In this document: in pieces, positions 1 to 64,000 of the stretch
Numbering within the stretch: position 1 is the stretch's first letter
Layout of the letters: each line of letters starts with the position of its first letter
DNA from: Candidatus Latescibacterota bacterium
Lineage (GTDB): Bacteria; Latescibacterota; UBA2968; UBA8231
Direction: 5' to 3'
Assembly (NCBI GenBank): GCA_965242865.1
Contig: CBDETK010000013.1
Span: forward strand, 3,648,001 to 3,712,000
DNA length: 64,000 nt
Made by a program: the position numbers and the translations under genes
The notes under the pieces: generated by a model
Databases searched by the model: none
What the model saw: the letters and a program-made list of their open reading frames with translations, nothing else
Told to the model about the DNA's origin: nothing

Positions 1-194
1 AGGTGACCATCGGCGAGGAGGGAAGGATTGTGTATCTGCGGGGGTACGGTTTTGTCCGAGTATTTCGGACTGTCTCCCGACACAGGGGGTTGAGGACGGA
101 GATCGGTTGGTACGAGGCCAAGACCGCCATCGTCAGAGAGGCTGTACGCCGCTATCTCAGACAGCCCACCTACTACCTCAACCCAACTGCGTAG
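1..194 (+). mobile_element. IS701-family-like transposase remnant (3' part, apparently internally deleted); runs off the window edge
   Basis: Translation GRIVYLRGYGFVRVFRTVS...WYEAKTAIVREAVRRYLRQPTYYLNPTA* resembles the C-terminus of IS701-type DDE transposases. A mid-protein motif abuts the C-terminal motif, implying a deletion. Confidence 0.65.
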
Positions 195-351
195 TCACGC
201 GCAACTGCTCGAAGTTGTCGCGATTGATCTGATCGGCTGGGGTGTAGCGGGTGCCGCCTCGGTCGGCTCCGTAATGCGGCCAATCAACGGCACCGGCAGA
301 CGCGGCGAGCGACCACGACGCCAGCAAAATCCCACAGGCTCGTTTGTTCAT
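195..351 (-). pseudogene. 5' fragment of a second PQQ-dependent dehydrogenase truncated by the IS
   Basis: ATG at 351 with GGAGA RBS. Signal peptide then DWPHYGADRGGTRYTPADQINRDNFEQLRV, paralogous to the start of 362-3244. Similarity stops at the IS end. Confidence 0.75.
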
Positions 352-361
352 GCTTTCTCCT

Positions 362-3244
362 CTATTGTTTTGCTTCCTTGGTCGCCGCATCCGATGCGCC
401 GAGGGCCTTGCGCATGGCGTCGTTGTCATAGTAGCCGGCCCAATCGTACGGCGTCTCGCCCCAGCGGGCGTCGCCAATAGTCCTAGCCGCGCCCCTTTTG
501 AGCAAGTAGCGAATCAACTCGACGTCTTCGGTATCAACGGCCTTGTGCAGGGCTGTGCTGCCCCAGTCCCACGGCCAGAACCCGCCGACTAAAGCGTCGA
601 TGTTGGCCCCGCGCTCCAACAAGAAATCAATGGCCTCCCGGCCGCCGCTGTACACCGCATAGTGCAGGGCCTCATCGACGACCTGCTGGCCGGTGAGGAC
701 GGTGTCGGGGTTGGCGCGGTAGAGGCGATTGGCCTCGGGCGTGGGCGCACTGTCTTTGAAAAAGCCAGCCATCAGGTCCGTGCGATTGAGCCCAGCGGCA
801 AAGCGCAAATCAACCTCGGCCCCAGCACGGAGAAGCACCTCGGCCAACTCCCTTTCGCGGCGGATCAGCAGGTCGTGCAGCAGCTTGCCGTTGTTGCGGT
901 TGGGGTCGGCCCCCTTGTCGTACAGCAACGAGAGCAGATCGCCCTTGGTCCCGGCCCATTCAAGCTGAACAGCGGTAGTTGCAAGCTCGGCCGTGGTCGC
1001 TGAATCGAGCGTCGCGGCATCGGGATCGGCACCCGCGTTGAGCAGGGCCGCGGCCAAGCTCACGGCATTATTGGGCAGGGCCGCACGCAGCGGTGCGCCG
1101 GCCGTCAGGTGCAAGAGCGTGGCACCGCGCAAGCGGGGGAACTCGTACCACTCGTCCAAAAAGCCGCGGGCCTGCGCTAGTCCGGTGTGCTCTTTGAGGA
1201 GCGTGCTCAACTGCTCGCTGTCGCCCGCGTCAATAGCTCTTACCGCCTCGTAATAGGCTCTGTGGTCGGCGTCTTGGCGGCTCTCGCCCTGCTCGGGGAT
1301 GGCCTCGCCCGGGCGCGGAATGGCCAAGGCCACGAGCTCGCTCGGCCGGTAGGAATCGCCCAGCGACAAGACCACGTATTGGCGGCCGGCCGCTTGGTAC
1401 ACGGCCGGGCTAGCATACGCATTGCCCGGCAATTCGACTTGGCCGACCAACTCGCCCGTCATCGGGTCAAAGGCCCGCAAATACGCCTCGCGCTGCACGA
1501 AGTAACCTCGGCCGGCGGCCGGACCGAAGTGGCCATCGCGCGGGTCTTCGGTCGCGGTCAGCAGGAGCGTCGCGGTCAGCAGCGGAAAGGTCCGCGAAGG
1601 CCAACCCAAGTCTTCTTTGATTTCGAGGTCGCGCAGCAGGGGATGGTCAACCGGCCCGCGGCCCATCGGTCGCATCCACAGGTGCCGGCCCGTGTTGAGG
1701 TCAATGGCGGTGAGGCGACCGTAGGGCGGCTTGAGCAGCGGCAGGTTTTCCGCAGCGGTGAAGTTGTGCCTGACGACGCCAGTATATGCGGAAGCGGCCT
1801 CGCTGTCGTCGGTCGGTCGCAGCGTTACCAGATAAGGCATGGTCTTGGAAGGCACGTAGAGTACGCCCGTCGCCGGATTCACCGCGCCGCCCGACCAATC
1901 CGAGCCGCCCAAAAGGCCCGGCACAAAAACCGTTCCCTTTTCCGCCGGCGGCGCGTACAAGGGGCCGTAGCTGTGCCCCCCAATCGCCTCCATTGCCATT
2001 TGCCGCAGTCCGGGCGTGAAGTCGATCAGGTCGTCGATGCTCAAGCCTTGGCGGTCGTACGGCCGGGGCCAGACGGGGATTGGCTGGGTCGCAGCGACCG
2101 CTTCGCCAGCGATGGTCGAGGGTGGCACCGGCATCTCGACGATCGGCCACACCGGCGCACCTGTGACGCGGTCAAAGACAAAGCAGAAGGCTTGTTTGGT
2201 CAGTTGCACTACGGCTTGGATCGGCTTGCCGCCAACCTCGATATCGACGAGGATCGGCGCGGCCGGCGGATCGTAGTCCCAAACTCCGTGATGGGCAATC
2301 TGGAAGTGCCAGACCCGGTCCCCGGTCCGGGCGTCGAGACAAACGATGCTGTCGCCGAAGAGGTTGTCGCCCGGGCGCTCGCCGCCGTAAAAGTCATTGC
2401 TCGGGGTGCTAACGGGCAGATAGACGTAGCCCAACGCGGGGTCGAGGCTCATCATCGACCACACATTGGCTCCCCCAAAGTCCTTCCACGAGCCGGCCCC
2501 CCAAGTCTCATGGCCTAAGTCGCCTTCTTGGGGAATCGTCTCAAAGATCCACTTTTGCTCGCCGGTGCGTACATCAAAGGCGCGCACATCGCCCGGCGGC
2601 ATGGGCCGGGGCACGGGTTGCCCGCGAATGTCCGGGATGGACGAGCCGACGATGGCCAAGCGACCGTAGATCATCGGTGGCGAGACCGAAAGGTATTCAC
2701 CGCGCCGCACCGCCCGGCGCATGCCTTGGGTCAGATCGACGCACCCGCTGTCGCCGAAGGCTGGGTCGGGATGGCCGGTCTCGGCGTCGAGCGAGTAGAG
2801 GTAGCCGTCGGTCGTGCCGAAGAGGACGCGCTTGGTGCCGCCCTCTTCCCAATAGGCTACGCCTCGATGGGTGCTGGAAAACCAGCCATCGAGACGCCAA
2901 GACTGCGGATCGAACTTCCACAACTCCTCGCCGGTGGCTGCGTTGAGCGCGGCCACGATGCCAAAGGGCGAGCTAGCGTAGAGTACTCCATTGACGACGA
3001 TTGGCGTACTGCGGTAGTAGTTTCTATCGACATCGTGCTCTGTGAGAATTTCCGCCTCCGGGGGCCGCCAACGCCATACAATGCGTACGTCGGCGAAGTT
3101 ATCGCGGTCGATCTGAGCAAGCGGCGCGTACTTGGTGCTGCCCGCGTCGCCGCCGTAATAGCGCCAGTCCGCCGATTGGGAGGACGCGGCCGCATGAAGC
3201 AGCAGAACGCAAAAAAAGCCAACGCCGAAACCGATCTGTCTCAC
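362..3244 (-). CDS. Secreted PQQ-dependent glucose/quinate-type dehydrogenase with C-terminal ankyrin-repeat domain
   Basis: Signal peptide; DWRYYGGDAGSTKYAPLAQI, PQQ propeller W motifs, HHGVWDYDPPA, KPPYGRLTAIDLNTG. C-terminal GATLLHL, ALHYAVYSG..LLERGANID, STALHKAV..LLKRGA, GETPYDWA ankyrin repeats. Confidence 0.85.
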   Translation of the reverse strand: MRQIGFGVGFFCVLLLHAAASSQSADWRYYGGDAGSTKYAPLAQIDRDNFADVRIVWRWRPPEAEILTEHDVDRNYYRSTPIVVNGVLYASSPFGIVAALNAATGEELWKFDPQSWRLDGWFSSTHRGVAYWEEGGTKRVLFGTTDGYLYSLDAETGHPDPAFGDSGCVDLTQGMRRAVRRGEYLSVSPPMIYGRLAIVGSSIPDIRGQPVPRPMPPGDVRAFDVRTGEQKWIFETIPQEGDLGHETWGAGSWKDFGGANVWSMMSLDPALGYVYLPVSTPSNDFYGGERPGDNLFGDSIVCLDARTGDRVWHFQIAHHGVWDYDPPAAPILVDIEVGGKPIQAVVQLTKQAFCFVFDRVTGAPVWPIVEMPVPPSTIAGEAVAATQPIPVWPRPYDRQGLSIDDLIDFTPGLRQMAMEAIGGHSYGPLYAPPAEKGTVFVPGLLGGSDWSGGAVNPATGVLYVPSKTMPYLVTLRPTDDSEAASAYTGVVRHNFTAAENLPLLKPPYGRLTAIDLNTGRHLWMRPMGRGPVDHPLLRDLEIKEDLGWPSRTFPLLTATLLLTATEDPRDGHFGPAAGRGYFVQREAYLRAFDPMTGELVGQVELPGNAYASPAVYQAAGRQYVVLSLGDSYRPSELVALAIPRPGEAIPEQGESRQDADHRAYYEAVRAIDAGDSEQLSTLLKEHTGLAQARGFLDEWYEFPRLRGATLLHLTAGAPLRAALPNNAVSLAAALLNAGADPDAATLDSATTAELATTAVQLEWAGTKGDLLSLLYDKGADPNRNNGKLLHDLLIRRERELAEVLLRAGAEVDLRFAAGLNRTDLMAGFFKDSAPTPEANRLYRANPDTVLTGQQVVDEALHYAVYSGGREAIDFLLERGANIDALVGGFWPWDWGSTALHKAVDTEDVELIRYLLKRGAARTIGDARWGETPYDWAGYYDNDAMRKALGASDAATKEAKQ

Positions 3245-3417
3245 GCACTCCTCTCTTTTGTATCAAGGTCCTAAGTACGCGACCCCTATGATTCGTCCGG
3301 TACGGTATGGAGGCGGGTGGCTGGGAGCCGTGTGCTTAGTGCAAGGTCTTAAGCGAAGGACGAGTTGGCGTTAAACAGTGTCAACGGGGCCGTTCGTCGC
3401 AACGACTCCTGCGAGCT

Positions 3418-4161
3418 TCAGCGGTACTGGTCCAAATTCCCCTTGTATTCCAAGCCCAGCACTTCCCGGCCCCGCGCCGTATTGCAGGTGGCGTCGGCTT
3501 CGGGCATGCCCACGATGTGCAGCACATCGAACTTCACTTCGTCCCGCTCCAAGGCCAGTCGGCAGGCTTCGGCCAAATCGTGGCGGCAGACCAAGCCGTT
3601 GCGGATGTTCTGCAATGGCTCCCGGTGTCTGCCGATTCCCAAGCGCGAATCCACGATATAGTCGGGCCGCAAGACCACGATAGGCAGCCCAAAGGCTTCG
3701 TGAAACTGGCGGCACATTTCCTCCTGTAATCGCTTGCCCACCGCGTACAGGCTGCCGTCGGGCCGCCGCACCTCCGCGGAGAAGAAAATTCCCTCGGGAT
3801 GCACGGTCTGGCACGAGCCGATGTGTACTACTTTGCGGACGCCCTGCTCTTGGGCCGCTTGCAGGACATTCCACAACCCCTTGAGATTGACGAGGAAGGG
3901 CTTGTCGTCGTCCGGGTCGCCGCCAGAGTAAACCGCCGTGTGAATGACGCAATCTACGCCGCAGATGGCTCGCTCCACCGCGCGGTAATCAACTATATCG
4001 CCGTGGATCACTTCGCCGCCGTTCCAAGCACCGTCTAGGTCGCGCCAAGCCTCCCACGCTTGGGGGCCGTAGTCAAAGGCGCGGACATCGCGTTTGCCAG
4101 CCAAATTTTGCAAGACAGCGCGGCCCAACCAACCGGCAGCACCGAAAACCACTGTTTTCAT
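3418..4161 (-). CDS. NAD-dependent epimerase/dehydratase (extended SDR, uronate dehydrogenase-like)
   Basis: MKTVVFGAAGWLG Rossmann motif, YAVGK (YxxxK); RBS AAGGAG before ATG 4161. Confidence 0.8.
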   Translation of the reverse strand: MKTVVFGAAGWLGRAVLQNLAGKRDVRAFDYGPQAWEAWRDLDGAWNGGEVIHGDIVDYRAVERAICGVDCVIHTAVYSGGDPDDDKPFLVNLKGLWNVLQAAQEQGVRKVVHIGSCQTVHPEGIFFSAEVRRPDGSLYAVGKRLQEEMCRQFHEAFGLPIVVLRPDYIVDSRLGIGRHREPLQNIRNGLVCRHDLAEACRLALERDEVKFDVLHIVGMPEADATCNTARGREVLGLEYKGNLDQYR

Positions 4162-4223
4162 CGGGGACTCCTTTCTCAAAATCGCCACGACCAAAGGCAG
4201 CACGGCAGTCGCTCGCTATTATT

Positions 4224-5846
4224 TCACTCCACGCCGAAGGTCGCACGGGTCTCTTGGCTCTCCCGGTATCCAATGCGGATCGCCCTAGCTCGCAAGGTGG
4301 TCGTCCCAGCTTCCATGCGTAGCGGCTCAGTGTACAGTTGCCAGTGCGGACAATCGTCCACGGAATATGCAATAGAAGCACCCTGCGTGGCGCAGTGGAG
4401 CTGCACCCGCAGCGGCCCTCGGAATGCACCGCCTGCCAGCGCGGGCTCGGTCCCGGGGCTGTCGGCGCAAATGGGGACGCATACCGGCGGGGCTGTCTGT
4501 GGCTGTTCGCCATCGGGATACCACTGCCGCACCATTTCGCTTTCCGTCATTCGGCCCATGTCGCCCACTTCGCCCAGCCACTCGTCCAAGGCTCCGCGCA
4601 GGCGATCCCGCTCTGGCTGGTACTGGGGATTGGCCGCCAAGTTGTCGATCTCGTGCGGGTCGGCGGCGGTGTCGTACAGCTCTTCAACCGGCCTCGGATA
4701 CCGGAACATGGCCGCTTGCGTCTCGTCCAGTTCGCCAGCCAAGTGCAAACGCCACATCTCCTGCATAATGGGATGCCGATTGCGGTAGGGGATCCATGAC
4801 AAATAGGGGAGGTCGGGCCGATAGTTGCGGATGTACTTAAAGCGGCGGTCGCGCACGGCCCGCACCATGTCGTACGCCACGTCGTGCCGGTCCCGGCTCG
4901 CGTATATGAACTCCCGCGGCGGCTGGGCTTGGCGGCCCAAAAACGCCCGACCCTGTATATGGGCGGGCACTTCAATCCCCGCGAGCGAAAGCACCGTAGG
5001 GCCAAGATCAACAGTGCTTACCAAGTCCTCGCACACCTGCCCCGCTTCCATGCCCGGGCCGCGGACGATCAGGGGCACGTGAATGCCCGCGTCGTACGGC
5101 CAGCGCTTGCCGCGCGGCAGCGGGCCGTGATCGCTCCAGTGAAAGACATACGTATTGTCGGACAGGCCGTCTTCGTCGAGCTGTTGCAGGAACTGGGCAA
5201 GCTCTCGGTCGCTGTGCTCAAGGTGCGTGTACATCCGCGCCATGGCTTGGCGCACGGCGGGAGTATCGGGAAAATAGGGCGGCAGCGGGATGGCGTCCGG
5301 GTCGAACTCCGGCTCAGGACACCTCTCGGGCCACATGCCGCTTTCGTGGGTGCGCGTGGGGTTGAAGACCGCGAAAAAGGGCTGGTCTGGGGCCGGGCGG
5401 TCGCGCCAGTGAGCGTCCGGCCCGAGCGCGTCCCAAGCGGTCAGTGGGGGGTCAAACTGGTAGTCGGTCTTTGCGTTGTTGCTACAGTAGTACCCGGCCG
5501 CCCGCAGGTATTCCGGGAAGCACTTTACGTAGTGCGGCACAACGGCCGAATACGGCGTGGGCAGCTCGGGAGTGGCGCGATTGGTGTGCGTGGTGCGCAT
5601 CTGGTGGGTGCCGATGGAGATCGAGTACATGCCAGTGATAATGGCCGAGCGCGCCGGGGCGCAGACGCCGGCGGTGGAGAAGCAGCGCGTCCAGCGGCAG
5701 CCCTCGGCGGCGAGCCGGTCCAACGTGGGCGTCCGCGCCACCGGGTCGCCGTAGCACCCGTATCGAGGGTTGGTATCCTCAAATGAAACCCACAGAAAAT
5801 TGGGTTTGTCTCGGCTTAACGTCGAGGTGAAGCGTTCCGTCGCCAT
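4224..5846 (-). CDS. Cys-type sulfatase with small C-terminal FN3-associated/chitobiase-like domain
   Basis: KPNFLW..ED, CAPARSAIITG (CxPxR), WSDHG, EELYD..DPHEIDNLA; tail LHCATQGASIAYS...YTEPL...LRARAIRIGYRES. Confidence 0.9.
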   Translation of the reverse strand: MATERFTSTLSRDKPNFLWVSFEDTNPRYGCYGDPVARTPTLDRLAAEGCRWTRCFSTAGVCAPARSAIITGMYSISIGTHQMRTTHTNRATPELPTPYSAVVPHYVKCFPEYLRAAGYYCSNNAKTDYQFDPPLTAWDALGPDAHWRDRPAPDQPFFAVFNPTRTHESGMWPERCPEPEFDPDAIPLPPYFPDTPAVRQAMARMYTHLEHSDRELAQFLQQLDEDGLSDNTYVFHWSDHGPLPRGKRWPYDAGIHVPLIVRGPGMEAGQVCEDLVSTVDLGPTVLSLAGIEVPAHIQGRAFLGRQAQPPREFIYASRDRHDVAYDMVRAVRDRRFKYIRNYRPDLPYLSWIPYRNRHPIMQEMWRLHLAGELDETQAAMFRYPRPVEELYDTAADPHEIDNLAANPQYQPERDRLRGALDEWLGEVGDMGRMTESEMVRQWYPDGEQPQTAPPVCVPICADSPGTEPALAGGAFRGPLRVQLHCATQGASIAYSVDDCPHWQLYTEPLRMEAGTTTLRARAIRIGYRESQETRATFGVE

Positions 5847-5967
5847 AGCTTCCTAGCCTTTGTTTTGAGTTGACAACGTGATAATTCGCACTTCTCGCGG
5901 TGCCCTGTCAATGCACCTCGGCCCGCAGGGTTGTTTGTCGCATACTCGTTACGCATACTATGCGCTG

Positions 5968-6499
5968 CCATTAGACGAGCTTTGTGTACGGGTCTTGGAT
6001 GCCGAGCTGGATCAAAAGTTGCGCGGTCGGCACCTGCTTCTGCCCCATCTCAAGGCACGTCTGCTCAACCTGCAAACGCCCGCCCGCTCCTTCCACGTCG
6101 GCCAGCATCACTACGACAGAGGGAACGATCTGTACCGGGCTATGCTCGACCAGCGCATGATCTACAGCTGCGGGTACTGGCGCAATGCCGCCAATTTAGA
6201 CAAAGCGCAAGAAGCCAAGCTCGATTTGTGCTGCCGCAAGCTGGGGCTGGGGAGGGTCTTTCGTCTTAGAGGACTGGCACGCTTTCGGCCCGCATTACGA
6301 CCGGACGCTGATGGCTTGGTACGACAACTTCAACGAGGCTTGGAGCAAACTCAAGGCCCAGTACGACGACCGCTTCTACCGGATGTGGACGTTCTACCTG
6401 CTGACCTGTGCCGGCTCCTTCCGCGCCCGGTCGAACCAACTCTGGCAAGTGCTCTTCTCGCCCAGCGGGATTAGAGGGTCTTACGAAGTGCCGCGATAA
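5968..6499 (+). pseudogene. cfa: Cyclopropane-fatty-acyl-phospholipid synthase remnant (N-terminus and SAM-binding core missing)
   Basis: HYDRGNDLYRAMLD..MIYSCGYW..A..LDKAQEAKLDLCCRKLGL joins out of frame near 6250 to LEDWHAFGPHYDRTLMAW...YDDRFYRMWTFYLLTCAGSFRARSNQLWQV. Start boundary approximate. Confidence 0.85.
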
Positions 6500-6520
6500 C
6501 GATGCCTACAGGAGGTTGAT

Positions 6521-7079
6521 TTTGACCGCAGTGAAACACCTATCCATGGAAGCACTAACCGCAGGGCTCGACGACATTCGTCAGTCGCCCAAGGCCATCG
6601 GCGTATTGGAGCTGATCGTGCGGCGGCCGCAAACGGAGGCGCGAGAAGTCTTAGACGTGGGGGAGCTCGATCTAGTTGAAGGGCTAGTGGGTGACAACTG
6701 GAAACGGCGCGGTAGCTCGCTAACCGCAGATGGATTGGCGCACCCGGACATGCAGCTCACGGTGACCAATGCCCGCTTGATGGCCCTAGTGGCCCAAGAG
6801 AGGAAGCGTTGGCCTCTAGCCGGGGATCAGCTATACATTGACTTTGACCTGAGCGTGGACAACGCGCCGCCCGGAACTCGCCTGTCCCTGGGCGCGGCCG
6901 TGATCCAAATCACGGAGCCGCCACACACCGGTTGTAAAAAATTCGCGGCCCGCTTTGGGCTGGACGCCCTGAAATTTATCAGTTCCCCGGTGGGCAAACA
7001 GCTTCAACTCCGCGGGGTCAACGCCAAGGTCATTCGCCACGGCGTGATACGGGTTAAAGACGTCGTGAAAAAGCTGTGA
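6521..7079 (+). CDS. MOSC-domain protein
   Basis: GLVGDNW, LAGDQLYIDFDLS, GTRLSLGAAVIQITEPPHTGCKKF, LRGVNAKVI..GVIRVKD. Start approximate (TTG after GGAGG). Confidence 0.8.
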
Positions 7080-7208
7080 GCGCAGTGCTTGCTAAAACCC
7101 GCCGCCTCGCGGCCCACCGCGCTGGCACTTCTAAGGATTGCCGTACAAGTAAGCAGGTTGCGGATTCTGTGTTTAGGCTTTTTATTAGACGGCAAAGAAC
7201 CTACAAAG

Positions 7209-7230
7209 GGGCAGGCCCCCGTGCCTGCCC
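7209..7230. repeat. REP-like palindrome GGGCAGGC-cccccgt-like loop-GCCTGCCC
   Basis: 8-bp inverted repeat with 6-nt loop in intergenic DNA, preceded by CCTAC (reverse complement of the GTAG REP tag). Confidence 0.45.
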
Positions 7231-7766
7231 GTTACAGCGGCAAATTTGGCACGATCGGTTGGCGAATGATGAACGAGACGATGGTTAAGCATTTCATATC
7301 AGGCAGGGGCCTTGCTGTGGGGCAAAACCCTGTTGGATGCTTGGATTCATCGTCGGATTTAATGCGTCGTAAGTCCTTGAAAAAACAATGACTTACCCCC
7401 CCCCGAAAATTCTCCGCTAGCACCAAGCACTAAACTCTCCACTTCTCAGCATCGGCCGACGGATCGTGCGCGGCTGTTGGGCGTCGCGTCGGTCTGGCCG
7501 CGCGGCCCCAAGCTCACGCTGCCGTGCGGCCTTTGTGCTGATCCACGTTTACTGCACCACCCCCGCAACCTGTCTGCCAAAAACCGAGGGCGGAATCTCC
7601 TCGCCCCGAACACCGCCAGAACACTAGCAAAGGCGCACCCACAGCAAGGGGCGCGTCCTGAGCACTCCAAGTTAGCCCTAGGGCTAGCTCTGCCTCTTTC
7701 GAGGCGTCATGCCCCTCTTCCACACCTCCATACCATTTCTTCCCACACCATACAAAGGAGCAAAAA

Positions 7767-9206
7767 ATGTCTTCGTTGAAATCTCTCAAAACCCTGTTTG
7801 CGTTCGTCCTTTTGGGCATCGTTGCTGCTTGGATGGGCTGCTCAGACTCCGCTCCGGTGGCTTCTCGGCCAGCCGGCAAAGCCACTTGTTCCTTGTGCGA
7901 GTTCTTGGGCGACGACGCCTACACCGCTACCGACGGGCTGCCCGCCCGGGAAAGCCCCGACACCACCCAGACCGACGCTGACGCCGATAGCACCCAGACC
8001 GACGCCGAAGCCGATAGTACCCAAGCGGCCACCGTGGAGTTTGCCGACGCCAATTTGGAGCGAGCGGTACGGGAAGCGTTGGACCGCCCACAAGGGCCGA
8101 TTACCCCGGCAGACTTGGCGGCCCTAACCGAACTTGACGCTAGCTATAAAGACATTGAGAGCTTGGCCGGCCTCGAACACGCCACGGCCCTGACAACGTT
8201 GTATCTACGGGGCAACGCGATTACCGACGTGCAGCCGTTGGCCAGCCTGACCAACCTTCAAACGTTGTCGCTGTGGGGGAACAAGGTGGCGGATGCGAGT
8301 CCGCTGGCCAGCCTGATCAGCTTGCGCAAGCTGGATATGTGGGGCAACGAAATTACGGATGTGCAGCCATTCGCGGGCCTAATCAATCTGCAATTTCTCA
8401 ATCTAGGTGACAACGCGATTGCGGATATAAGTCCCTTGGCTAGCCTGACCAATCTGCAATGGCTGGGCGTGATGGAAAACGCCCTTAGCCAGCACGCGGC
8501 CAACCAACAACTCGCCGCCGCGATAACAAGCGGCCTCCGCGTCGAAGCGGTAATAGAAAAATACCCCCGCGTCGAAACCGTCCAGGTCTATCCAGAAGAA
8601 CCGGATGAAGGGCAGGGAGCAGTAGGGCCCGCCCTATACTTGACAGACGCTGACAGCAATCCGGATCCAGCAGCAAGACGGTCAAAGATTTGGCGTGTCA
8701 GCTTGGATGGCTCAGTCGCCCAATCCTTCGTCCCCAGCCCACGAGTTCATTTTGGTCATGTACGATCCGATGGTCGGATCCCAAGATACTTACAAGGAAG
8801 TAATCCAAATGGCATCGCGGTGGATGTGGCGAACAGAAAGATATACTGGGCGGACGTGATGGCAGGTGGTTCGATTCGGCGTTCCAACTTGGATGGCTCA
8901 GACACGCTAAGAATCGCCTCGAGCGTGGGTTCGCCACAGGGCGTCGCGCTGGATTTGGTGAACAGAAAGATATACTGGGTGAACTGGACCATGGCCACGG
9001 GCAGTAGAATTCAGCGGGCCGACTTGGATGGGGATGGCTCAGACGCCCAAGACGTCACCCCCGCGGGGGTGACGACGCTATGGGGCATCGCGGTGGATGC
9101 GGAGCGCGAAAAGATATACTGGGTGGACCAGGGCGCGGATAACATGGGGAGTGCCGACTTGGATGGCTCAAATTCCCGAGTCCTCCTTAGTAACCAATGG
9201 TGCTAG
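7767..9206 (+). CDS. Lipoprotein with internalin-like LRRs and YWTD/LDL-receptor-type beta-propeller; C-terminus replaced by IS insertion
   Basis: Lipobox WMGC; FADANLERAVREAL cap; 22-aa LRRs (LTNLQTLSLWGNKVADASPLAS); propeller blades GIAVDVANRKIYWAD, GVALDLVNRKIYW, GIAVDAEREKIYWVD. Native end reconstructs at 10132. Confidence 0.85.
   Translation: MSSLKSLKTLFAFVLLGIVAAWMGCSDSAPVASRPAGKATCSLCEFLGDDAYTATDGLPARESPDTTQTDADADSTQTDAEADSTQAATVEFADANLERAVREALDRPQGPITPADLAALTELDASYKDIESLAGLEHATALTTLYLRGNAITDVQPLASLTNLQTLSLWGNKVADASPLASLISLRKLDMWGNEITDVQPFAGLINLQFLNLGDNAIADISPLASLTNLQWLGVMENALSQHAANQQLAAAITSGLRVEAVIEKYPRVETVQVYPEEPDEGQGAVGPALYLTDADSNPDPAARRSKIWRVSLDGSVAQSFVPSPRVHFGHVRSDGRIPRYLQGSNPNGIAVDVANRKIYWADVMAGGSIRRSNLDGSDTLRIASSVGSPQGVALDLVNRKIYWVNWTMATGSRIQRADLDGDGSDAQDVTPAGVTTLWGIAVDAEREKIYWVDQGADNMGSADLDGSNSRVLLSNQWC
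7965..8024 (+). repeat. 27-bp tandem repeat (TQTDADADS / TQTDAEADS) in lipoprotein linker
   Basis: acccagaccgacgctgacgccgatagc, then acccagaccgacgccgaagccgatagt, then a partial third unit. Confidence 0.85.
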
Positions 9207-10083
9207 TATGTTGACCGTGGTCATGGTAGTTCCTACGCTGAGGGTATCTCTGACCTTTCAGCCCCGGAGCGTCCTGATGACCACGGCCGAGTTTATAATA
9301 GCCCTGTTCTACCGCATTGACAATCAGATGCTTGATGTGCCCAAACACCCGCAAGCGTCCTTATATCCGAGTGAGGTGGTCACCTTAGGGGTGTTGTATG
9401 CGCTCAAAGGCGGGGGTAAACGGGCATTTTACCGCTGGCTGGTGCGGGACTAGCAGGCTTGGTTCCCGCGCCTACCATCGCGCCCCCGCTTGTTTCGCCT
9501 CTTCGCCGCTCATGCCGAGTGGACCGACCGCTTCCGCGCCGAGCTGACGACCTTGGGAGTGGTCGACAGCTATGGCATTGAGTTGCGCCATCCGGTGCGT
9601 CAAGGCCGGGCGCAGCACGCCATTGGGAAGAAAGGGCTCTCCAACCACCGTTGGATCGTCGGCGGCAAGCTGTGTATGATCGTCAATCAGTGGGGGCGGA
9701 TCGTCGATTGGGATTGGAACACGGCATAAGTCCACGATTCGGTCTTTCATCCGATGATCCGACGCTTCCAACAGCAGATGATCGTCCTCAGCGACCAGGG
9801 CTTTCATGCCCAAGCGGGCGATCCGGCCAATCTGAAAGTGTGTCCCCGGAACACTTGGAACGAGCGGATGCTCATTGAGACGATCTTTTCCATGCTCACC
9901 CGAACCCGCCGCTTTAAGCAGCAGACCCATCGAGCGTGGGCGTATTTCACCGCCCATCTGAGCTTTGCCATGGCCGCCTTCAATCTGCGGGTGCAGTGGC
10001 ATGGATTCCAACCCGATGAAAACGGATTCGTCCCGTTGTCTATCGCCGAGTTCGGATTGTAAAACACTAGCACCATTAGTTAG
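9191..10083 (+). mobile_element. IS element copy 1 (DDE transposase, IS982-like), transposase inactivated
   Basis: 17-bp TIR TAACCAATGGTGCTAGT / ACTAGCACCATTAGTTA; TAG target duplication at 9188-9190 and 10084-10086; ORF 9277-10062 broken by stops at 9451 and 9727. Family assignment tentative. Confidence 0.85.
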
Positions 10084-10163
10084 TAGTAGGAGGTTGATGT
10101 TTCCAAAGTACGTCGCGCTGGGTGTTTGGTAGTCGTGGAGGATCACCGGCCCGGCTTGCATGA

Positions 10164-10308
10164 TTAGGTCACATCCCGGATCGCCTGTTGGACGCCTTCG
10201 ATAAATACCCGGAAGCTATGAGACTTATTCGAGTCCAGCGACATCATCGGGCCGATAGACCTTGACCCCGAAATTTTCTGGTTCTTCCAAAAAGAACACC
10301 AAGTTCAT
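10164..10308 (-). pseudogene. DUF4276-like partner gene remnant (only the N- and C-termini remain)
   Basis: Starts MNLVFFLEEP with ATGA overlap on the ATPase stop; ends SLDSNKSHSFRVFIEGVQQAIRDVT*; only 145 bp long. Confidence 0.55.
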
Positions 10309-11276
10309 CCTTGCGGATCGGCTCCCTCAAAAAAACCTTGCTTCCACAGGTAGCCCATCTGATCGCATCCTGCATGTAGGCCGCAACTTGCTCGTTCTCG
10401 CTCGCTCTTTTTAGGGTCGCGTAACCGTCTTCTTTTTGCAACCAGAAGACCTCTTCCAATTGAGCACCATTGAGAAAGTCAGGGGAGTGTGTAGAGACAA
10501 AAACCTGGCCGCCGCGATGGGCGTAGGAGCGAATGGGTAATGCCCGGAACGCGCACTTTCAGCTTGTCCACAATCTCTGACAAAACCGCTGAATGGTTGT
10601 CGTGCAAGTATTCAATGACAAGTGAAAGATTCTCGCCTTCCCGAGACAGGTGTTCCGCATAGCCGGACTCTTGCTCGGACCGCGCTCGGCTTATGCGGAA
10701 GTCGGATACGTGCCAACGCTCAATCAAGTTGCCCAAGGCGACGACAGCGGGGAAGCGCTCAAATTGGGCCAAGCCCTTGATCGCCAGCAGGTCGGACGAC
10801 TTCAATGTCTGTTCGTCGCGTTCGAGTTGCGTTTCGTCCGTCACCTCCTCGGCTTCATTTGTTACGGCAAAACCTTTACCCTCTTTGAAGTCCAAGAAGT
10901 GCCAAGGCTTGCCGCGGCTGAACCGCCTATATCGCAAAATTTCGCGCTCGACGACCGGCTTGCTTCCAGCCCATCCGATTGACACCGAATACGTCACCAG
11001 CGGACTCCCAGACTTCACGCGGTATTTGATCTCAATCTCGATCGGACCGTTGGCATCGCGGCTCCTCACCTCGCTGAAGCCGCGGCTCCCACCGAGCTTG
11101 GACAAGGCCGTTCTGACGTTTGAGTTCATGGCGTCGCGGAGAAACCCGAACACCGCGAACAGAGTAGATTTGCCGGTGCCGTTCGCGCCGACGAGGATGG
11201 CGAGGCGAGGTATGTTGCGCATCTCCACATCCTTAAAGACGCGAAAGTTTTTTATCCGAATTTGCTCGATCTGCAT
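10305..11276 (-). pseudogene. ABC-type AAA ATPase (AAA_21/AAA_15-like), internally deleted and frameshifted
   Basis: MQIEQIRIKNFRVF, Walker A GANGTGKST. Signature and Walker B missing at a junction near 10533. Out-of-frame remnants RGGQV, FVSTHSPDFLN, EEVFWLQK and DQMGYLWKQGFFEGADPQG*. Confidence 0.8.
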
Positions 11277-11311
11277 GGACTGTTACCGAGGGGGCTTTAG
11301 TCCTGCCAAGC

Positions 11312-12790
11312 TCAGTACGTCCACTGTCGCGGCAGCGGCCGCTCGCGCGCTAGCAGTCGCTCTAGCAGTCGCTTGCGAACCGCTTGCAAGCGAGTGGCAT
11401 ATTCGCCCTCGCCCGCCACGTCTTGGTACGCCAGTGGGTCGCGCTCCAAGTCAAAGAGTGCCTCCGAGCCATCGGCATCCACCACGTAGCGCAACCCCTC
11501 TACGCGCAGCGTTTTCCAGTGCCGCTCGGGCTGGGTCATTTCCGTAACGGCGCGGCCTGCGCCGGCACCGATTAGCTGCCGGTGAATGCGGTGACCTGCA
11601 ACAGGGGTCATTTCCGTAATGGCGCAGCCGGGACCGGCCCCTTGCTCGCGACGCAAGTCGGGCAGCAGGGAGCTGCCTTGCAATGCAGCCGGCCGCTGAA
11701 TTGCCGCGGCTTCAAGCAGCGTGGGCACCACGTCCAATGCCTCGACGATGCGGGAGCAACGCCCAGCACTTGCCCCGGAGGGCCAGCGGACCAGCAGGGG
11801 GACGCGCGTGACCGCATCGTGCCCGGGGTAGCCCTTGCCGTAGCGCAGGTGTTCGCCGAGCCACTCGCCGTGGTCGGACGTGAAGACGACGATGGTGTTG
11901 TCCGCAATGCCGAGGGCGTCGAGTCGATCGAGGATGCGGCCGACGTGGTGATCAACCTCGGACACCATGGCGTAATAGCCGTGGCGTGCGGACCGTAGCT
12001 CGTCGTCGGAAAAATGCTGGGGCCCTCGGCGGGCGTCAAGGGCCGGCGGGAAGGGCGGCAACGTCAGGGTCGCTGGATCGTAGAGATCGAGGAACTCCTG
12101 TGGGGCCACCCACGGATCGTGCGGCGAGTAGAAGCCGGCAACGCACAGGAAAGGGCCATCCCTGTGGCGCGTCAAAAACTCCATGGTCTGCTCGGCGACA
12201 AACGCCGTGTGGGTCAGTTCGCTGCGGCAGCGGCTGGCCAAGGCGCACTTGACAAAACGCTCTTCTGGATGCGCGATCCCGTCGCGGACGTTCATAATTC
12301 GCTTCCACTCAATTGAACTAGGGGCCTCGCCGAGGCTGATGCGGTCGAGTTGCTCAGGGGCCTGCGCCGCTACCCAAGCGCGGTACGCATCGTGGTAGGA
12401 ACCCGGCTCGTCCGAGATTTCTAAGTGGTCGAATCCGTAGTCGGGATGGGGCTGGCGGTGGTCGCGGTTGGCATGCGGCAGAAAGTGCAGCTTGCCAATC
12501 TGGCCGCTGTAATAGCCGTAGTTGCGCAGCAAGCGCGGCAAGGTCGGCGCGTCCGCCGGCACGGGTACTCCCATGTGCGAAAGCCCTAGCGTGGATGGAT
12601 ACTGCCCGGTGAGAAAGCTCACGCGGCTGGGCATACAGACCGGGTTCTGCACAAAGCAATGGTCGAAACTGACCCCGGCAGCAGCCAGCCGGTCCAAGTG
12701 CGGCGTCTCGATTTCGGAGTTGCCGTTGACGCCGAGGGCGTCCCACCGCTGCTGGTCGGTGTAGAGTATGAGGATATTCGGTCGCTGCAT
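11312..12790 (-). CDS. Cys-type sulfatase (choline-sulfatase-like)
   Basis: RPNILILYTDQQRWD, CMPSRVSFLTG (CxPxR), GKLH, FTSDHGEWLGEH. Confidence 0.9.
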   Translation of the reverse strand: MQRPNILILYTDQQRWDALGVNGNSEIETPHLDRLAAAGVSFDHCFVQNPVCMPSRVSFLTGQYPSTLGLSHMGVPVPADAPTLPRLLRNYGYYSGQIGKLHFLPHANRDHRQPHPDYGFDHLEISDEPGSYHDAYRAWVAAQAPEQLDRISLGEAPSSIEWKRIMNVRDGIAHPEERFVKCALASRCRSELTHTAFVAEQTMEFLTRHRDGPFLCVAGFYSPHDPWVAPQEFLDLYDPATLTLPPFPPALDARRGPQHFSDDELRSARHGYYAMVSEVDHHVGRILDRLDALGIADNTIVVFTSDHGEWLGEHLRYGKGYPGHDAVTRVPLLVRWPSGASAGRCSRIVEALDVVPTLLEAAAIQRPAALQGSSLLPDLRREQGAGPGCAITEMTPVAGHRIHRQLIGAGAGRAVTEMTQPERHWKTLRVEGLRYVVDADGSEALFDLERDPLAYQDVAGEGEYATRLQAVRKRLLERLLARERPLPRQWTY

Positions 12791-12958
12791 GGTTCGTGGA
12801 TTCCTTGGAGATGGGCTATGGCGGCGTCTGCTTGGTGCGCCCTGATTTTCGCCGCCTTCTAAACAAAAAGCACTGCGGAAAGTCGGGGTCGATGAGCGGG
12901 TTCAGCGGAAACCAAAGCAGCGCGTGGACGACCTTGATTATTTTGTACAAGACGCTTC

Positions 12959-13579
12959 TCATGGTTTTTCTGCCTCAGTAAAGAGTTGATCGACTACCGC
13001 TGCCATTAGCTCGGGGCCGTCGCTCCGGCGGAAGAGGAACCGCACCTTGCCCTGCGGATCGATCAGATAAGTATAGGTTGAGTGATCCACTAAGTAGGCC
13101 TCCTGCTCCTCGCCGAGAGAGTAATGAGCGCCATACTGGCGAACCACTTGGTCGATTTCCTCCTTGTTGCCGCGTAGGCCAATCGCATCAATGGCGAAGT
13201 AGTTGAGGTATTCCGCCAGCTTCCCCTGAGTATCGCGCTGGGGGTCAACGGTGACGAAGAGGGTCGTCAGCTCCTGCTGGTGCTCTTCTAAGAGCTGATA
13301 GACGCGGCCCATCTTCGATAGGGTCACTGGGCAGATGTCGGGGCAATAGGTGTACCCGAAGAAGAGCATGGCGGCCTGACCGCGCAAACTTTGCAACTCA
13401 AAGCGTGCGCCGTGCTGGTCCACGAGCGCGAAGTCACCGCCAATGCCGCCAAAGTCCTGCAAGGGCGGGACCTCTACCTCCACGAGGGGGGGAGCTTCGC
13501 TTTGGGCCTCCGGCTGCGCCTTGCATGCTCCGAGCAGCGCGAAAATCGCGCAAAAGACCAGCGCGTCAGTCGCCTTCAT
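12959..13579 (-). CDS. SCO1/SenC copper chaperone lipoprotein
   Basis: Lipobox LGAC; FFGYTYCPDICP (CxxxC), TVDPQRDT, VDHS. Confidence 0.9.
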   Translation of the reverse strand: MKATDALVFCAIFALLGACKAQPEAQSEAPPLVEVEVPPLQDFGGIGGDFALVDQHGARFELQSLRGQAAMLFFGYTYCPDICPVTLSKMGRVYQLLEEHQQELTTLFVTVDPQRDTQGKLAEYLNYFAIDAIGLRGNKEEIDQVVRQYGAHYSLGEEQEAYLVDHSTYTYLIDPQGKVRFLFRRSDGPELMAAVVDQLFTEAEKP

Positions 13580-14003
13580 AGAGCCTTTTCTTTCGCACCG
13601 GCACTGGTACGCGCCGTTCCGTTCCATTGCCAAAGCGCAGCAGCAGCTCCACCTCATCGCCGTCCCGTAGCGGCCGGCGCAGTTCCATCAGCATCAAGTG
13701 GGCACCGCCCGGCTCCAGGGCGACCTCCTCGCCCGCTGGAACCTGTAGCTCGGCGACTTGGCGCATGGTCATCCGGTCATCTTTGTGTTCCATTATGTGT
13801 ATCTCGGTTTGCTCGGCCGCCTCGGTTGCCAACCCGACCAACGCGACGGATTCGCCGCCTCGGTTTTCAATGACCAAGTAACCAGCGGCTGGGCTGCGCG
13901 GCGGCGGCTCGCGGATCCAAGCGTCGCGCACGACAATGGGGTCGCCAGTATGCTCTTGCTCGCATCCGACGACCATCAGCAAAAGCACCGCGACGGTTTT
14001 CAC
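13566..14003 (-). CDS. PCu(A)C periplasmic copper chaperone
   Basis: DAWIR, AAGYLVIEN, EIHIM...MTMR, LEPGGAHLMLM; adjacent to SCO. Confidence 0.9.
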   Translation of the reverse strand: MKTVAVLLLMVVGCEQEHTGDPIVVRDAWIREPPPRSPAAGYLVIENRGGESVALVGLATEAAEQTEIHIMEHKDDRMTMRQVAELQVPAGEEVALEPGGAHLMLMELRRPLRDGDEVELLLRFGNGTERRVPVPVRKKRLYEGD

Positions 14004-15219
14004 GCCGGGGGTGGGATCAAGTACTCGCCCTCGCGGATCCCATAGCTTTCGCCGAGCGCGGGGAAGTCAACCCCGGCGCGACCATTCCAATCCCACACCA
14101 CTTCGCCGTCCTTGACCGTCAGCTCGCAAAACAGCCGCTTGTGGCCACCCAACCGGCCGCCGAAAGAATCGGCGTAGCCAAAATCCCCCTCCATCTGCTG
14201 TAAGACCGCCACATCGGCCACGGCCCCCACCGACAGGTGCCCCAGCTCGGGGTGGCCAATCTCCCGCGCTGGGTTGATGGTGGAGGCGCGGACGACAGCA
14301 CCGAGCGGCATGCCCATCACCAGAAATTTCGACATGGTGGTCGCCATGTCGAGCATACCCATATTCATGCAGAGGGTGTGCAGGTCGGTCGAGATCGAGT
14401 CTGGATAGAAGCCTTGGGCAATAGCAGGGACTGCGTTGCGGAAACAGAAGCTGCCGGCGCCGTGCCCTACGTCCAAGACGACGCCCTTGGCCCGCGCCTC
14501 GTGCAAGTAGGACAGTACCTGGCCCTCGGCGTCAAACCACGGCGTCGGTCCGCGGAAGATGTGAGTGCTTATGTCGCCCGGGCGCAGCTTTTCGCCCAAG
14601 AGTTGGTAGTAGGGGCGTTCCTTTCTGAAGTAGCCAAAGTCAATCATCACCCGCGTCGCGGCCTTTTCGGCAGCCGCGAGCGTACGATCGACCGAAATCC
14701 ATTCGGGGCCCATGTAGTGCGCCGTCTTGATGCCGACGACTACGTCCTCGTTTTCTCGCGCCGCGCCCGCCGTCTTGTCAGGATCCATGTCGTACGGATT
14801 CTGCTCGTGATCCGTTGAAGTCATCCCGGTGCCGGCGATGTTGACCAGCGCGAAGAGCCGCGTTTGGCAGCGGTCGATCACCCGGTAGCGAAAGTCCTCA
14901 AAGTTGCGCCAACCCGCGCTCCCGGTATCCACTAGCGTCGTCACGCCGGTGCGAAAGCTAAAGCCGTCGGGCAGGATGCTGTTGTCGCCGGCCCACGTGT
15001 TGCGGTGACCGGCCGTGGCATAGGCGTGGATGTGAATATCCACCACCCCGGCGTCACGTAGAGGCCGCTCACGTCGATGACCTGCCCGGCGGCCTCAACC
15101 GGCAGTTCCGCATCTACGGCCGCGACCGCCTTCCCCTTGATGCCAATGTCCTTGGGCGCGTCAATGCCGTTGTGGGGATCAATCAGATGTCCGCCCTTGA
15201 GTACCAGATCAAACTGCAT
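14000..15219 (-). pseudogene. Amidohydrolase/deacetylase (dihydroorotase-like) with a single frameshift near 15047
   Basis: MQFDLVLKGGHLIDP...DVSGLYVTPG in one frame continues as VDIHIH (HxH), GVTTLVDTGSAG, DVGHGAGSF, ISTDLH in another. Confidence 0.8.
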
Positions 15220-15293
15220 AGTGAATTTCTCCGAGAATTTGATGAAGGTTAAAAGATAAAAAACAGCACCGCTGCCTGCTACGCGCCCGAACT

Positions 15294-16334
15294 TCAGGCC
15301 GGAGCTTCGACGTGCGAGGGCAGGTTGCACGTAAACCGCGCAAACAGTGCCTTGAGCGCGACATCGCTGGGCGCCATAAGGCTGGTCGCGATCGCGGTGG
15401 CCCACACGCTGCGCCGCGAAATTTTGACCTGCTGCCCACTGGTAAAATCCGCGCGGGCGTGGATGCGGCGCAGCGTCAGTACGGCCATGCCCAAGGCCCA
15501 AAGACAGAACCGGCGAATGCCGGTTTCGCGCCCGGGGATGAGCAACGTAAACGCGAGTGCATTGCCGAGGTGCATCCGGGCCAAGCCGATCAGCTTGCTC
15601 AGTGCCGTGCGGAACGCGGGGTCCGCGTGGCCGGTCTCGAGCGAGCGCAAATCAAACCCGGCTTGCTGGAACACGTCCCGCGGCAGCCAACACGCGCCGC
15701 GCATTCGGTCGTCCCAGATGTCCTTGAGGATGTTGGTCATCTGCAAGCCTTGGCCGAACGACACGGCGAGCGGCAACAGCTTCTCGCGGTGGCGGTCGAT
15801 TTCCGCCGAATAATCGCAGAACAGCTCGGTGAGCATCTCGCCGACAACGCCGGCGACGTGGTAACAATAGCGGTCGAGCTGGGAGAGATCCTTTAGACCT
15901 TTGAGGCCCGGGTTTTGCTGAAACTCGGCCATGCCGTGCGACATGATTCGCACACAGCGCACGAGGGCCGCACGCTGCCGGTCGGAAAACCTTTGCGTGA
16001 TTCGGAACACCCGCGGGGTGTTGGCCACGAGCTGGCGTTCGGCGAGCAGCATGCTGTCGGACAGGCGCGGCGCGAGCTGCTCGGCGAATGGGGCCGGCGG
16101 CTCCTCGCCGGCGATAACCCGGGTAAATCGCTCGGAAAACTCGCGCTTCTCGTCGGCCAACAAAGCTGGATCATCCTCGATGGTATCCGCGATGCGGCAC
16201 AGCAGGTACGCGTTGCCTACGACATCGCGCAGGCCCGCCGGAAGCTGCGGAATGGTGAGCGCGAATGTGCGCGAGACATCTTGCAGGATCGCGTACTGCC
16301 ACGCGAGATCAGCGGCATGTTCATCGGTCGTCAT
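15294..16334 (-). CDS. Squalene/phytoene synthase family protein
   Basis: VSRTFALTI, YLLCRIADTIEDD, YCYHVAGVVG, FGQGLQMTNILKDIWDD. Confidence 0.9.
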   Translation of the reverse strand: MTTDEHAADLAWQYAILQDVSRTFALTIPQLPAGLRDVVGNAYLLCRIADTIEDDPALLADEKREFSERFTRVIAGEEPPAPFAEQLAPRLSDSMLLAERQLVANTPRVFRITQRFSDRQRAALVRCVRIMSHGMAEFQQNPGLKGLKDLSQLDRYCYHVAGVVGEMLTELFCDYSAEIDRHREKLLPLAVSFGQGLQMTNILKDIWDDRMRGACWLPRDVFQQAGFDLRSLETGHADPAFRTALSKLIGLARMHLGNALAFTLLIPGRETGIRRFCLWALGMAVLTLRRIHARADFTSGQQVKISRRSVWATAIATSLMAPSDVALKALFARFTCNLPSHVEAPA

Positions 16335-16427
16335 GGCTATCTCAAGGTATTTTAATATAATATACAACGAAACAGGTCCCCTACACTGCTGCCGCCGCGT
16401 TCGTTGCCGAAAGCACATCTCATTGCG

Positions 16428-17039
16428 ATGGAAATAGACCTTAATCACCGCTTCAAAGGCGTCAACTACATTGAGTCGCCCAATCAAGGCGGCCCCTTTG
16501 CCCCGGGCGCACCCGACGCGATCATCATTCACTTTACGGCCACCACCAATGCCGAGGCGGCCATCCACACCCTCTGCGACGACCAGCGCGAAAACAAGGT
16601 CTCGGCCCATTTAGTGGTTGCCCGCGACGGCACTGTGACCCAGTTGTTGCCCTTTGACACCATTGGCTGGCACGCGGGCGTGAGCCAGTGGGGGACGCGC
16701 ACCGGGTTCAACAAGTATGCAGTCGGCATTGAGATCGATAACGCCGGCCAGCTTTGCGAGCGAGAGGGCCGCTACGAGTCGTGGTTTGGGCAGGTATATC
16801 CGCCCGAGGAAGTGGTGCGCGGCGTCCATCGCAATCAGTCGGAGGCCTCGTACTGGCACCGCTATACAGACGCGCAGCTAGCAGTCGTCGAGGCGATTTG
16901 CGCCGCGCTAATTCAACGCTACGGCATCCAACACATTCTCGGCCACGAGGAAATCGCCCCTTCCCGCAAGGTCGATCCCGGCCCGGCCTTCCCCCTTGAT
17001 TCCCTGCGCGCTCGGCTCTGCGACCGCCCCCTCGCCTAG
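16428..17039 (+). CDS. N-acetylmuramoyl-L-alanine amidase (Amidase_2, AmpD-like)
   Basis: IIIHFT, VSAH, WHAGVSQW, GIEIDN, GHEEIAPSRKVDPGPAF. Confidence 0.9.
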   Translation: MEIDLNHRFKGVNYIESPNQGGPFAPGAPDAIIIHFTATTNAEAAIHTLCDDQRENKVSAHLVVARDGTVTQLLPFDTIGWHAGVSQWGTRTGFNKYAVGIEIDNAGQLCEREGRYESWFGQVYPPEEVVRGVHRNQSEASYWHRYTDAQLAVVEAICAALIQRYGIQHILGHEEIAPSRKVDPGPAFPLDSLRARLCDRPLA

Positions 17040-17260
17040 CGGTCAAGACGCGCCGGTCCCTGCTTTTCTCTGTTGATCCTTTCGGTTATATTCGCCCTTT
17101 CCCCTCTAACCCATGGGAGGCGCGAAGCCCTTGGCTGTGCCCGATGGCGGGGAGCATGCTGGTAGGAGCGCGAGCGTTTTGGTTGTGGGGAGTGCGGCAC
17201 TATTCAGGGGCGTCGGCCTAGCGACGGTCCATTTTTCCACTTTAGAAAAGGACGACAGAA

Positions 17261-18250
17261 ATGAACGATAGACCGAGCGGCATGCACGTCGGGGTGCAGG
17301 GGATTGGGACCTCAAAGGTCGAGCTGGAGTTTCTGGTGCGCCACGGGGTGACGCACATGGACGCCGTTGTTGAGGACAACGAGGTCGAGACCTTGGTGCG
17401 GCATAAGGCGGCCGCGGCCGAGTACGGGGTGAGCATGGAGTCGATCCACATTGGCGTTCCCAAAAGCATCACGCTGGCGCGGGATCCACAGCGAGACCGG
17501 GACCTCGACGAGGTCTGCCGCTGGATCGAAAACGCGGGTACGGCCGGGCTGCGGGCATTGCTCTATAACTTCTGCATCCTGCCGCACCAGCGCACCGCCC
17601 CTACGCCCGGGCGCGGGGGCGTGATGTACAGCTCGTTTGACTTGGCGAAATTCGACAACGAAACCCTGAGCGAAGCGGGGGTGGTCAGCCGCGAAGAAGC
17701 GTTTGAACGGGCGGCCTACTGGCTCGAGCGCGTGATTCCGGTCGCCGAGGAAAACAAGGTGCAGATGGCCTGCCACCTCGACGACCCGCCCGCGCCGGTG
17801 CTGCGCGGCGTCGAGCGCTGGAACTGGCCGGTAATGGAGGGGCTCAAGCGCTTTTCCGAGTTGGTCGATAGCCCGTATCACGGCTTTAACTTTTGTTGCG
17901 GCGTGGCGTCTGAGGGGCTGGAAAATCCGGCCGCAGAACTCTGCGACATCGTGCGCTACTTCGGCGAGCGGGGAAAGCTGTTCAATATCCACTACCGCAA
18001 CATCAAGGGGGGGCTACACAACTTCCAAGAGGTCTGGCCCGACGAAGGCGACGTGGACATGCACGAGGTGGTATGCACTTTGAGGGACGTAGGCTATCAG
18101 TACATGCTGATGCCCGACCACGCGCCATCTCACCCGGACGACAAGGCACCCGAGGGCGTTTCGGGCCGGGTTCGCCAGGCCTGGGCCTTCCAGTTCGGGT
18201 ATATCATCGCCATGATCCAAGCGGCGAATAAAGAAGCGCGAACTGCGTAG
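17261..18250 (+). CDS. uxuA: Mannonate dehydratase (UxuA-like)
   Basis: YNFC, LERVIPVAEE, HLDDPP, HYRN, PDEGDVDM, MPDH, AFQFGYIIAMI. Confidence 0.7.
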   Translation: MNDRPSGMHVGVQGIGTSKVELEFLVRHGVTHMDAVVEDNEVETLVRHKAAAAEYGVSMESIHIGVPKSITLARDPQRDRDLDEVCRWIENAGTAGLRALLYNFCILPHQRTAPTPGRGGVMYSSFDLAKFDNETLSEAGVVSREEAFERAAYWLERVIPVAEENKVQMACHLDDPPAPVLRGVERWNWPVMEGLKRFSELVDSPYHGFNFCCGVASEGLENPAAELCDIVRYFGERGKLFNIHYRNIKGGLHNFQEVWPDEGDVDMHEVVCTLRDVGYQYMLMPDHAPSHPDDKAPEGVSGRVRQAWAFQFGYIIAMIQAANKEARTA

Positions 18251-18256
18251 GGACCC

Positions 18257-19156
18257 ATGTTGATCCATGGCCTGAGGGCGGTGCAGTTGCTGGTCCTGCT
18301 CAGCTCGTTTGGCGGCGCTCAGTCTCTAGAAGAAAATGCGTCGCGGGAAGACTTGGAGGCGTTGGAGCGCGTTGTCTATCTAGTGGGGGCGGCCAGTGGG
18401 GTGGCCCTGCTGGTCTCGCTGGGGCTGCTCGTTGCGCGTTGGCGGTTGGGGACGGTGCAGGCGCGGCGCTTTGTATTGCGCGGCGACGAGCACCAACTGC
18501 TGGCTCAACTGGAGCAAGGCCCCGATGGCGGCGAGCTGGAGTTGAGGGATGCCAACGGCGGAATTACCGCTGTGCTGAGCAACAGGCTCCGGTTGTGCGA
18601 CCGCGAAGGACAGGTGCGGGCCGACTTGCGGCTGGAGAGCGATAAGGCCCCGCTGCTCGAATTCTACGACGAGCGGGGCGAAGTGCGGGCGGGCCTTTCG
18701 CTGAGCGAAGACGGCACCGGCAGCTTGGCCTTTTACGACGCGACCGGGCAGCCGCGGGCGGGCCTAGGCAGCGGCCACGCCGGCGCTATGCGGCTGAGCT
18801 TCTTCGATGGCCAAGGACAACTGCGGCTGCAAAGCGGCATTGAAGACGAAGAAGCACCTTCGCTCAAGCTCTACGACGCCCAAGGCGAAGTCCGCGCCAC
18901 CCTGAGCGTGCGAGCCGATGGCATGACCTTGCTCGAAATGCGCGACCAAGCCAGCCAGACGCGCACCATCGTCGGCGTACTGGAGGATGGAATCGCTTGG
19001 CTTGGAGTTCTCGATGAAGAGCAGCGTTTCCGTGCGGGGTTGGGCGTACCGAGCGGCGGGAACCCGCGGCTGGACTTCTACGACGAAGCGGGACAGACGC
19101 AGGCCTCTTTGCACATCAACGACCAAGGCCGTTTTAAGACCGACCCGGACCCCTAG
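18257..19156 (+). CDS. Hypothetical membrane-anchored protein with ~24-aa beta-hairpin repeats
   Basis: Signal-like N-terminus, one TM helix, then repeats of L.FYD..G..RA.L.L..DG. Confidence 0.7.
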   Translation: MLIHGLRAVQLLVLLSSFGGAQSLEENASREDLEALERVVYLVGAASGVALLVSLGLLVARWRLGTVQARRFVLRGDEHQLLAQLEQGPDGGELELRDANGGITAVLSNRLRLCDREGQVRADLRLESDKAPLLEFYDERGEVRAGLSLSEDGTGSLAFYDATGQPRAGLGSGHAGAMRLSFFDGQGQLRLQSGIEDEEAPSLKLYDAQGEVRATLSVRADGMTLLEMRDQASQTRTIVGVLEDGIAWLGVLDEEQRFRAGLGVPSGGNPRLDFYDEAGQTQASLHINDQGRFKTDPDP

Positions 19157-19607
19157 CACTGCGAATCTCTGTTCGTAGCTCGTCGTAACAGGGCACTTGG
19201 TTGACGAAGCCGCGACCAGCGATATAGCAATAGTGGACCAAGCCATTGGTGACCAAAAGACAGCGGGCCTGAACCACGCGGTTGTACGCAGCGATTTGGT
19301 CGAAGGTCTGCTGATCGATGGAGGTGTCTGGCTCTTTGCACTCGGCCATTAGCAGGGCACGGCCCGTGCGATCGTGGACGACGACGTCGGCGCGAAACCG
19401 CTTGCCGTGGAGATCAATGCTTTTCTCAATGGCGATCAACCCGCGCGGGTATCCCAAGGTCGATACCAGATAGTGCACCAAGTGCTGTCGCACCCACTCC
19501 TCGGGCGTCAACTGCACGTACTTGCGGCGCAAAGGGTCGAGGATCTCGCGCTTGCCCTCGACGTGGCGGATGTCAAACTCCGCAGCCGGGAGGTTGAGGC
19601 GCTGCAT
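19134..19607 (-). CDS. Stand-alone type I restriction HsdR N-terminal-like PD-(D/E)xK protein
   Basis: LNLP...ILDPLRRKYVQLTPEEWVRQH, RADVVV, MAECKEP, QIAAYN, VTNGL. Confidence 0.85.
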   Translation of the reverse strand: MQRLNLPAAEFDIRHVEGKREILDPLRRKYVQLTPEEWVRQHLVHYLVSTLGYPRGLIAIEKSIDLHGKRFRADVVVHDRTGRALLMAECKEPDTSIDQQTFDQIAAYNRVVQARCLLVTNGLVHYCYIAGRGFVNQVPCYDELRTEIRSARGPGRS

Positions 19608-19608
19608 G

Positions 19609-21954
19609 TTATTTGAGCAGTAGCATCTTGTGGAATAACGAGGCCGTGCCCTTTTGTAGGCGCGCCAGATAAACTCCTGTGGCCACAGGAGTTCCGCGAG
19701 CGTCTGCCCCATCCCATTCAACTTGATAAGCACCTAGCCCCGTATAGCCATCGGCGAGCGTCTTCACCTTCTTGCCCTGTACGTCAAAAATTTCCAAGCG
19801 CACCCGGCCCGGCTCTTCAATGCGGTAGCGAATGGTGGTGGAGCTATTGAAGGGATTGGGATAGTTCAGCTCTAGGGCAAACTCCCGGGGCGCACCGCTT
19901 GGGCCGCCTTCCTCCTGCACAGCCGTCATACCTCCAGAGGACTGGGCGGCAACCAAGGAAATATCGTCGAGATAGAAGGTTCCGCGCAGGGAGCCGATGA
20001 AGCGCAGCGATTCAATGGGGCCATCGCTGCCGAGCTGGTCCAAGCCGACTTCAAGCACCTGCCACTGATCCAATTCCCAGTCCAATTGATCCGTCAGCTC
20101 CAGCCGATTACTGGTGTCGCCGTTGATAACCCACGCCAAGGAGGGCCGAAAGCCGCCGACCGCGGTCCCGGGATGCAGGGCCAAGCGCAGCCCGCCGTAG
20201 CCGACTTGAGCGACCGGAACGCGGGGCAGGAATTCAATGGTAAAACCGCGCGCTTCCACCCGCATCGCCCGCTGGCCAGCGAAGACGGTATCCGCATGGG
20301 TTGGGTCGATTTGGGCACTGTAGAGCGCGCCTTGATCCCAAGCGAGCTCGTCGGCAAAGAGGACTTGATCCGCTCTGGGCAGCACGGCGATAGAATGCAC
20401 CAGTTTGGTCGCCTCGTCGCCTTGGGCGAGATGCACCACCAGTTTTTTGCGACCGTTGTGCTCGCCGGCCGAGAGATCGGCTTCCAAGCGGTAGGTCTGG
20501 TCATCTATTCGTTGCAACGGCAGTGCTTCAGGGCCGCCCAGCGCAGCTAAGTCGGCCGTCAATTGGGCTGGTTCCGCGCCTTTTACCTGCCGCCGGAGGC
20601 GAATCGTCGAACGCAGGGACAGCACCGCGCCGGCGAGCAGGGTATCGGGCGGGGGGAGGTCCCACGTGCCTTGGAGAGGGCTGGCCTCAATGCGGAAGAC
20701 GGCTTGGGTGAAGTCATCGCTCGTCACGTAGAGGTGTCCGGCCTCGTCGGTAATCAGCCCGACGGGCTTACCCCACACGGTCCTTTCGTTGGGATTGGGA
20801 CGGAACCCGGTGAGAAAGTCGGCGACGCGGGCATTGGACCCATCTGGCTCGGTAAAGAGCGCCATGACCTTGTAGCCGGGATCATTGCCCAAGACCCCTG
20901 CACGGAAGGCGACAAACGCGGCGTGGTTGTACTGGGGGGGGAACTGGTCGTGCTCGTAGAAATGCAGCGCCATGGGCGCCAAGTGGGCCGGGACGAGGGC
21001 TGCCGGACGCTCCATGCTGGCCACCAATAGCGAGTCGGCACCAGTCAGCGGGAAGATCGCCCGTTGGTAGGCACCAATGGAGAAATCGGTCCAGACTTGG
21101 TAGGCGTAAGCCAAGGGCCAGCCATAGAAGTGGCCGTCGCGGAGAGGGGCGATCCACTCCGGCGGCAGGGCTCGGCCTTCGCGGTCGTGCCCGTTGCCAG
21201 CCCCCCACAGTTCGCCCGTAACCGGGTGCAAGTCAAGGCCGATGGCATTGCGCAGCCCAGCGGCAAAAATTCGGCGGCCCGTGCCATCGGCGTTCATCTC
21301 GATAACAGTGGACCGCTCCGGGTTGTCTTCGCGGCACAAGTCGCAACTGGAGCCAACGTGGAAGTAGAGCTTGTCGTTGGACTCGTCGAAAATTAGCGTA
21401 TGGGTCACGTGCTCGGAGGGGCTGCCCATAAAGCCGGGCACTTCGGCAAAGACAGCGCGCTCCTCGTAAAAGCCGTCTGCGTCTCGGTCTTTGAGGCGGT
21501 AGATCGCGTCGTCGTCGGCCACGAAGAGGGCACCTTGGTAGAAGGCGACGCTGTGGGGCCAGTGGAAGTCGTCGGCCACCTGGTACACGGTGTCGGCGCG
21601 GCCATCGCCGTCTCGGTCGGGCAAGGCCAGTACCGTACCTTGGCGGCCAGAGGCTGGGCTCCATTGATTCCTTCCCCGAGTCTTCATGTTGGCCACGTGC
21701 AGGACGCCTCGGTCGTCCCAAGCCATGAAGCGGGCTTTATCGACTTGATCGGAGAAGAGCTTGACCTTAAAGCCGGGCGGGAGGTTGAGCGTGCGATCGG
21801 GAAGCCCTTCGACCGGCACAGATTCGAGGTGGAGGTCCACCTTGGGCGTTAAGCGGATCTGGCCGGGGGGGTACTCGGCGTGAAGGGCCGAACTCGCGAG
21901 GATACAGAGCAGGGAGGCCAGCGTGGGAATCGGCCTAGCAGACAGAACAGACAT
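19609..21954 (-). CDS. Glucose/sorbosone dehydrogenase-like beta-propeller with C-terminal FlgD-Ig/T9SS-like sorting domain
   Basis: LNLPPGFKVKLF, VGSSCDLCRE, FAAGLRNAIG, YGWP; tail NYPNPFNSSTTIRY...WDG.D..G..VATGVYLARL...KMLLLK. Confidence 0.85.
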   Translation of the reverse strand: MSVLSARPIPTLASLLCILASSALHAEYPPGQIRLTPKVDLHLESVPVEGLPDRTLNLPPGFKVKLFSDQVDKARFMAWDDRGVLHVANMKTRGRNQWSPASGRQGTVLALPDRDGDGRADTVYQVADDFHWPHSVAFYQGALFVADDDAIYRLKDRDADGFYEERAVFAEVPGFMGSPSEHVTHTLIFDESNDKLYFHVGSSCDLCREDNPERSTVIEMNADGTGRRIFAAGLRNAIGLDLHPVTGELWGAGNGHDREGRALPPEWIAPLRDGHFYGWPLAYAYQVWTDFSIGAYQRAIFPLTGADSLLVASMERPAALVPAHLAPMALHFYEHDQFPPQYNHAAFVAFRAGVLGNDPGYKVMALFTEPDGSNARVADFLTGFRPNPNERTVWGKPVGLITDEAGHLYVTSDDFTQAVFRIEASPLQGTWDLPPPDTLLAGAVLSLRSTIRLRRQVKGAEPAQLTADLAALGGPEALPLQRIDDQTYRLEADLSAGEHNGRKKLVVHLAQGDEATKLVHSIAVLPRADQVLFADELAWDQGALYSAQIDPTHADTVFAGQRAMRVEARGFTIEFLPRVPVAQVGYGGLRLALHPGTAVGGFRPSLAWVINGDTSNRLELTDQLDWELDQWQVLEVGLDQLGSDGPIESLRFIGSLRGTFYLDDISLVAAQSSGGMTAVQEEGGPSGAPREFALELNYPNPFNSSTTIRYRIEEPGRVRLEIFDVQGKKVKTLADGYTGLGAYQVEWDGADARGTPVATGVYLARLQKGTASLFHKMLLLK

Positions 21955-22054
21955 GGGAAACTCCAGCTAAGGGGATCGGCTGTGGCGCAAAGCCGACGGT
22001 TAGCCGCCGGCCAGCTTGAGCTTGAGATACGAGCCTTATTAGATTAAGCAAAAC

Positions 22055-24118
22055 TTGGACTGCGTAAAAGAACCAGCTCGAGGAGCAAAAACAGTGCATA
22101 AATGGCCCATTCTCATCGCGCTCGCCCTGACTACAGCCCCGGCCGCCGCCCAGATTTCGCTGTGGAAGCTAGGCGGCCAAGGTTTAGCTTGGAGTCAAAA
22201 CGACAGCAGCGAAGTCTTTATCGACTTCGAGACCTTTCCCGGCTCCATAGCACCGACCTACTTCGATGGCCAAGAGAACATCCTCTCCCAACTTCCCTTT
22301 TGGTCGCCCTTCAAGTTTCCCATTGACTTGGGCTACGAAGACGGGCTCATTCCGCGAGTCTGGCGGGCGGCCAACGGCTTCTATTGGTTCACGGCAGGAA
22401 CCCTGACGACCGAGTGGGTTGACGGCGACAGCTCTTCGTACAGCCCCCCGGTGGCGCGTGGCATCAACTCGGAGTGGTACACCTTTGACGTAGGGGTCCC
22501 AGTGCCCGCCGACCTAGTCGGGTTCTACACCCCGCCGCACGGGTTCCGCGCCGACGGCACGCTTCTGCGCGACGACATCTTCAAGGCGTTTGAGGTCTCA
22601 ATCGCCGAGGAGTTCGACCCGGTCCTCAACCTAGAGAACAACGACAACGACTATCACCGCCTAGAGAAGCTCGTCGCTGATGTACCGCTCAACTTCGACG
22701 CCAACGTTCAACTCGAATTTCCCAAACAGTACGTGCGCTTCATACGCCTCCAGCGCAAGCCCTCCATCGACGACAAAGCCTTTGCCTCGGGCCAAGCCAA
22801 TGTCCAACAGGGAACCATCGGCGAGTTTGAGCTCAAAGGGGAAGGGGTGCCCAAACGGGTATTTTATCTCTCCAAGATCATCTTCTTAGGCCGCACAGTG
22901 AATTTCGGGCGTCTATTCTGGGACGCTACCCCCATGCGCATGATCGCTGGCGTCCCCACCCCGGTTGACGACGCCCAAGCCCGCCTCGCAATCTCCGTGC
23001 GCTCTGGCCGCGACGACGACCCCAACGTCTATTACGAGTTTACCGACACCGGGGCCGAGCGCATGGTCTCGCGCGAGCGATTTGAAAACGAACTCAAGCA
23101 ACCAGACCAGAGTACCGGCGGCCAGATCCAAGAGGGCAAGCCCGGCCTTAGAGCCTCGATCAACTACGACCAAGACAACTGGACCTTCTGGTCGTTTCCC
23201 ATCGCAAGGTCGGGGCAGCTCGCCCCGCTGGAGCGCGGGAACCACATCCAAGTGCGACTCACCTTCGAGAGCAGTTCCTTCTTCGACTTCGTGCGGCTCG
23301 ACTCGCTGTGGATTGAGGCTGCGTCGCCATTGGCCTCGCAGGTCATAGGCGAGATCGCCCGCTTGGACGAACCGACGCCCGATGGCGGCCTAACCGAGGT
23401 GTACTTAGGCGAGATGACGGACTTTACCTACGATGTGCGTACCCAGTTCGACGCGGCAAACCAACCGGGCTTTGATACCATCCGAATTCGCACGGGTAGC
23501 CGCCCCCAGTTCAAGCGGCTAGAGATGGGCCAGCCCCTCCAAGCACTAGAACCCGCTGAAGTGGTCGAGGGCGACAACGAGCTGGTCGTGCATCTACCGC
23601 AGGCGGTCACGCGCAGCCGCAACGAACCCGTGCGGCTGGTCTTTGGCACAGAGGTTTTCATCTTTGCCAACACGTTTGCCGGCGAGGTTTTCGACACGCG
23701 CGGCGAGAGCCTTCCGCAGCAGATTGAGGCCGGCAACGCCACCGACGCGGTCAACACCAACAGCCTGCGGGTTTTGGGCGGCGAACAAAAGGCCGGGGCA
23801 CCCATCGAAAACCTCGCTTTTTCGAGCGAGGTATTGACCCCTAATGGAGACGGCACCAACGATGTGTTGGCCATCAACTATACCTTGTTCCGCCTGCCCG
23901 GGCCGGTGCCTGTGGCCCTCAACATCTACGATTTGCGCGGCATCCGGGTCGGCGGTCTAGACGTTGGAATGCAGGATGCCGGGCCGCAAACCGTGCAATG
24001 GGACGGTCGCGATGCGAGCGGCGAGTTATTGGTCCCGGGTTTGTACCTCGTAGAGATCGCCCTTGAGTCGGAATTCAAAACCTTCCGCCACCAGCAGCCG
24101 TTGGGCTTGGCGTACTAG
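22055..24118 (+). CDS. Secreted hypothetical protein with C-terminal FlgD-Ig-like domain
   Basis: Signal peptide (true start may be GTG 22094); tail VLTPNGDGTND...IYDLRG...WDGRDASGELLVPGLYL. Confidence 0.75.
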   Translation: MDCVKEPARGAKTVHKWPILIALALTTAPAAAQISLWKLGGQGLAWSQNDSSEVFIDFETFPGSIAPTYFDGQENILSQLPFWSPFKFPIDLGYEDGLIPRVWRAANGFYWFTAGTLTTEWVDGDSSSYSPPVARGINSEWYTFDVGVPVPADLVGFYTPPHGFRADGTLLRDDIFKAFEVSIAEEFDPVLNLENNDNDYHRLEKLVADVPLNFDANVQLEFPKQYVRFIRLQRKPSIDDKAFASGQANVQQGTIGEFELKGEGVPKRVFYLSKIIFLGRTVNFGRLFWDATPMRMIAGVPTPVDDAQARLAISVRSGRDDDPNVYYEFTDTGAERMVSRERFENELKQPDQSTGGQIQEGKPGLRASINYDQDNWTFWSFPIARSGQLAPLERGNHIQVRLTFESSSFFDFVRLDSLWIEAASPLASQVIGEIARLDEPTPDGGLTEVYLGEMTDFTYDVRTQFDAANQPGFDTIRIRTGSRPQFKRLEMGQPLQALEPAEVVEGDNELVVHLPQAVTRSRNEPVRLVFGTEVFIFANTFAGEVFDTRGESLPQQIEAGNATDAVNTNSLRVLGGEQKAGAPIENLAFSSEVLTPNGDGTNDVLAINYTLFRLPGPVPVALNIYDLRGIRVGGLDVGMQDAGPQTVQWDGRDASGELLVPGLYLVEIALESEFKTFRHQQPLGLAY

Positions 24119-24123
24119 CCACA

Positions 24124-24193
24124 TTGTTCTCTCAATGCCTATCAGAGATATAAGCCGCTTGTTCTCTCAATGCCTATCAGAGATATAAGCCGC
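24124..24193 (+). repeat. Perfect 35-bp tandem duplication spanning the methyltransferase start codon
   Basis: ttgttctctcaatgcctatcagagatataagccgc at 24124-24158 and 24159-24193. Confidence 0.95.
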
Positions 24194-24757
24194 TTGGGCG
24201 AAGACATCGTATTTGAAGAGAGCCTCAGGGGACGCACCTTTACCTTTCACTCCACTTGGGGGCTTTTTAACCCCAAGCGCATCGACCCCGGTACGCGGTT
24301 GCTCATTGACCATATCAAAGCCCGGCCTACCGACTGCTGCCTCGACCTAGGATGCGGATATGGTCCAATCGGCTTGGCGTTGGCTTTTCTCTGCTCAGAG
24401 GGCGAGGTCCACCTAGTCGATAAGGACTTTGTCGCGGTCAACTACGCGGCCCAAAACGCCGAGCGCAACGGACTGGCCAATTGTCGCGCCTACTTGAGTA
24501 ATGCCTTCAGCCACGTGCCCGCACACGTGCGCTTTGACACGATTGCCTCCAACTTGCCCGCAAAAACAGGCAATGAACTCCTGACGATCATCATGCACGA
24601 TGCCTGCGCCCGCCTCAAGCCGGGCGGGCATCTATGGGTCGTCACCATTGCCGGGCTGAAGGAGTACATCAAGCGCAATTTCAAGGAGGTCTTCGGCAAT
24701 TACAAAAAGATCAAACAGCGGGGGACCTACCTATTATCTCTGGCCGTTAAAGAGTAA
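24170..24757 (+). CDS. Class I SAM methyltransferase (RsmC/MTS-like)
   Basis: GLFNPKRIDPGTRLL, LDLGCGYGPIG, SNLP. Confidence 0.85.
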   Translation: MPIRDISRLGEDIVFEESLRGRTFTFHSTWGLFNPKRIDPGTRLLIDHIKARPTDCCLDLGCGYGPIGLALAFLCSEGEVHLVDKDFVAVNYAAQNAERNGLANCRAYLSNAFSHVPAHVRFDTIASNLPAKTGNELLTIIMHDACARLKPGGHLWVVTIAGLKEYIKRNFKEVFGNYKKIKQRGTYLLSLAVKE

Positions 24758-24775
24758 GGCCGCACTTAGCGAACC

Positions 24776-25828
24776 TTACAGCAGCTCCTCATTTACCTCG
24801 ACGCCAAAGCCCGAGCCTTCGGGCAGTACTAAGTGCCCCTCCCGTGGTTGCGGCTCCCCTGACCACAGCTCGTCGCGCACCGCACCGCGCCGGCCCATGA
24901 CCACTTCGGCCAAATTGTCGCCGTAGCCGGCCGCCAAAAGGTGCAACCCCCAAATCTCGCCGCCGCGGTGCGGCACCAAGGGGACGCCGTGTGCTTGAGC
25001 GAGCTCGGCAATGCGGAGGGCCGCCGTTAAACCGCCGCACCAAGTGACGTCCGGTTGCCACAAGTCCAGTGCCCGCACCTTGGCGATATGACCGAAATCT
25101 CGCACGGTGAATTCGTGTTCGCCGCCCGCTAGCAAAATGGGTTGAAGCTGCGGCCGCAACGCCGCCAAGCCATCCAAGTCGTCGGGCAACAGCACGTCTT
25201 CAAACCAATAGATGTTGAACGGCGCGAGTTGCCGCGCTACGGCCAAGGCAAAGTCGGGCGACCACGACATGTAAGCGTCGATCATCAAGAGCGCGTCTTC
25301 GCCCAAGGTCTGACGCGCTCCTCGGGCCCACTCAAGTATGCCTGCCGCGTCTTCCGCTTGGCTCGCTCTCCGCGTCTGCGAAGCCTTGTGGGCGTCAAAA
25401 CCCAAGTCGCGATACCAAGCACAATCCGGGCCTGTGGCGTAGGCCCGCACCTCGTCTCGCTGCGGTCCCCCCAGCAAGTCGCAGACGGATTTCCCTTCTG
25501 CCCGGCCCAAGACATCCCACAGGGCCAAATCCACGCCGCTGATGGCCATGACGGCGACCCCGCTGCGACCGTAGGGCAAACTGGCCTTGTACTGGTCGTC
25601 CCAGAGCTGGGCGACATCTTCAATGCTGTTGACGCTGCGCCCCACCAGCAACTCGCGCAGGTGGCGGTTGATCACCGCTGCGGCCGCAATCCCGCCGCCA
25701 CCCGCTCCCCAGCCGCTAACGCCGACATCCGTGTCTATGCGCACGACCATCTGCCAGAAGTGTCGGCGCCAAGCAGCGGGCGCGACGCGATAGCGGGGAT
25801 ACACGGACCGCACCTCGGTTATTTTCAT
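24776..25828 (-). CDS. Mandelate racemase/enolase-superfamily dehydratase (L-rhamnonate dehydratase-like)
   Basis: YGRSG..MAISGVDLALWD, LMIDAYMSW, WFED, GGEHE, QPDVTWCGG. Confidence 0.85.
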   Translation of the reverse strand: MKITEVRSVYPRYRVAPAAWRRHFWQMVVRIDTDVGVSGWGAGGGGIAAAAVINRHLRELLVGRSVNSIEDVAQLWDDQYKASLPYGRSGVAVMAISGVDLALWDVLGRAEGKSVCDLLGGPQRDEVRAYATGPDCAWYRDLGFDAHKASQTRRASQAEDAAGILEWARGARQTLGEDALLMIDAYMSWSPDFALAVARQLAPFNIYWFEDVLLPDDLDGLAALRPQLQPILLAGGEHEFTVRDFGHIAKVRALDLWQPDVTWCGGLTAALRIAELAQAHGVPLVPHRGGEIWGLHLLAAGYGDNLAEVVMGRRGAVRDELWSGEPQPREGHLVLPEGSGFGVEVNEELL

Positions 25829-25952
25829 GCGTAAACCCTTGTGTACATTTTGTTTTTGTCGCCTTCCATTTTGGAAATAATCCGCTTCGTATCGTATTAT
25901 TTACATATACCAAACACCTTGTATTCTTGTACCCCCATTATAGGAGCAGCCC

Positions 25953-27161
25953 ATGTCCTTAGGACGCAACCTAAAAGAGCTGCGACAGAAACAATCGCTC
26001 AATCAGAAAGACCTCTCAGACCGCTCCGGCGTCTCCCAAGCCACCATCTCCCGCATTGAAACGGGCCGAGTGCAACCGGGTTCGTCTGCTATAAAAAGTT
26101 TAGCCGATGCCCTCTGCGTTTCGACCGACTCCCTAATGGACGACAAGGGGCACTTAGCCCAAGTCCACAAAGACCGTTTGCATCAAATCGCCGAGACCCT
26201 TAACGCCCTCGTCATCCACGAAAGCGGACAGTTGCTCTTCATCAGCCAGACCTTGGCCGACCTGCTGGGTTATCGCGGAGAAGAATTGCTCGCCAAAGAC
26301 AGCATTGAGCTAATGTTCGCTCCTCAGTCTCGGCTCACAGCTCGGCATATTGTTGCTAGCGGCTCGTCCACGGCCTACGAAGTGCTCATGGTGTGCAGGG
26401 ACGGCAACCTTCTTCCCGCTGAGATCAACAACGTCAACATCAGCGAAAAAGTGCGCTTGGTCACTGTGCGCGACATGACCGATCACTGCTGTCAGCAAGG
26501 GGCCTTCCGCGTCTTGCAGGCTGGTTGCGAAGCGGAAAAGGTGCGCGATCTAGACAAGGTCGTGCGCATTCTGGGCGACGAGCTAGAGGCTATGGGCATC
26601 CAATTCGAGGCGGTTGACCTACAGGTCATTGACGAACAAAGGAACCTCTTGGCTTGCTATCGAGCCTATTCCGAAGCACGGGGCTACCACTCCTTACAGA
26701 ACGTGGTACATCTCCGAGAATCGCTCGGGCACTTTGCTTCTCTACGGAGGTTGCTTAGCCACTGGCACCGCCGAAAGGTCTGGGAGCGCAAGGCCGACGA
26801 GGACTTTCAACAGGCGACCCAAGAAATTTTCTCGGACTCGATGTATCGCCCCGGACTGCTGATTGACGTGCCCTTTACCCAGGGCATGCTAGGTTTGGGG
26901 CTACCCATGGGATTACCTAGGCTCCCCAAACAGCTAGCGACCATATTGGACGTGTTCGCCCGCTCTATCTCTTTAGTTGTTAAGCAGCTATTTGAGCTTC
27001 AATCGCTACGCGAAAAGCTGGACTCTTTTCCCATCAGCCCTACGGCTCCTGCCCCAACAGCAGACCTAAAAGCACTTGTCGTTGCTCCCTCTAAAGCTAT
27101 GACCGTGCTTCCTCAGGGAGAACTTTCCGCTGGCCGGAGGGCAGCGGAGGGGCCTCCTTGA
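25953..27161 (+). CDS. XRE-family HTH regulator with PAS domain and uncharacterised (GAF-like?) C-terminus
   Basis: LKELRQKQSLNQKDLS..SGVSQATISRIETG; PAS-like LADLLGYRGEELL...RDGNLLPAEI...VRDMT. Confidence 0.75.
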   Translation: MSLGRNLKELRQKQSLNQKDLSDRSGVSQATISRIETGRVQPGSSAIKSLADALCVSTDSLMDDKGHLAQVHKDRLHQIAETLNALVIHESGQLLFISQTLADLLGYRGEELLAKDSIELMFAPQSRLTARHIVASGSSTAYEVLMVCRDGNLLPAEINNVNISEKVRLVTVRDMTDHCCQQGAFRVLQAGCEAEKVRDLDKVVRILGDELEAMGIQFEAVDLQVIDEQRNLLACYRAYSEARGYHSLQNVVHLRESLGHFASLRRLLSHWHRRKVWERKADEDFQQATQEIFSDSMYRPGLLIDVPFTQGMLGLGLPMGLPRLPKQLATILDVFARSISLVVKQLFELQSLREKLDSFPISPTAPAPTADLKALVVAPSKAMTVLPQGELSAGRRAAEGPP

Positions 27162-27183
27162 TGTGGGGGCGATCCTTTTTCCC

Positions 27184-28506
27184 CTACGGCTCAAGCGTCT
27201 GGTGCGCTTTGCGCTGCAACTCCTCTACCACCTGTTCGATGTCCCCGCCTTCAATCGCCTCTACCATCGCCTCTTGAATTAACCGCCGCACTTGTTCATA
27301 TCCTGCCATGGTCGGCTCTGATTTTCCGTATTCCAACATTCCAAACGCCACTCCATAATGCGGGTTTTCCTCAAAGTAGCTCTCCAACTCCCGCGCAGTA
27401 CTCTTGCGCACTGGAAAGTAGTTGCTTGCCCGCACCCACCGCGCCTGTTGCTCCGGCGCAGTAAACCACTTGAGGAAAAGCCAAGCCGCTAGCTGTTTTT
27501 CGGGCGTACCAGCGCAGATTGACACGCTGGCCCCATACACGTCAACGACCGGCCTCGGTCCAGTCTGCGGCGGATGGGTTACTCCCCACTCAAAGACCAG
27601 CCCAGAGTCCTCAATGCCGCTCTTGTAAAAGGGTAGCCCAGAGGAAGAAGCCTGAGAGAAGAGGATCTGACCGGTGACAAAGTCGTTTAGATCGGCATCC
27701 TGTTCGCCGGTGATGTCTAGCGCGCCGTCCTGCGCTAACTCCTGTATCAGCTCTAACACCGCTTTAACTTCTGGCGAATCCAGCGCATACGTGGTGCCGG
27801 TCGCATCGACTAGGTCGCCGCCGCGACTGAAGACCATCGCGGCGAATCGGCTGGCGTCAACATCCAACAAAAAACCCAAACTGCGGGCTGGGTCTTCGTT
27901 TTTGCTAAAGGCTTGCTCTTTGGCCAAGCGGCACATCGCGGCAAAATCGTCCCAAGTCGCAGGTGGCCCGTCGTAGCCCAACTCGCGCAACCAATCAAAA
28001 TTGTAGTAGAGCAACTCCATCGAGCGATTCGGCGGGAAGCCTATCTGCACTCCGCCGACCTTGTCCTGCTCCAGAAACGCCTCGACGTAGTCGCCGCGCT
28101 CTTCTGGCGACAATCCCCATTGGGGCGAATCCATATAGGGCGTGATATCCACTATGCCATCGGCTTGGTAGTAAGCCAAGGCTTGGTTTTGGTAGGCTAC
28201 GACCAAGTTGGCGGCCAGCGAACCGCTCTGGATACCCACGTTCATCTTGTTGTAGATGTCCCCATAGCGACCCACGTACTCGCCGCGGACCTCAATCCCA
28301 TAGCGGTTCGTCTGGTTAAAGTCGGCAATTAGGGCTTGCAGGGCCTCTTCGCGCTCGCGGGTGTGTTGATACCAAAAGACGATCTCCTGTCCTTGCGGGT
28401 CGAGGCCTTCGACACTGGTCTGCTGCTCGTAAACGACCTCTTGCGAGCCGCCACAGGCCCCCAGCAAGGCACACCAAACCACCGTCATCGCACTGCTCGG
28501 TTTCAT
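27184..28506 (-). CDS. Carbohydrate/UgpB-like ABC transporter substrate-binding lipoprotein
   Basis: Lipobox LGAC; IVFWYQ, LLYYNFD, AAWLFLKWFT, YFPVRKS. Confidence 0.85.
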   Translation of the reverse strand: MKPSSAMTVVWCALLGACGGSQEVVYEQQTSVEGLDPQGQEIVFWYQHTREREEALQALIADFNQTNRYGIEVRGEYVGRYGDIYNKMNVGIQSGSLAANLVVAYQNQALAYYQADGIVDITPYMDSPQWGLSPEERGDYVEAFLEQDKVGGVQIGFPPNRSMELLYYNFDWLRELGYDGPPATWDDFAAMCRLAKEQAFSKNEDPARSLGFLLDVDASRFAAMVFSRGGDLVDATGTTYALDSPEVKAVLELIQELAQDGALDITGEQDADLNDFVTGQILFSQASSSGLPFYKSGIEDSGLVFEWGVTHPPQTGPRPVVDVYGASVSICAGTPEKQLAAWLFLKWFTAPEQQARWVRASNYFPVRKSTARELESYFEENPHYGVAFGMLEYGKSEPTMAGYEQVRRLIQEAMVEAIEGGDIEQVVEELQRKAHQTLEP

Positions 28507-28529
28507 CGCTATCCTTTATCCTCGCTTTA

Positions 28530-29363
28530 TCACTTGAACCCAGATATGGAAATGCCTTCCGTGAATTCGCGCTGAATGAGAAAATACGCCAAGAGCACGG
28601 GAGCGGTCGCAATGACGGCCCCGGCCATTTGTAGGTGTACCTCGGTCCCGGCCTCACTGGCAAACTGCTGCAAACCCACTGCGATCGGCCGCCAATCGGG
28701 CGTGTTGGTCACGAGTAAAGGCCAAGCCAAGGCGTTCCAAGAACCAATATAGGTAAACATGCCGACCGTCAAGAGCGGTGCCCGACACAGGGGGACCGCG
28801 ATCTGAAACAGAAAGCGCACGTGACCGGCTCCCTCAATCCGGGCCGCATCCCACAGCTCGTTGGGCAGGCCACGCATAAATTGACGCAAAAGAAAAATGC
28901 TAAAAGCACTAGCCATAAAGGGAATGGTCAAGGCCGGCCAGCTATTGAGCCAAGCAAACGGCGTATTGTGGTGCAGCCAAGTCACGACGAGAAAATTCGG
29001 CACGATGGTCACGGCTTCGGGGATCATCAGAGTAGCCAAGACGCCGGTAAAGACCGCATCTCGTCCACGGAACTGCATCCGCGCCAGCGGGTAGGCCGCC
29101 ATAAGCGAGAACAGCAGCGTCCCGCTGACTTGGAGGACGGCGATGATCAGCGAGTTCTCAAAGTAGAGACCAAAATCCGCCTCTTGCCAAGCTGTGATAT
29201 AATTGTCCCATTGTACGCGCTCAGGCAGCAAGGCCCGCCGCAGGGATTCCCCGCGGCTCATAAAAGAGGCCAAAAGCATCCATGCGAACGGAAAGCTCGC
29301 GGCCAGCCCCCCCAAGCTCAAGCCGCAGTAAATCAGCCCCGCTTTGCCACCCCTAGCTGCCAT
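28530..29363 (-). CDS. Carbohydrate ABC transporter permease (MalG/UgpE-like)
   Basis: ELWDAARIEGA (EAA loop), WNALAWPLLV. Confidence 0.9.
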   Translation of the reverse strand: MAARGGKAGLIYCGLSLGGLAASFPFAWMLLASFMSRGESLRRALLPERVQWDNYITAWQEADFGLYFENSLIIAVLQVSGTLLFSLMAAYPLARMQFRGRDAVFTGVLATLMIPEAVTIVPNFLVVTWLHHNTPFAWLNSWPALTIPFMASAFSIFLLRQFMRGLPNELWDAARIEGAGHVRFLFQIAVPLCRAPLLTVGMFTYIGSWNALAWPLLVTNTPDWRPIAVGLQQFASEAGTEVHLQMAGAVIATAPVLLAYFLIQREFTEGISISGFK

Positions 29364-30492
29364 AAAACACCCGCCTGCCGAGTGCCCGGTTTTGCAGCAG
29401 CGTCAGTGCCAAAATCGCGACGAAGAGCACAAAAGACATTGCCGAGGCATAGCCTGCGTTGTGGTACTCAAAAACTTGGTCGAAAATGGCAATACTGAGC
29501 ACATCGACCGAGTCGCGGGCCCCCGGGGTCCGCATGATGTAAACGTGGTTAAAGGCTTTGAAGGTCCCAATGACGGCCACCATCGACAAAAAGAACAGGG
29601 TTGGTGAGACCAAGGGCAGGGTAATGTGGCGAAATACTTGCCACTCGCCCGCACCGTCTATCTCGGCGGCCTCATAGTATTGATTGGGGATAGCACTGAG
29701 GCCGGCCAGCAAAATCACCGTGTCGTAGCCGATATAGACCCAAATGTTGTATAGGATGATTGAGGTCAGGGCTAGGCTCGGGAAGACGCTGTCCACCCAC
29801 GCGGGGTAAGAATCAAAACCAACCCCTTGTAGCAGCAGGGCTACGACGGACTTGCTCTCGTAGAGCCAGCGCTGACTCTCCAGCCCCCAAAAGCCCCAGA
29901 AGCGGTTGGCCAGCGAGGAAGGGTGAGGACTAAAGATGGTGCGGAAAACCACGGCTGAGGCGATGATCGGCGTGACATAAGGCAGAAAGAACAGCGTGCG
30001 AAACGCACCCCTAGCCCGGGCGATCTTGAAGAGCAAATACGCCAGCCCGGTGGCCAAGCTCAGCTGGCACGGGATCGTCCCAACCGCGTAGAAAAACGTG
30101 ACCTTGAAGCCGTTGTACAGCACGGGATCGCCGGTTTCGACGAGGCCACCCAAGCCCTGAACCCCCCCCAACCAAAGCCCCGACAGTGCGACTACGCCCC
30201 AAGCGATGCAGACGTAACGGGGACGCAGACCGCGCTTGGATAACGTGGCGCGGAGGCGATAGGCCGCGCAGACGAGGCCCATCCCGGCGATGAAGGCCAA
30301 CAGCTGCTGCGGGTCGCCCAAGGCGCGGACATAGTGGTCGAACCCAACCACCGCTTCCTTCCTTATTCGCCACTTGTGCAGGCTGACGTACAAGGCATAG
30401 CCAATAGGGAAAATTCCAAACGCGCCTAGCAGGACCAAGGCCGGCGCAAGGAGGCCCCAAGCAGTCTGTTGTTCTCGGATGCGGGTACTCAT
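29353..30492 (-). CDS. Carbohydrate ABC transporter permease (MalF/UgpA-like)
   Basis: LAGLSAIP..YYEAAEIDGA...FRHITLPLVSPT, GYASA. Confidence 0.9.
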   Translation of the reverse strand: MSTRIREQQTAWGLLAPALVLLGAFGIFPIGYALYVSLHKWRIRKEAVVGFDHYVRALGDPQQLLAFIAGMGLVCAAYRLRATLSKRGLRPRYVCIAWGVVALSGLWLGGVQGLGGLVETGDPVLYNGFKVTFFYAVGTIPCQLSLATGLAYLLFKIARARGAFRTLFFLPYVTPIIASAVVFRTIFSPHPSSLANRFWGFWGLESQRWLYESKSVVALLLQGVGFDSYPAWVDSVFPSLALTSIILYNIWVYIGYDTVILLAGLSAIPNQYYEAAEIDGAGEWQVFRHITLPLVSPTLFFLSMVAVIGTFKAFNHVYIMRTPGARDSVDVLSIAIFDQVFEYHNAGYASAMSFVLFVAILALTLLQNRALGRRVFYGS

Positions 30493-30571
30493 CGGCGTGA
30501 GAGAATGCGGAGACGGGAGACTAAATGCGCGGAGAATGCGGCCTCGCCCCGGTTATCGACGGGATCTAGCC

Positions 30572-30609
30572 AAAAGAAGAAGGCTCCTGAAAGGAACGCT
30601 TCAGGAGCC
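30572..30609 (-). terminator. Intrinsic terminator after the tRNA cluster
   Basis: GGCTCCTGAA/TTCAGGAGCC stem followed on the minus strand by TTCTTCTTTT. Confidence 0.75.
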
Positions 30610-30614
30610 GATAT

Positions 30615-30690
30615 TGGCTGCCCCCCTAGGGCTCGAACCTAGAACCTCCTGATCCAGAGTCAGGCGCACTTCCAATTGTGCTAGAGGGCA
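30615..30690 (-). tRNA. tRNA-Gln(CTG)
   Basis: TGCCCTC acceptor, anticodon arm CCTGA-CTCTGGA-TCAGG, GGTTCGAG T-loop, encoded CCA. Confidence 0.93.
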
Positions 30691-30702
30691 ACTAGGGGAA
30701 AT

Positions 30703-30796
<94 letters not shown>

Positions 30797-30869
30797 GAAA
30801 CTCAAAAATAAACTTTTGACGTGCTCCCACCGCTAAAAGGGATGGGGTTGGGGCGGCATCAAATGTAAC

Positions 30870-30956
30870 TGGCGGAGGGTGAGGGACTCGAACCCTCAAG
30901 GGCGTAAGCCCGGCGGTTTTCAAGACCGCTGCCTTACCAATTAGGTCTAACCCTCC
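30870..30956 (-). tRNA. tRNA-Ser(TGA)
   Basis: GGAGGGT acceptor, GCGGT-CTTGAAA-ACCGC, long variable arm, GGTTCGAGTCC, GCCA end. Confidence 0.95.
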
Positions 30957-30999
30957 TTTTCGCGGCAAGGAAAAAATATACAGGAGGCACCATCTCAGG

Positions 31000-33522
31000 T
31001 CAACCCGAGGGCTTCCCATCGGCCTCGCCATCTTCCCAGCTATTCTCTTCCTCGCTACAGGGCAGTGGGGCCATGTCGATAACTCGGTCGCCCTCGTCCA
31101 GATTGATCACCCGAACTCCTTGGGTATTGCGCCCGATGGGGGGTAACCCTTGTACGGGAATGCGAATCATAATACCGTTCTGGGTTACCACCATGACCTC
31201 CTCTTCGGCTTCGATCTCCCTACAGGCCACTACGTGGCCGTTGCGTGGGGTGGTCTTGATGTCGATGACGCCTTGGCCATCGCGATGCTTGCTGGGGTAC
31301 TCGGCTTGGCTGGTGCGCTTGCCATAGCCATTTTCGCAGATGGTCAACAAAGTGCTGCTTTCGCGCACTACGACCATGTCCACAACTTCGTCCTCTTCTC
31401 CTAGGCGCAAGCTAATGCCCTTAACGCCCGTAGAAACCCGGCCCATAGAGCGGACTTCGCTTTCGCTAAAGCGCATGGCTCGGCCGTTGCGCGTCAACAG
31501 GGCAATATCCTGCTGTCCGTCGGTGATGGCCGCCCCAATCAGGTCGTCGTCGTCTTGGATCTTCAGGGCGATGATCCCGTCGCGGCGGATGTTCTGGTAG
31601 GCCGAGAGCTTGGTCTTCTTGACAATGCCGTTGCGCGTAGCCGTGAACAAGAACCGCTCGTCGGAAAACTCTTGAACTGGTACGATGGCGCATATCTGGT
31701 CGTCTGGGTCAAGCGGCAGCAGGTTGGCTATTGACCGCCCTTGAGCCGTGCGGTCACCTTCGGGTATGCGAAAGACCTTGAGCCAATAACATTTGCCCTT
31801 GGCAGTCAGGAACATGATATAGGAATGGGTCGAAGCCACGAAGAGGTGTTCGACAAAGTCCTCTTCCTTGGTCTTCATACCGGTCACCCCGCGCCCGCCG
31901 CGATTCTGTACTCGATAGGCCCTAGGGGACAGGCGCTTGATATAGCCATTGCGCGAGATGGTGACGACCATGTCCTCTTCGGCAATCAAGTCCTCAATGT
32001 CGAATTCCTCGGCGGCATAGACGATCTCCGTGCGGCGCTCATCGCCGAAGCGCTCGTCGATCTCATCAATCTCATCCTTGATGATCTGCATCTGCCGCTC
32101 CCGGCTGGCGAGGATGTCCCTCTGGTCCTCAATCGTCGTTACCAATTCCTTGTACTCGGCTTCAATTTTGTCGCGCTCCAAGCCTGTCAAACGCTGCAAG
32201 GGCATGCTTAGAATGGCTTGAATCTGCCGCTCGCTCAGCTCGAATTGCACGTTAGCCTGCCGATCGACGAGTGATGTGGGGCGGATGCAGGCCAGCCGGT
32301 CATGAGCATCTGCCGGGCTCGACGAGCGGCGAATGGTCTCAATCACTAAGTCTATGTGGTCCAAGGCGATGCGCAGGCCCTCAAGGATGTGCGCTCGAGC
32401 TTCGGCTTTCTCCAAGTCGAATTTCGCACGACGCACGATCACGTCATGGCGGTGGTCAATATAGTGCTGCAGTAGCTGCTTGAGGTTGAGCATCTCAGGA
32501 CGGCCATTGACAATGGCCAACATCATTACCCCGTAGGTAGTCTGCAACATGCTGTGGCTATAGAGTTGGTTGAGCACGACTTCGGCTTGGGCTTCTCTCT
32601 TGCATTCAAATACGATGCGCAGCCCCTTGCGGCCCGATTCGTCGCGAATGTTGGCAAGCCCGTCAATGGTCTTGTCGCGCACCAAGTCGGCGATTTTCTC
32701 TAATAAGCTGGCCTTGTTTACCAAGAAGGGGATTTCGGTGACAACGATGTTCTCGCGGCCGTTCTTGAGGGTTTCAATATCCGCCCGCGCTCTGATGTAA
32801 ATCAGTCCCCTCCCGGTTGCGTAGGCCTGCTGTACCCCGCTCATGCCGTAGATGATTCCGCCGGTGGGAAAGTCTGGAGCCTTGACGTACTCGAGCAACT
32901 CGGCAATGGAGATGTCGGGACGATCAATCAGTGCCTTGAGACCGCTGGCGACTTCCCGCAAGTTGTGCGGTGGGACCTTGGTGGCCATGCCGACAGCGAT
33001 GCCCATTGAGCCGTTGCATATCAGGTTGGGGAACCTAGACGGCAAAACCAGCGGCTCTTGCTGAGTCTCGTCGTAGTTGCTGGCGAATTCGACGGTATTC
33101 TTGTCGAGATCCGCTAGAAGCTCCATCGCCGGCCTGCTCAGCCTCGCCTCTGTGTAGCGCATAGCCGCCGGGGGGTAGCCGTCAATTGAACCGAAGTTGC
33201 CTTGGCCTTGGACCAGTGGATAACGAAAGCGAAAGTTCTGCGCCATATGCACCAGCGTCGGATAGACAATGTCTTCGCCGTGCGGGTGGTAATTACCTGA
33301 GGTGTCGCCAGCAATTTTGGCGCACTTGCGGTAGCCGCGATTGGGAAAAAGGCTCAAGTCGTTCATCGCCACCAAGATGCGACGCTGGGACGGCTTGAGA
33401 CCATCGCGGACATCGGGTAGGGCGCGCGACCGTATAAAGCTCATTGAATAGTCGAGGAAAGAGGTTTTGAGCTCCTCCTCAATTTTGACCCGCAGCACCC
33501 GGCTTTCTTGCTGTTCAAGCAT
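31000..33522 (-). CDS. gyrA: DNA gyrase subunit A
   Basis: RALPDVRDGLKP, YHPHGE, AAMRYTE catalytic Tyr, GyrA-box QNRGGRG. Confidence 0.97.
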   Translation of the reverse strand: MLEQQESRVLRVKIEEELKTSFLDYSMSFIRSRALPDVRDGLKPSQRRILVAMNDLSLFPNRGYRKCAKIAGDTSGNYHPHGEDIVYPTLVHMAQNFRFRYPLVQGQGNFGSIDGYPPAAMRYTEARLSRPAMELLADLDKNTVEFASNYDETQQEPLVLPSRFPNLICNGSMGIAVGMATKVPPHNLREVASGLKALIDRPDISIAELLEYVKAPDFPTGGIIYGMSGVQQAYATGRGLIYIRARADIETLKNGRENIVVTEIPFLVNKASLLEKIADLVRDKTIDGLANIRDESGRKGLRIVFECKREAQAEVVLNQLYSHSMLQTTYGVMMLAIVNGRPEMLNLKQLLQHYIDHRHDVIVRRAKFDLEKAEARAHILEGLRIALDHIDLVIETIRRSSSPADAHDRLACIRPTSLVDRQANVQFELSERQIQAILSMPLQRLTGLERDKIEAEYKELVTTIEDQRDILASRERQMQIIKDEIDEIDERFGDERRTEIVYAAEEFDIEDLIAEEDMVVTISRNGYIKRLSPRAYRVQNRGGRGVTGMKTKEEDFVEHLFVASTHSYIMFLTAKGKCYWLKVFRIPEGDRTAQGRSIANLLPLDPDDQICAIVPVQEFSDERFLFTATRNGIVKKTKLSAYQNIRRDGIIALKIQDDDDLIGAAITDGQQDIALLTRNGRAMRFSESEVRSMGRVSTGVKGISLRLGEEDEVVDMVVVRESSTLLTICENGYGKRTSQAEYPSKHRDGQGVIDIKTTPRNGHVVACREIEAEEEVMVVTQNGIMIRIPVQGLPPIGRNTQGVRVINLDEGDRVIDMAPLPCSEEENSWEDGEADGKPSG

Positions 33523-33545
33523 TAACTAAATCCTAGCTTTGTAGC

Positions 33546-35830
<2,285 letters not shown>

Positions 35831-35856
<26 letters not shown>

Positions 35857-36919
35857 AACGGGCTGCCTGTCTTGTACTAGGCTCTTGAGGAGTCGTTGCT
35901 ACGACCTGTTCAAACTCACTTACTATGTCCAATAGTTTTCCTATCCGGCCAGAGTCTAACTCTGAAAAAGCATCGTCTAAGAGTAGCACAGGCTGCCGAC
36001 CTGTTTGCTCCTCCATGTAACGAGACTCGGCCAACTTCCACGATATGAGTACCGTTCTTAGCTGGCCCTCGGAGGCGTAAATTTCGGCCTGTTCTCCGTT
36101 CAACGTGAATTTCAAATCATCGCGGTGTGGCCCACAGAGCGTATGACCTATTTGGGTCTCCTGTTCCCCGCGGCGACTGAGTGATTCGCGCAACTCGGCT
36201 CTAAGGGCCTCCAAGTCCTGCTCCTTGGTGCCTTGATAGACGACAGCGGCTTCTTCGCCGCCCAAGGCAAAACGACCGTAATAGCGGAGAAAGGGTGCTC
36301 TCAACTTATTCAGTGCCTCCAAGCGATGAAGTCGGAGTTGAGACCCTAAATCCACCAACTGAGTATTCCATGGTTCCATTACTTGGCTATCGACAAGTCC
36401 TTGCCCCGACTTCTTTGCAGTGCGCAACAAGTAGTTTCTCTGGGCTAACACACGGTAATAGCGCTGCATACACTGCAAGTACGTCGCGCTAGACTGCGAG
36501 ATAAGTATGTCGAGGAGTCGCCGGCGTCGGGCCGGGAAGAGTAGTACCAGCGATACGTCTTCTGGACAGAAGTGAACTGTGCGGAAGGTGCCCAGCAACT
36601 CCGATACTCGAGGCAAGGAATTAGCATCAACAAATGCCTTCTTGCCTTCCTTTTTACTGTAAAAGACGCGTAATTGCTGGTCGTGGCGACCATCAGTACA
36701 CAAGGATCGAATATCAAAGAAATCCTCGCCGTGCGGCACGACGTGCTGATCTTTGGCCCCGCGCACTGACTTACCGATAGATAGGTAGGAAATCGCTTCT
36801 AAGATATTGCTTTTACCGCGGCCGTTTGGGCCAAAAATTAGCACATGATCTGCCGCAAAACTCAAGCGAATCGCGGCAAAATTGCGGAAGGGTCTTAGCG
36901 TTAATTCACGGATCCGCAC
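35831..36919 (-). CDS. recF: DNA replication and repair protein RecF
   Basis: FRNF, GPNGRGKSNILEAI, GPHRDDL, SEGQ, LLLDDAFSELD. Confidence 0.96.
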
Positions 36920-36933
36920 TATTCCTGCTTACC

Positions 36934-38097
36934 TCATCCTGTTGGCCGCAAGGGCATTAGCAAGCAGAAGTAGTCCTCACCTTCCTTTTGTTCCACCGGC
37001 CGCAACAGGGCTGCTGTAACGTGGTCATTGAGCTCGAAACAGACCTCCTGCGCGTCCATCCGGCGCAAGATCTCCATCAGAAACTGGGCGTTGTAGCCAA
37101 CCTCTATCTCTTCAGAGGCGTATTGAGCCGGCACAACCTCCCTCGCTTCGCCGCCGATTTCGGGGCTGGCGGCCGAAAGCTCCACTTGGCCACTGTTTAG
37201 CTTAAAACGCACTTGACGAGTATAGGAACTAGAGAGGATGGACACCCGGCGTACGGCCGGCAGAAGATCTTGGCTAGCTATTCTTAGTTCTTTTTGGTTG
37301 TTTTGAGGGATGACTTGAGTATAGTTGACATAAGGCCCCTCAATCAGACGCGATAGCAAATGCGTCTGTCCTATATTAAACAGGATCTGCGCCTCGCCTA
37401 GCGTGACGTTGACGGGCCCTTTATAGTTACCCAGCAATTTGACGATCTGATTCAACGCTTGGGGGGGGACAATAACCTCGGTCTTTTGGTCGCTCTGCAC
37501 CTGATCCTGTAGATCCATGGCTAATCTGTAGCAAGCCAAGCGCGACCCGTCGGTAGCCACCATCTCCATTCCCTGAGCATCAATGCGCCAGAGCACCCCA
37601 TTGAACACTGGGCGCGTATCATCGCCGGAAACGGCAAAGGCTGTCTTATTAATCATGCCTGCTAGGACATTGGTATCGGTTTGGTCATCCCCTATACTCA
37701 GGTTTACGCCGTCAAGTGCTGTCGGCATACTAGGAAACTCTTCGGCCTCTATTCCCGACAGGCTATACGACCCTTCGCTGCTCTCAGCACCCCCGAGCTG
37801 CCCAGAGAGCCTAAGTCGCTCGTCCTGCACCTCAATACTCAGTTCCGACTCGGGCCATTCTCGAGTGATTTCTGCCAGCTTGCGAGCCGAAACGGTCGTC
37901 TTCCCCTCCGCTTCCACCACAGCAGGGACTTGAGTCCGGATGGACAAATCTAAATCCGTCGCAGACAGAGATAACGTTTTTGTATCGGCGTCAAGCAAAA
38001 TATTAGCCAACACCGGTAGGGAGGGCTTTGAAGGCACGGCTTCTAATACAGTATCAATGCCCCGCCATAACTCATTGCGATTTACTCTTAACTTCAT
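36934..38097 (-). CDS. dnaN: DNA polymerase III beta sliding clamp
   Basis: ATDLDL, VATDGSRLA, SRLIEGPY, LLMPLR. Confidence 0.96.
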   Translation of the reverse strand: MKLRVNRNELWRGIDTVLEAVPSKPSLPVLANILLDADTKTLSLSATDLDLSIRTQVPAVVEAEGKTTVSARKLAEITREWPESELSIEVQDERLRLSGQLGGAESSEGSYSLSGIEAEEFPSMPTALDGVNLSIGDDQTDTNVLAGMINKTAFAVSGDDTRPVFNGVLWRIDAQGMEMVATDGSRLACYRLAMDLQDQVQSDQKTEVIVPPQALNQIVKLLGNYKGPVNVTLGEAQILFNIGQTHLLSRLIEGPYVNYTQVIPQNNQKELRIASQDLLPAVRRVSILSSSYTRQVRFKLNSGQVELSAASPEIGGEAREVVPAQYASEEIEVGYNAQFLMEILRRMDAQEVCFELNDHVTAALLRPVEQKEGEDYFCLLMPLRPTG

Positions 38098-38152
38098 ACA
38101 AATCTTCTTTGGATTATCCTTCTGTCTGTGAACACTGTCTAAAGATTAACTC

Positions 38153-38181
38153 AACTTAGCTTTTATATCTACTTATGTCAA
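38153..38181 (-). promoter_or_regulatory. Putative sigma70 promoter of dnaN
   Basis: TTGACA-N17-TAAGTT. Confidence 0.6.
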
Positions 38182-38600
38182 GTTCTATAATATAGTGTCC
38201 CATTTTTTCATAAGAGAACATAAAAGCAGGTGTGTATTAATAAAAATAAAGGTGTGTATAGAAAAAAAAAAAAATACCCACACCATCCTTTCTTATAAAA
38301 TTACACTTCTCTGTGTTCTTTTTTTCTTAATAATTCTAGTTGTACTCGGGATATGTGGATAATCGTCTTACGGATCTATCTCTAAACAACAAAACATATT
38401 GTTAATAATATGTTTATGAGAAAAGAGAATTGATCGAACAGCAAGAAATTATATGTGGATTACTGAGTGGAAAACCCTAATTTTCCACAGATAAAAGTTA
38501 AAAATGACTGTTTTCTTTTGTCACGTAAAGTTATCCACACTGAATCAATACTCAGGCGGGGATAGGTGTGAATAGTTTTCCACTGTCAAATAGGCACTAT
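38182..38600. other. Chromosomal replication origin (oriC)
   Basis: Very AT-rich dnaA-dnaN spacer. DnaA boxes TGTGGATAA 38354-38362, TGTGGATTA 38454-38462, TTTTCCACA 38481-38489, TTATCCACA 38531-38539, plus weaker ones. Confidence 0.88.
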
Positions 38601-38662
38601 GGTACTAAAAACACAAGACGAAAAGGACCAAGAGGACAGAGGATTAAAGAGGCGGGCTAAGT

Positions 38663-40051
38663 TTAGCGGTTTTGCCGACGAATAGTATTGGACAAATCCT
38701 CAACTAGTTTGGCGAAGACTGGGTCGTTCTTACACTTATTCTCAACAGTGTTTACAGCGTACATGACTGTGGTGTGGTCGCTCCTGCCGAAGTGCTTAGC
38801 GATGGCTTTGAGGCTGAGGCTTCCTCCGATGAGATGCCTGACTAAGAACATGGCAATATGCCTTGCCCTTGCCACGTCTTGCTTTCGTCCTTTTCCGGTG
38901 AGTTGCTCTTGAGTCATATTGAAGTGGTCGGCGACATGCTGCTGGATCTCCTCAATGCTCAATTCCGCTGGGCTAGACCTCAATTTTAGAATATGCTTAG
39001 CCGCCTCGATGCTGCATTCCTTCTTGTAGATTGAGCAGTGGGCGATTAAGCTAATCAACGCCCCCTCGAGTTCGCGGACATTCGATCGGATATGAGTGCC
39101 CAACAGAGCGGCCACCTCATCGGGAAGCCGTATACCACTGCGCTCGGCCTTCTTGTGGAGGATGGCGATCCGGGTCTCGATCTCAGGCGGATCTATTGCG
39201 GTGGCCAGACCCCATATGACGCGGGATTTCAGCCTTTCTTCTAACCCATCAAGATGGCTGGGAGGACTGTCGCAGGTCATGACAATCTGCTTCTCGGACT
39301 GGTGCAAGGTATTAAAAGTGTGAAAGAATTCGTTCTGGGTCTGTTCGCCGCGGAGAAGAAACTGGATGTCATCGAACAGGAGGATGTCCATGTTTCGATA
39401 AAAGTTCTGAAATTCCCTCGTCTTATTGCGGTCTCGGAGCGATTGAATGAAATCGTTCATAAACTTTTCCGAGGGGACATAAATGACCTTTTCGGCGCGG
39501 TTGAGGTCATAGGCGCGATGTCCAATCGCTTGGAGCAGATGAGTTTTACCCAGCCCTGAGCCGCCATAAATCACGAGGGGATTAAATTCCGTGTTACCTG
39601 GGGAATTAGCTACAGCTAATGCCGTTGCATGGGCAAATCGATTGCTATCACCAATGATGAATTCTTCAAAGGTATATTTCTTATTAAGCGGTATTTGAAG
39701 GGGACTGGCTTCTACTGCTTCTTGGCCTCCCTCTGTGGATTCTTTTTTCGGAGCAGAGGGAGGGAGTACTGGATCAAGAACAGGTTGAGGTGCTTGTGCA
39801 ACGGTAAAGGAGATACTTGGAGTTAGTTTCGTCTCTTTCCTTACTACTGATTCGATCATCATCAAGTAGTGCTCCTCTAACCAAGCGGCAGAAAATGCAC
39901 TGGGAACTTGGATGACCAATAAGCCTTCGTCGAATTGGCTCACTGAAGTCTGCTTAAACCAATTATCAAATTTCTGGGGAAGAATTTGACGCTCAATGTT
40001 GAGCAGACACTGGGCCCAGATGTCTTGGGGATCCTGTTTTTCCAACACCAT
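38663..40051 (-). CDS. dnaA: Chromosomal replication initiator DnaA
   Basis: KYTFEEFIIGDSN, FNPLVIYGGSGLGKTHLL, DDIQF, RSNVRELEGAL, RSDHTTVMYA. Confidence 0.97.
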   Translation of the reverse strand: MVLEKQDPQDIWAQCLLNIERQILPQKFDNWFKQTSVSQFDEGLLVIQVPSAFSAAWLEEHYLMMIESVVRKETKLTPSISFTVAQAPQPVLDPVLPPSAPKKESTEGGQEAVEASPLQIPLNKKYTFEEFIIGDSNRFAHATALAVANSPGNTEFNPLVIYGGSGLGKTHLLQAIGHRAYDLNRAEKVIYVPSEKFMNDFIQSLRDRNKTREFQNFYRNMDILLFDDIQFLLRGEQTQNEFFHTFNTLHQSEKQIVMTCDSPPSHLDGLEERLKSRVIWGLATAIDPPEIETRIAILHKKAERSGIRLPDEVAALLGTHIRSNVRELEGALISLIAHCSIYKKECSIEAAKHILKLRSSPAELSIEEIQQHVADHFNMTQEQLTGKGRKQDVARARHIAMFLVRHLIGGSLSLKAIAKHFGRSDHTTVMYAVNTVENKCKNDPVFAKLVEDLSNTIRRQNR

Positions 40052-40088
40052 CTATTGAACGATTTCGCAATTTTTGAGGGGTATTTCT

Positions 40089-40200
40089 AACTTACAAATA
40101 AGGAATATGCTAGTCAAGAGTCTCTCCCGAAGTGCCGCTGAAATTCGTTAGTGCTCAAAGAGTTAAAAGTATTGACACTAATTAGAATAGCCACTAAATT
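40089..40200. promoter_or_regulatory. Divergent sigma70 promoters for dnaA and rpmH
   Basis: Minus: TTGACT(40117-40112)-N17-TAAGTT. Plus: TTGACA(40172-40177)-N17-TAAATT. Confidence 0.6.
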
Positions 40201-40254
40201 GGACTATTTCTGCGTATGCTGTGTATACAACTAACGTGAGGTGAGATTTTTATT

Positions 40255-40389
40255 TTGAAACGCACATTTCAGCCTAGCAATAGGTGCCGCCGCAACAAGC
40301 ATGGCTTTCGCAGGCGCATGAGCACATCCGCCGGTCGCAATATCATCAATCGTCGTCGGAGAAAGGGACGCAAGCAGCTAGCAGTCTAG
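40255..40389 (+). CDS. rpmH: 50S ribosomal protein L34 (not in the ORF track)
   Basis: TTG start after GAGGTG; [44 protein letters not shown]. Confidence 0.95.
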
Positions 40390-40401
40390 TGCTTGTAGCG
40401 T

Positions 40402-40674
40402 TTGATGGATTGGGTTAGAGGCCGCTTCTTTTGGATCCGCTGTGGTCGGGAAGACCGCGGTCAAGTTTTTGTCGTCCGACGCAATTTGGGCAATGCTGTG
40501 AAGCGCAATCGGCTTAAGCGGCACCTGCGTAGTATTTGCCGAAGTCGCCCATACTTTCCTCGTAATCTAGTCGTCTTCTGCCAACCGTCAGCCGTCAAGG
40601 CCCCCTTTACCGACTTGGAAAGGGAACTGGACTTGTTGGTAACAAAAATCCCTATTCTTCTTGTCTCACGATGA
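40402..40674 (+). CDS. rnpA: RNase P protein component (short form)
   Basis: RNR motif GNAVKRNRLKRHLR; position between rpmH and yidD. Confidence 0.85.
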   Translation: MMDWVRGRFFWIRCGREDRGQVFVVRRNLGNAVKRNRLKRHLRSICRSRPYFPRNLVVFCQPSAVKAPFTDLERELDLLVTKIPILLVSR

Positions 40675-40880
40675 AGCAAATCGCCATTTTCATCGTCCGA
40701 GCCTACCGTCTTATACTGTCTCCATACCTTCCCCCATCCTGTCGCTATCGACCTACTTGTTCCCAGTATGCCGAAGAAGCAATAAACAAGTACGGACCGT
40801 TCAAAGGCGGGATGCTTGCTCTAAAGCGGATTAGTCAATGCCATCCCTGGGGAGGGCATGGATACGATCCTTTGCGCTAG
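40671..40880 (+). CDS. yidD: Membrane protein insertion efficiency factor
   Basis: CRYRPTCSQYA, RISQCHPWGGHGYDP. Confidence 0.95.
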   Translation: MKQIAIFIVRAYRLILSPYLPPSCRYRPTCSQYAEEAINKYGPFKGGMLALKRISQCHPWGGHGYDPLR

Positions 40881-40925
40881 TAGTACGTTAATAACCAGTT
40901 GTTTATAAAGGGGCAAGTAAAACCT

Positions 40926-42632
40926 ATGGAAGATAAGCGGACCCTGTTGGCCTTTCTCTTTATCGGCTTGATTTTCCTCTTGCTTCCCTATTATAATGAA
41001 TGGCTGGGGCTAAATCCTAAGCCTAAGGCTCCGCCTCAGACACCCGTGAAGCAAAAGCCGGTGCCTGAGCCTGTTGTTGAAGATCTGCCCAAGTCCGAGA
41101 GCATGCGAGACCCCGAGTCTGCTCAACAACTCCATTCGGAAGGGCTAGAACCGGTTAAGTCTCAGGTCATTGAAAGGGTTGAATCGGCCGAAAGTCCATC
41201 CTTTATCCCGGAAGAAATTGTAGTACAAACGCCGCTTCAGAGCTTTGTTCTCTCTACAAAGGGCGGTACTATTATATCATGTAAACTCTTAAAATACAGA
41301 TACGTAGATGGAAGCATTATCGAAATGCTGCCTCCCACTGGCGTCGGCTTGGGAATTCATCTGCAAAGCGCGAACTACAGGGAGGATATATCCTCGGCGG
41401 AGTTTGTTGCTAATCAGTTGAGTTTGCAGGTAGGACTAGGTGAAGAGCACTCCTTAATTATGATAGCCCAACTCGGTGGCGGTAAGAGATTGGAGAAGAT
41501 ATTGACCTTTAATGGTGACCGCTATGGATTCGATCTCCAAGTGCGCCACGAAGGATTTGACGATGATACCGAAGCCATACTCACTTGGGAAAACGGTATA
41601 GCGTTTACTGAGCGGGAGCCGGAAATAGACCTACCTGAAATGCGGGCTTTCGCCTATATAAATGAAGAACGGGTCGAACTCAAGGTAGATGATGGGGAAT
41701 CGGACGAGTTGGAGGACAAAGGACTGCTAAAATGGGCGGGTATTCGCAACAAGTACTTTTTGATTTCCTGCGTCCCGGCTGATAGAGAGCAGCGTTCTCG
41801 CGTCGTCCTACGGGGCAATCACCAAGGGTCGAATTTGCTGCCTGGATATTCTTTTCAGATAGGTCGGCGGCTCGAACGGGAAACTTCTTGGAACAACACT
41901 ATTTATCTGGGCCCACTCAACTACGACGAGCTCATCGGCTATGAGGCCGAACTAGAGCAGGCCATTGATTTCGGATGGCCGATCGTAAGCCAGATAAGCC
42001 GATTTCTACTTATTTTATTTATAGCTACCTACCAATATGTTCCTAACTATGGCTGGATCATCGTCCTTTTCGCTGTTGTTATCAAAATTATCGTCTATCC
42101 GCTTACGCACAAAACGTACGAGTCTGCGGCGAAAATGCAGGAGATTCAGCCGAAAATTGCGGCACTACGCGATAAGTACAAAAACGACAATCAACGCCTA
42201 AGCCGCGAAACAATGAAGCTCTACAAGGAAGAAGGCGTCAATCCTCTTGGGGGGTGTCTGCCTCTCTTGTTGCAGATGCCTATTTTTATTTCGCTCTACA
42301 ATCTTTTTGGCAAAACAATTGAGTTGCGCCAAGCCCCCTTTACTCTTTGGATACAAGATCTATCCCTTCCAGATGAGTTACTAATCGGCGGTTTGGGGCT
42401 TCATGTTTTGCCATTACTAATGGCTGCCTCCATGCTCGTCCAACAGAAGATGACCATGAAGGATCCCAAACAGGCCGTTCTGGTTTACATGATGCCAGTA
42501 CTGATGATCTTTATTTTTTGGAGCATGTCGTCGGGATTAGTGCTATACTGGACTACCTTCAATGTCCTGACCATTGGCCAGCAGCTATTGGTCAATCATT
42601 TTAAGAAAAAAGCCGCTCCTTCCAGCCCTTAA
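40926..42632 (+). CDS. yidC: Membrane protein insertase YidC
   Basis: NYGWIIV, LYKEEGVNPLGGCLPLLLQMPIF, WIQDLSLPD, SGLVLYW. Confidence 0.96.
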   Translation: MEDKRTLLAFLFIGLIFLLLPYYNEWLGLNPKPKAPPQTPVKQKPVPEPVVEDLPKSESMRDPESAQQLHSEGLEPVKSQVIERVESAESPSFIPEEIVVQTPLQSFVLSTKGGTIISCKLLKYRYVDGSIIEMLPPTGVGLGIHLQSANYREDISSAEFVANQLSLQVGLGEEHSLIMIAQLGGGKRLEKILTFNGDRYGFDLQVRHEGFDDDTEAILTWENGIAFTEREPEIDLPEMRAFAYINEERVELKVDDGESDELEDKGLLKWAGIRNKYFLISCVPADREQRSRVVLRGNHQGSNLLPGYSFQIGRRLERETSWNNTIYLGPLNYDELIGYEAELEQAIDFGWPIVSQISRFLLILFIATYQYVPNYGWIIVLFAVVIKIIVYPLTHKTYESAAKMQEIQPKIAALRDKYKNDNQRLSRETMKLYKEEGVNPLGGCLPLLLQMPIFISLYNLFGKTIELRQAPFTLWIQDLSLPDELLIGGLGLHVLPLLMAASMLVQQKMTMKDPKQAVLVYMMPVLMIFIFWSMSSGLVLYWTTFNVLTIGQQLLVNHFKKKAAPSSP

Positions 42633-42655
42633 AGTTTTAGCCGGATCTCAATTCC

Positions 42656-44017
42656 TTGATACAGCCGGATACTGTTGTTGCTATCTCTACGCCACGAGGG
42701 GAGGGAGGAATCGGGATAGTGCGTTTGAGTGGGCCAGCAGCCTTATCTATTGGCCAGCAGATTTTTCGGTCCCGTTCACCGCTCGGTGAGCGGGTCCGAT
42801 ACGTCGAGTACGGGCGTGTATGGGCTGGTGGTCGAGCAATCGACACCGGCGTCGCTTGGTGCTTTGCTGCTCCTCACTCTTATACTGGTGAAGATACCGT
42901 CGAGATTAGCTGCCACGGCAGCATGGTCGTATTAGAGTCAATCGTCGAGGAAGCACTTCGCTTGGGTGCTGTCGCCGCTGGCCCGGGAGAGTTTACTCGT
43001 CGAGCGTTTCTCAATGGACGGTTGGATTTATTAGAAGCTGAGGCTGTAATTGACCTCATTCAGGCCAGTTCTAAAGCTCATCTCGATAATGCCTATGGCT
43101 TGGCTAGCGGTCGGCTATCCAAGATGGTAAAAGAGCTTAAGAGGCAGTTGGTTAAGATGCTATCACTGCTCGAGATAGGGCTCGATTTTTCCGACGAAGA
43201 CATAGATACTATTGGACACCAAGAAATAGAGGCCGCACTGAGTGAGGTCGTTGAGTCTTCTCGGCGGCTTGCCGAAACATTTGAGGGAACAAGGCGTCGC
43301 CAAGATGGATATTTAGTAGTACTCATCGGGCGTCCCAACGTAGGTAAATCTACATTGCTCAACGTTTTGCTCGGCGAAGATCGGGCAATAGTCACCCCCT
43401 TACCGGGAACGACGCGGGATTTAGTAGAAGGTCGGACTACATGGGCAGGAGAGACGGTCCGGCTAGTCGATACGGCTGGGATTAGGCAAAGCTATAACCC
43501 GATCGAGAAGGAGGGGATTGAACGGGCGTCGCAAGCGGCGAGGGAAGCTGATGTGGTTTTAGCGGTATTCGACAGCTCAACCGAGTGGTGTGAGGACGAT
43601 ATAGCCGTGTTGGACCTACTCCCGCCCGATAAGAAGTCGATAGCTGTCCTCAACAAGATTGATTTGACAGGTGCTATTGCTCGATCTAAGATCGGAGCAC
43701 GGACTTCGGTATCCGTTGAAATATCAGCACTTAGGGAGTTCGGTATTGAAAAATTAAAGAAGGAAGCGATGGCCCAACTGCCCCATAGGGCGGAAATAGA
43801 TGGAATCGGGATTACCCGTCAACGACACCAAGACTGCTTTTTACGGGTAGCTAAATCCGGTGCTGTCGCAGAAGATTTGCTGAGATCAAACCAGCTAGCT
43901 GAGTGCATTATAGCTGAACTTCAAGACGCCTTGAATGCTCTAGGTGAGATGCTGGGAGAGACAGTAGAGGAGGAAGTGCTTGATTCTATCTTCTCCCAAT
44001 TTTGCATCGGCAAGTAA
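42656..44017 (+). CDS. mnmE: tRNA modification GTPase MnmE
   Basis: DTVVAISTP.GEGGIGIVRLSG, GRPNVGKS, GTTRD, DTAG, NKID, FCIGK. Confidence 0.96.
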   Translation: MIQPDTVVAISTPRGEGGIGIVRLSGPAALSIGQQIFRSRSPLGERVRYVEYGRVWAGGRAIDTGVAWCFAAPHSYTGEDTVEISCHGSMVVLESIVEEALRLGAVAAGPGEFTRRAFLNGRLDLLEAEAVIDLIQASSKAHLDNAYGLASGRLSKMVKELKRQLVKMLSLLEIGLDFSDEDIDTIGHQEIEAALSEVVESSRRLAETFEGTRRRQDGYLVVLIGRPNVGKSTLLNVLLGEDRAIVTPLPGTTRDLVEGRTTWAGETVRLVDTAGIRQSYNPIEKEGIERASQAAREADVVLAVFDSSTEWCEDDIAVLDLLPPDKKSIAVLNKIDLTGAIARSKIGARTSVSVEISALREFGIEKLKKEAMAQLPHRAEIDGIGITRQRHQDCFLRVAKSGAVAEDLLRSNQLAECIIAELQDALNALGEMLGETVEEEVLDSIFSQFCIGK

Positions 44018-44033
44018 TGTTCCACGTGGAACA
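44018..44033. promoter_or_regulatory. parS site 1
   Basis: Perfect palindrome TGTTCCACGTGGAACA matching the ParB/Spo0J parS consensus. Confidence 0.92.
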
Positions 44034-44067
44034 CTTGAGATTCTTGAAGCATTGATAAGATGTTCAA

Positions 44068-44083
44068 TGTTCCACGTGGAACA
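44068..44083. promoter_or_regulatory. parS site 2
   Basis: Second perfect TGTTCCACGTGGAACA, 50 bp downstream. Confidence 0.92.
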
Positions 44084-44098
44084 TGTAAATTTAATATG

Positions 44099-45077
44099 AC
44101 GTGAGTTCGGGTTAACCGGCCTCTGCTTGGCTGGGCCCGTTGGTTTTTAAGGTAGGTTTTTTGGGTTGGTGGGCATAGGCAATTAATCCGCTGATGAGAT
44201 GGACCATAAAATTGATTGGGCTTCGATGTCTGGTATGCTCAATCTGGGCGATATTGTTGAGTTGGTTGATGATGGTTTCGATGAGGGTTCGTTTATGTAG
44301 CAGGCGTTGGTCTGCGCGGGACAGGGGGTGCTTTTTCATGTTGGATCGGGGCTTGGTACTCAAGCGGAGGGCGCTCTGTGCGTTCAGTTGGTGGCCTAGC
44401 GTGCTGGAAATATACCCTCGGTCGGCGACCAACGTGCCAAACAGGTCGCGCACCAAGCCGACCACGGGTCGGCGATCATCGACGTTGCCGGGGGTCAGCC
44501 CCCAGTTGAGCACTTGGCCTTGATCATTACAGACCAGATGGAGCTTGAAGCCGAAAAACCACCCGGTCGAGCGTTTGCCCCATTGGGCAAGGCCGGCAAA
44601 CAGACGGTGCTGGTGCTGGCGCGCTGCCGCATAGACCTCCAACGGCGTGGAGTCGATAAACGAAATCCCCGTGCAGGAGCCTTGGCATGGACGCAGATAG
44701 ACGCCTAACGGAATAAGAGCCGAAGGCATTAACTCGACAAAACGCCCATAGCGGACTAACCCCGGAAACGCCCCGCGTAGAGGCCGACAGACCTGCTGCT
44801 GGTAGAACGCCTTGAACGTGCGATACTGAGACGGGTGAAACCAAATCAACAAGGTCATGATCTCGCTCAAACAAAGGGAACCCGCCCGCCGACGCTGACG
44901 CCGCCCCGCCGTGAACTGGGCGCGTAGCCACGAAGGCTCAAAACCTGGGCAAAAATCATCGACAGGGCAAAACAGTTCAACTCAATTCATCGGGAGGGCT
45001 CCCGGATGGCTAAGGGGTATAGGGCTATACCTAAGTTTAGCCAAAAAGGAGACCCTCACCTTAACCCGAACTCACGT
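44099..45077 (-). mobile_element. IS982-family element; transposase 44112-44990 has TGA at codon 3
   Basis: 17-bp TIR ACGTGAGTTCGGGTTAA / TTAACCCGAACTCACGT; 7-bp TSD TAATATG (44092-44098, 45078-45084); motifs LFC.VDDFC, FIDSTP, GWFFGFKLHL, ADRGYIS, IET. Confidence 0.93.
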
Positions 45078-45081
45078 TAAT

Positions 45082-45687
45082 ATGGTAATTCAACTGCCAC
45101 CTGAAATTCGTGAGGACCTTGAGCGGTTAAAGGACGAAAGGGTTCTATCTTGTTCTTTTGATGATGTCTGGCCTAAGCTAGAAATATATCTATATCTCTT
45201 GAGTCGGTGGTCGAGAAAATTCAACCTAATTTCTCGACGGGAGTTGTCCGTAGTAGCAACCAAGCATCTGAGACAGGCGTTGATTATGGCTCCAGTGATA
45301 TCAAGCATCCCTCGTCGGTTGATTATGGATATGGGATCAGGAGCTGGATTTCCGGCTATTCCATTGAAGATCGTTATTCCAGACTCATACTTTGTTTTCG
45401 TTGAAGTCAGGAGGAAGCGGGCGCACTTTCTCAAGGAGGTTGTACGAACTGTGGGACTTGATAGCATAGAGGTTGTAAACGACCGGATAGAGAATTTGAG
45501 GCCCATGGGAGCGGATTTAGTCACTGCGAGAGCGGTGGCTTCTCCAGAGAAGCTGCTTGAGTTGGTACAAAGACATTTGTCTCCTCATGGTTGGATTCTT
45601 TCAACGCTTGGAGAAGATGCTGTCCATTCAGGGTTGTTGGCGTGGAGGATAGATCGGGTGGGAAGTAGCTTGGGGCTATTCCACTAG
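45082..45687 (+). CDS. rsmG: 16S rRNA m7G527 methyltransferase
   Basis: W..KFNLIS, MDMGSGAGFPAIPL, VTARAVA; ATG lies within the right TSD. Confidence 0.88.
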   Translation: MVIQLPPEIREDLERLKDERVLSCSFDDVWPKLEIYLYLLSRWSRKFNLISRRELSVVATKHLRQALIMAPVISSIPRRLIMDMGSGAGFPAIPLKIVIPDSYFVFVEVRRKRAHFLKEVVRTVGLDSIEVVNDRIENLRPMGADLVTARAVASPEKLLELVQRHLSPHGWILSTLGEDAVHSGLLAWRIDRVGSSLGLFH

Positions 45688-45759
45688 TTGATAGCACCGA
45701 TAGCCTAGCAGGACCTTGCTAATTCCAAATAATCGGGGATTCCGAGTGTAGTTTTACCC

Positions 45760-45935
45760 AGACTTATCCACACTCAAGATTAAAAGAACAGCGAGATTTA
45801 GGCCCTTTGGGATACTTTATATGTCTAATTTTATCCAATAGATAGGCTATGATTTAGTGAGGTTATTGAGTAGAGTCGATAAGATATAATGTGGAAAACT
45901 TGCCCAAGAAAGTGGAAAACTCTATGGAAAATCCT
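45760..45935. promoter_or_regulatory. Second DnaA-box cluster in AT-rich intergenic DNA
   Basis: TTATCCACA 45764-45772, TTATCCAAT 45831, TGTGGAAAA 45890-45898, AGTGGAAAA 45911, TATGGAAAA 45923. Confidence 0.6.
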
Positions 45936-46025
45936 TTGGAAGAAAAGGAAAAAACAAGTATATTTTTAATGATGCCCGATGGCGCGGTCTTCAATGCAAT
46001 GGCCTCTCAATACCTATAAAACAGG

Positions 46026-46649
46026 TTGTTTTTGCTAGATAAATATCTAAAAAAGTGGTGTTTGAGCGTCCTTAGACCGTTGGCGCATTTGTTTATTCGC
46101 TTGGGCTTCAGGCCCGATTGGCTAACTCTGATGGGATTAGTTATGAACGTAGGGGCAACTGCGGCTTTTGCTAAGGGTTACTTACAATGGGGGGCTCTCA
46201 TTATGATGGTTGCGGGTCTCTGCGACATCTTGGATGGACAAGTTGCAAGAGAAGGCCATAAGGAGACCAAGTTCGGAGCCTTATTGGATTCGACTACAGA
46301 CCGCTACTCTGAGATATTTATTTATTTTGGAATCGGTGCGTATTTGATCGGCCGCGACGAGTGGATTTCTTCGGGGATCCTCTTTTTTGCAATTACTGGT
46401 TCGCTGATGGTTAGTTATGTAAGGGCTCGTGCAGAGGGGCTGGGCGAGGACTGTAAGGTGGGCTTCATGCAGCGTCCTGAACGTCTAATCGCCTTGGCCT
46501 TAGGGAGCTTGGTGGGCCATCAGGGCTTGGTTTTTGTGCTGGTTTTACTGGCCGTTACGACCAACTATACGGTTGTTGAGCGCCTCGCTCACATTCGCAA
46601 CAGGTTGAAATCCGGTCCCAACTCACCCGCCTCAGTCCAGCAGTCCTGA
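46026..46649 (+). CDS. CDP-alcohol phosphatidyltransferase
   Basis: DILDGQVAR...FGALLDSTTDR, SYVRARAE. Confidence 0.9.
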   Translation: MFLLDKYLKKWCLSVLRPLAHLFIRLGFRPDWLTLMGLVMNVGATAAFAKGYLQWGALIMMVAGLCDILDGQVAREGHKETKFGALLDSTTDRYSEIFIYFGIGAYLIGRDEWISSGILFFAITGSLMVSYVRARAEGLGEDCKVGFMQRPERLIALALGSLVGHQGLVFVLVLLAVTTNYTVVERLAHIRNRLKSGPNSPASVQQS

Positions 46650-46688
46650 CAAGGGCTAATCGGGCTTTCTTGCGCTTCTCCTGCCATC

Positions 46689-47378
46689 GTGTCCCGGGGT
46701 CATTTCATCGTTTTTGAAGGAGTTGATGGCAGTGGAACTACAACCCAATCCCATATACTGGCGTCGTACTTAAGAGAAGCGAATTTTCCGGTTGTACTTA
46801 CCAGAGAACCAGGAGGGACGCCGATTGGAGAGCGGGTCCGCCGGCTTGTTCTCGACCCAATCGACCCAAAACAGGAGGCTATCTCCCCTCTGGCGGAGCT
46901 TTTCCTCTATGGAGCTGATCGGGCACAGCACGTAAAAGAGGTGATCCAACCGGCACTAGAGAAGGGAAAGGTAGTTATTTGTGATCGCTACATCGCATCA
47001 TCGTTAGCGTACCAAGGTTATGGACGCCGCTTAAATCTAAAAATGGTTGAGCAAGTCAATAATCTGGCAATAGGGAAATGCTTGCCGGAATCGACAGTAT
47101 ATTTGGACATACCCGTAGAAGTGGCTTGGGCACGAATAAGTCGCCAGTGGAATTTATTCTGCCAAGGGGATTCACTCTCTCCTCGCGCCGAGGATCGCTT
47201 GGAGGAAGTTGGTGGAGAGAAACTGCAAAGAAAAGTCGCCCAGGGCTACAAAAAGATCGCCGAGAGAGACGAGAGTGCCTTAGTTATTGACGCACGGCTC
47301 GGAATAGATCAACTGGCCGCAGAGATTCGGAACGCGCTACGCGAGCGGTCGCCTTGGTTTCCAGAGGAGAAAAAGTAA
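46689..47378 (+). CDS. tmk: Thymidylate kinase
   Basis: FIVFEGVDGSGTTT, TREPGGT, ADRAQH, CDRY..SSLAYQG. Confidence 0.93.
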   Translation: MSRGHFIVFEGVDGSGTTTQSHILASYLREANFPVVLTREPGGTPIGERVRRLVLDPIDPKQEAISPLAELFLYGADRAQHVKEVIQPALEKGKVVICDRYIASSLAYQGYGRRLNLKMVEQVNNLAIGKCLPESTVYLDIPVEVAWARISRQWNLFCQGDSLSPRAEDRLEEVGGEKLQRKVAQGYKKIAERDESALVIDARLGIDQLAAEIRNALRERSPWFPEEKK

Positions 47379-47380
47379 TC

Positions 47381-49231
47381 ATGCGACACATCCTAGTGGG
47401 CTTGATTTTTTTAGTTGTAAGTGGAGGCGTAATCCGCGCCGCGACTACGGAAGATCCGTATGCTGAGGTAAATGCCAGTTGGGAGCGTTTTGGGGCCGTG
47501 TATTCGCGCATTCTGGAAAACTATTACGCCCATCTGGACCAAGAGGAAGTGATGAGCGCAGCCATCAAGGGCATGCTCGGCCAGCTTGATACATATAGCG
47601 AGTTCTACGACGAGGAAGGTTTGCGCCAGTTGCGCCAAGACACGACCGGCAAGTTCGCGGGATTGGGGATTACGGTTGCAATAAAAGATCGTTTTCCCGT
47701 TGTAATTGCCCCTATCGAGGATACTCCCGCCTTTCGGGCGGGGCTGAGACCGGGCGACTTGATCGTCGCTGTTGAGGGCAAAAGTACCTTGGATATGCAG
47801 CTTGAGTCGGTCGTCAATGCGCTGCGCGGGGACCCTGGAACAAAGGTTGCAATCTCGGTCGCCACTCACTTGGGGGCACCGCCGCGCGAAGTTGAAATTC
47901 AAAGGGAAGTTATCAGGATCAAGAGCGTTGTGCTGGTAGAGGAGCTCAAAGGCAAAATCGGTTATGTAAGTATGCGTCGAACTCGTTTTTCCGAGCATAC
48001 CTCCAGTGAAGTAGAAGAGGCGGTAAAAAGCCTCCCACGGGTTGAAGGGCTAATTCTAGATCTGCGAGGAAACCCAGGGGGCTTGTTTAGTCAAGCTACC
48101 CAAGTTGCGGATTTGTTTTTGCCTCAAGGGGTGCCGATCGTTTCGATTAAGGAACGCGAAGGGGGGAGAGAAGAAGTCAAGTATTCCCGCCGTCAGTCTA
48201 TTGCACGAGACATACCTTTGGTAGTTCTGATTGACGAGGGCAGTGCCAGCGCGTCCGAAATCGTTGCTGGAGCTATCCAAGACAATGATCGAGGAGTGAT
48301 TGTCGGAGCGGCATCCTTTGGCAAAGGTTCGGTGCAGACCATATTCGACCTACGCGAGGAGGCGTCTAGTGCTTTGAAGCTGACGACGGCACTCTACTAC
48401 GCGCCAAGCGGGCGTAGTATCCACCGCGAACAGGATATAGCTAGGCCTGTGCATCGAGTTCTGTTCGGCGATAGGGAACTGCCGCATCAGTTAGTGATGG
48501 ACCTTATTTTGCGGTCAGATAATAGGATTAAGGCCCTTTCTGCACTCCAATCTCATTTTGATATGAATTCTGAGTCCGCAGAGAGCATTCTCTTGCTCCG
48601 TTTGGGCGATTTAGTGGGTCGATTCAAGATGGGGGAGGCCGGGTTGTTGGATAGTATTTCAAACCGAACTTATTATACTCAGCGAGGTCGCAAGGTCTTC
48701 GGCGGCGGCGGTATTAAGCCCGATATTAGTGTTGAGCAAGAACCATTCCCTCCCTACATACAAAAGTTAGAGCGTCGCCGGCTCTTCTTTGACTTTGTCA
48801 TAGATTATGTATCAACCGACTCGTCTTGGGCACAGGAACACCCAAGCTTGACCGTCAGCGATGAGATGCTTAAGGGTTTCATAGAGTTCGTCCGCACTAA
48901 AGACAGAAGTCTGGATCAAGGCCAAGAAGGGTTGAGCCAAATAGAAGAACTCGAGGACTTGGCCGAGGAAATGGATTGGGGTGAGGCTGCACAGGAGTTA
49001 GTCCATCAGCTAAGGGCAGCGGTGGAGCAGGAGTGGGAGCGGCGGTATAGCAGCAAGTTAGAACCTTACATAAAGAATGCTCTACGTCGAGAGCTAGTTT
49101 TGCGTTTCAGAGGAAGAAAGGCCCAACTTCTTGAAGAATTGCAGGAGGATATACAGCTAGCGAAGGCGATAGAAGTGCTGGGAGACCAAGACCAATATTT
49201 GGGGGTATTGGCCGCAGAAAAAGCGAAGTGA
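47381..49231 (+). CDS. ctpA: S41A carboxy-terminal processing protease (PDZ + peptidase)
   Basis: GLGI PDZ, LILDLRGNPGG, SASASEIVAGAIQD, SFGKGSVQ, GGGIKPD. Confidence 0.9.
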   Translation: MRHILVGLIFLVVSGGVIRAATTEDPYAEVNASWERFGAVYSRILENYYAHLDQEEVMSAAIKGMLGQLDTYSEFYDEEGLRQLRQDTTGKFAGLGITVAIKDRFPVVIAPIEDTPAFRAGLRPGDLIVAVEGKSTLDMQLESVVNALRGDPGTKVAISVATHLGAPPREVEIQREVIRIKSVVLVEELKGKIGYVSMRRTRFSEHTSSEVEEAVKSLPRVEGLILDLRGNPGGLFSQATQVADLFLPQGVPIVSIKEREGGREEVKYSRRQSIARDIPLVVLIDEGSASASEIVAGAIQDNDRGVIVGAASFGKGSVQTIFDLREEASSALKLTTALYYAPSGRSIHREQDIARPVHRVLFGDRELPHQLVMDLILRSDNRIKALSALQSHFDMNSESAESILLLRLGDLVGRFKMGEAGLLDSISNRTYYTQRGRKVFGGGGIKPDISVEQEPFPPYIQKLERRRLFFDFVIDYVSTDSSWAQEHPSLTVSDEMLKGFIEFVRTKDRSLDQGQEGLSQIEELEDLAEEMDWGEAAQELVHQLRAAVEQEWERRYSSKLEPYIKNALRRELVLRFRGRKAQLLEELQEDIQLAKAIEVLGDQDQYLGVLAAEKAK

Positions 49232-49289
49232 ACGGCGGGCGGTAAGCGGGGCTTTGTAATCGTCTGTACTCTGTATCATTTTATGACTA

Positions 49290-50180
49290 CTAACCAATGG
49301 TGCTAGTGTTTTATAATCCGAACTCGGCGATAGACAACGGGACGAATCCGTTTTCATCGGGTTGGAATCCATGCCACTGCACCAGCCGGTTGAAGGCGGC
49401 CATGGCAAAGCTCAGATGGGCGGTACAATACGCCCAAGCCCGATGGGTCTGCTGCTTAAAGCGGCGATTCGGGTGAGCATGGAAAAGACCGTCTCAATGA
49501 GCATCCGCTCGTTCCACGTGTTCCGAGGACAGACTTTCAGATTGGCCGGATCGCCGGCTTGGGCATGACAAGCCTGGGTCGCTGAGCAGGATCATCTTCT
49601 GTTGGAAGCGTCGGATCATGGGATGAAAGACCGAATCGTGGACTTATGCCGTATTCCAATCCCAATCAACGATCCGCCCCCACTGATTGACGATAACGCA
49701 GAGCTTACCGCCGACGATCCAGCGGTGATCGGAGAGCCCTTTCTTCCCGATGGAGTGCCGCGCACGGCCTTGACGCACCGGATGGATCAACTCGATGCCA
49801 TAGCGGTCGACCACCCCCAACGTCGTCGGCTCCGCTCGGAAGCGGTCGGTCCAATCGTCATGGGTGGCGAAGAGGCGGAACAAGCGGGGGCGCGACGGCA
49901 GGCGCGGGAACCAAGCCTGCCAGTCCCGCACCCGCCAGTGGTAAAACGCCCGTTTACCCCCGCCTTTGAGCGCATACAACATCCCTAAGGTGACCACCTC
50001 ACTGGGGTATAGGGACGCTTGCGGGTGTTTGGGCACGTCAAGCATCTGATTGTCAATGCGGTAGAACAGGGCTATTATAAACTCGGCCGTGGTCATCAGG
50101 ACGCTCCGTGGCTGAAAGGGTGGATACTCTCAGCGTAGGAACTACCATGACCACGGTCAATATACTAGCACCATTGGTTA
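49290..50180 (-). mobile_element. IS element copy 2 (same element as 9191-10083, inverted), degenerate transposase
   Basis: Same TIRs; CTA duplication at 49287-49289 and 50181-50183; ORF 49644-50096 stops at the same NTA* codon and has further indels downstream. Confidence 0.87.
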
Positions 50181-50201
50181 CTAAGCGTGAGGGGGAGGAT
50201 C

Positions 50202-51725
50202 GTGCAAACAGAGATTTTTATCAACCAAGGCATTCACGAATCCCGTATTGCCATCTTAGAGGAGGGGCGTCTAGCCGAAGTATGGGTCGAAAGGCCCGAA
50301 AACGAGCGGACAGTGGGGGACATATACAAAGGGGTTGTAACGGCCGTTTTACCTGGCCTACAGGCTGCATTTGTCGAGATAGGCCACGACCGCGCCGCGT
50401 TTCTCCAAGTGCGCGATATGGTGGAGGCTGATAGAGGAGATACCGAGGGGGCGCGTAACGGACACCGCTCTCGCCAGCGCGGTTATCCTTGTATTCAAAA
50501 CCTAATCAAGAAGGGCGAAGAGGTATTGGTGCAAATCACCAAAGAGCCCATAGGCACTAAAGGTGCCCGAGTGACAACTCAGTTATCGCTTCCGGGTCGT
50601 TTTATGGTGCTGGTTCCGGGAGGTAGTTGGGTTGGTGTATCGCGCAAGCTCACTAGTCGGAACGAACGCAAAAGACTGAGAGATCAGGTATTCAAGATCA
50701 AACCCGATGGCTACTCAGTAATCGTGCGGACCGAAGGACAAAACCAGAGTGAGCGCGAGTTCAAACGCGATATGAAGCAGCTAGTGAAAAACCACGAGCG
50801 TCTGATCAAGACCAGCAGAAAGGTTGGAGCACCTGCCTTAGTGTACAAGGAAATGGGCATGACCTCCAGCGTAATACGCGACCTATTCACCGACAATGTG
50901 GAACGGCTAGTCGTCGATAGCAAAGAGCTATACAAGGAGATAACGGCTTATTTGCGACAAGTTTCACCTGAATTGCGTCAAAGGGTTGAGCTTTACCGAG
51001 ACCGTCGGCCCATTTTCGATAAATTCAATATTGAGGAAGATATTGAGAAGGCGACTAACCGCACGGTGTGGTTGCGGCGAGGCGGAGCCTTGGTCATTGA
51101 CTACGCCGAGGCGGGGACCTTTATCGACGTGAACTCAGCCCGTTATCTCGGCTCGGACAATCAGGAGGAAAACAATCTTCATACTAACCTAAAGGCCGCT
51201 CGTGAGATTGCCCGCCAGCTCAAGCTCCGCGACATTGGTGGAATCATCGTCATCGACTTTATCGATATGAATGAGGAGCACAACCGTAAAAAGGTCGTTG
51301 ACTGCTTGGTCAAGGAGTTCAAAAGGGATCGGGCGAAGGTCTCTATCAGCCCGAACATCAGCGAGTTTGGCTTGGTTGAAATGACCCGTCAGCGCGTCCG
51401 TCCAAATCTTTTGCACACTCACAGTGAACCTTGTCCCATTTGCAGCGGCACGGGCCGGATTATGGGGCCAGACACGACCTTGACTTGGATTGAACGCTGG
51501 CTTCAGCGTTCGTATGCTGCCACCCGCGAAAGACGCTATGTGTTAAAGGTCCACCCCGATGTGGCCACCTATATGCTAGAAAACCGCGAGGAACGGCTCA
51601 AGTCGTTGCGTAAGGCGACCAAAGCTCGCCTCCAAATTGAGACGGATTCCGCTTTGGGGCCTCAAGACTATCTTTTCTTTTCAACCAAACGCAACCTAGA
51701 CGTGACGGCCGAGTTTCGGGTTTGA
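50202..51725 (+). CDS. rng: Ribonuclease E/G family
   Basis: GDIYKGVV...QAAFVEIG, QITKEPIGTKGA, IDVNS, DIGGIIVIDFIDM, CPICSGTG; GTG after GGAGG. Confidence 0.93.
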   Translation: MQTEIFINQGIHESRIAILEEGRLAEVWVERPENERTVGDIYKGVVTAVLPGLQAAFVEIGHDRAAFLQVRDMVEADRGDTEGARNGHRSRQRGYPCIQNLIKKGEEVLVQITKEPIGTKGARVTTQLSLPGRFMVLVPGGSWVGVSRKLTSRNERKRLRDQVFKIKPDGYSVIVRTEGQNQSEREFKRDMKQLVKNHERLIKTSRKVGAPALVYKEMGMTSSVIRDLFTDNVERLVVDSKELYKEITAYLRQVSPELRQRVELYRDRRPIFDKFNIEEDIEKATNRTVWLRRGGALVIDYAEAGTFIDVNSARYLGSDNQEENNLHTNLKAAREIARQLKLRDIGGIIVIDFIDMNEEHNRKKVVDCLVKEFKRDRAKVSISPNISEFGLVEMTRQRVRPNLLHTHSEPCPICSGTGRIMGPDTTLTWIERWLQRSYAATRERRYVLKVHPDVATYMLENREERLKSLRKATKARLQIETDSALGPQDYLFFSTKRNLDVTAEFRV

Positions 51726-51806
51726 CAGAAAAATTCCGGCCTATATCTTTAGAAGTTTCTTGGTTGATGTTGATTGCGGAGCAATCTTAGCTTAGGAGCG
51801 CAATTC

Positions 51807-52124
51807 ATGTATGCAGTTGTCAATATCGCCGGCCATCAGATCAAAGTCGACAAAGGTCAGTGTCTGCGCGTACCTCGGCTTCAGGCCGAAGAGGGCAGCA
51901 CTCAGGAATTTACCGACGTATTGCTAATTTCCGGCGATGACGAGACTAGGGTTGGCAGCCCCACGGTTGAGGGGGCCAGTGTTTCGGCGACGGTCGTCGG
52001 CCATGGCCGCGCCGACAAGATAGTCGTTTTTAAGAAGAAGCGGCGCAAGAAATACCGGCGGCGCAATGGTCATCGCCAAGATTACACTGAGATTCGGGTC
52101 GAGGACATCGTTCTTCCGAACTGA
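51807..52124 (+). CDS. rplU: 50S ribosomal protein L21
   Basis: MYAVVNIAGHQ, KIVVFKKKRRKKYRRRNGHRQ. Confidence 0.96.
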   Translation: MYAVVNIAGHQIKVDKGQCLRVPRLQAEEGSTQEFTDVLLISGDDETRVGSPTVEGASVSATVVGHGRADKIVVFKKKRRKKYRRRNGHRQDYTEIRVEDIVLPN

Positions 52125-52147
52125 ACCGTGTGCGAAAGGACTAGGTA

Positions 52148-52402
52148 ATGGCTCATAAAAAGGGCGTCGGCAGTTCTAAAAACGGGCGCGATAGCAATGC
52201 CCAGCGTCTAGGCGTTAAGTGCTTTGGGGGACAGAGGGTCAGTGCAGGCACGATTATCGTGCGGCAACGCGGTACGCGCATTCATCCGGGCGTCAATGTC
52301 AAGAAGGGCGGGGACGATACGCTCTTCGCCACAATTGACGGGCAGGTGAAATTTGAGGCTTTTGGCAAGAAAGGCAAGCGGGTGAGTGTTTACGCTGTCT
52401 AA
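52148..52402 (+). CDS. rpmA: 50S ribosomal protein L27
   Basis: [24 protein letters not shown]. Confidence 0.97.
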
Positions 52403-52447
52403 GAAGATGGTCAATAAATCATAACGCGAATAATCCATAGCATTGAG

Positions 52448-52482
52448 ACAGGCTCCGTCAGAATGATTGGGCCTGTTTTTTT
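52448..52482 (+). terminator. Intrinsic terminator after rpmA
   Basis: ACAGGCTC...GGGCCTGT followed by a T-tract. Confidence 0.7.
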
Positions 52483-52597
52483 AACTCTGTGTCTAGGTGG
52501 TTAGGGAATCCATGGCCTTGTGCATGCGTAGCCTAGAGCAGATAGATGGGCTTTAGCCGTCACGCTAGGCGGCTCCTGAATGGAGTAGATAATTCTC

Positions 52598-53755
52598 ATG
52601 AAAATTCACGAATATCAAGCCAAAAAAATTCTGCGCCAGTACCAAGTCGCCGTACCTAGTGGCTCCGTGGCCACGACAGCCGACCAAGCCGAACGCATGG
52701 CCGCCGAATTGGGTGGAAAGGTCGTAATTAAGGCCCAGATTCACGCTGGAGGCCGAGGCAAGGGCGGAGGGGTTAAATTAGCGACTAATCCCGAAGAAGT
52801 GCGCCAAGCGGCCAGCGAGATTCTCGGCATGCAGCTCGTTACTCACCAGACTGGTCCAGAAGGCCAAAAGGTCAAGCAAGTCCTAGTGGAGAAGGCCTCG
52901 AATATAGAACGCGAGTTTTACTTGGGCATCACCCTCGACCGGGCACAGAGTAAGCTGGTGGTTATGGCCAGCCAAGAGGGCGGAGTTGAGATTGAGGAGG
53001 TCGCCGCTGCGACCCCAGAAAAAATTCTCAAGGAAACGGTCGATCCTAGAGTGGGGCTACAGGCATTCCAAGCAACACGCCTAGCATTTGGGCTTGGCTT
53101 TGAAGGCAAGCAGGTTCGCCAAGCAACCCGTTTTATCCTTAGCCTCTACAGGGCCTATGTCGATGCCGACTGCTCGCTGGTCGAGATCAATCCCTTGGTG
53201 GTGACCGCCGACGGGCAGCTCTTGGCACTGGATGCCAAAATAGACATAGACGACAACGCGCTCTTCCGCCACCCCGACTTAGCGAAAATGCACGATGTGG
53301 ATGAAGAGGAGGAGTTGGAGGTCGAAGCAGCCAAATACGGTCTGAACTACATCAAGCTCGACGGCAATATCGGTTGTATGGTCAACGGTGCCGGATTAGC
53401 GATGGCCACTATGGACATCATCAAGCTCTCTGGTGCTGAGCCAGCCAATTTTCTGGATGTAGGCGGAGGGGCCAGTGCTGAGACCGTGGAAAATGGCTTC
53501 CGCATTTTGCTTTCCGACCCGAATGTAAAGGCCATACTCATCAATATCTTCGGAGGCATTGTGCGCTGTGACCGCGTGGCCGCAGGCGTGATTGAGGCGC
53601 GCAAAAATATTGAAGTCAATGTGCCTATCGTCGTGCGACTGGCCGGGACCAACGCGGATGTGGCTGCCGAGATGCTGGAAAACTCCGACATGGACTTTGC
53701 CGTTGGGCACGGGCTAAAAGACGCGGCGGCGATGGTTAAGGCGACTATTCCATAA
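52598..53755 (+). CDS. sucC: Succinyl-CoA synthetase beta subunit
   Basis: [45 protein letters not shown]. Confidence 0.97.
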
Positions 53756-53774
53756 GAGTAAGAGGAGTACAAGG

Positions 53775-54644
53775 ATGAGTGTTTTAATTGACGAAAACAC
53801 CAAGGTTTTTGTACAGGCAATTACTGGGTCGGAGGGATCTTTTCACACTCGGCAAATGCTGGAGTACGGCACAAAGGTGGTAGGAGGAGCGACACCTGGC
53901 AAAGGCGGCCAAGAATTTGAAGGCATTCCGGTGTTTAATACGGTCGCCGAAGGCGTTGATGCCTCTGGTGCCAATGCTTCAATCATCTTTGTGCCAGCTC
54001 CCTTTGCCGCCGATGCCATCATGGAAGCGGCCGATGCCGGTCTAGAGTTGATCATCTGTATCAGCGAAAATATTCCCGTGAGCGACATGGTTAAAGCCTA
54101 CCATTATGTACAGGCGCACTCTACCCGGCTGATCGGGCCTAATTGCCCTGGCGTCATCTCGCCGGGGAAGTGTAAAGTCGGCATTATGCCCGCCTTTATT
54201 CACCAGCTAGGTCGCGTGGGTATTATCTCGCGCAGTGGAACGCTGACCTATGAAGCCGTGGGGCAACTTACTGAGCGGGGCTTAGGCCAGTCCACTGCTA
54301 TCGGCATTGGCGGCGACCCAATTATCGGGACGCGCTTTGTAGATGCGCTGGCACTTTTTAAGGACGACCCTGAAACCGATGCGGTCGTGATGATCGGCGA
54401 GATCGGCGGCACCGCTGAAGAAGAGGCGGCCGCCTACATCAAAGAGTGCTACGACAAGCCTGTTATTGGCTTTATCGCGGGGCGCACGGCACCTCCGGGA
54501 CGGCGGATGGGACATGCAGGAGCCATTATTTCAGGGGGTAAGGGAACAGCCGAGGACAAGATGGCGGCGATGCGGGAAGCGGGAATTCACATCTGTGAGA
54601 GTCCTGCGGAAATTGGGGAAACGGTAGAGAAGGTGCTGAGTTGA
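53775..54644 (+). CDS. sucD: Succinyl-CoA synthetase alpha subunit
   Basis: [23 protein letters not shown]. Confidence 0.97.
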
Positions 54645-54693
54645 GTGGGAATGTTTTTCTGCCACCGGAATTGTCAGCAACAGGTGGGCCAAA

Positions 54694-55644
54694 CTACACA
54701 TCAAGCTGTCTTTGAATGGGCATCGCCTGTAGATAACCCCGAGTGCGGCTGGACCAGAACAGATAACTAAAGACCAAATCCGGGACGTAGGTTTTCATCA
54801 GCCAGCGGGTCAACCAGCGGATTGGGTAGTGAATCGGCGGCGACAGGGCTAGCTGAAGTGCGATCCGCCGAGGAGAAAATCCAGAGGCCCTGATGAAGTC
54901 CAGCCAGAGTACGGCGTCAAGTTCAGGGTGCTTGCGTAAAAGGACGGGGATTGACTTGCTGCCGTAAGTTTGCATTAAGCGGCAGAGTGGCTCCAATGAA
55001 CGCAAGTGATAGTGGTAGGACAGGGCTTCAGGAGCATAGTAAAGCGGAATACCCGCTAAATGGAGGCGATACCCCAATTCTAGATCTTCGCCGCCATAAG
55101 CAGTGAGATCCTCGTCAAAAAAACCCACGCGGAGCAGGGATGACCGGCGAACCGAGGAGTTGCCGGTGACGAAGCACTTGAAAGGTATGGGCTTTTCCGC
55201 GTCAATTCTGTGAACCCCCCTCCTTTCGAGATAGCGGGTTAGGGATGTAGGGGGAATTTCAGGGGCAAAGCGGATGTTGCCGATAAAAACGGCTTCCGCG
55301 TGGGTTTGATGCCGTTGGGCATGGGCACGGAGGAAATTTATGCCGACGGTCATATCGCTGTCGAGAAAGATGACCAGATCACCGCTGGCGACTTGAAGTG
55401 CTGCGTTGCGTGCCCGAGCTCGTCCCTGATTCTGTTTGTTGCGAATCAACCGCAACCGTAAAGGCGCGACTGCCGCATATAAGCGCTCGGCGTCCAAGTG
55501 AGGAGAGGCGTCGTCCACCACGATGACTTGAATCGCCTCATGGGGATAATTTTGCTGCGACAGGCTTTTAAGTGCTGCTTCGAGGCACTTAGGTTCGCCA
55601 TAGGTAGGCATTACGATACTGAGCGTCAGCGGGGGGGCACTCAT
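54694..55644 (-). CDS. Glycosyltransferase family 2
   Basis: SIVMPTY, VVDDAS, ARN, FLDSD, GGEDLELGYRL. Confidence 0.9.
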   Translation of the reverse strand: MSAPPLTLSIVMPTYGEPKCLEAALKSLSQQNYPHEAIQVIVVDDASPHLDAERLYAAVAPLRLRLIRNKQNQGRARARNAALQVASGDLVIFLDSDMTVGINFLRAHAQRHQTHAEAVFIGNIRFAPEIPPTSLTRYLERRGVHRIDAEKPIPFKCFVTGNSSVRRSSLLRVGFFDEDLTAYGGEDLELGYRLHLAGIPLYYAPEALSYHYHLRSLEPLCRLMQTYGSKSIPVLLRKHPELDAVLWLDFIRASGFSPRRIALQLALSPPIHYPIRWLTRWLMKTYVPDLVFSYLFWSSRTRGYLQAMPIQRQLDV

Positions 55645-56756
55645 GCTAGGGTTGCATAAAGCTGAGTGAGTTGAGCAGTTTCTCGTTCCCAGTTATAGTG
55701 CTGTGCCGCCTGCAAACTCGCCTTAGCACACGCCTCCCGCTGCTCTGCATTGTCCAAAAAAGTGGCGATTTGCTCCCGGATGGCAACGATATCGGTTGGG
55801 TCGACTGTAGATCCGGTATGCGTTTCGCAGACGATACGCTGCATTTCGGGAAAATTGCTAGCTAGGACCGGTAGCCCGGCCATCATATATTCAAAGAGCT
55901 TGTTGGGCAGAGAGTAGTAAAAGCTCTTGCCCGTGCCTTTGATAAGACACAGGCCCAAGTCGGCCGAGCAAGTATAGTTGTGAAGTTGGTGAAAGGGCAC
56001 CCGGGGAATAAAATAGACTTGGTCGTCTAGTCTCCCAGCGCGGACTTGGTTTCGCAGGGCCTGTTCGCTAGGTCCATCCCCAATTAAAACTAGGGCCGCG
56101 GCAAGCCCAGCGGCGGCCTTGATTTGCTCACGTAAGCCATTTTCGGTGAGGAATCCTCCTTGGTAGAGAACAATAGGGCGATCATCGGGCAGGTCCAGCG
56201 TTTCGCGTATCAGGTTGCTTTGGACCTTATGGCGGAATAGCGGCAAATTATGCAGCACAACGACCTCGTCAAGGCCGTAACGGTCCTTGAGTGATTGGGC
56301 GATAGACCCGCTGACGGTTATGACTCGATCTACCCGTCTTATCAGCCGCTGCTCCAGCAAACGCCAGCAGGACCGCATCAGCGGCCGGCTGACCAGTGAG
56401 GATTGTTCGGTCCAAAATTCGTGTGAGTCATAAACGATGGGCCGATCTAGTCGCCGTGCAGCCCGTACTGCTGGCCAAAGCGAGTCTAGGTCGTGGGCGT
56501 GGTAGGCATCCGGCTGGATCTCAACCAGTAGTGAATAAGCTCGTTGCCAAAACAAAGGATAGAGACGGCGCAATGAGAGGCTGCGGTCTAGCGGAATCGG
56601 ATAGACTTCAAAATCGTCCCATCCCTTGAGGGGAGCTGAGTTGAACGAGGAGGCGACAATGACGACTTGGTACCCAGCATGGCGTAGCGAAGTGGCCTCT
56701 CGGTAGATGCGGTAGTCGAAATTCAGGTCGGTAAAGGCGACCATACAGATACGCAT
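55641..56756 (-). CDS. Glycosyltransferase family 4
   Basis: HAHDL, YDSHE, YQGG, PNKLFEYMMAGLPV, YNWE; start at MRICMV. Confidence 0.9.
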   Translation of the reverse strand: MRICMVAFTDLNFDYRIYREATSLRHAGYQVVIVASSFNSAPLKGWDDFEVYPIPLDRSLSLRRLYPLFWQRAYSLLVEIQPDAYHAHDLDSLWPAVRAARRLDRPIVYDSHEFWTEQSSLVSRPLMRSCWRLLEQRLIRRVDRVITVSGSIAQSLKDRYGLDEVVVLHNLPLFRHKVQSNLIRETLDLPDDRPIVLYQGGFLTENGLREQIKAAAGLAAALVLIGDGPSEQALRNQVRAGRLDDQVYFIPRVPFHQLHNYTCSADLGLCLIKGTGKSFYYSLPNKLFEYMMAGLPVLASNFPEMQRIVCETHTGSTVDPTDIVAIREQIATFLDNAEQREACAKASLQAAQHYNWERETAQLTQLYATLA

Positions 56757-56784
56757 GATGTACAAAGGATTAGGCATAAAGGCC

Positions 56785-56819
56785 AAAAATAAAAGCAGCC
56801 CTTCTAAAGTGGGCTGCTT
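56785..56819 (-). terminator. Intrinsic terminator downstream of the candidate ncRNA
   Basis: AAGCAGCCC-N9-GGGCTGCTT followed by TTATTTTT on the minus strand. Confidence 0.8.
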
Positions 56820-56828
56820 CTTAAAAAA

Positions 56829-56992
56829 AGAGTGTGGCGGCCAGATGGTGTGATCTTGAAACGCAAGTGAGATCCTCAAACGAGGCGGTGTGGGGAGGTA
56901 GTTTTGAAGATCTCAATGACCCGAAAAGGGAAATCCGAGCTTCGCGGATCAGGATTTTGGCCACGCTATGCGGACCGCCACACTCTATGTTG
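56829..56992 (-). ncRNA. Candidate structured ncRNA (unknown family)
   Basis: 12-bp closing stem 56829-56840/56975-56986; 13-bp internal stem with a G-U pair only on the minus strand; two small hairpins; flanking promoter and terminator; no credible ORF. Confidence 0.65.
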
Positions 56993-56998
56993 GAAATA

Positions 56999-57093
56999 AA
57001 AATACACACGCTAGATTGTGTTGTCAAGTGGAAAAACGGATGCTAAGAAAATGATAATGGAGTCTTGCACACTTACAAGTGTGTGCATATCTT
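56999..57093. promoter_or_regulatory. Back-to-back sigma70 promoters, each with an operator-like CACAC-N6-KTGTG site
   Basis: Minus: TTGACA(57027-57022)-N17-TATTTT. Plus: TTGCAC(57065-57070)-N17-TATCTT. Sites CACACGCTAGATTGTG 57005-57020 and CACACTTACAAGTGTG 57068-57083. Confidence 0.65.
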
Positions 57094-57133
57094 AGTAGAG
57101 GAAATGGTTGAAAATAGTTCAGAAGGATCGCAA

Positions 57134-57667
57134 ATGCAGTTTGCTGAAATGATCAAGGAGGCTCGGCTACAAGCCCACCTAAGCCAGCAGAAATTGGCCG
57201 AACAACTCGTGACGGCGCGAAGGCCCAAGGGCGTATGGGCAACCTATATAGGACAAATTGAGAAGGGGGAGAAGGTTCCTTCCGACGAAATATGTATCAA
57301 GTTGGCCGAGGTATTGGGACTCGACTCCGACAAAGTATTGATTGCGGCTTATGAGGCCAAGGCGAGCTCGGAGGAAGGGCGTGCGATCTATGGTAAGATG
57401 ATGCGCTTGCTGTCGGACCCAGTAGTCAACAAGCTCTTGTCTAACAAAGAGCCTTTGGACCCAGCTCTCTTGAAATTGCTCTCTAATCCAGAAATCGTGG
57501 CACTGCTTGGGGATCAACCGTGGATAGAGGCAGTTGCCCGAGTACATGCGAACCAGAAGGAACGCGATGTATTGTCCCTGCTCGCTTTAGCAGAGGCGAT
57601 GGACGATAAACAGTGGAATATGATAATGGGCCTTATAGAGACTTGGGGCTTAGGGCTACCTAGTTGA
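57134..57667 (+). CDS. XRE-family HTH transcriptional regulator with helical C-terminal extension
   Basis: FAEMIKEARLQAHLSQQKLAE...YIGQIEKGEKVPS....KLAEVLGLD; AGAAGGA RBS. Confidence 0.8.
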   Translation: MQFAEMIKEARLQAHLSQQKLAEQLVTARRPKGVWATYIGQIEKGEKVPSDEICIKLAEVLGLDSDKVLIAAYEAKASSEEGRAIYGKMMRLLSDPVVNKLLSNKEPLDPALLKLLSNPEIVALLGDQPWIEAVARVHANQKERDVLSLLALAEAMDDKQWNMIMGLIETWGLGLPS

Positions 57668-57716
57668 GGAGGCCGATTCGCTTAGCGGGGGGAATCACAG
57701 CAAAAGTGGGAGGGAG

Positions 57717-58166
57717 TTAGAAGTCGGGTAGTTGGTACTCGCCGCGCTCAATGGCTTGCTCTAACTCTTGGTGGAAGGTGCTGTCTAAGTGGGAAGTAAT
57801 TTTCCAACCACTAGAATCGCGAAGAAAATAAAAGAATGGAGACGTGCGCTCATCGCCTATCGTCGAGGAATCGAAGAGTAAGTAACCGATGCGCTCGTTG
57901 ATGATGCGCTCTTCGGCGATTTCTCGACGCAGGTGAGTTTTTATCTCGGCTGGCGTCTTTTGCTGCCATAGCTTTACAAAGCTCTGACGATCTTCTCCCT
58001 CCATTTGCGAAGAATTGAAACATTCCCAAAGCAAGTCAAAGTCGCGGTTTTCTAGCGCGTATTTGTAGGTCTGGAAGGTCTGGGCCGGGTGAGAGAAGCG
58101 TTGGTCTATGTCTTCGCTATTGCAGCCGTGAAGGAGGGCGAGGTAAAGAAATAGTTGTAAGGCCAT
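57717..58166 (-). CDS. Hypothetical lipoprotein (NTF2-like fold possible)
   Basis: Lipobox-like LHGC; PAQTFQTY..AL...DF...WEC and GWKI near the C-terminus. Confidence 0.6.
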   Translation of the reverse strand: MALQLFLYLALLHGCNSEDIDQRFSHPAQTFQTYKYALENRDFDLLWECFNSSQMEGEDRQSFVKLWQQKTPAEIKTHLRREIAEERIINERIGYLLFDSSTIGDERTSPFFYFLRDSSGWKITSHLDSTFHQELEQAIERGEYQLPDF

Positions 58167-58225
58167 AGTGTGCAGCGCACGGGTCAGTATCTTGAGCAAC
58201 GTCAACTACTTGGCAGGAGTTAAGC

Positions 58226-58921
58226 CTACGGCCCCTCAGATTGGGCTTCAGCACTTGCTTTATTAACGAGCAATTCGATTGCGTCCCGTAGCCGAGCGGC
58301 CTCTTCGTATTCTTCGCAGATAATGGCCTGTTGTAGCTGGTGCTGAAGCAGACTGAGTTCGTCCTTCTCTTCTTTGAGGGGCTGTTGAGTTTCGGCTTCT
58401 TCAGCGTTCCGCTTCAAGGGGCGGATATTGAGCGATTTGGAAATCTGCGCTTCAAAATCATAGAAACGGTTCAGGGTGTGTTCAACGTCCAAGTCGGTCT
58501 CCAAAGGCTCCAAGCCCAGCTCGTCCAGCAACCTATGAGAAACGTAGATAGGCGCGTCAGTACGCAAGGCCAAAGCAATCGCGTCGCTGGGACGTGCGTC
58601 GAGGTCTTTTATTGTGTGATCCTTCTCAATGACGACCCTCGCGTAGTAAATTGAGTGGCGCACGTTGTGAATGACAACTTGGCGGACACTCACCGCAAGG
58701 TAGTCGACCATAGAAGAGAGCAAGTCGTAAGAAATCGGACGTATGGGCCCATCGTCTTCTAGCCGCATCCGAATGGCCGCGGCCTCAAACTCGCCAATGG
58801 GAATGGGCAAGAGCCGCGGCAGTTGACCTTCCTTCTCGCTCAACCAGACCAAGGGCTTGTCATCTCGCAAGTAGGGACTAACCTTGACCACGGTCATCTC
58901 GACTAAAGAGGTATTACTCAT
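58226..58921 (-). CDS. Bifunctional nuclease (DUF151) with C-terminal UVR motif
   Basis: LLPIPIGEFEAAAI, RPISYDL, DARPSDAIALALR..APIYV, AIICEEYEEAARLRD. Confidence 0.9.
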   Translation of the reverse strand: MSNTSLVEMTVVKVSPYLRDDKPLVWLSEKEGQLPRLLPIPIGEFEAAAIRMRLEDDGPIRPISYDLLSSMVDYLAVSVRQVVIHNVRHSIYYARVVIEKDHTIKDLDARPSDAIALALRTDAPIYVSHRLLDELGLEPLETDLDVEHTLNRFYDFEAQISKSLNIRPLKRNAEEAETQQPLKEEKDELSLLQHQLQQAIICEEYEEAARLRDAIELLVNKASAEAQSEGP

Positions 58922-59526
58922 TAATCATCCCTGTCGAGGCGGCTGATCTCGTCGCGCAGCCGCGCCGCCTCCTCGTAGATCTCTTCGGCAACAGCTTGGT
59001 CCATGCGTCTTTTGAGTCGTTCTAATTGGCTGATGGCTGGGGGGGCGATGACGGGCGGTGCGGCCACGGGTCTGGCGAGGGCTTCAACTTTAGTTGGAAC
59101 CCATTGGTCATCGTCGGAGCGGACGCAGCCCACCTCTTTGAGGATTTCGACCGCGGCGTAGATCGGTGCGCGAAAGCGCAAGGCCAAGGCAATTGCATCG
59201 CTGGGACGTGCGTCGATCGTGTGAGTCTTGCCCTCGTCGTCGACGAGGTGAACCTCAGCGTAGTACGTTCCCTCATGTGAGTTAAAGTAAGTGATTTCGA
59301 CCCGGGCTACCCGAGCATGGACATTGGCGAGAATCTGATGGGCTAGGTCGTAGCTGATGGGGCGCACTGATTGCCGCTTGCTGTGGGCTATAGAAATGGC
59401 GGCCGCCTCAAAGCGGCCAATGACAATGTGCAGATAATAATTGCCCTCAACTTCTTTGAGTACTACTTCAGGGTATAAAGACTGAGATTTGCTGCTTAAA
59501 ACCTCCTTGACTTCCATCAGAACCAT
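58921..59526 (-). CDS. Second bifunctional nuclease (DUF151) with C-terminal UVR motif
   Basis: IVIGRFEAAAI, RPISYDL, IDARPSDAIALALR..APIY, AVAEEIYEEAARLRDEI. Confidence 0.9.
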   Translation of the reverse strand: MVLMEVKEVLSSKSQSLYPEVVLKEVEGNYYLHIVIGRFEAAAISIAHSKRQSVRPISYDLAHQILANVHARVARVEITYFNSHEGTYYAEVHLVDDEGKTHTIDARPSDAIALALRFRAPIYAAVEILKEVGCVRSDDDQWVPTKVEALARPVAAPPVIAPPAISQLERLKRRMDQAVAEEIYEEAARLRDEISRLDRDD

Positions 59527-59597
59527 AGCGGTGCATCGCGGTTTAGTGGGCTGCTGTCGTTTAACGTGTGAAATATAATACGGCCTCAAAGTAAGTG

Positions 59598-59777
59598 TCA
59601 ACCGACGGGTGCTTCTTGGCCATCCGGCAAATCGTCCTCTTTGTTATTCAGCTTCAACTCAAGTTCTGCGAGTTGGCGGCCTAGTTCCCCGGTGCGCCGG
59701 TTTAGGCGCATCAGATAGGCAAAAAGCACGGCCCACACGGCCGCGAAGGCGGCAAACAAGTAGTGGAGATTGTCCAT
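59598..59777 (-). CDS. ccmD: Heme exporter protein CcmD (not in the ORF track)
   Basis: 59 aa MDNLHYLFAAFAAVWAVLFAYLMRLNRR...; single TM plus coiled tail, directly after ccmC. Confidence 0.8.
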   Translation of the reverse strand: MDNLHYLFAAFAAVWAVLFAYLMRLNRRTGELGRQLAELELKLNNKEDDLPDGQEAPVG

Positions 59778-59783
59778 AGTCTC

Positions 59784-60452
59784 TTACGTTTCGTCTGTTA
59801 GTTTTTGCCGCATAGATGCAACGGCCTCTTCAATGCGGGCTAGTTCCATGCGTTGCGCTAGGAGGCGAAAGAGCAGCAGGAAGAAGGCCGCGTAGCAGAT
59901 CCACTTGGTGTATTGCATCCTCGGCTCGAGTTCCACGTTGCGCGGCGGGTGTAGCTGTTGGTCGGCGGCCCACAGATCGACGGCGTAGTACACTAAAGGA
60001 ACGTTGGCGAAGGCGAGAATGCCCAGTACAGCACTAGTGCGCTGTACCGAAGTAGAGTAACCATATCCTCGCACCATCAGGTAAGCGACGTAGATGGTGA
60101 AGGTGATTAGCATTGAGGTTAAGCGCGGCTCCCATCGCCAGTACACCCCCCAGATGGGTTTGGCCCACAAGGGCCCAGTGATCAGCACGATCAACGCAAA
60201 GACTACGCCCAATTCGGCGGAGCATCGCGCTAGGCGATCCCACCTGTCCTCCCGAGTACGCAGATACTGCACACTGCCAACAAATACCAAAAAAAAAGCT
60301 AAAAACGAAGAAATCGCCGCCGGTACGTGAAAGTAGAAGATTCGTTGGACGATTCCCATTTCTTTTTCTGTGGGGACCCAGAGAAAAATCGCCGCTAAGG
60401 CGACGAGCATGACCACAAAAACCAAACAGGAGAATGGGACCGAACGCATCAT
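59784..60452 (-). CDS. ccmC: Heme exporter/cytochrome c biogenesis protein CcmC
   Basis: QRIFYFHVPAA, TGPLWAKPIWGVYWRWEPRLTS (WWD domain), QLHP. Confidence 0.93.
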   Translation of the reverse strand: MMRSVPFSCLVFVVMLVALAAIFLWVPTEKEMGIVQRIFYFHVPAAISSFLAFFLVFVGSVQYLRTREDRWDRLARCSAELGVVFALIVLITGPLWAKPIWGVYWRWEPRLTSMLITFTIYVAYLMVRGYGYSTSVQRTSAVLGILAFANVPLVYYAVDLWAADQQLHPPRNVELEPRMQYTKWICYAAFFLLLFRLLAQRMELARIEEAVASMRQKLTDET

Positions 60453-61126
60453 TCCTCGATTGTGTATTCAAAGAGCATTAGGGAGAGCACCGTGAAAACC
60501 ACCGCGTACACTCCCAACATTTGCAGGTGCGGGAAGAGCTTTTCGCAACAGTCATTGACCAGCACTAGCCCTGTCGCCTCCACGCTGGAAATCAACGCCG
60601 GCAAGATCATGGGAAAGAGCAGGAGAGGCAGCAGCAACTCGCGCAAACGCATGTTGTTCGACAGGGCCGCAAAGAGTGTGCCCACCGATGCGATACAAGC
60701 CGATCCTAAGACGAAGACCGCTAGTAGGGGGAGTAAAAAGAAGCCTAGAGACAGATTAAAGAAGAGGGCGAAAAAGGGCAAACTCAGAATTTCAACCGCT
60801 AAAAGAAAAACAAAATTACCCAGCATTTTACCTAGATAGATGGAACCGCGGTCCCCCGGCGCCAACAGCAGGGCGTCGAGCGCGTCGTTTTCGCGTTCAT
60901 CGGCAAAAGAGCGGCCTAGACTCAGCAGGCTGGCGAAGACATAGGATGACCAGAGTGTACCAGGTCCAATCTCGCGTAGAGCGGTCTTGCCTAAATCAAA
61001 GGAGAAGTTGAACACCAGCAATATTAATAGTATAAAGAAGATCATCGGGCTGAGGCGTACCTTAGTGCGCCACTCGGCCTTAAGATCCTTCCGCAGTATC
61101 GCCAGTGTGCGCCTTAAAAAGCTCAT
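60449..61126 (-). CDS. ccmB: Heme exporter protein CcmB
   Basis: KDLKAEWRTK, RSFADERENDALD, RELLLPLLLFP. Confidence 0.92.
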   Translation of the reverse strand: MSFLRRTLAILRKDLKAEWRTKVRLSPMIFFILLILLVFNFSFDLGKTALREIGPGTLWSSYVFASLLSLGRSFADERENDALDALLLAPGDRGSIYLGKMLGNFVFLLAVEILSLPFFALFFNLSLGFFLLPLLAVFVLGSACIASVGTLFAALSNNMRLRELLLPLLLFPMILPALISSVEATGLVLVNDCCEKLFPHLQMLGVYAVVFTVLSLMLFEYTIEE

Positions 61127-61839
61127 AGGTCAGCGTCGAGATAGGGCGCACAGAGCCTGCACAGTTGGTTCGGGTCATCCGTCAGGGTTTGGTCCAAGCA
61201 CCATTGCCCGCGCCTGATCACCAACAGGCGATCCACTAGGCCATCGGCTTCGTCGAGGCGATGGGTCACCAAGATGTAAGTCCGCCCCTCTTGCCGAAAG
61301 CGGCGCACGAGGCGGTGCAATGCCGCACTAGCCCCAGTGTCGAGGCCGGTAAACGGCTCGTCAAACAAGAGAATAGAGGGACCATGCAGGGTGGCCCGGA
61401 CAATAGCCAGACGTTGCTTCATTCCGCGAGAGAACGAACTCACGCGCTGGTCGAGCCGCTCGTTCAGACCAATAGCTGCTAGGGCCGCAGCGATCCGGTC
61501 GTCGGGGTTTTCCAATCCATAGAGCTGGGCGAAGAAGCGCAGGTTCTCTCTCGCCGTCAGTTCGTCGTAGAGCAAGGTTTGATGCGAGAGCAGGCCGATC
61601 TCCGCTCGAGCCTCGGGAATGCACCGGGGATCGCGACCATTGATCCGTACGCTCCCCGCCGAAGGTTGGCAGAGGCCGGCCACCAGCCGCAGCAGGGTAC
61701 TCTTGCCCGCGCCATTAGCACCAACGAGCAGCACCGCTTGGCCACGTGGGATGACCAGATTGGTGGGATGCAGAGCTGGGTGGGGACCGAAGTGCTTGGC
61801 AGCACCCTCTAGGACGATTGCGTCGTCTCCACCCATCAC
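61123..61839 (-). CDS. ccmA: Heme ABC exporter ATPase CcmA
   Basis: GANGAGKST, FSRGMKQR, LFDEPFTGLD; precedes ccmB. Confidence 0.88.
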   Translation of the reverse strand: MMGGDDAIVLEGAAKHFGPHPALHPTNLVIPRGQAVLLVGANGAGKSTLLRLVAGLCQPSAGSVRINGRDPRCIPEARAEIGLLSHQTLLYDELTARENLRFFAQLYGLENPDDRIAAALAAIGLNERLDQRVSSFSRGMKQRLAIVRATLHGPSILLFDEPFTGLDTGASAALHRLVRRFRQEGRTYILVTHRLDEADGLVDRLLVIRRGQWCLDQTLTDDPNQLCRLCAPYLDADL

Positions 61840-62909
61840 GCTTCAAGCGCTTGCGTCAGAGCAACAGCCTCGCGCATCAGATGCTTTCGCCGGTCAATGT
61901 ACTGCGGATCGTCGGCTCGACCGACAAAAGAATCGTCGAGCCGAGCGAGTTCCTCAATGAGCTGTTGCCGCTTTTTTGATGCGCGGGCGCGATCGGTGTT
62001 TGGGGGTTGGCGGCTCAACGTCAACGCGACCCCACCGGCGACGAATGCGCCCGCGAGGGCGACCCATTTGAGCGACCAACGCAGCGAGGGGGCGAGGGGT
62101 AGAGGTAAGGGGATCGCTACTTGCTGGCTGGGCTGTAGGTTTTCTAGGACAATTTTTTGGTACTGGCGTCCGTGCTGTTCGACAATGCCTAGGTCAATAA
62201 ACGGTGGTTTGGGTTCCATGGAAGGGGGATCGAGAAAAACCTCCAAGCGGTCGGTCGGGTAAATCGCCTGATGCACATAAGGACTGTTGCGGATGTCGAG
62301 GTTAAAGGAAAAACTCCGCTGCGAGCGGCCTGGAGGCAGAGGCTGGTTGTCAAAGAAACGGCCTTCTCCGGCTTGGTGGAGGAGCCCCGAATGGCTTTGG
62401 GGGTTGAAGATGCCCGTTGGCAAGGCGAGTTCGATCACGCGACGCTCCTGCCCGTCGCCGCTGCCTGAGTAAGTCCGCTCTAGGGCGTTGTGAATTTGCA
62501 GGAGCTGGACACACTCAATCGCATTTTCGCGTAAAGAAAAAAAGAGATGGTGAGTACCGACTCGGATTCCAGAGGGGTCATTGGTTTTTTCGTAAACCTC
62601 GAGGATGACCTGTTGCTGGGCGCCGGCCTCAAGGGTTGAGGAGAAGTAAGGGATGCCGTCGTAGAAGGCAGCTAGCCCGAAGCGGAGGCCGCCCTGTAGG
62701 AAGGGGCCGGAAAAAGAGAAGTGCCCCTCGGCGTCAGTCTCCTTGCGCAGCATCTCGAGAATTTGGCCGTCTTGGCGGACGTAAAAAGCCACGGGAACGC
62801 CTGGGATTCGCGCTTGGGTGAAGGGATTGAGCACGTAACCGTTGATCGCCTCGCCCCGCAGGTCGGAAGCGCAAAGGACCATTGCCGCGCAAATCAAGCG
62901 CAGGACCAT
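61836..62909 (-). CDS. Exported hypothetical protein with carboxypeptidase-regulatory-like N-domain and C-terminal TM/coiled coil (ccm-associated)
   Basis: Signal peptide, TDAEGHFSF, C-terminal TM then LIEELARLDD...Y..RR..L. Confidence 0.65.
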   Translation of the reverse strand: MVLRLICAAMVLCASDLRGEAINGYVLNPFTQARIPGVPVAFYVRQDGQILEMLRKETDAEGHFSFSGPFLQGGLRFGLAAFYDGIPYFSSTLEAGAQQQVILEVYEKTNDPSGIRVGTHHLFFSLRENAIECVQLLQIHNALERTYSGSGDGQERRVIELALPTGIFNPQSHSGLLHQAGEGRFFDNQPLPPGRSQRSFSFNLDIRNSPYVHQAIYPTDRLEVFLDPPSMEPKPPFIDLGIVEQHGRQYQKIVLENLQPSQQVAIPLPLPLAPSLRWSLKWVALAGAFVAGGVALTLSRQPPNTDRARASKKRQQLIEELARLDDSFVGRADDPQYIDRRKHLMREAVALTQALEA

Positions 62910-62912
62910 GGT

Positions 62913-63356
62913 TCAGCTAGATTCCGCTAGAGAGGCCCCGCACTGCGGACAGAACCGATCGCCTTCGCGTCGCAAAGCCCCACAACTGCGGCAACGAGGA
63001 GTGGGGGTCTGTTGGCTTTGGCGCAGAGCCGCGACTTCTTCCTCTATGCGTCGTTCGAGTTGGTGGCTGCTCGCGCCGTTGAGCCGGTCCAACTCGCCTA
63101 TAACCGCTAGCGTCTCGGCCTCCAATTCGGCGAAGAGACGCTGAAAGTCCTCTGCGGACACTTTACCGAGCTCGCGGTCGAGTTCCAGCTCGACGATTTC
63201 GCCCAAAAGCTGCTCCTTGCGCTCAAAAAGCTGTCGCGTCGGCCTACTCGCCGCGCTTGCCCGCCCACTCGTTAGGAGGGGCCGTCCTAGATAGAGCAAC
63301 AGCCCCAATAGCAGAGCGACCGAACACAGTGTGGGTAAGAGTCCTAGCATATTCAT
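62913..63356 (-). CDS. CcmI-N-like membrane protein with C-terminal zinc ribbon
   Basis: N-terminal TM, ELELDRELGKVSAEDF, CRSCG...FCPQCG. Confidence 0.75.
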   Translation of the reverse strand: MNMLGLLPTLCSVALLLGLLLYLGRPLLTSGRASAASRPTRQLFERKEQLLGEIVELELDRELGKVSAEDFQRLFAELEAETLAVIGELDRLNGASSHQLERRIEEEVAALRQSQQTPTPRCRSCGALRREGDRFCPQCGASLAESS

Positions 63357-63369
63357 TATATGTACGCTC

Positions 63370-64000
63370 TCACGGCCCGCGTCGGTTCGGCCGAACGGGT
63401 CTGTCGTCGTAGTGATCCAATTCGCGTCTCAGGCGATCGGGGTCTTGACCGGGGTCGGCTGGAGGGGCCTTGGATTGCAGAGGGGCTCGGCCTTGGTCCT
63501 TCCAGCGAACCAGCAGCGTACGGACTAAGGCGACGCCAAACAAAAGAGCCAAAAAGGGCGCGACCCAAGCGAGCAAGTTAAAACCCTCGTGCGGCGGGAC
63601 CGCTAAGGCCATCGGGCCAAAACGCGCTACATAGCCATCGATGATCTGTTGCCGAGTCTGGTCTTGATCTAGTGCCAAGCCAATCGCCTCGCGTTCGGGG
63701 ACCGCGAAGTCGGTGCAAAGACAGGTGGCTAGAGATTCCCGGTTGCAATTGCCGCAGAGACAGACCAAATCCTCAGCCACCGCCTTGATTTCCGCCGTGG
63801 TTGCCGCTCCTACCGGCGAGAAGCTCAGGGCCAACGCAGCGAGTACGGACACGTAAGTACGAGCCCTTTGCGCGATGATCGAGCCCATTGCGCCCTCGCG
63901 GTCGAGCTGAGCTAGCCGTCGATCGCGCGGCGTGGGCCACATCGCCCACAGCGCACCAAGCACTAGGACGACAGCACCGAGCCACACGAAGTTGATTAGC
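63370..64000 (-). CDS. C-terminus of CcmF fused in frame to a CcmH-like domain (5' end outside the window)
   Basis: Frame open from the edge: LINFVWLGAVVLVLGALWAMWP (CcmF end), then LVCLCGNC...IIDGYVARFG..AL..PP..GFNLLAWVAP (CcmH). Confidence 0.75.
   Translation of the reverse strand, partial: LINFVWLGAVVLVLGALWAMWPTPRDRRLAQLDREGAMGSIIAQRARTYVSVLAALALSFSPVGAATTAEIKAVAEDLVCLCGNCNRESLATCLCTDFAVPEREAIGLALDQDQTRQQIIDGYVARFGPMALAVPPHEGFNLLAWVAPFLALLFGVALVRTLLVRWKDQGRAPLQSKAPPADPGQDPDRLRRELDHYDDRPVRPNRRGP

Follow-up and report, generated by a model that had tools for sequence, protein, structure and literature searches.

Comparative sequence analysis of a structured RNA gene divergent from an XRE-family regulator in Latescibacterota, a candidate new family of regulatory RNA

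The window analyzed here, a 64,000-nt stretch of a Candidatus Latescibacterota genome, contains a 377-bp intergenic space between two divergently oriented genes, an XRE-family regulator starting at ATG 57134 and a GT4 glycosyltransferase starting at ATG 56756; the initial annotation, made from the sequence alone, had put this gap at ~380 bp. The regulator (57134..57667, plus strand) is a 177-aa protein with a Cro/CI-type helix-turn-helix (HTH) domain (Pfam HTH_3) and a helical C-terminal part, whereas the GT4 gene (55641..56756) and the GT2 gene that comes next after it (54694-55644) lie on the minus strand. The candidate RNA gene is also encoded on the minus strand, from ~56991 to 56785, and would yield a transcript of ~205 nt between its predicted start and the end of its terminator. 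Eight related loci (L001-L008) were confirmed among the at least 595 genome pattern matches listed, and all eight belong to Latescibacterota, with others likely to exist; among the same matches, the complete chromosomes OZ241362.1, OY730476.1, and OZ244235.1 carry the RNA. The GT4-GT2 order downstream of the RNA is found in the window and in L001-L005 and is absent in L006-L008, where the downstream gene is a small coiled-coil-like gene and no glycosyltransferase gene is present. As initially described for the window, GT4 begins ~30 nt past the terminator; the same distance is seen in L001-L004, with ~50 nt in L005, so that there is little space for a promoter of its own, and the promoter scan called no sigma-70-like site between the terminator and GT4. 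No similarity was found between orf162 and the HEAT-repeat gene that occupies the equivalent position in L005.

Transcription of the RNA would start near 56991 from a minus-strand promoter (56999..57027) in which the -35 element TTGACA (57027-57022) and the -10 element TATTTT (57004-56999) are separated by a 17-nt spacer, with matches at 10 of 12 positions; this is the TTGACA-N17-TATTTT promoter already proposed for the locus. The promoter scan reported 3 promoter-like sites in 800 bp, against 0.6 expected, and called the same RNA promoter in L001 and, with 11/12 matches, in L007. The promoter can be aligned in all nine sequences (window and L001-L008), and in each of them it diverges from the XRE gene, whose start lies 107-162 bp from the -35 element; this holds even for loci with another downstream gene and another RNA scaffold. 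Such a layout corresponds to the conserved divergent regulator-sRNA arrangement of the SgrR/SgrS type. The promoter spacer is occupied by an operator-like palindrome, ACAC-N8-GTGT (57006..57021, no strand), which is present at the equivalent position in L001-L004, and the spacers of L005-L008 hold related ACAC-N6-G(T/C)GT elements. Another operator-like palindrome, ACACTTACAAGTGT (57069..57082, no strand), has the form ACAC-N6-GTGT and is located in the XRE promoter region. This form occurs twice in the 64 kb, against 0.44 expected. L001-L006 and L008 also have it in their XRE-RNA region, where L007 has the N8 form. The twin operators of the initial annotation are thus one type of palindrome at both sites, but their spacings differ (N8 versus N6).

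The RNA would end at an intrinsic terminator (56785..56822, minus strand), whose hairpin (56822-56790) has an 11-pair stem and a 9-nt loop and is followed by UUUUAUUUUU. It had been judged strong, and its arms are perfectly complementary over 9 bp (56811-56819 with 56793-56801). The hairpin folds separately from the RNA core, with a pair probability of 0.966 in the window, 0.960 in L001, and 0.979 in L005, and no alternative pairing that would compete with it was found in these three sequences. The terminator scan missed it in the window because the 9-nt loop exceeds the 3-8 nt covered by the scan; an equivalent terminator was called in L001, and in L005 this position is taken by a terminator unrelated in sequence. 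A U7 tract also described in the initial annotation is not retained in the relatives. With what appear to be its own promoter and its own intrinsic terminator, the gene has the organization of a stand-alone sRNA.

The folded core (56829..56986, minus strand; 158 nt) consists of a 14-bp closing stem, a variable internal region, and two hairpins, A and B, which together give it the shape of a Y. Its minimum free energy of -60 kcal/mol compares with -38.7 +/- 3.5 kcal/mol for 200 shuffled sequences (z -6.07), none of which was as stable. A perfect 12-bp closing stem around ~134 nt had been reported, and it lies exactly there: AGAGTGTGGCGG at 56829-56840 faces a fully complementary arm at 56975-56986 across 134 nt, with the stem lengthened to 14 pairs in the computed fold. 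Hairpin A (56919..56940, minus strand) pairs GCUCGGA with UUCGGGU and presents the C-rich loop UUUCCCUU at 56933-56926, which in L005 reads UUCCCCUU; 97.6% of the cells of its helix are paired in the six-sequence alignment described below. The ATCCG/CGGAT hairpin suggested earlier can be drawn for the window sequence, but four of the six aligned sequences leave its middle pair open, and the consensus fold favours GCUCGGA/UUCGGGU plus CGCGA/UUGCG instead. Hairpin B (56868..56915, minus strand) has a 13-bp stem (56915-56903 with 56880-56868) and a 22-nt loop, the largest unpaired stretch of the RNA; the stem had been recognized from the window, where 12 of its 13 positions are complementary and the odd pair is a U-G on the minus strand. 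In the alignment, all cells of hairpin B (100%) are paired and one pair changes in compensatory fashion from UA to CG. The C-rich apical loop of hairpin B, UACCUCCCCACACCGCCUCG (56881..56900, minus strand), which we propose as the seed, occurs once in the window and has an unpaired probability of 0.96-0.98 in the window, L001, and L005.

The same RNA is found at the same position in at least five loci (L001-L005), that is, in synteny in five other species. Identity of the RNA core to that of the window is 89-97% in L001-L004, where the XRE gene reaches 86-87% and GT4 87-89%; in L005, the corresponding values are 75% for the RNA core and 63% for GT4, and the XRE gene has no nucleotide match. 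The RNA is therefore conserved above both flanking genes. The alignment of six sequences (window and L001-L005) contains 25 consecutive invariant columns that span the hairpin B loop, the closing stem and hairpin B are conserved in sequence beyond pairing alone, and variation within the core is highest in the internal-loop region. The consensus fold has 48 pairs, four of them compensatory, with 98.3% of cells paired; none of 500 shuffles equalled it, and slid controls gave 34-48% paired. The covariation is statistically weak, since all four compensatory pairs come from L005 alone and the alignment comprises only six sequences. G-U pairs occupy 49 of the 288 pair cells, so that the fold holds only on the minus strand, where 98.3% of cells are paired compared with 81.3% on the plus strand; this identifies the minus strand as the RNA strand. 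A covariance model built from the alignment recovers L005 at 138.5 bits.

In the more distant loci L006-L008, XRE gene and promoter are retained together with a covarying hairpin whose loop contains CUCCCCAC, the core of the C-rich loop, on a different RNA scaffold; this core is found upstream of the XRE gene, at the equivalent position, in all eight related loci. The RNAs of L006-L008 were not detected by the covariance model of the window RNA, whose other matches in these loci came from terminator hairpins that it aligned with its closing stem, and the case for common descent of the two RNA classes accordingly comes from the promoter, the position, and the 8-nt loop motif. A conserved and, as predicted, accessible C-rich hairpin-loop motif of this kind is what characterizes C-rich-loop sRNAs.

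Searches against known families left the RNA unassigned. At the gathering score, Rfam 15, whose models include 6S, SRP, tmRNA, RNase P, riboswitches, 6C, and ar14/cuckoo, identified only three tRNAs in the 64-kb window, none at the RNA locus; at E<=10, the 501-bp region gave seven matches (E 1.2-8.1) far below gathering, none of them to 6S, SRP, or 6C RNA, and the eight related loci had no match at E<=0.1. The description of an unannotated structured RNA outside the tRNA, SRP, tmRNA, and RNase P families is borne out by this check. A retron msr-msd RNA was considered and dismissed, as the genes downstream are GT4 and GT2 and not a reverse transcriptase gene. That there is no functional RNA gene at all, and that the signal comes from an inverted-repeat mobile element, a gene for a small protein, or a fold arisen by chance, we regard as highly improbable. 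Both strands do fold well (z -6.07 and -5.24), and open frames of 53-90 codons cross the region in several relatives, but these frames are shifted by 1- and 2-nt indels between close relatives, which leaves no conserved ORF and leads us to reject a coding reading, and the G-U pattern is strand-specific. A mobile element of the MITE type, for which the initial annotation had asked for a check, finds no more support: the covariance model and sequence search detected no second copy of the RNA in the window, each related locus has one copy, and blastn in distant mode found no match in plasmid and phage collections. The syntenic position in other species and the conservation above that of the neighbouring genes likewise speak against an element without function. 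Collectively, the comparison supports, at the level of sequence, a genuine structured RNA gene, non-coding and strand-specific, that is absent from Rfam.

The partner gene offers some indication of how the RNA might be controlled. The XRE protein has 117 homologues, mostly of 177 aa. In a PDB profile search, only its residues 2-92 matched, to Cro/CI repressors and to restriction-modification C proteins, and the HTH has relatives among repressors that bind operators as dimers. NCBIfam yielded only sub-threshold generic HTH matches for the protein, and the Atlas entry of one homologue (P0044) lists HTH clusters only.

The reading we favour, to which we assign about an even chance, is that of an independent, trans-acting sRNA that base-pairs by means of its C-rich loops and is under the control of the Cro/CI-type XRE protein encoded divergently from it. 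According to this model, a near-consensus sigma-70-type promoter would drive synthesis of the ~205-nt RNA and the strong intrinsic terminator would end it. A dimer of the XRE protein would bind the ACAC-N6/8-GTGT palindromes in the spacer of the RNA promoter and in the XRE promoter, setting both RNA synthesis and its own level, and its C-terminal half may sense a signal. The RNA would then act in trans, with the C-rich loops UUUCCCUU and UACCUCCCCACACCGCCUCG pairing with G-rich stretches of mRNAs and altering their translation or stability; CCUCCCCACAC is the segment to which G-rich target sites would be complementary. We infer each of these steps, namely transcription, XRE binding and its sign, the signal, the action in trans, and the targets.

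Given the gene order, the RNA might instead be a cis-acting or dual-function leader of the GT4-GT2 operon, in which transcription mostly stops at the terminator and binding of a protein or ligand to the folded domain permits read-through. Polysaccharide operons are known to be controlled by antitermination, through the EAR element or the NusG-like proteins UpxY, LoaP, and RfaH. The initial annotation had listed a riboswitch or attenuator among its alternatives, and the spacing of ~30-50 nt between terminator and GT4 stands in its favour, as do the common orientation of RNA, terminator, GT4, and GT2, the lack of a called promoter ahead of GT4, and the persistence of the gene order where GT4 DNA identity has dropped to 63%. 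However, the terminator is uncontested, with a pair probability of 0.96-0.98 in all three sequences folded, the invariant bases are apical and lie outside the junctions, and the riboswitch and leader families of Rfam gave no match. L006-L008 moreover have the promoter, a C-rich-loop RNA, and the XRE gene with no glycosyltransferase gene downstream, although their RNA scaffold differs, and in L007 a promoter-like site precedes the downstream gene. We consider a leader function unlikely on this balance.

It is similarly doubtful that the RNA works by binding protein rather than by base pairing, be it as a sponge or scaffold that holds an RNA-binding protein on its C-rich strands or as a functional counterpart of 6S RNA. 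What lends weight to this possibility is that sequence as well as pairing is kept in the closing stem and hairpin B, that the RNA is long and highly structured compared with base-pairing sRNAs, and that, as might befit a housekeeping RNA, both clades have the module as a single chromosomal copy close to the origin of replication. The target search points the same way: for the loop tested against the start regions of 60 window ORFs (-60 to +150, longest-ORF starts), no mRNA target was found, the mean duplex energy being -18.9 kcal/mol against -18.6 kcal/mol in 600 random windows. On the other hand, the only linked candidate for a partner protein is the XRE regulator, whose sole recognized domain is DNA-binding. 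6S RNA, which binds the RNA polymerase holoenzyme and serves as template for product RNAs, is rod-shaped, its closing and terminal stems flanking a large conserved central bubble, and the RNA described here resembles it (RF00013 and variants) in size, strong promoter, long closing stem, and housekeeping-like chromosomal site. A divergent 6S RNA, as had been suggested, nevertheless does not fit: no 6S match was obtained at E<=10, the consensus is a Y-shaped closing stem with two hairpins in which no central bubble is conserved, the invariant single strand is the 22-nt apical loop, and the region where the bubble would lie is the most variable of the core.

As a trans-acting sRNA, the RNA would probably be new as a regulatory RNA but familiar in kind, and not a new class of system. 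Its closest parallel in working surface is the 6C sRNA of Actinobacteria, likewise a stand-alone structured sRNA with conserved C-rich hairpin loops; the Latescibacterota RNA differs from it in its larger size (~205 nt), its long closing stem, and its phylum, and there is no sequence or covariance-model match between the two. We know of no linked regulator gene for 6C. The C-rich loops of 6C are reported to bind G-rich mRNA sites directly (PMC6486639). The cuckoo RNAs of Alphaproteobacteria provide another precedent: they retain the loop motif CCUCCUCCC on varying hairpin scaffolds, are mainly linked to a gene of unknown function, and are co-transcribed with it in Rhodobacter (PMC4615179). The two RNA classes of Latescibacterota likewise share a loop motif across different scaffolds, but this motif is CUCCCCAC, and the RNA is single-copy and divergent from a regulator, whereas the cuckoo RNAs are clustered or paralogous and not regulator-divergent. 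For the genomic arrangement, the conserved divergence of XRE gene and RNA promoter is reminiscent of SgrR/SgrS and GcvA/GcvB; OxyR/OxyS is a further regulator-sRNA pair. The regulator here is of the Cro/CI-type XRE family, to which the regulators of those pairs do not belong, and its regulation of the RNA is suggested by the palindromes alone. SgrS and GcvB genes are divergent from those of their regulators, and the regulator gene serves as a handle for finding sRNA homologues that, as in the case of SgrS, have diverged in size and sequence (PMC2760817).

The RNA is, then, a candidate for a new RNA family and not for a new principle. Literature searches, judged by title and abstract, found nothing on regulatory RNAs in Latescibacterota. 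To our knowledge, no member of the phylum has been cultured or is genetically tractable, and the conserved RNA and its constant partner regulator offer a concrete first entry into gene regulation there; the RNA would also add a further independent example of an sRNA whose working surface is formed by C-rich loops. A bolder proposal is that Latescibacterota share an ancient riboregulatory unit near the origin, made up of the XRE gene, the promoter with its operator, and the CUCCCCAC loop, with the loop motif and the regulator retained through a complete replacement of the scaffold between clades. The RNA would then be the main post-transcriptional regulator of the phylum, a free mimic of the 16S anti-Shine-Dalgarno sequence acting on G-rich ribosome-binding sites, possibly with feedback on XRE. 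We deem this distinctly improbable. Shine-Dalgarno-like 4-mers precede 15 of 56 ORF starts in the window, where six control offsets gave counts of 5-14 out of 56, and in the absence of clear enrichment a general anti-Shine-Dalgarno role is without support. The XRE mRNA was rejected as a conserved target because its G-rich stretch is not retained at synonymous sites in L006 and L007. The 8-mer CTCCCCAC has three matches in the window, with 2.1 expected, and a perfect 9-bp complement of the loop lies upstream of the ORF at 17261-18250; ~0.5 such matches are estimated to arise by chance.

The 377-bp gap between the glycosyltransferase gene GT4 (55641–56756, minus strand) and the divergent Cro/CI-type regulator gene XRE (57134–57667, plus strand) holds a complete minus-strand transcription unit. 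This structured RNA gene is real, conserved and hitherto undescribed, and in Latescibacterota it goes together with a conserved XRE regulator. In line with the initial annotation, it contains a TTGACA-17-TATTTT promoter (57027–56999, minus strand; 10 of 12 consensus matches), the position of which would place the RNA start near 56991; a perfect 12-bp stem AGAGUGUGGCGG/CCGCCACACUCU (56975–56986/56829–56840), which is part of a 14-bp stem closing the rest of the core; and, within the latter, a 13-bp stem with a 22-nt loop (56915–56903 with 56880–56868). A U-tract lies between the core and the terminator hairpin (11 pairs, 9-nt loop), which is followed by UUUUAUUUUU (56822–56785). The postulated ATCCG/CGGAT hairpin was not retained: its middle pair is unpaired in four of six sequences, and the consensus replaces it with hairpin A, GCUCGGA/UUCGGGU with loop UUUCCCUU. 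The minimum free energy of the 160-nt core is −60 kcal/mol versus −38.7 ± 3.5 for shuffled sequences (z −6.07; 0/200 shuffles as good); a good fold is likewise predicted for the plus strand (z −5.24), as expected of inverted repeats.

Homologues of the XRE protein number 117, those listed being mostly 177 aa long. A genome scan queried with an alignment of 20 of them yielded at least eight loci, every one listed titled Candidatus Latescibacterota or Latescibacteria. The syntenic intergenic regions beside XRE homologues, which the initial annotation had singled out for comparison, carry the same RNA at the same position and strand in L001–L004 (XRE protein 82–84% identical) and L005 (43%). Identity to the window in the RNA core, XRE gene and GT4 gene, respectively, is 97.5%, 86.1% and 89.1% in L004, 93.7%, 86.7% and 87.0% in L002, 93.0%, 85.6% and 89.0% in L001, and 89.2%, 85.8% and 88.4% in L003; thus, the core is better conserved than either flanking gene in each of these four close loci. 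In L005, the core is 75% and GT4 63% identical, with no nucleotide match for XRE. When the six sequences are aligned, no stretch of unchanged columns is longer than the 25 that span the apical loop, UACCUCCCCACACCGCCUCG, and the beginning of the 3′ arm.

The consensus fold (RNAalifold) comprises 48 pairs, four of them compensatory, with both sides changed and pairing kept. Standard pairs fill 98.3% of the 288 cells of this structure, none of 500 column shuffles matched the observed pairing, covariation score or compensatory count, and sliding the partners by 1–3 columns leaves only 34–48% pairing. Because all four compensatory pairs stem from L005 and six sequences have little power, the covariation is supportive but statistically not decisive. 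Folded alone, L005 adopts the same Y-shape (−77.8 kcal/mol; z −7.15). G-U occurs in 49 of the 288 cells and A-C in none, and the same helices read on the plus strand are only 81.3% paired; this pattern, together with the promoter and terminator, fixes the minus strand.

A small protein gene was rejected, since every open frame through the region is shifted by 1- and 2-nt indels between close relatives; the only peptide shared among their frames mirrors the invariant loop. A multicopy mobile element (MITE), contemplated earlier, was likewise discarded: stem arm, loop and covariance model each give a single copy in the 64-kb window. Plasmid and phage collections held no match to the RNA. The suggested comparison with known families returned no Rfam family for the window's RNA at gathering score, nothing relevant for its region at E ≤ 10 and no matches for the eight loci at E ≤ 0.1.

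Known proteins match only the N-terminal part of the XRE protein (residues 2–92 of the profile); the matches are to HipB, to repressors of the Cro/CI type and to restriction-modification controller proteins, all of which act as dimers on palindromic operators. In the RNA promoter, the 17-nt spacer is filled by an ACAC-N8-GTGT palindrome (57006–57021), and an ACAC-N6-GTGT palindrome (57069–57082) falls within the promoter region of XRE. The 64-kb window has two matches to the N6 form versus 0.44 expected, the second of them in the presumed replication-origin gap; the looser CACA-N6-10-TGTG has four matches, two of them within the GT4–XRE gap, 63 bp apart. Both palindromes are present in L001–L004, three N6 palindromes fall inside 150 bp in L005, and in the more distant L006–L008 one palindrome lies within the predicted transcript, while the promoter spacer contains an ACAC-N6-GCGT element. 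These positions are consistent with repression of the RNA by XRE and with autoregulation, the palindromes being putative operators. In L005 (2777–2836, minus strand), the conserved TTGACA promoter and the RNA core are ~60 nt further apart than their counterparts in the window. The additional stretch contains a TATAAT box and a further ACAC-N6-GTGT palindrome, and the RNA may therefore start at a different point there.

In L006–L008 (XRE protein identity 36–40%), the divergent promoter is kept, and CTTGACAA(C/T)ACA and the −10 region are conserved in 9/9 aligned sequences. The transcript predicted there differs, with ~220 nt, five hairpins and 64 predicted pairs, seven of them compensatory (L006 2575–2808, L007 2625–2847, L008 2625–2848; minus strand, same promoter, beside the XRE homologue); the L007 fold has z −5.69. 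The arms of its first hairpin covary and the loop includes CUCCCCAC, the last hairpin is terminator-like and encloses UUCCCCUUUCUCCCC, and the C-rich loops are CGCUCCCCACG and UUCCCCUUUCUCCCC. This second RNA class has no Rfam family match and is missed by the covariance model for the RNA in the window; the 8-mer CUCCCCAC stands at the equivalent place in 8/8 loci among the matches listed. The RNA side is flanked by a gene of the fumarylacetoacetase family and a small uncharacterised one, the XRE side by gidB (then mnmE in L006). Given these different surroundings and the different RNA, the constant unit is XRE, the promoter and a C-rich-loop RNA; the glycosyltransferases are outside it. In L007 and L008, CUCCCCAC (2698–2705 and 2699–2706) is an exact complement of GUGGGGAG, which lies within the 5′ arm of the same transcript's terminal terminator-like stem, an internal switch being conceivable.

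The most likely reading, to which we give an even chance, is an sRNA that acts in trans through its C-rich loops and is controlled by XRE. By analogy, its exposed loops would pair with G-rich mRNA stretches: in 6C sRNA, mRNAs are bound directly by C-rich loops (PMC6486639), and in cuckoo RNAs CCUCCUCCC loops are kept and scaffolds vary (PMC4615179). The genes for SgrS and GcvB point away from those of their regulators, and homologues of SgrS have diverged in both size and sequence (PMC2760817). The RNA is a candidate new family of an already familiar kind. We consider a protein-binding role improbable. A leader of GT4 and the glycosyltransferase gene GT2 would fit the start of GT4 ~30 nt past the terminator (~50 nt in L005) with no promoter called in between, a short spacing that makes read-through expression of GT4–GT2, and hence a dual role, possible. 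However, the terminator, termed strong in the initial annotation, has a predicted pair probability of 0.96–0.98 (window, L001, L005), and no other pairing partner for its arm was seen. The C-rich loop is predicted unpaired at 0.96–0.98 in the same three sequences, and the terminator that L005 carries at this position is unrelated in sequence. The predicted terminator formation, the exposed loop and the unrelated L005 terminator favour a stand-alone RNA, and a leader role appears unlikely.

The search for targets of the putative sRNA found none: loop pairing was not enriched at start regions within the 64-kb window, Shine-Dalgarno motifs were not clearly used, and the XRE mRNA lacked a conserved site. 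A 9-nt perfect complement of the loop (UGUGGGGAG) lies at 17184–17192, ~70 nt upstream of the ORF 17261–18250, with ~0.5 such complements estimated by chance in the window.

The window is chromosomal, with gyrA, gyrB, dciA, recF, dnaN, a DnaA-box-rich gap, dnaA, rnpA and yidC, as well as mnmE, gidB, rplU, rpmA and sucCD. The AT-rich 565-bp gap (38100–38660) between dnaN (36934–38097) and dnaA (38663–40051) contains several TTATCCACA-type boxes, the cumulative GC skew is lowest at 36–40 kb, and the gap is likely the replication origin. G+C content, 0.61–0.63 through most of the initial 24 kb, drops to 0.48–0.53 at 36–60 kb. Three consecutive tRNA genes (30618–30956, minus strand) lie directly downstream of gyrA, a DDE transposase gene (44112–44870) is inserted between mnmE and gidB, and a nearby 150-aa ORF (49644–50096) has a weak, sub-threshold IS982 transposase match. 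Two tandem bifunctional-nuclease (BFN) domain genes, the second also with a UVR motif, occupy 58226–59601, and the pair recurs in L005.
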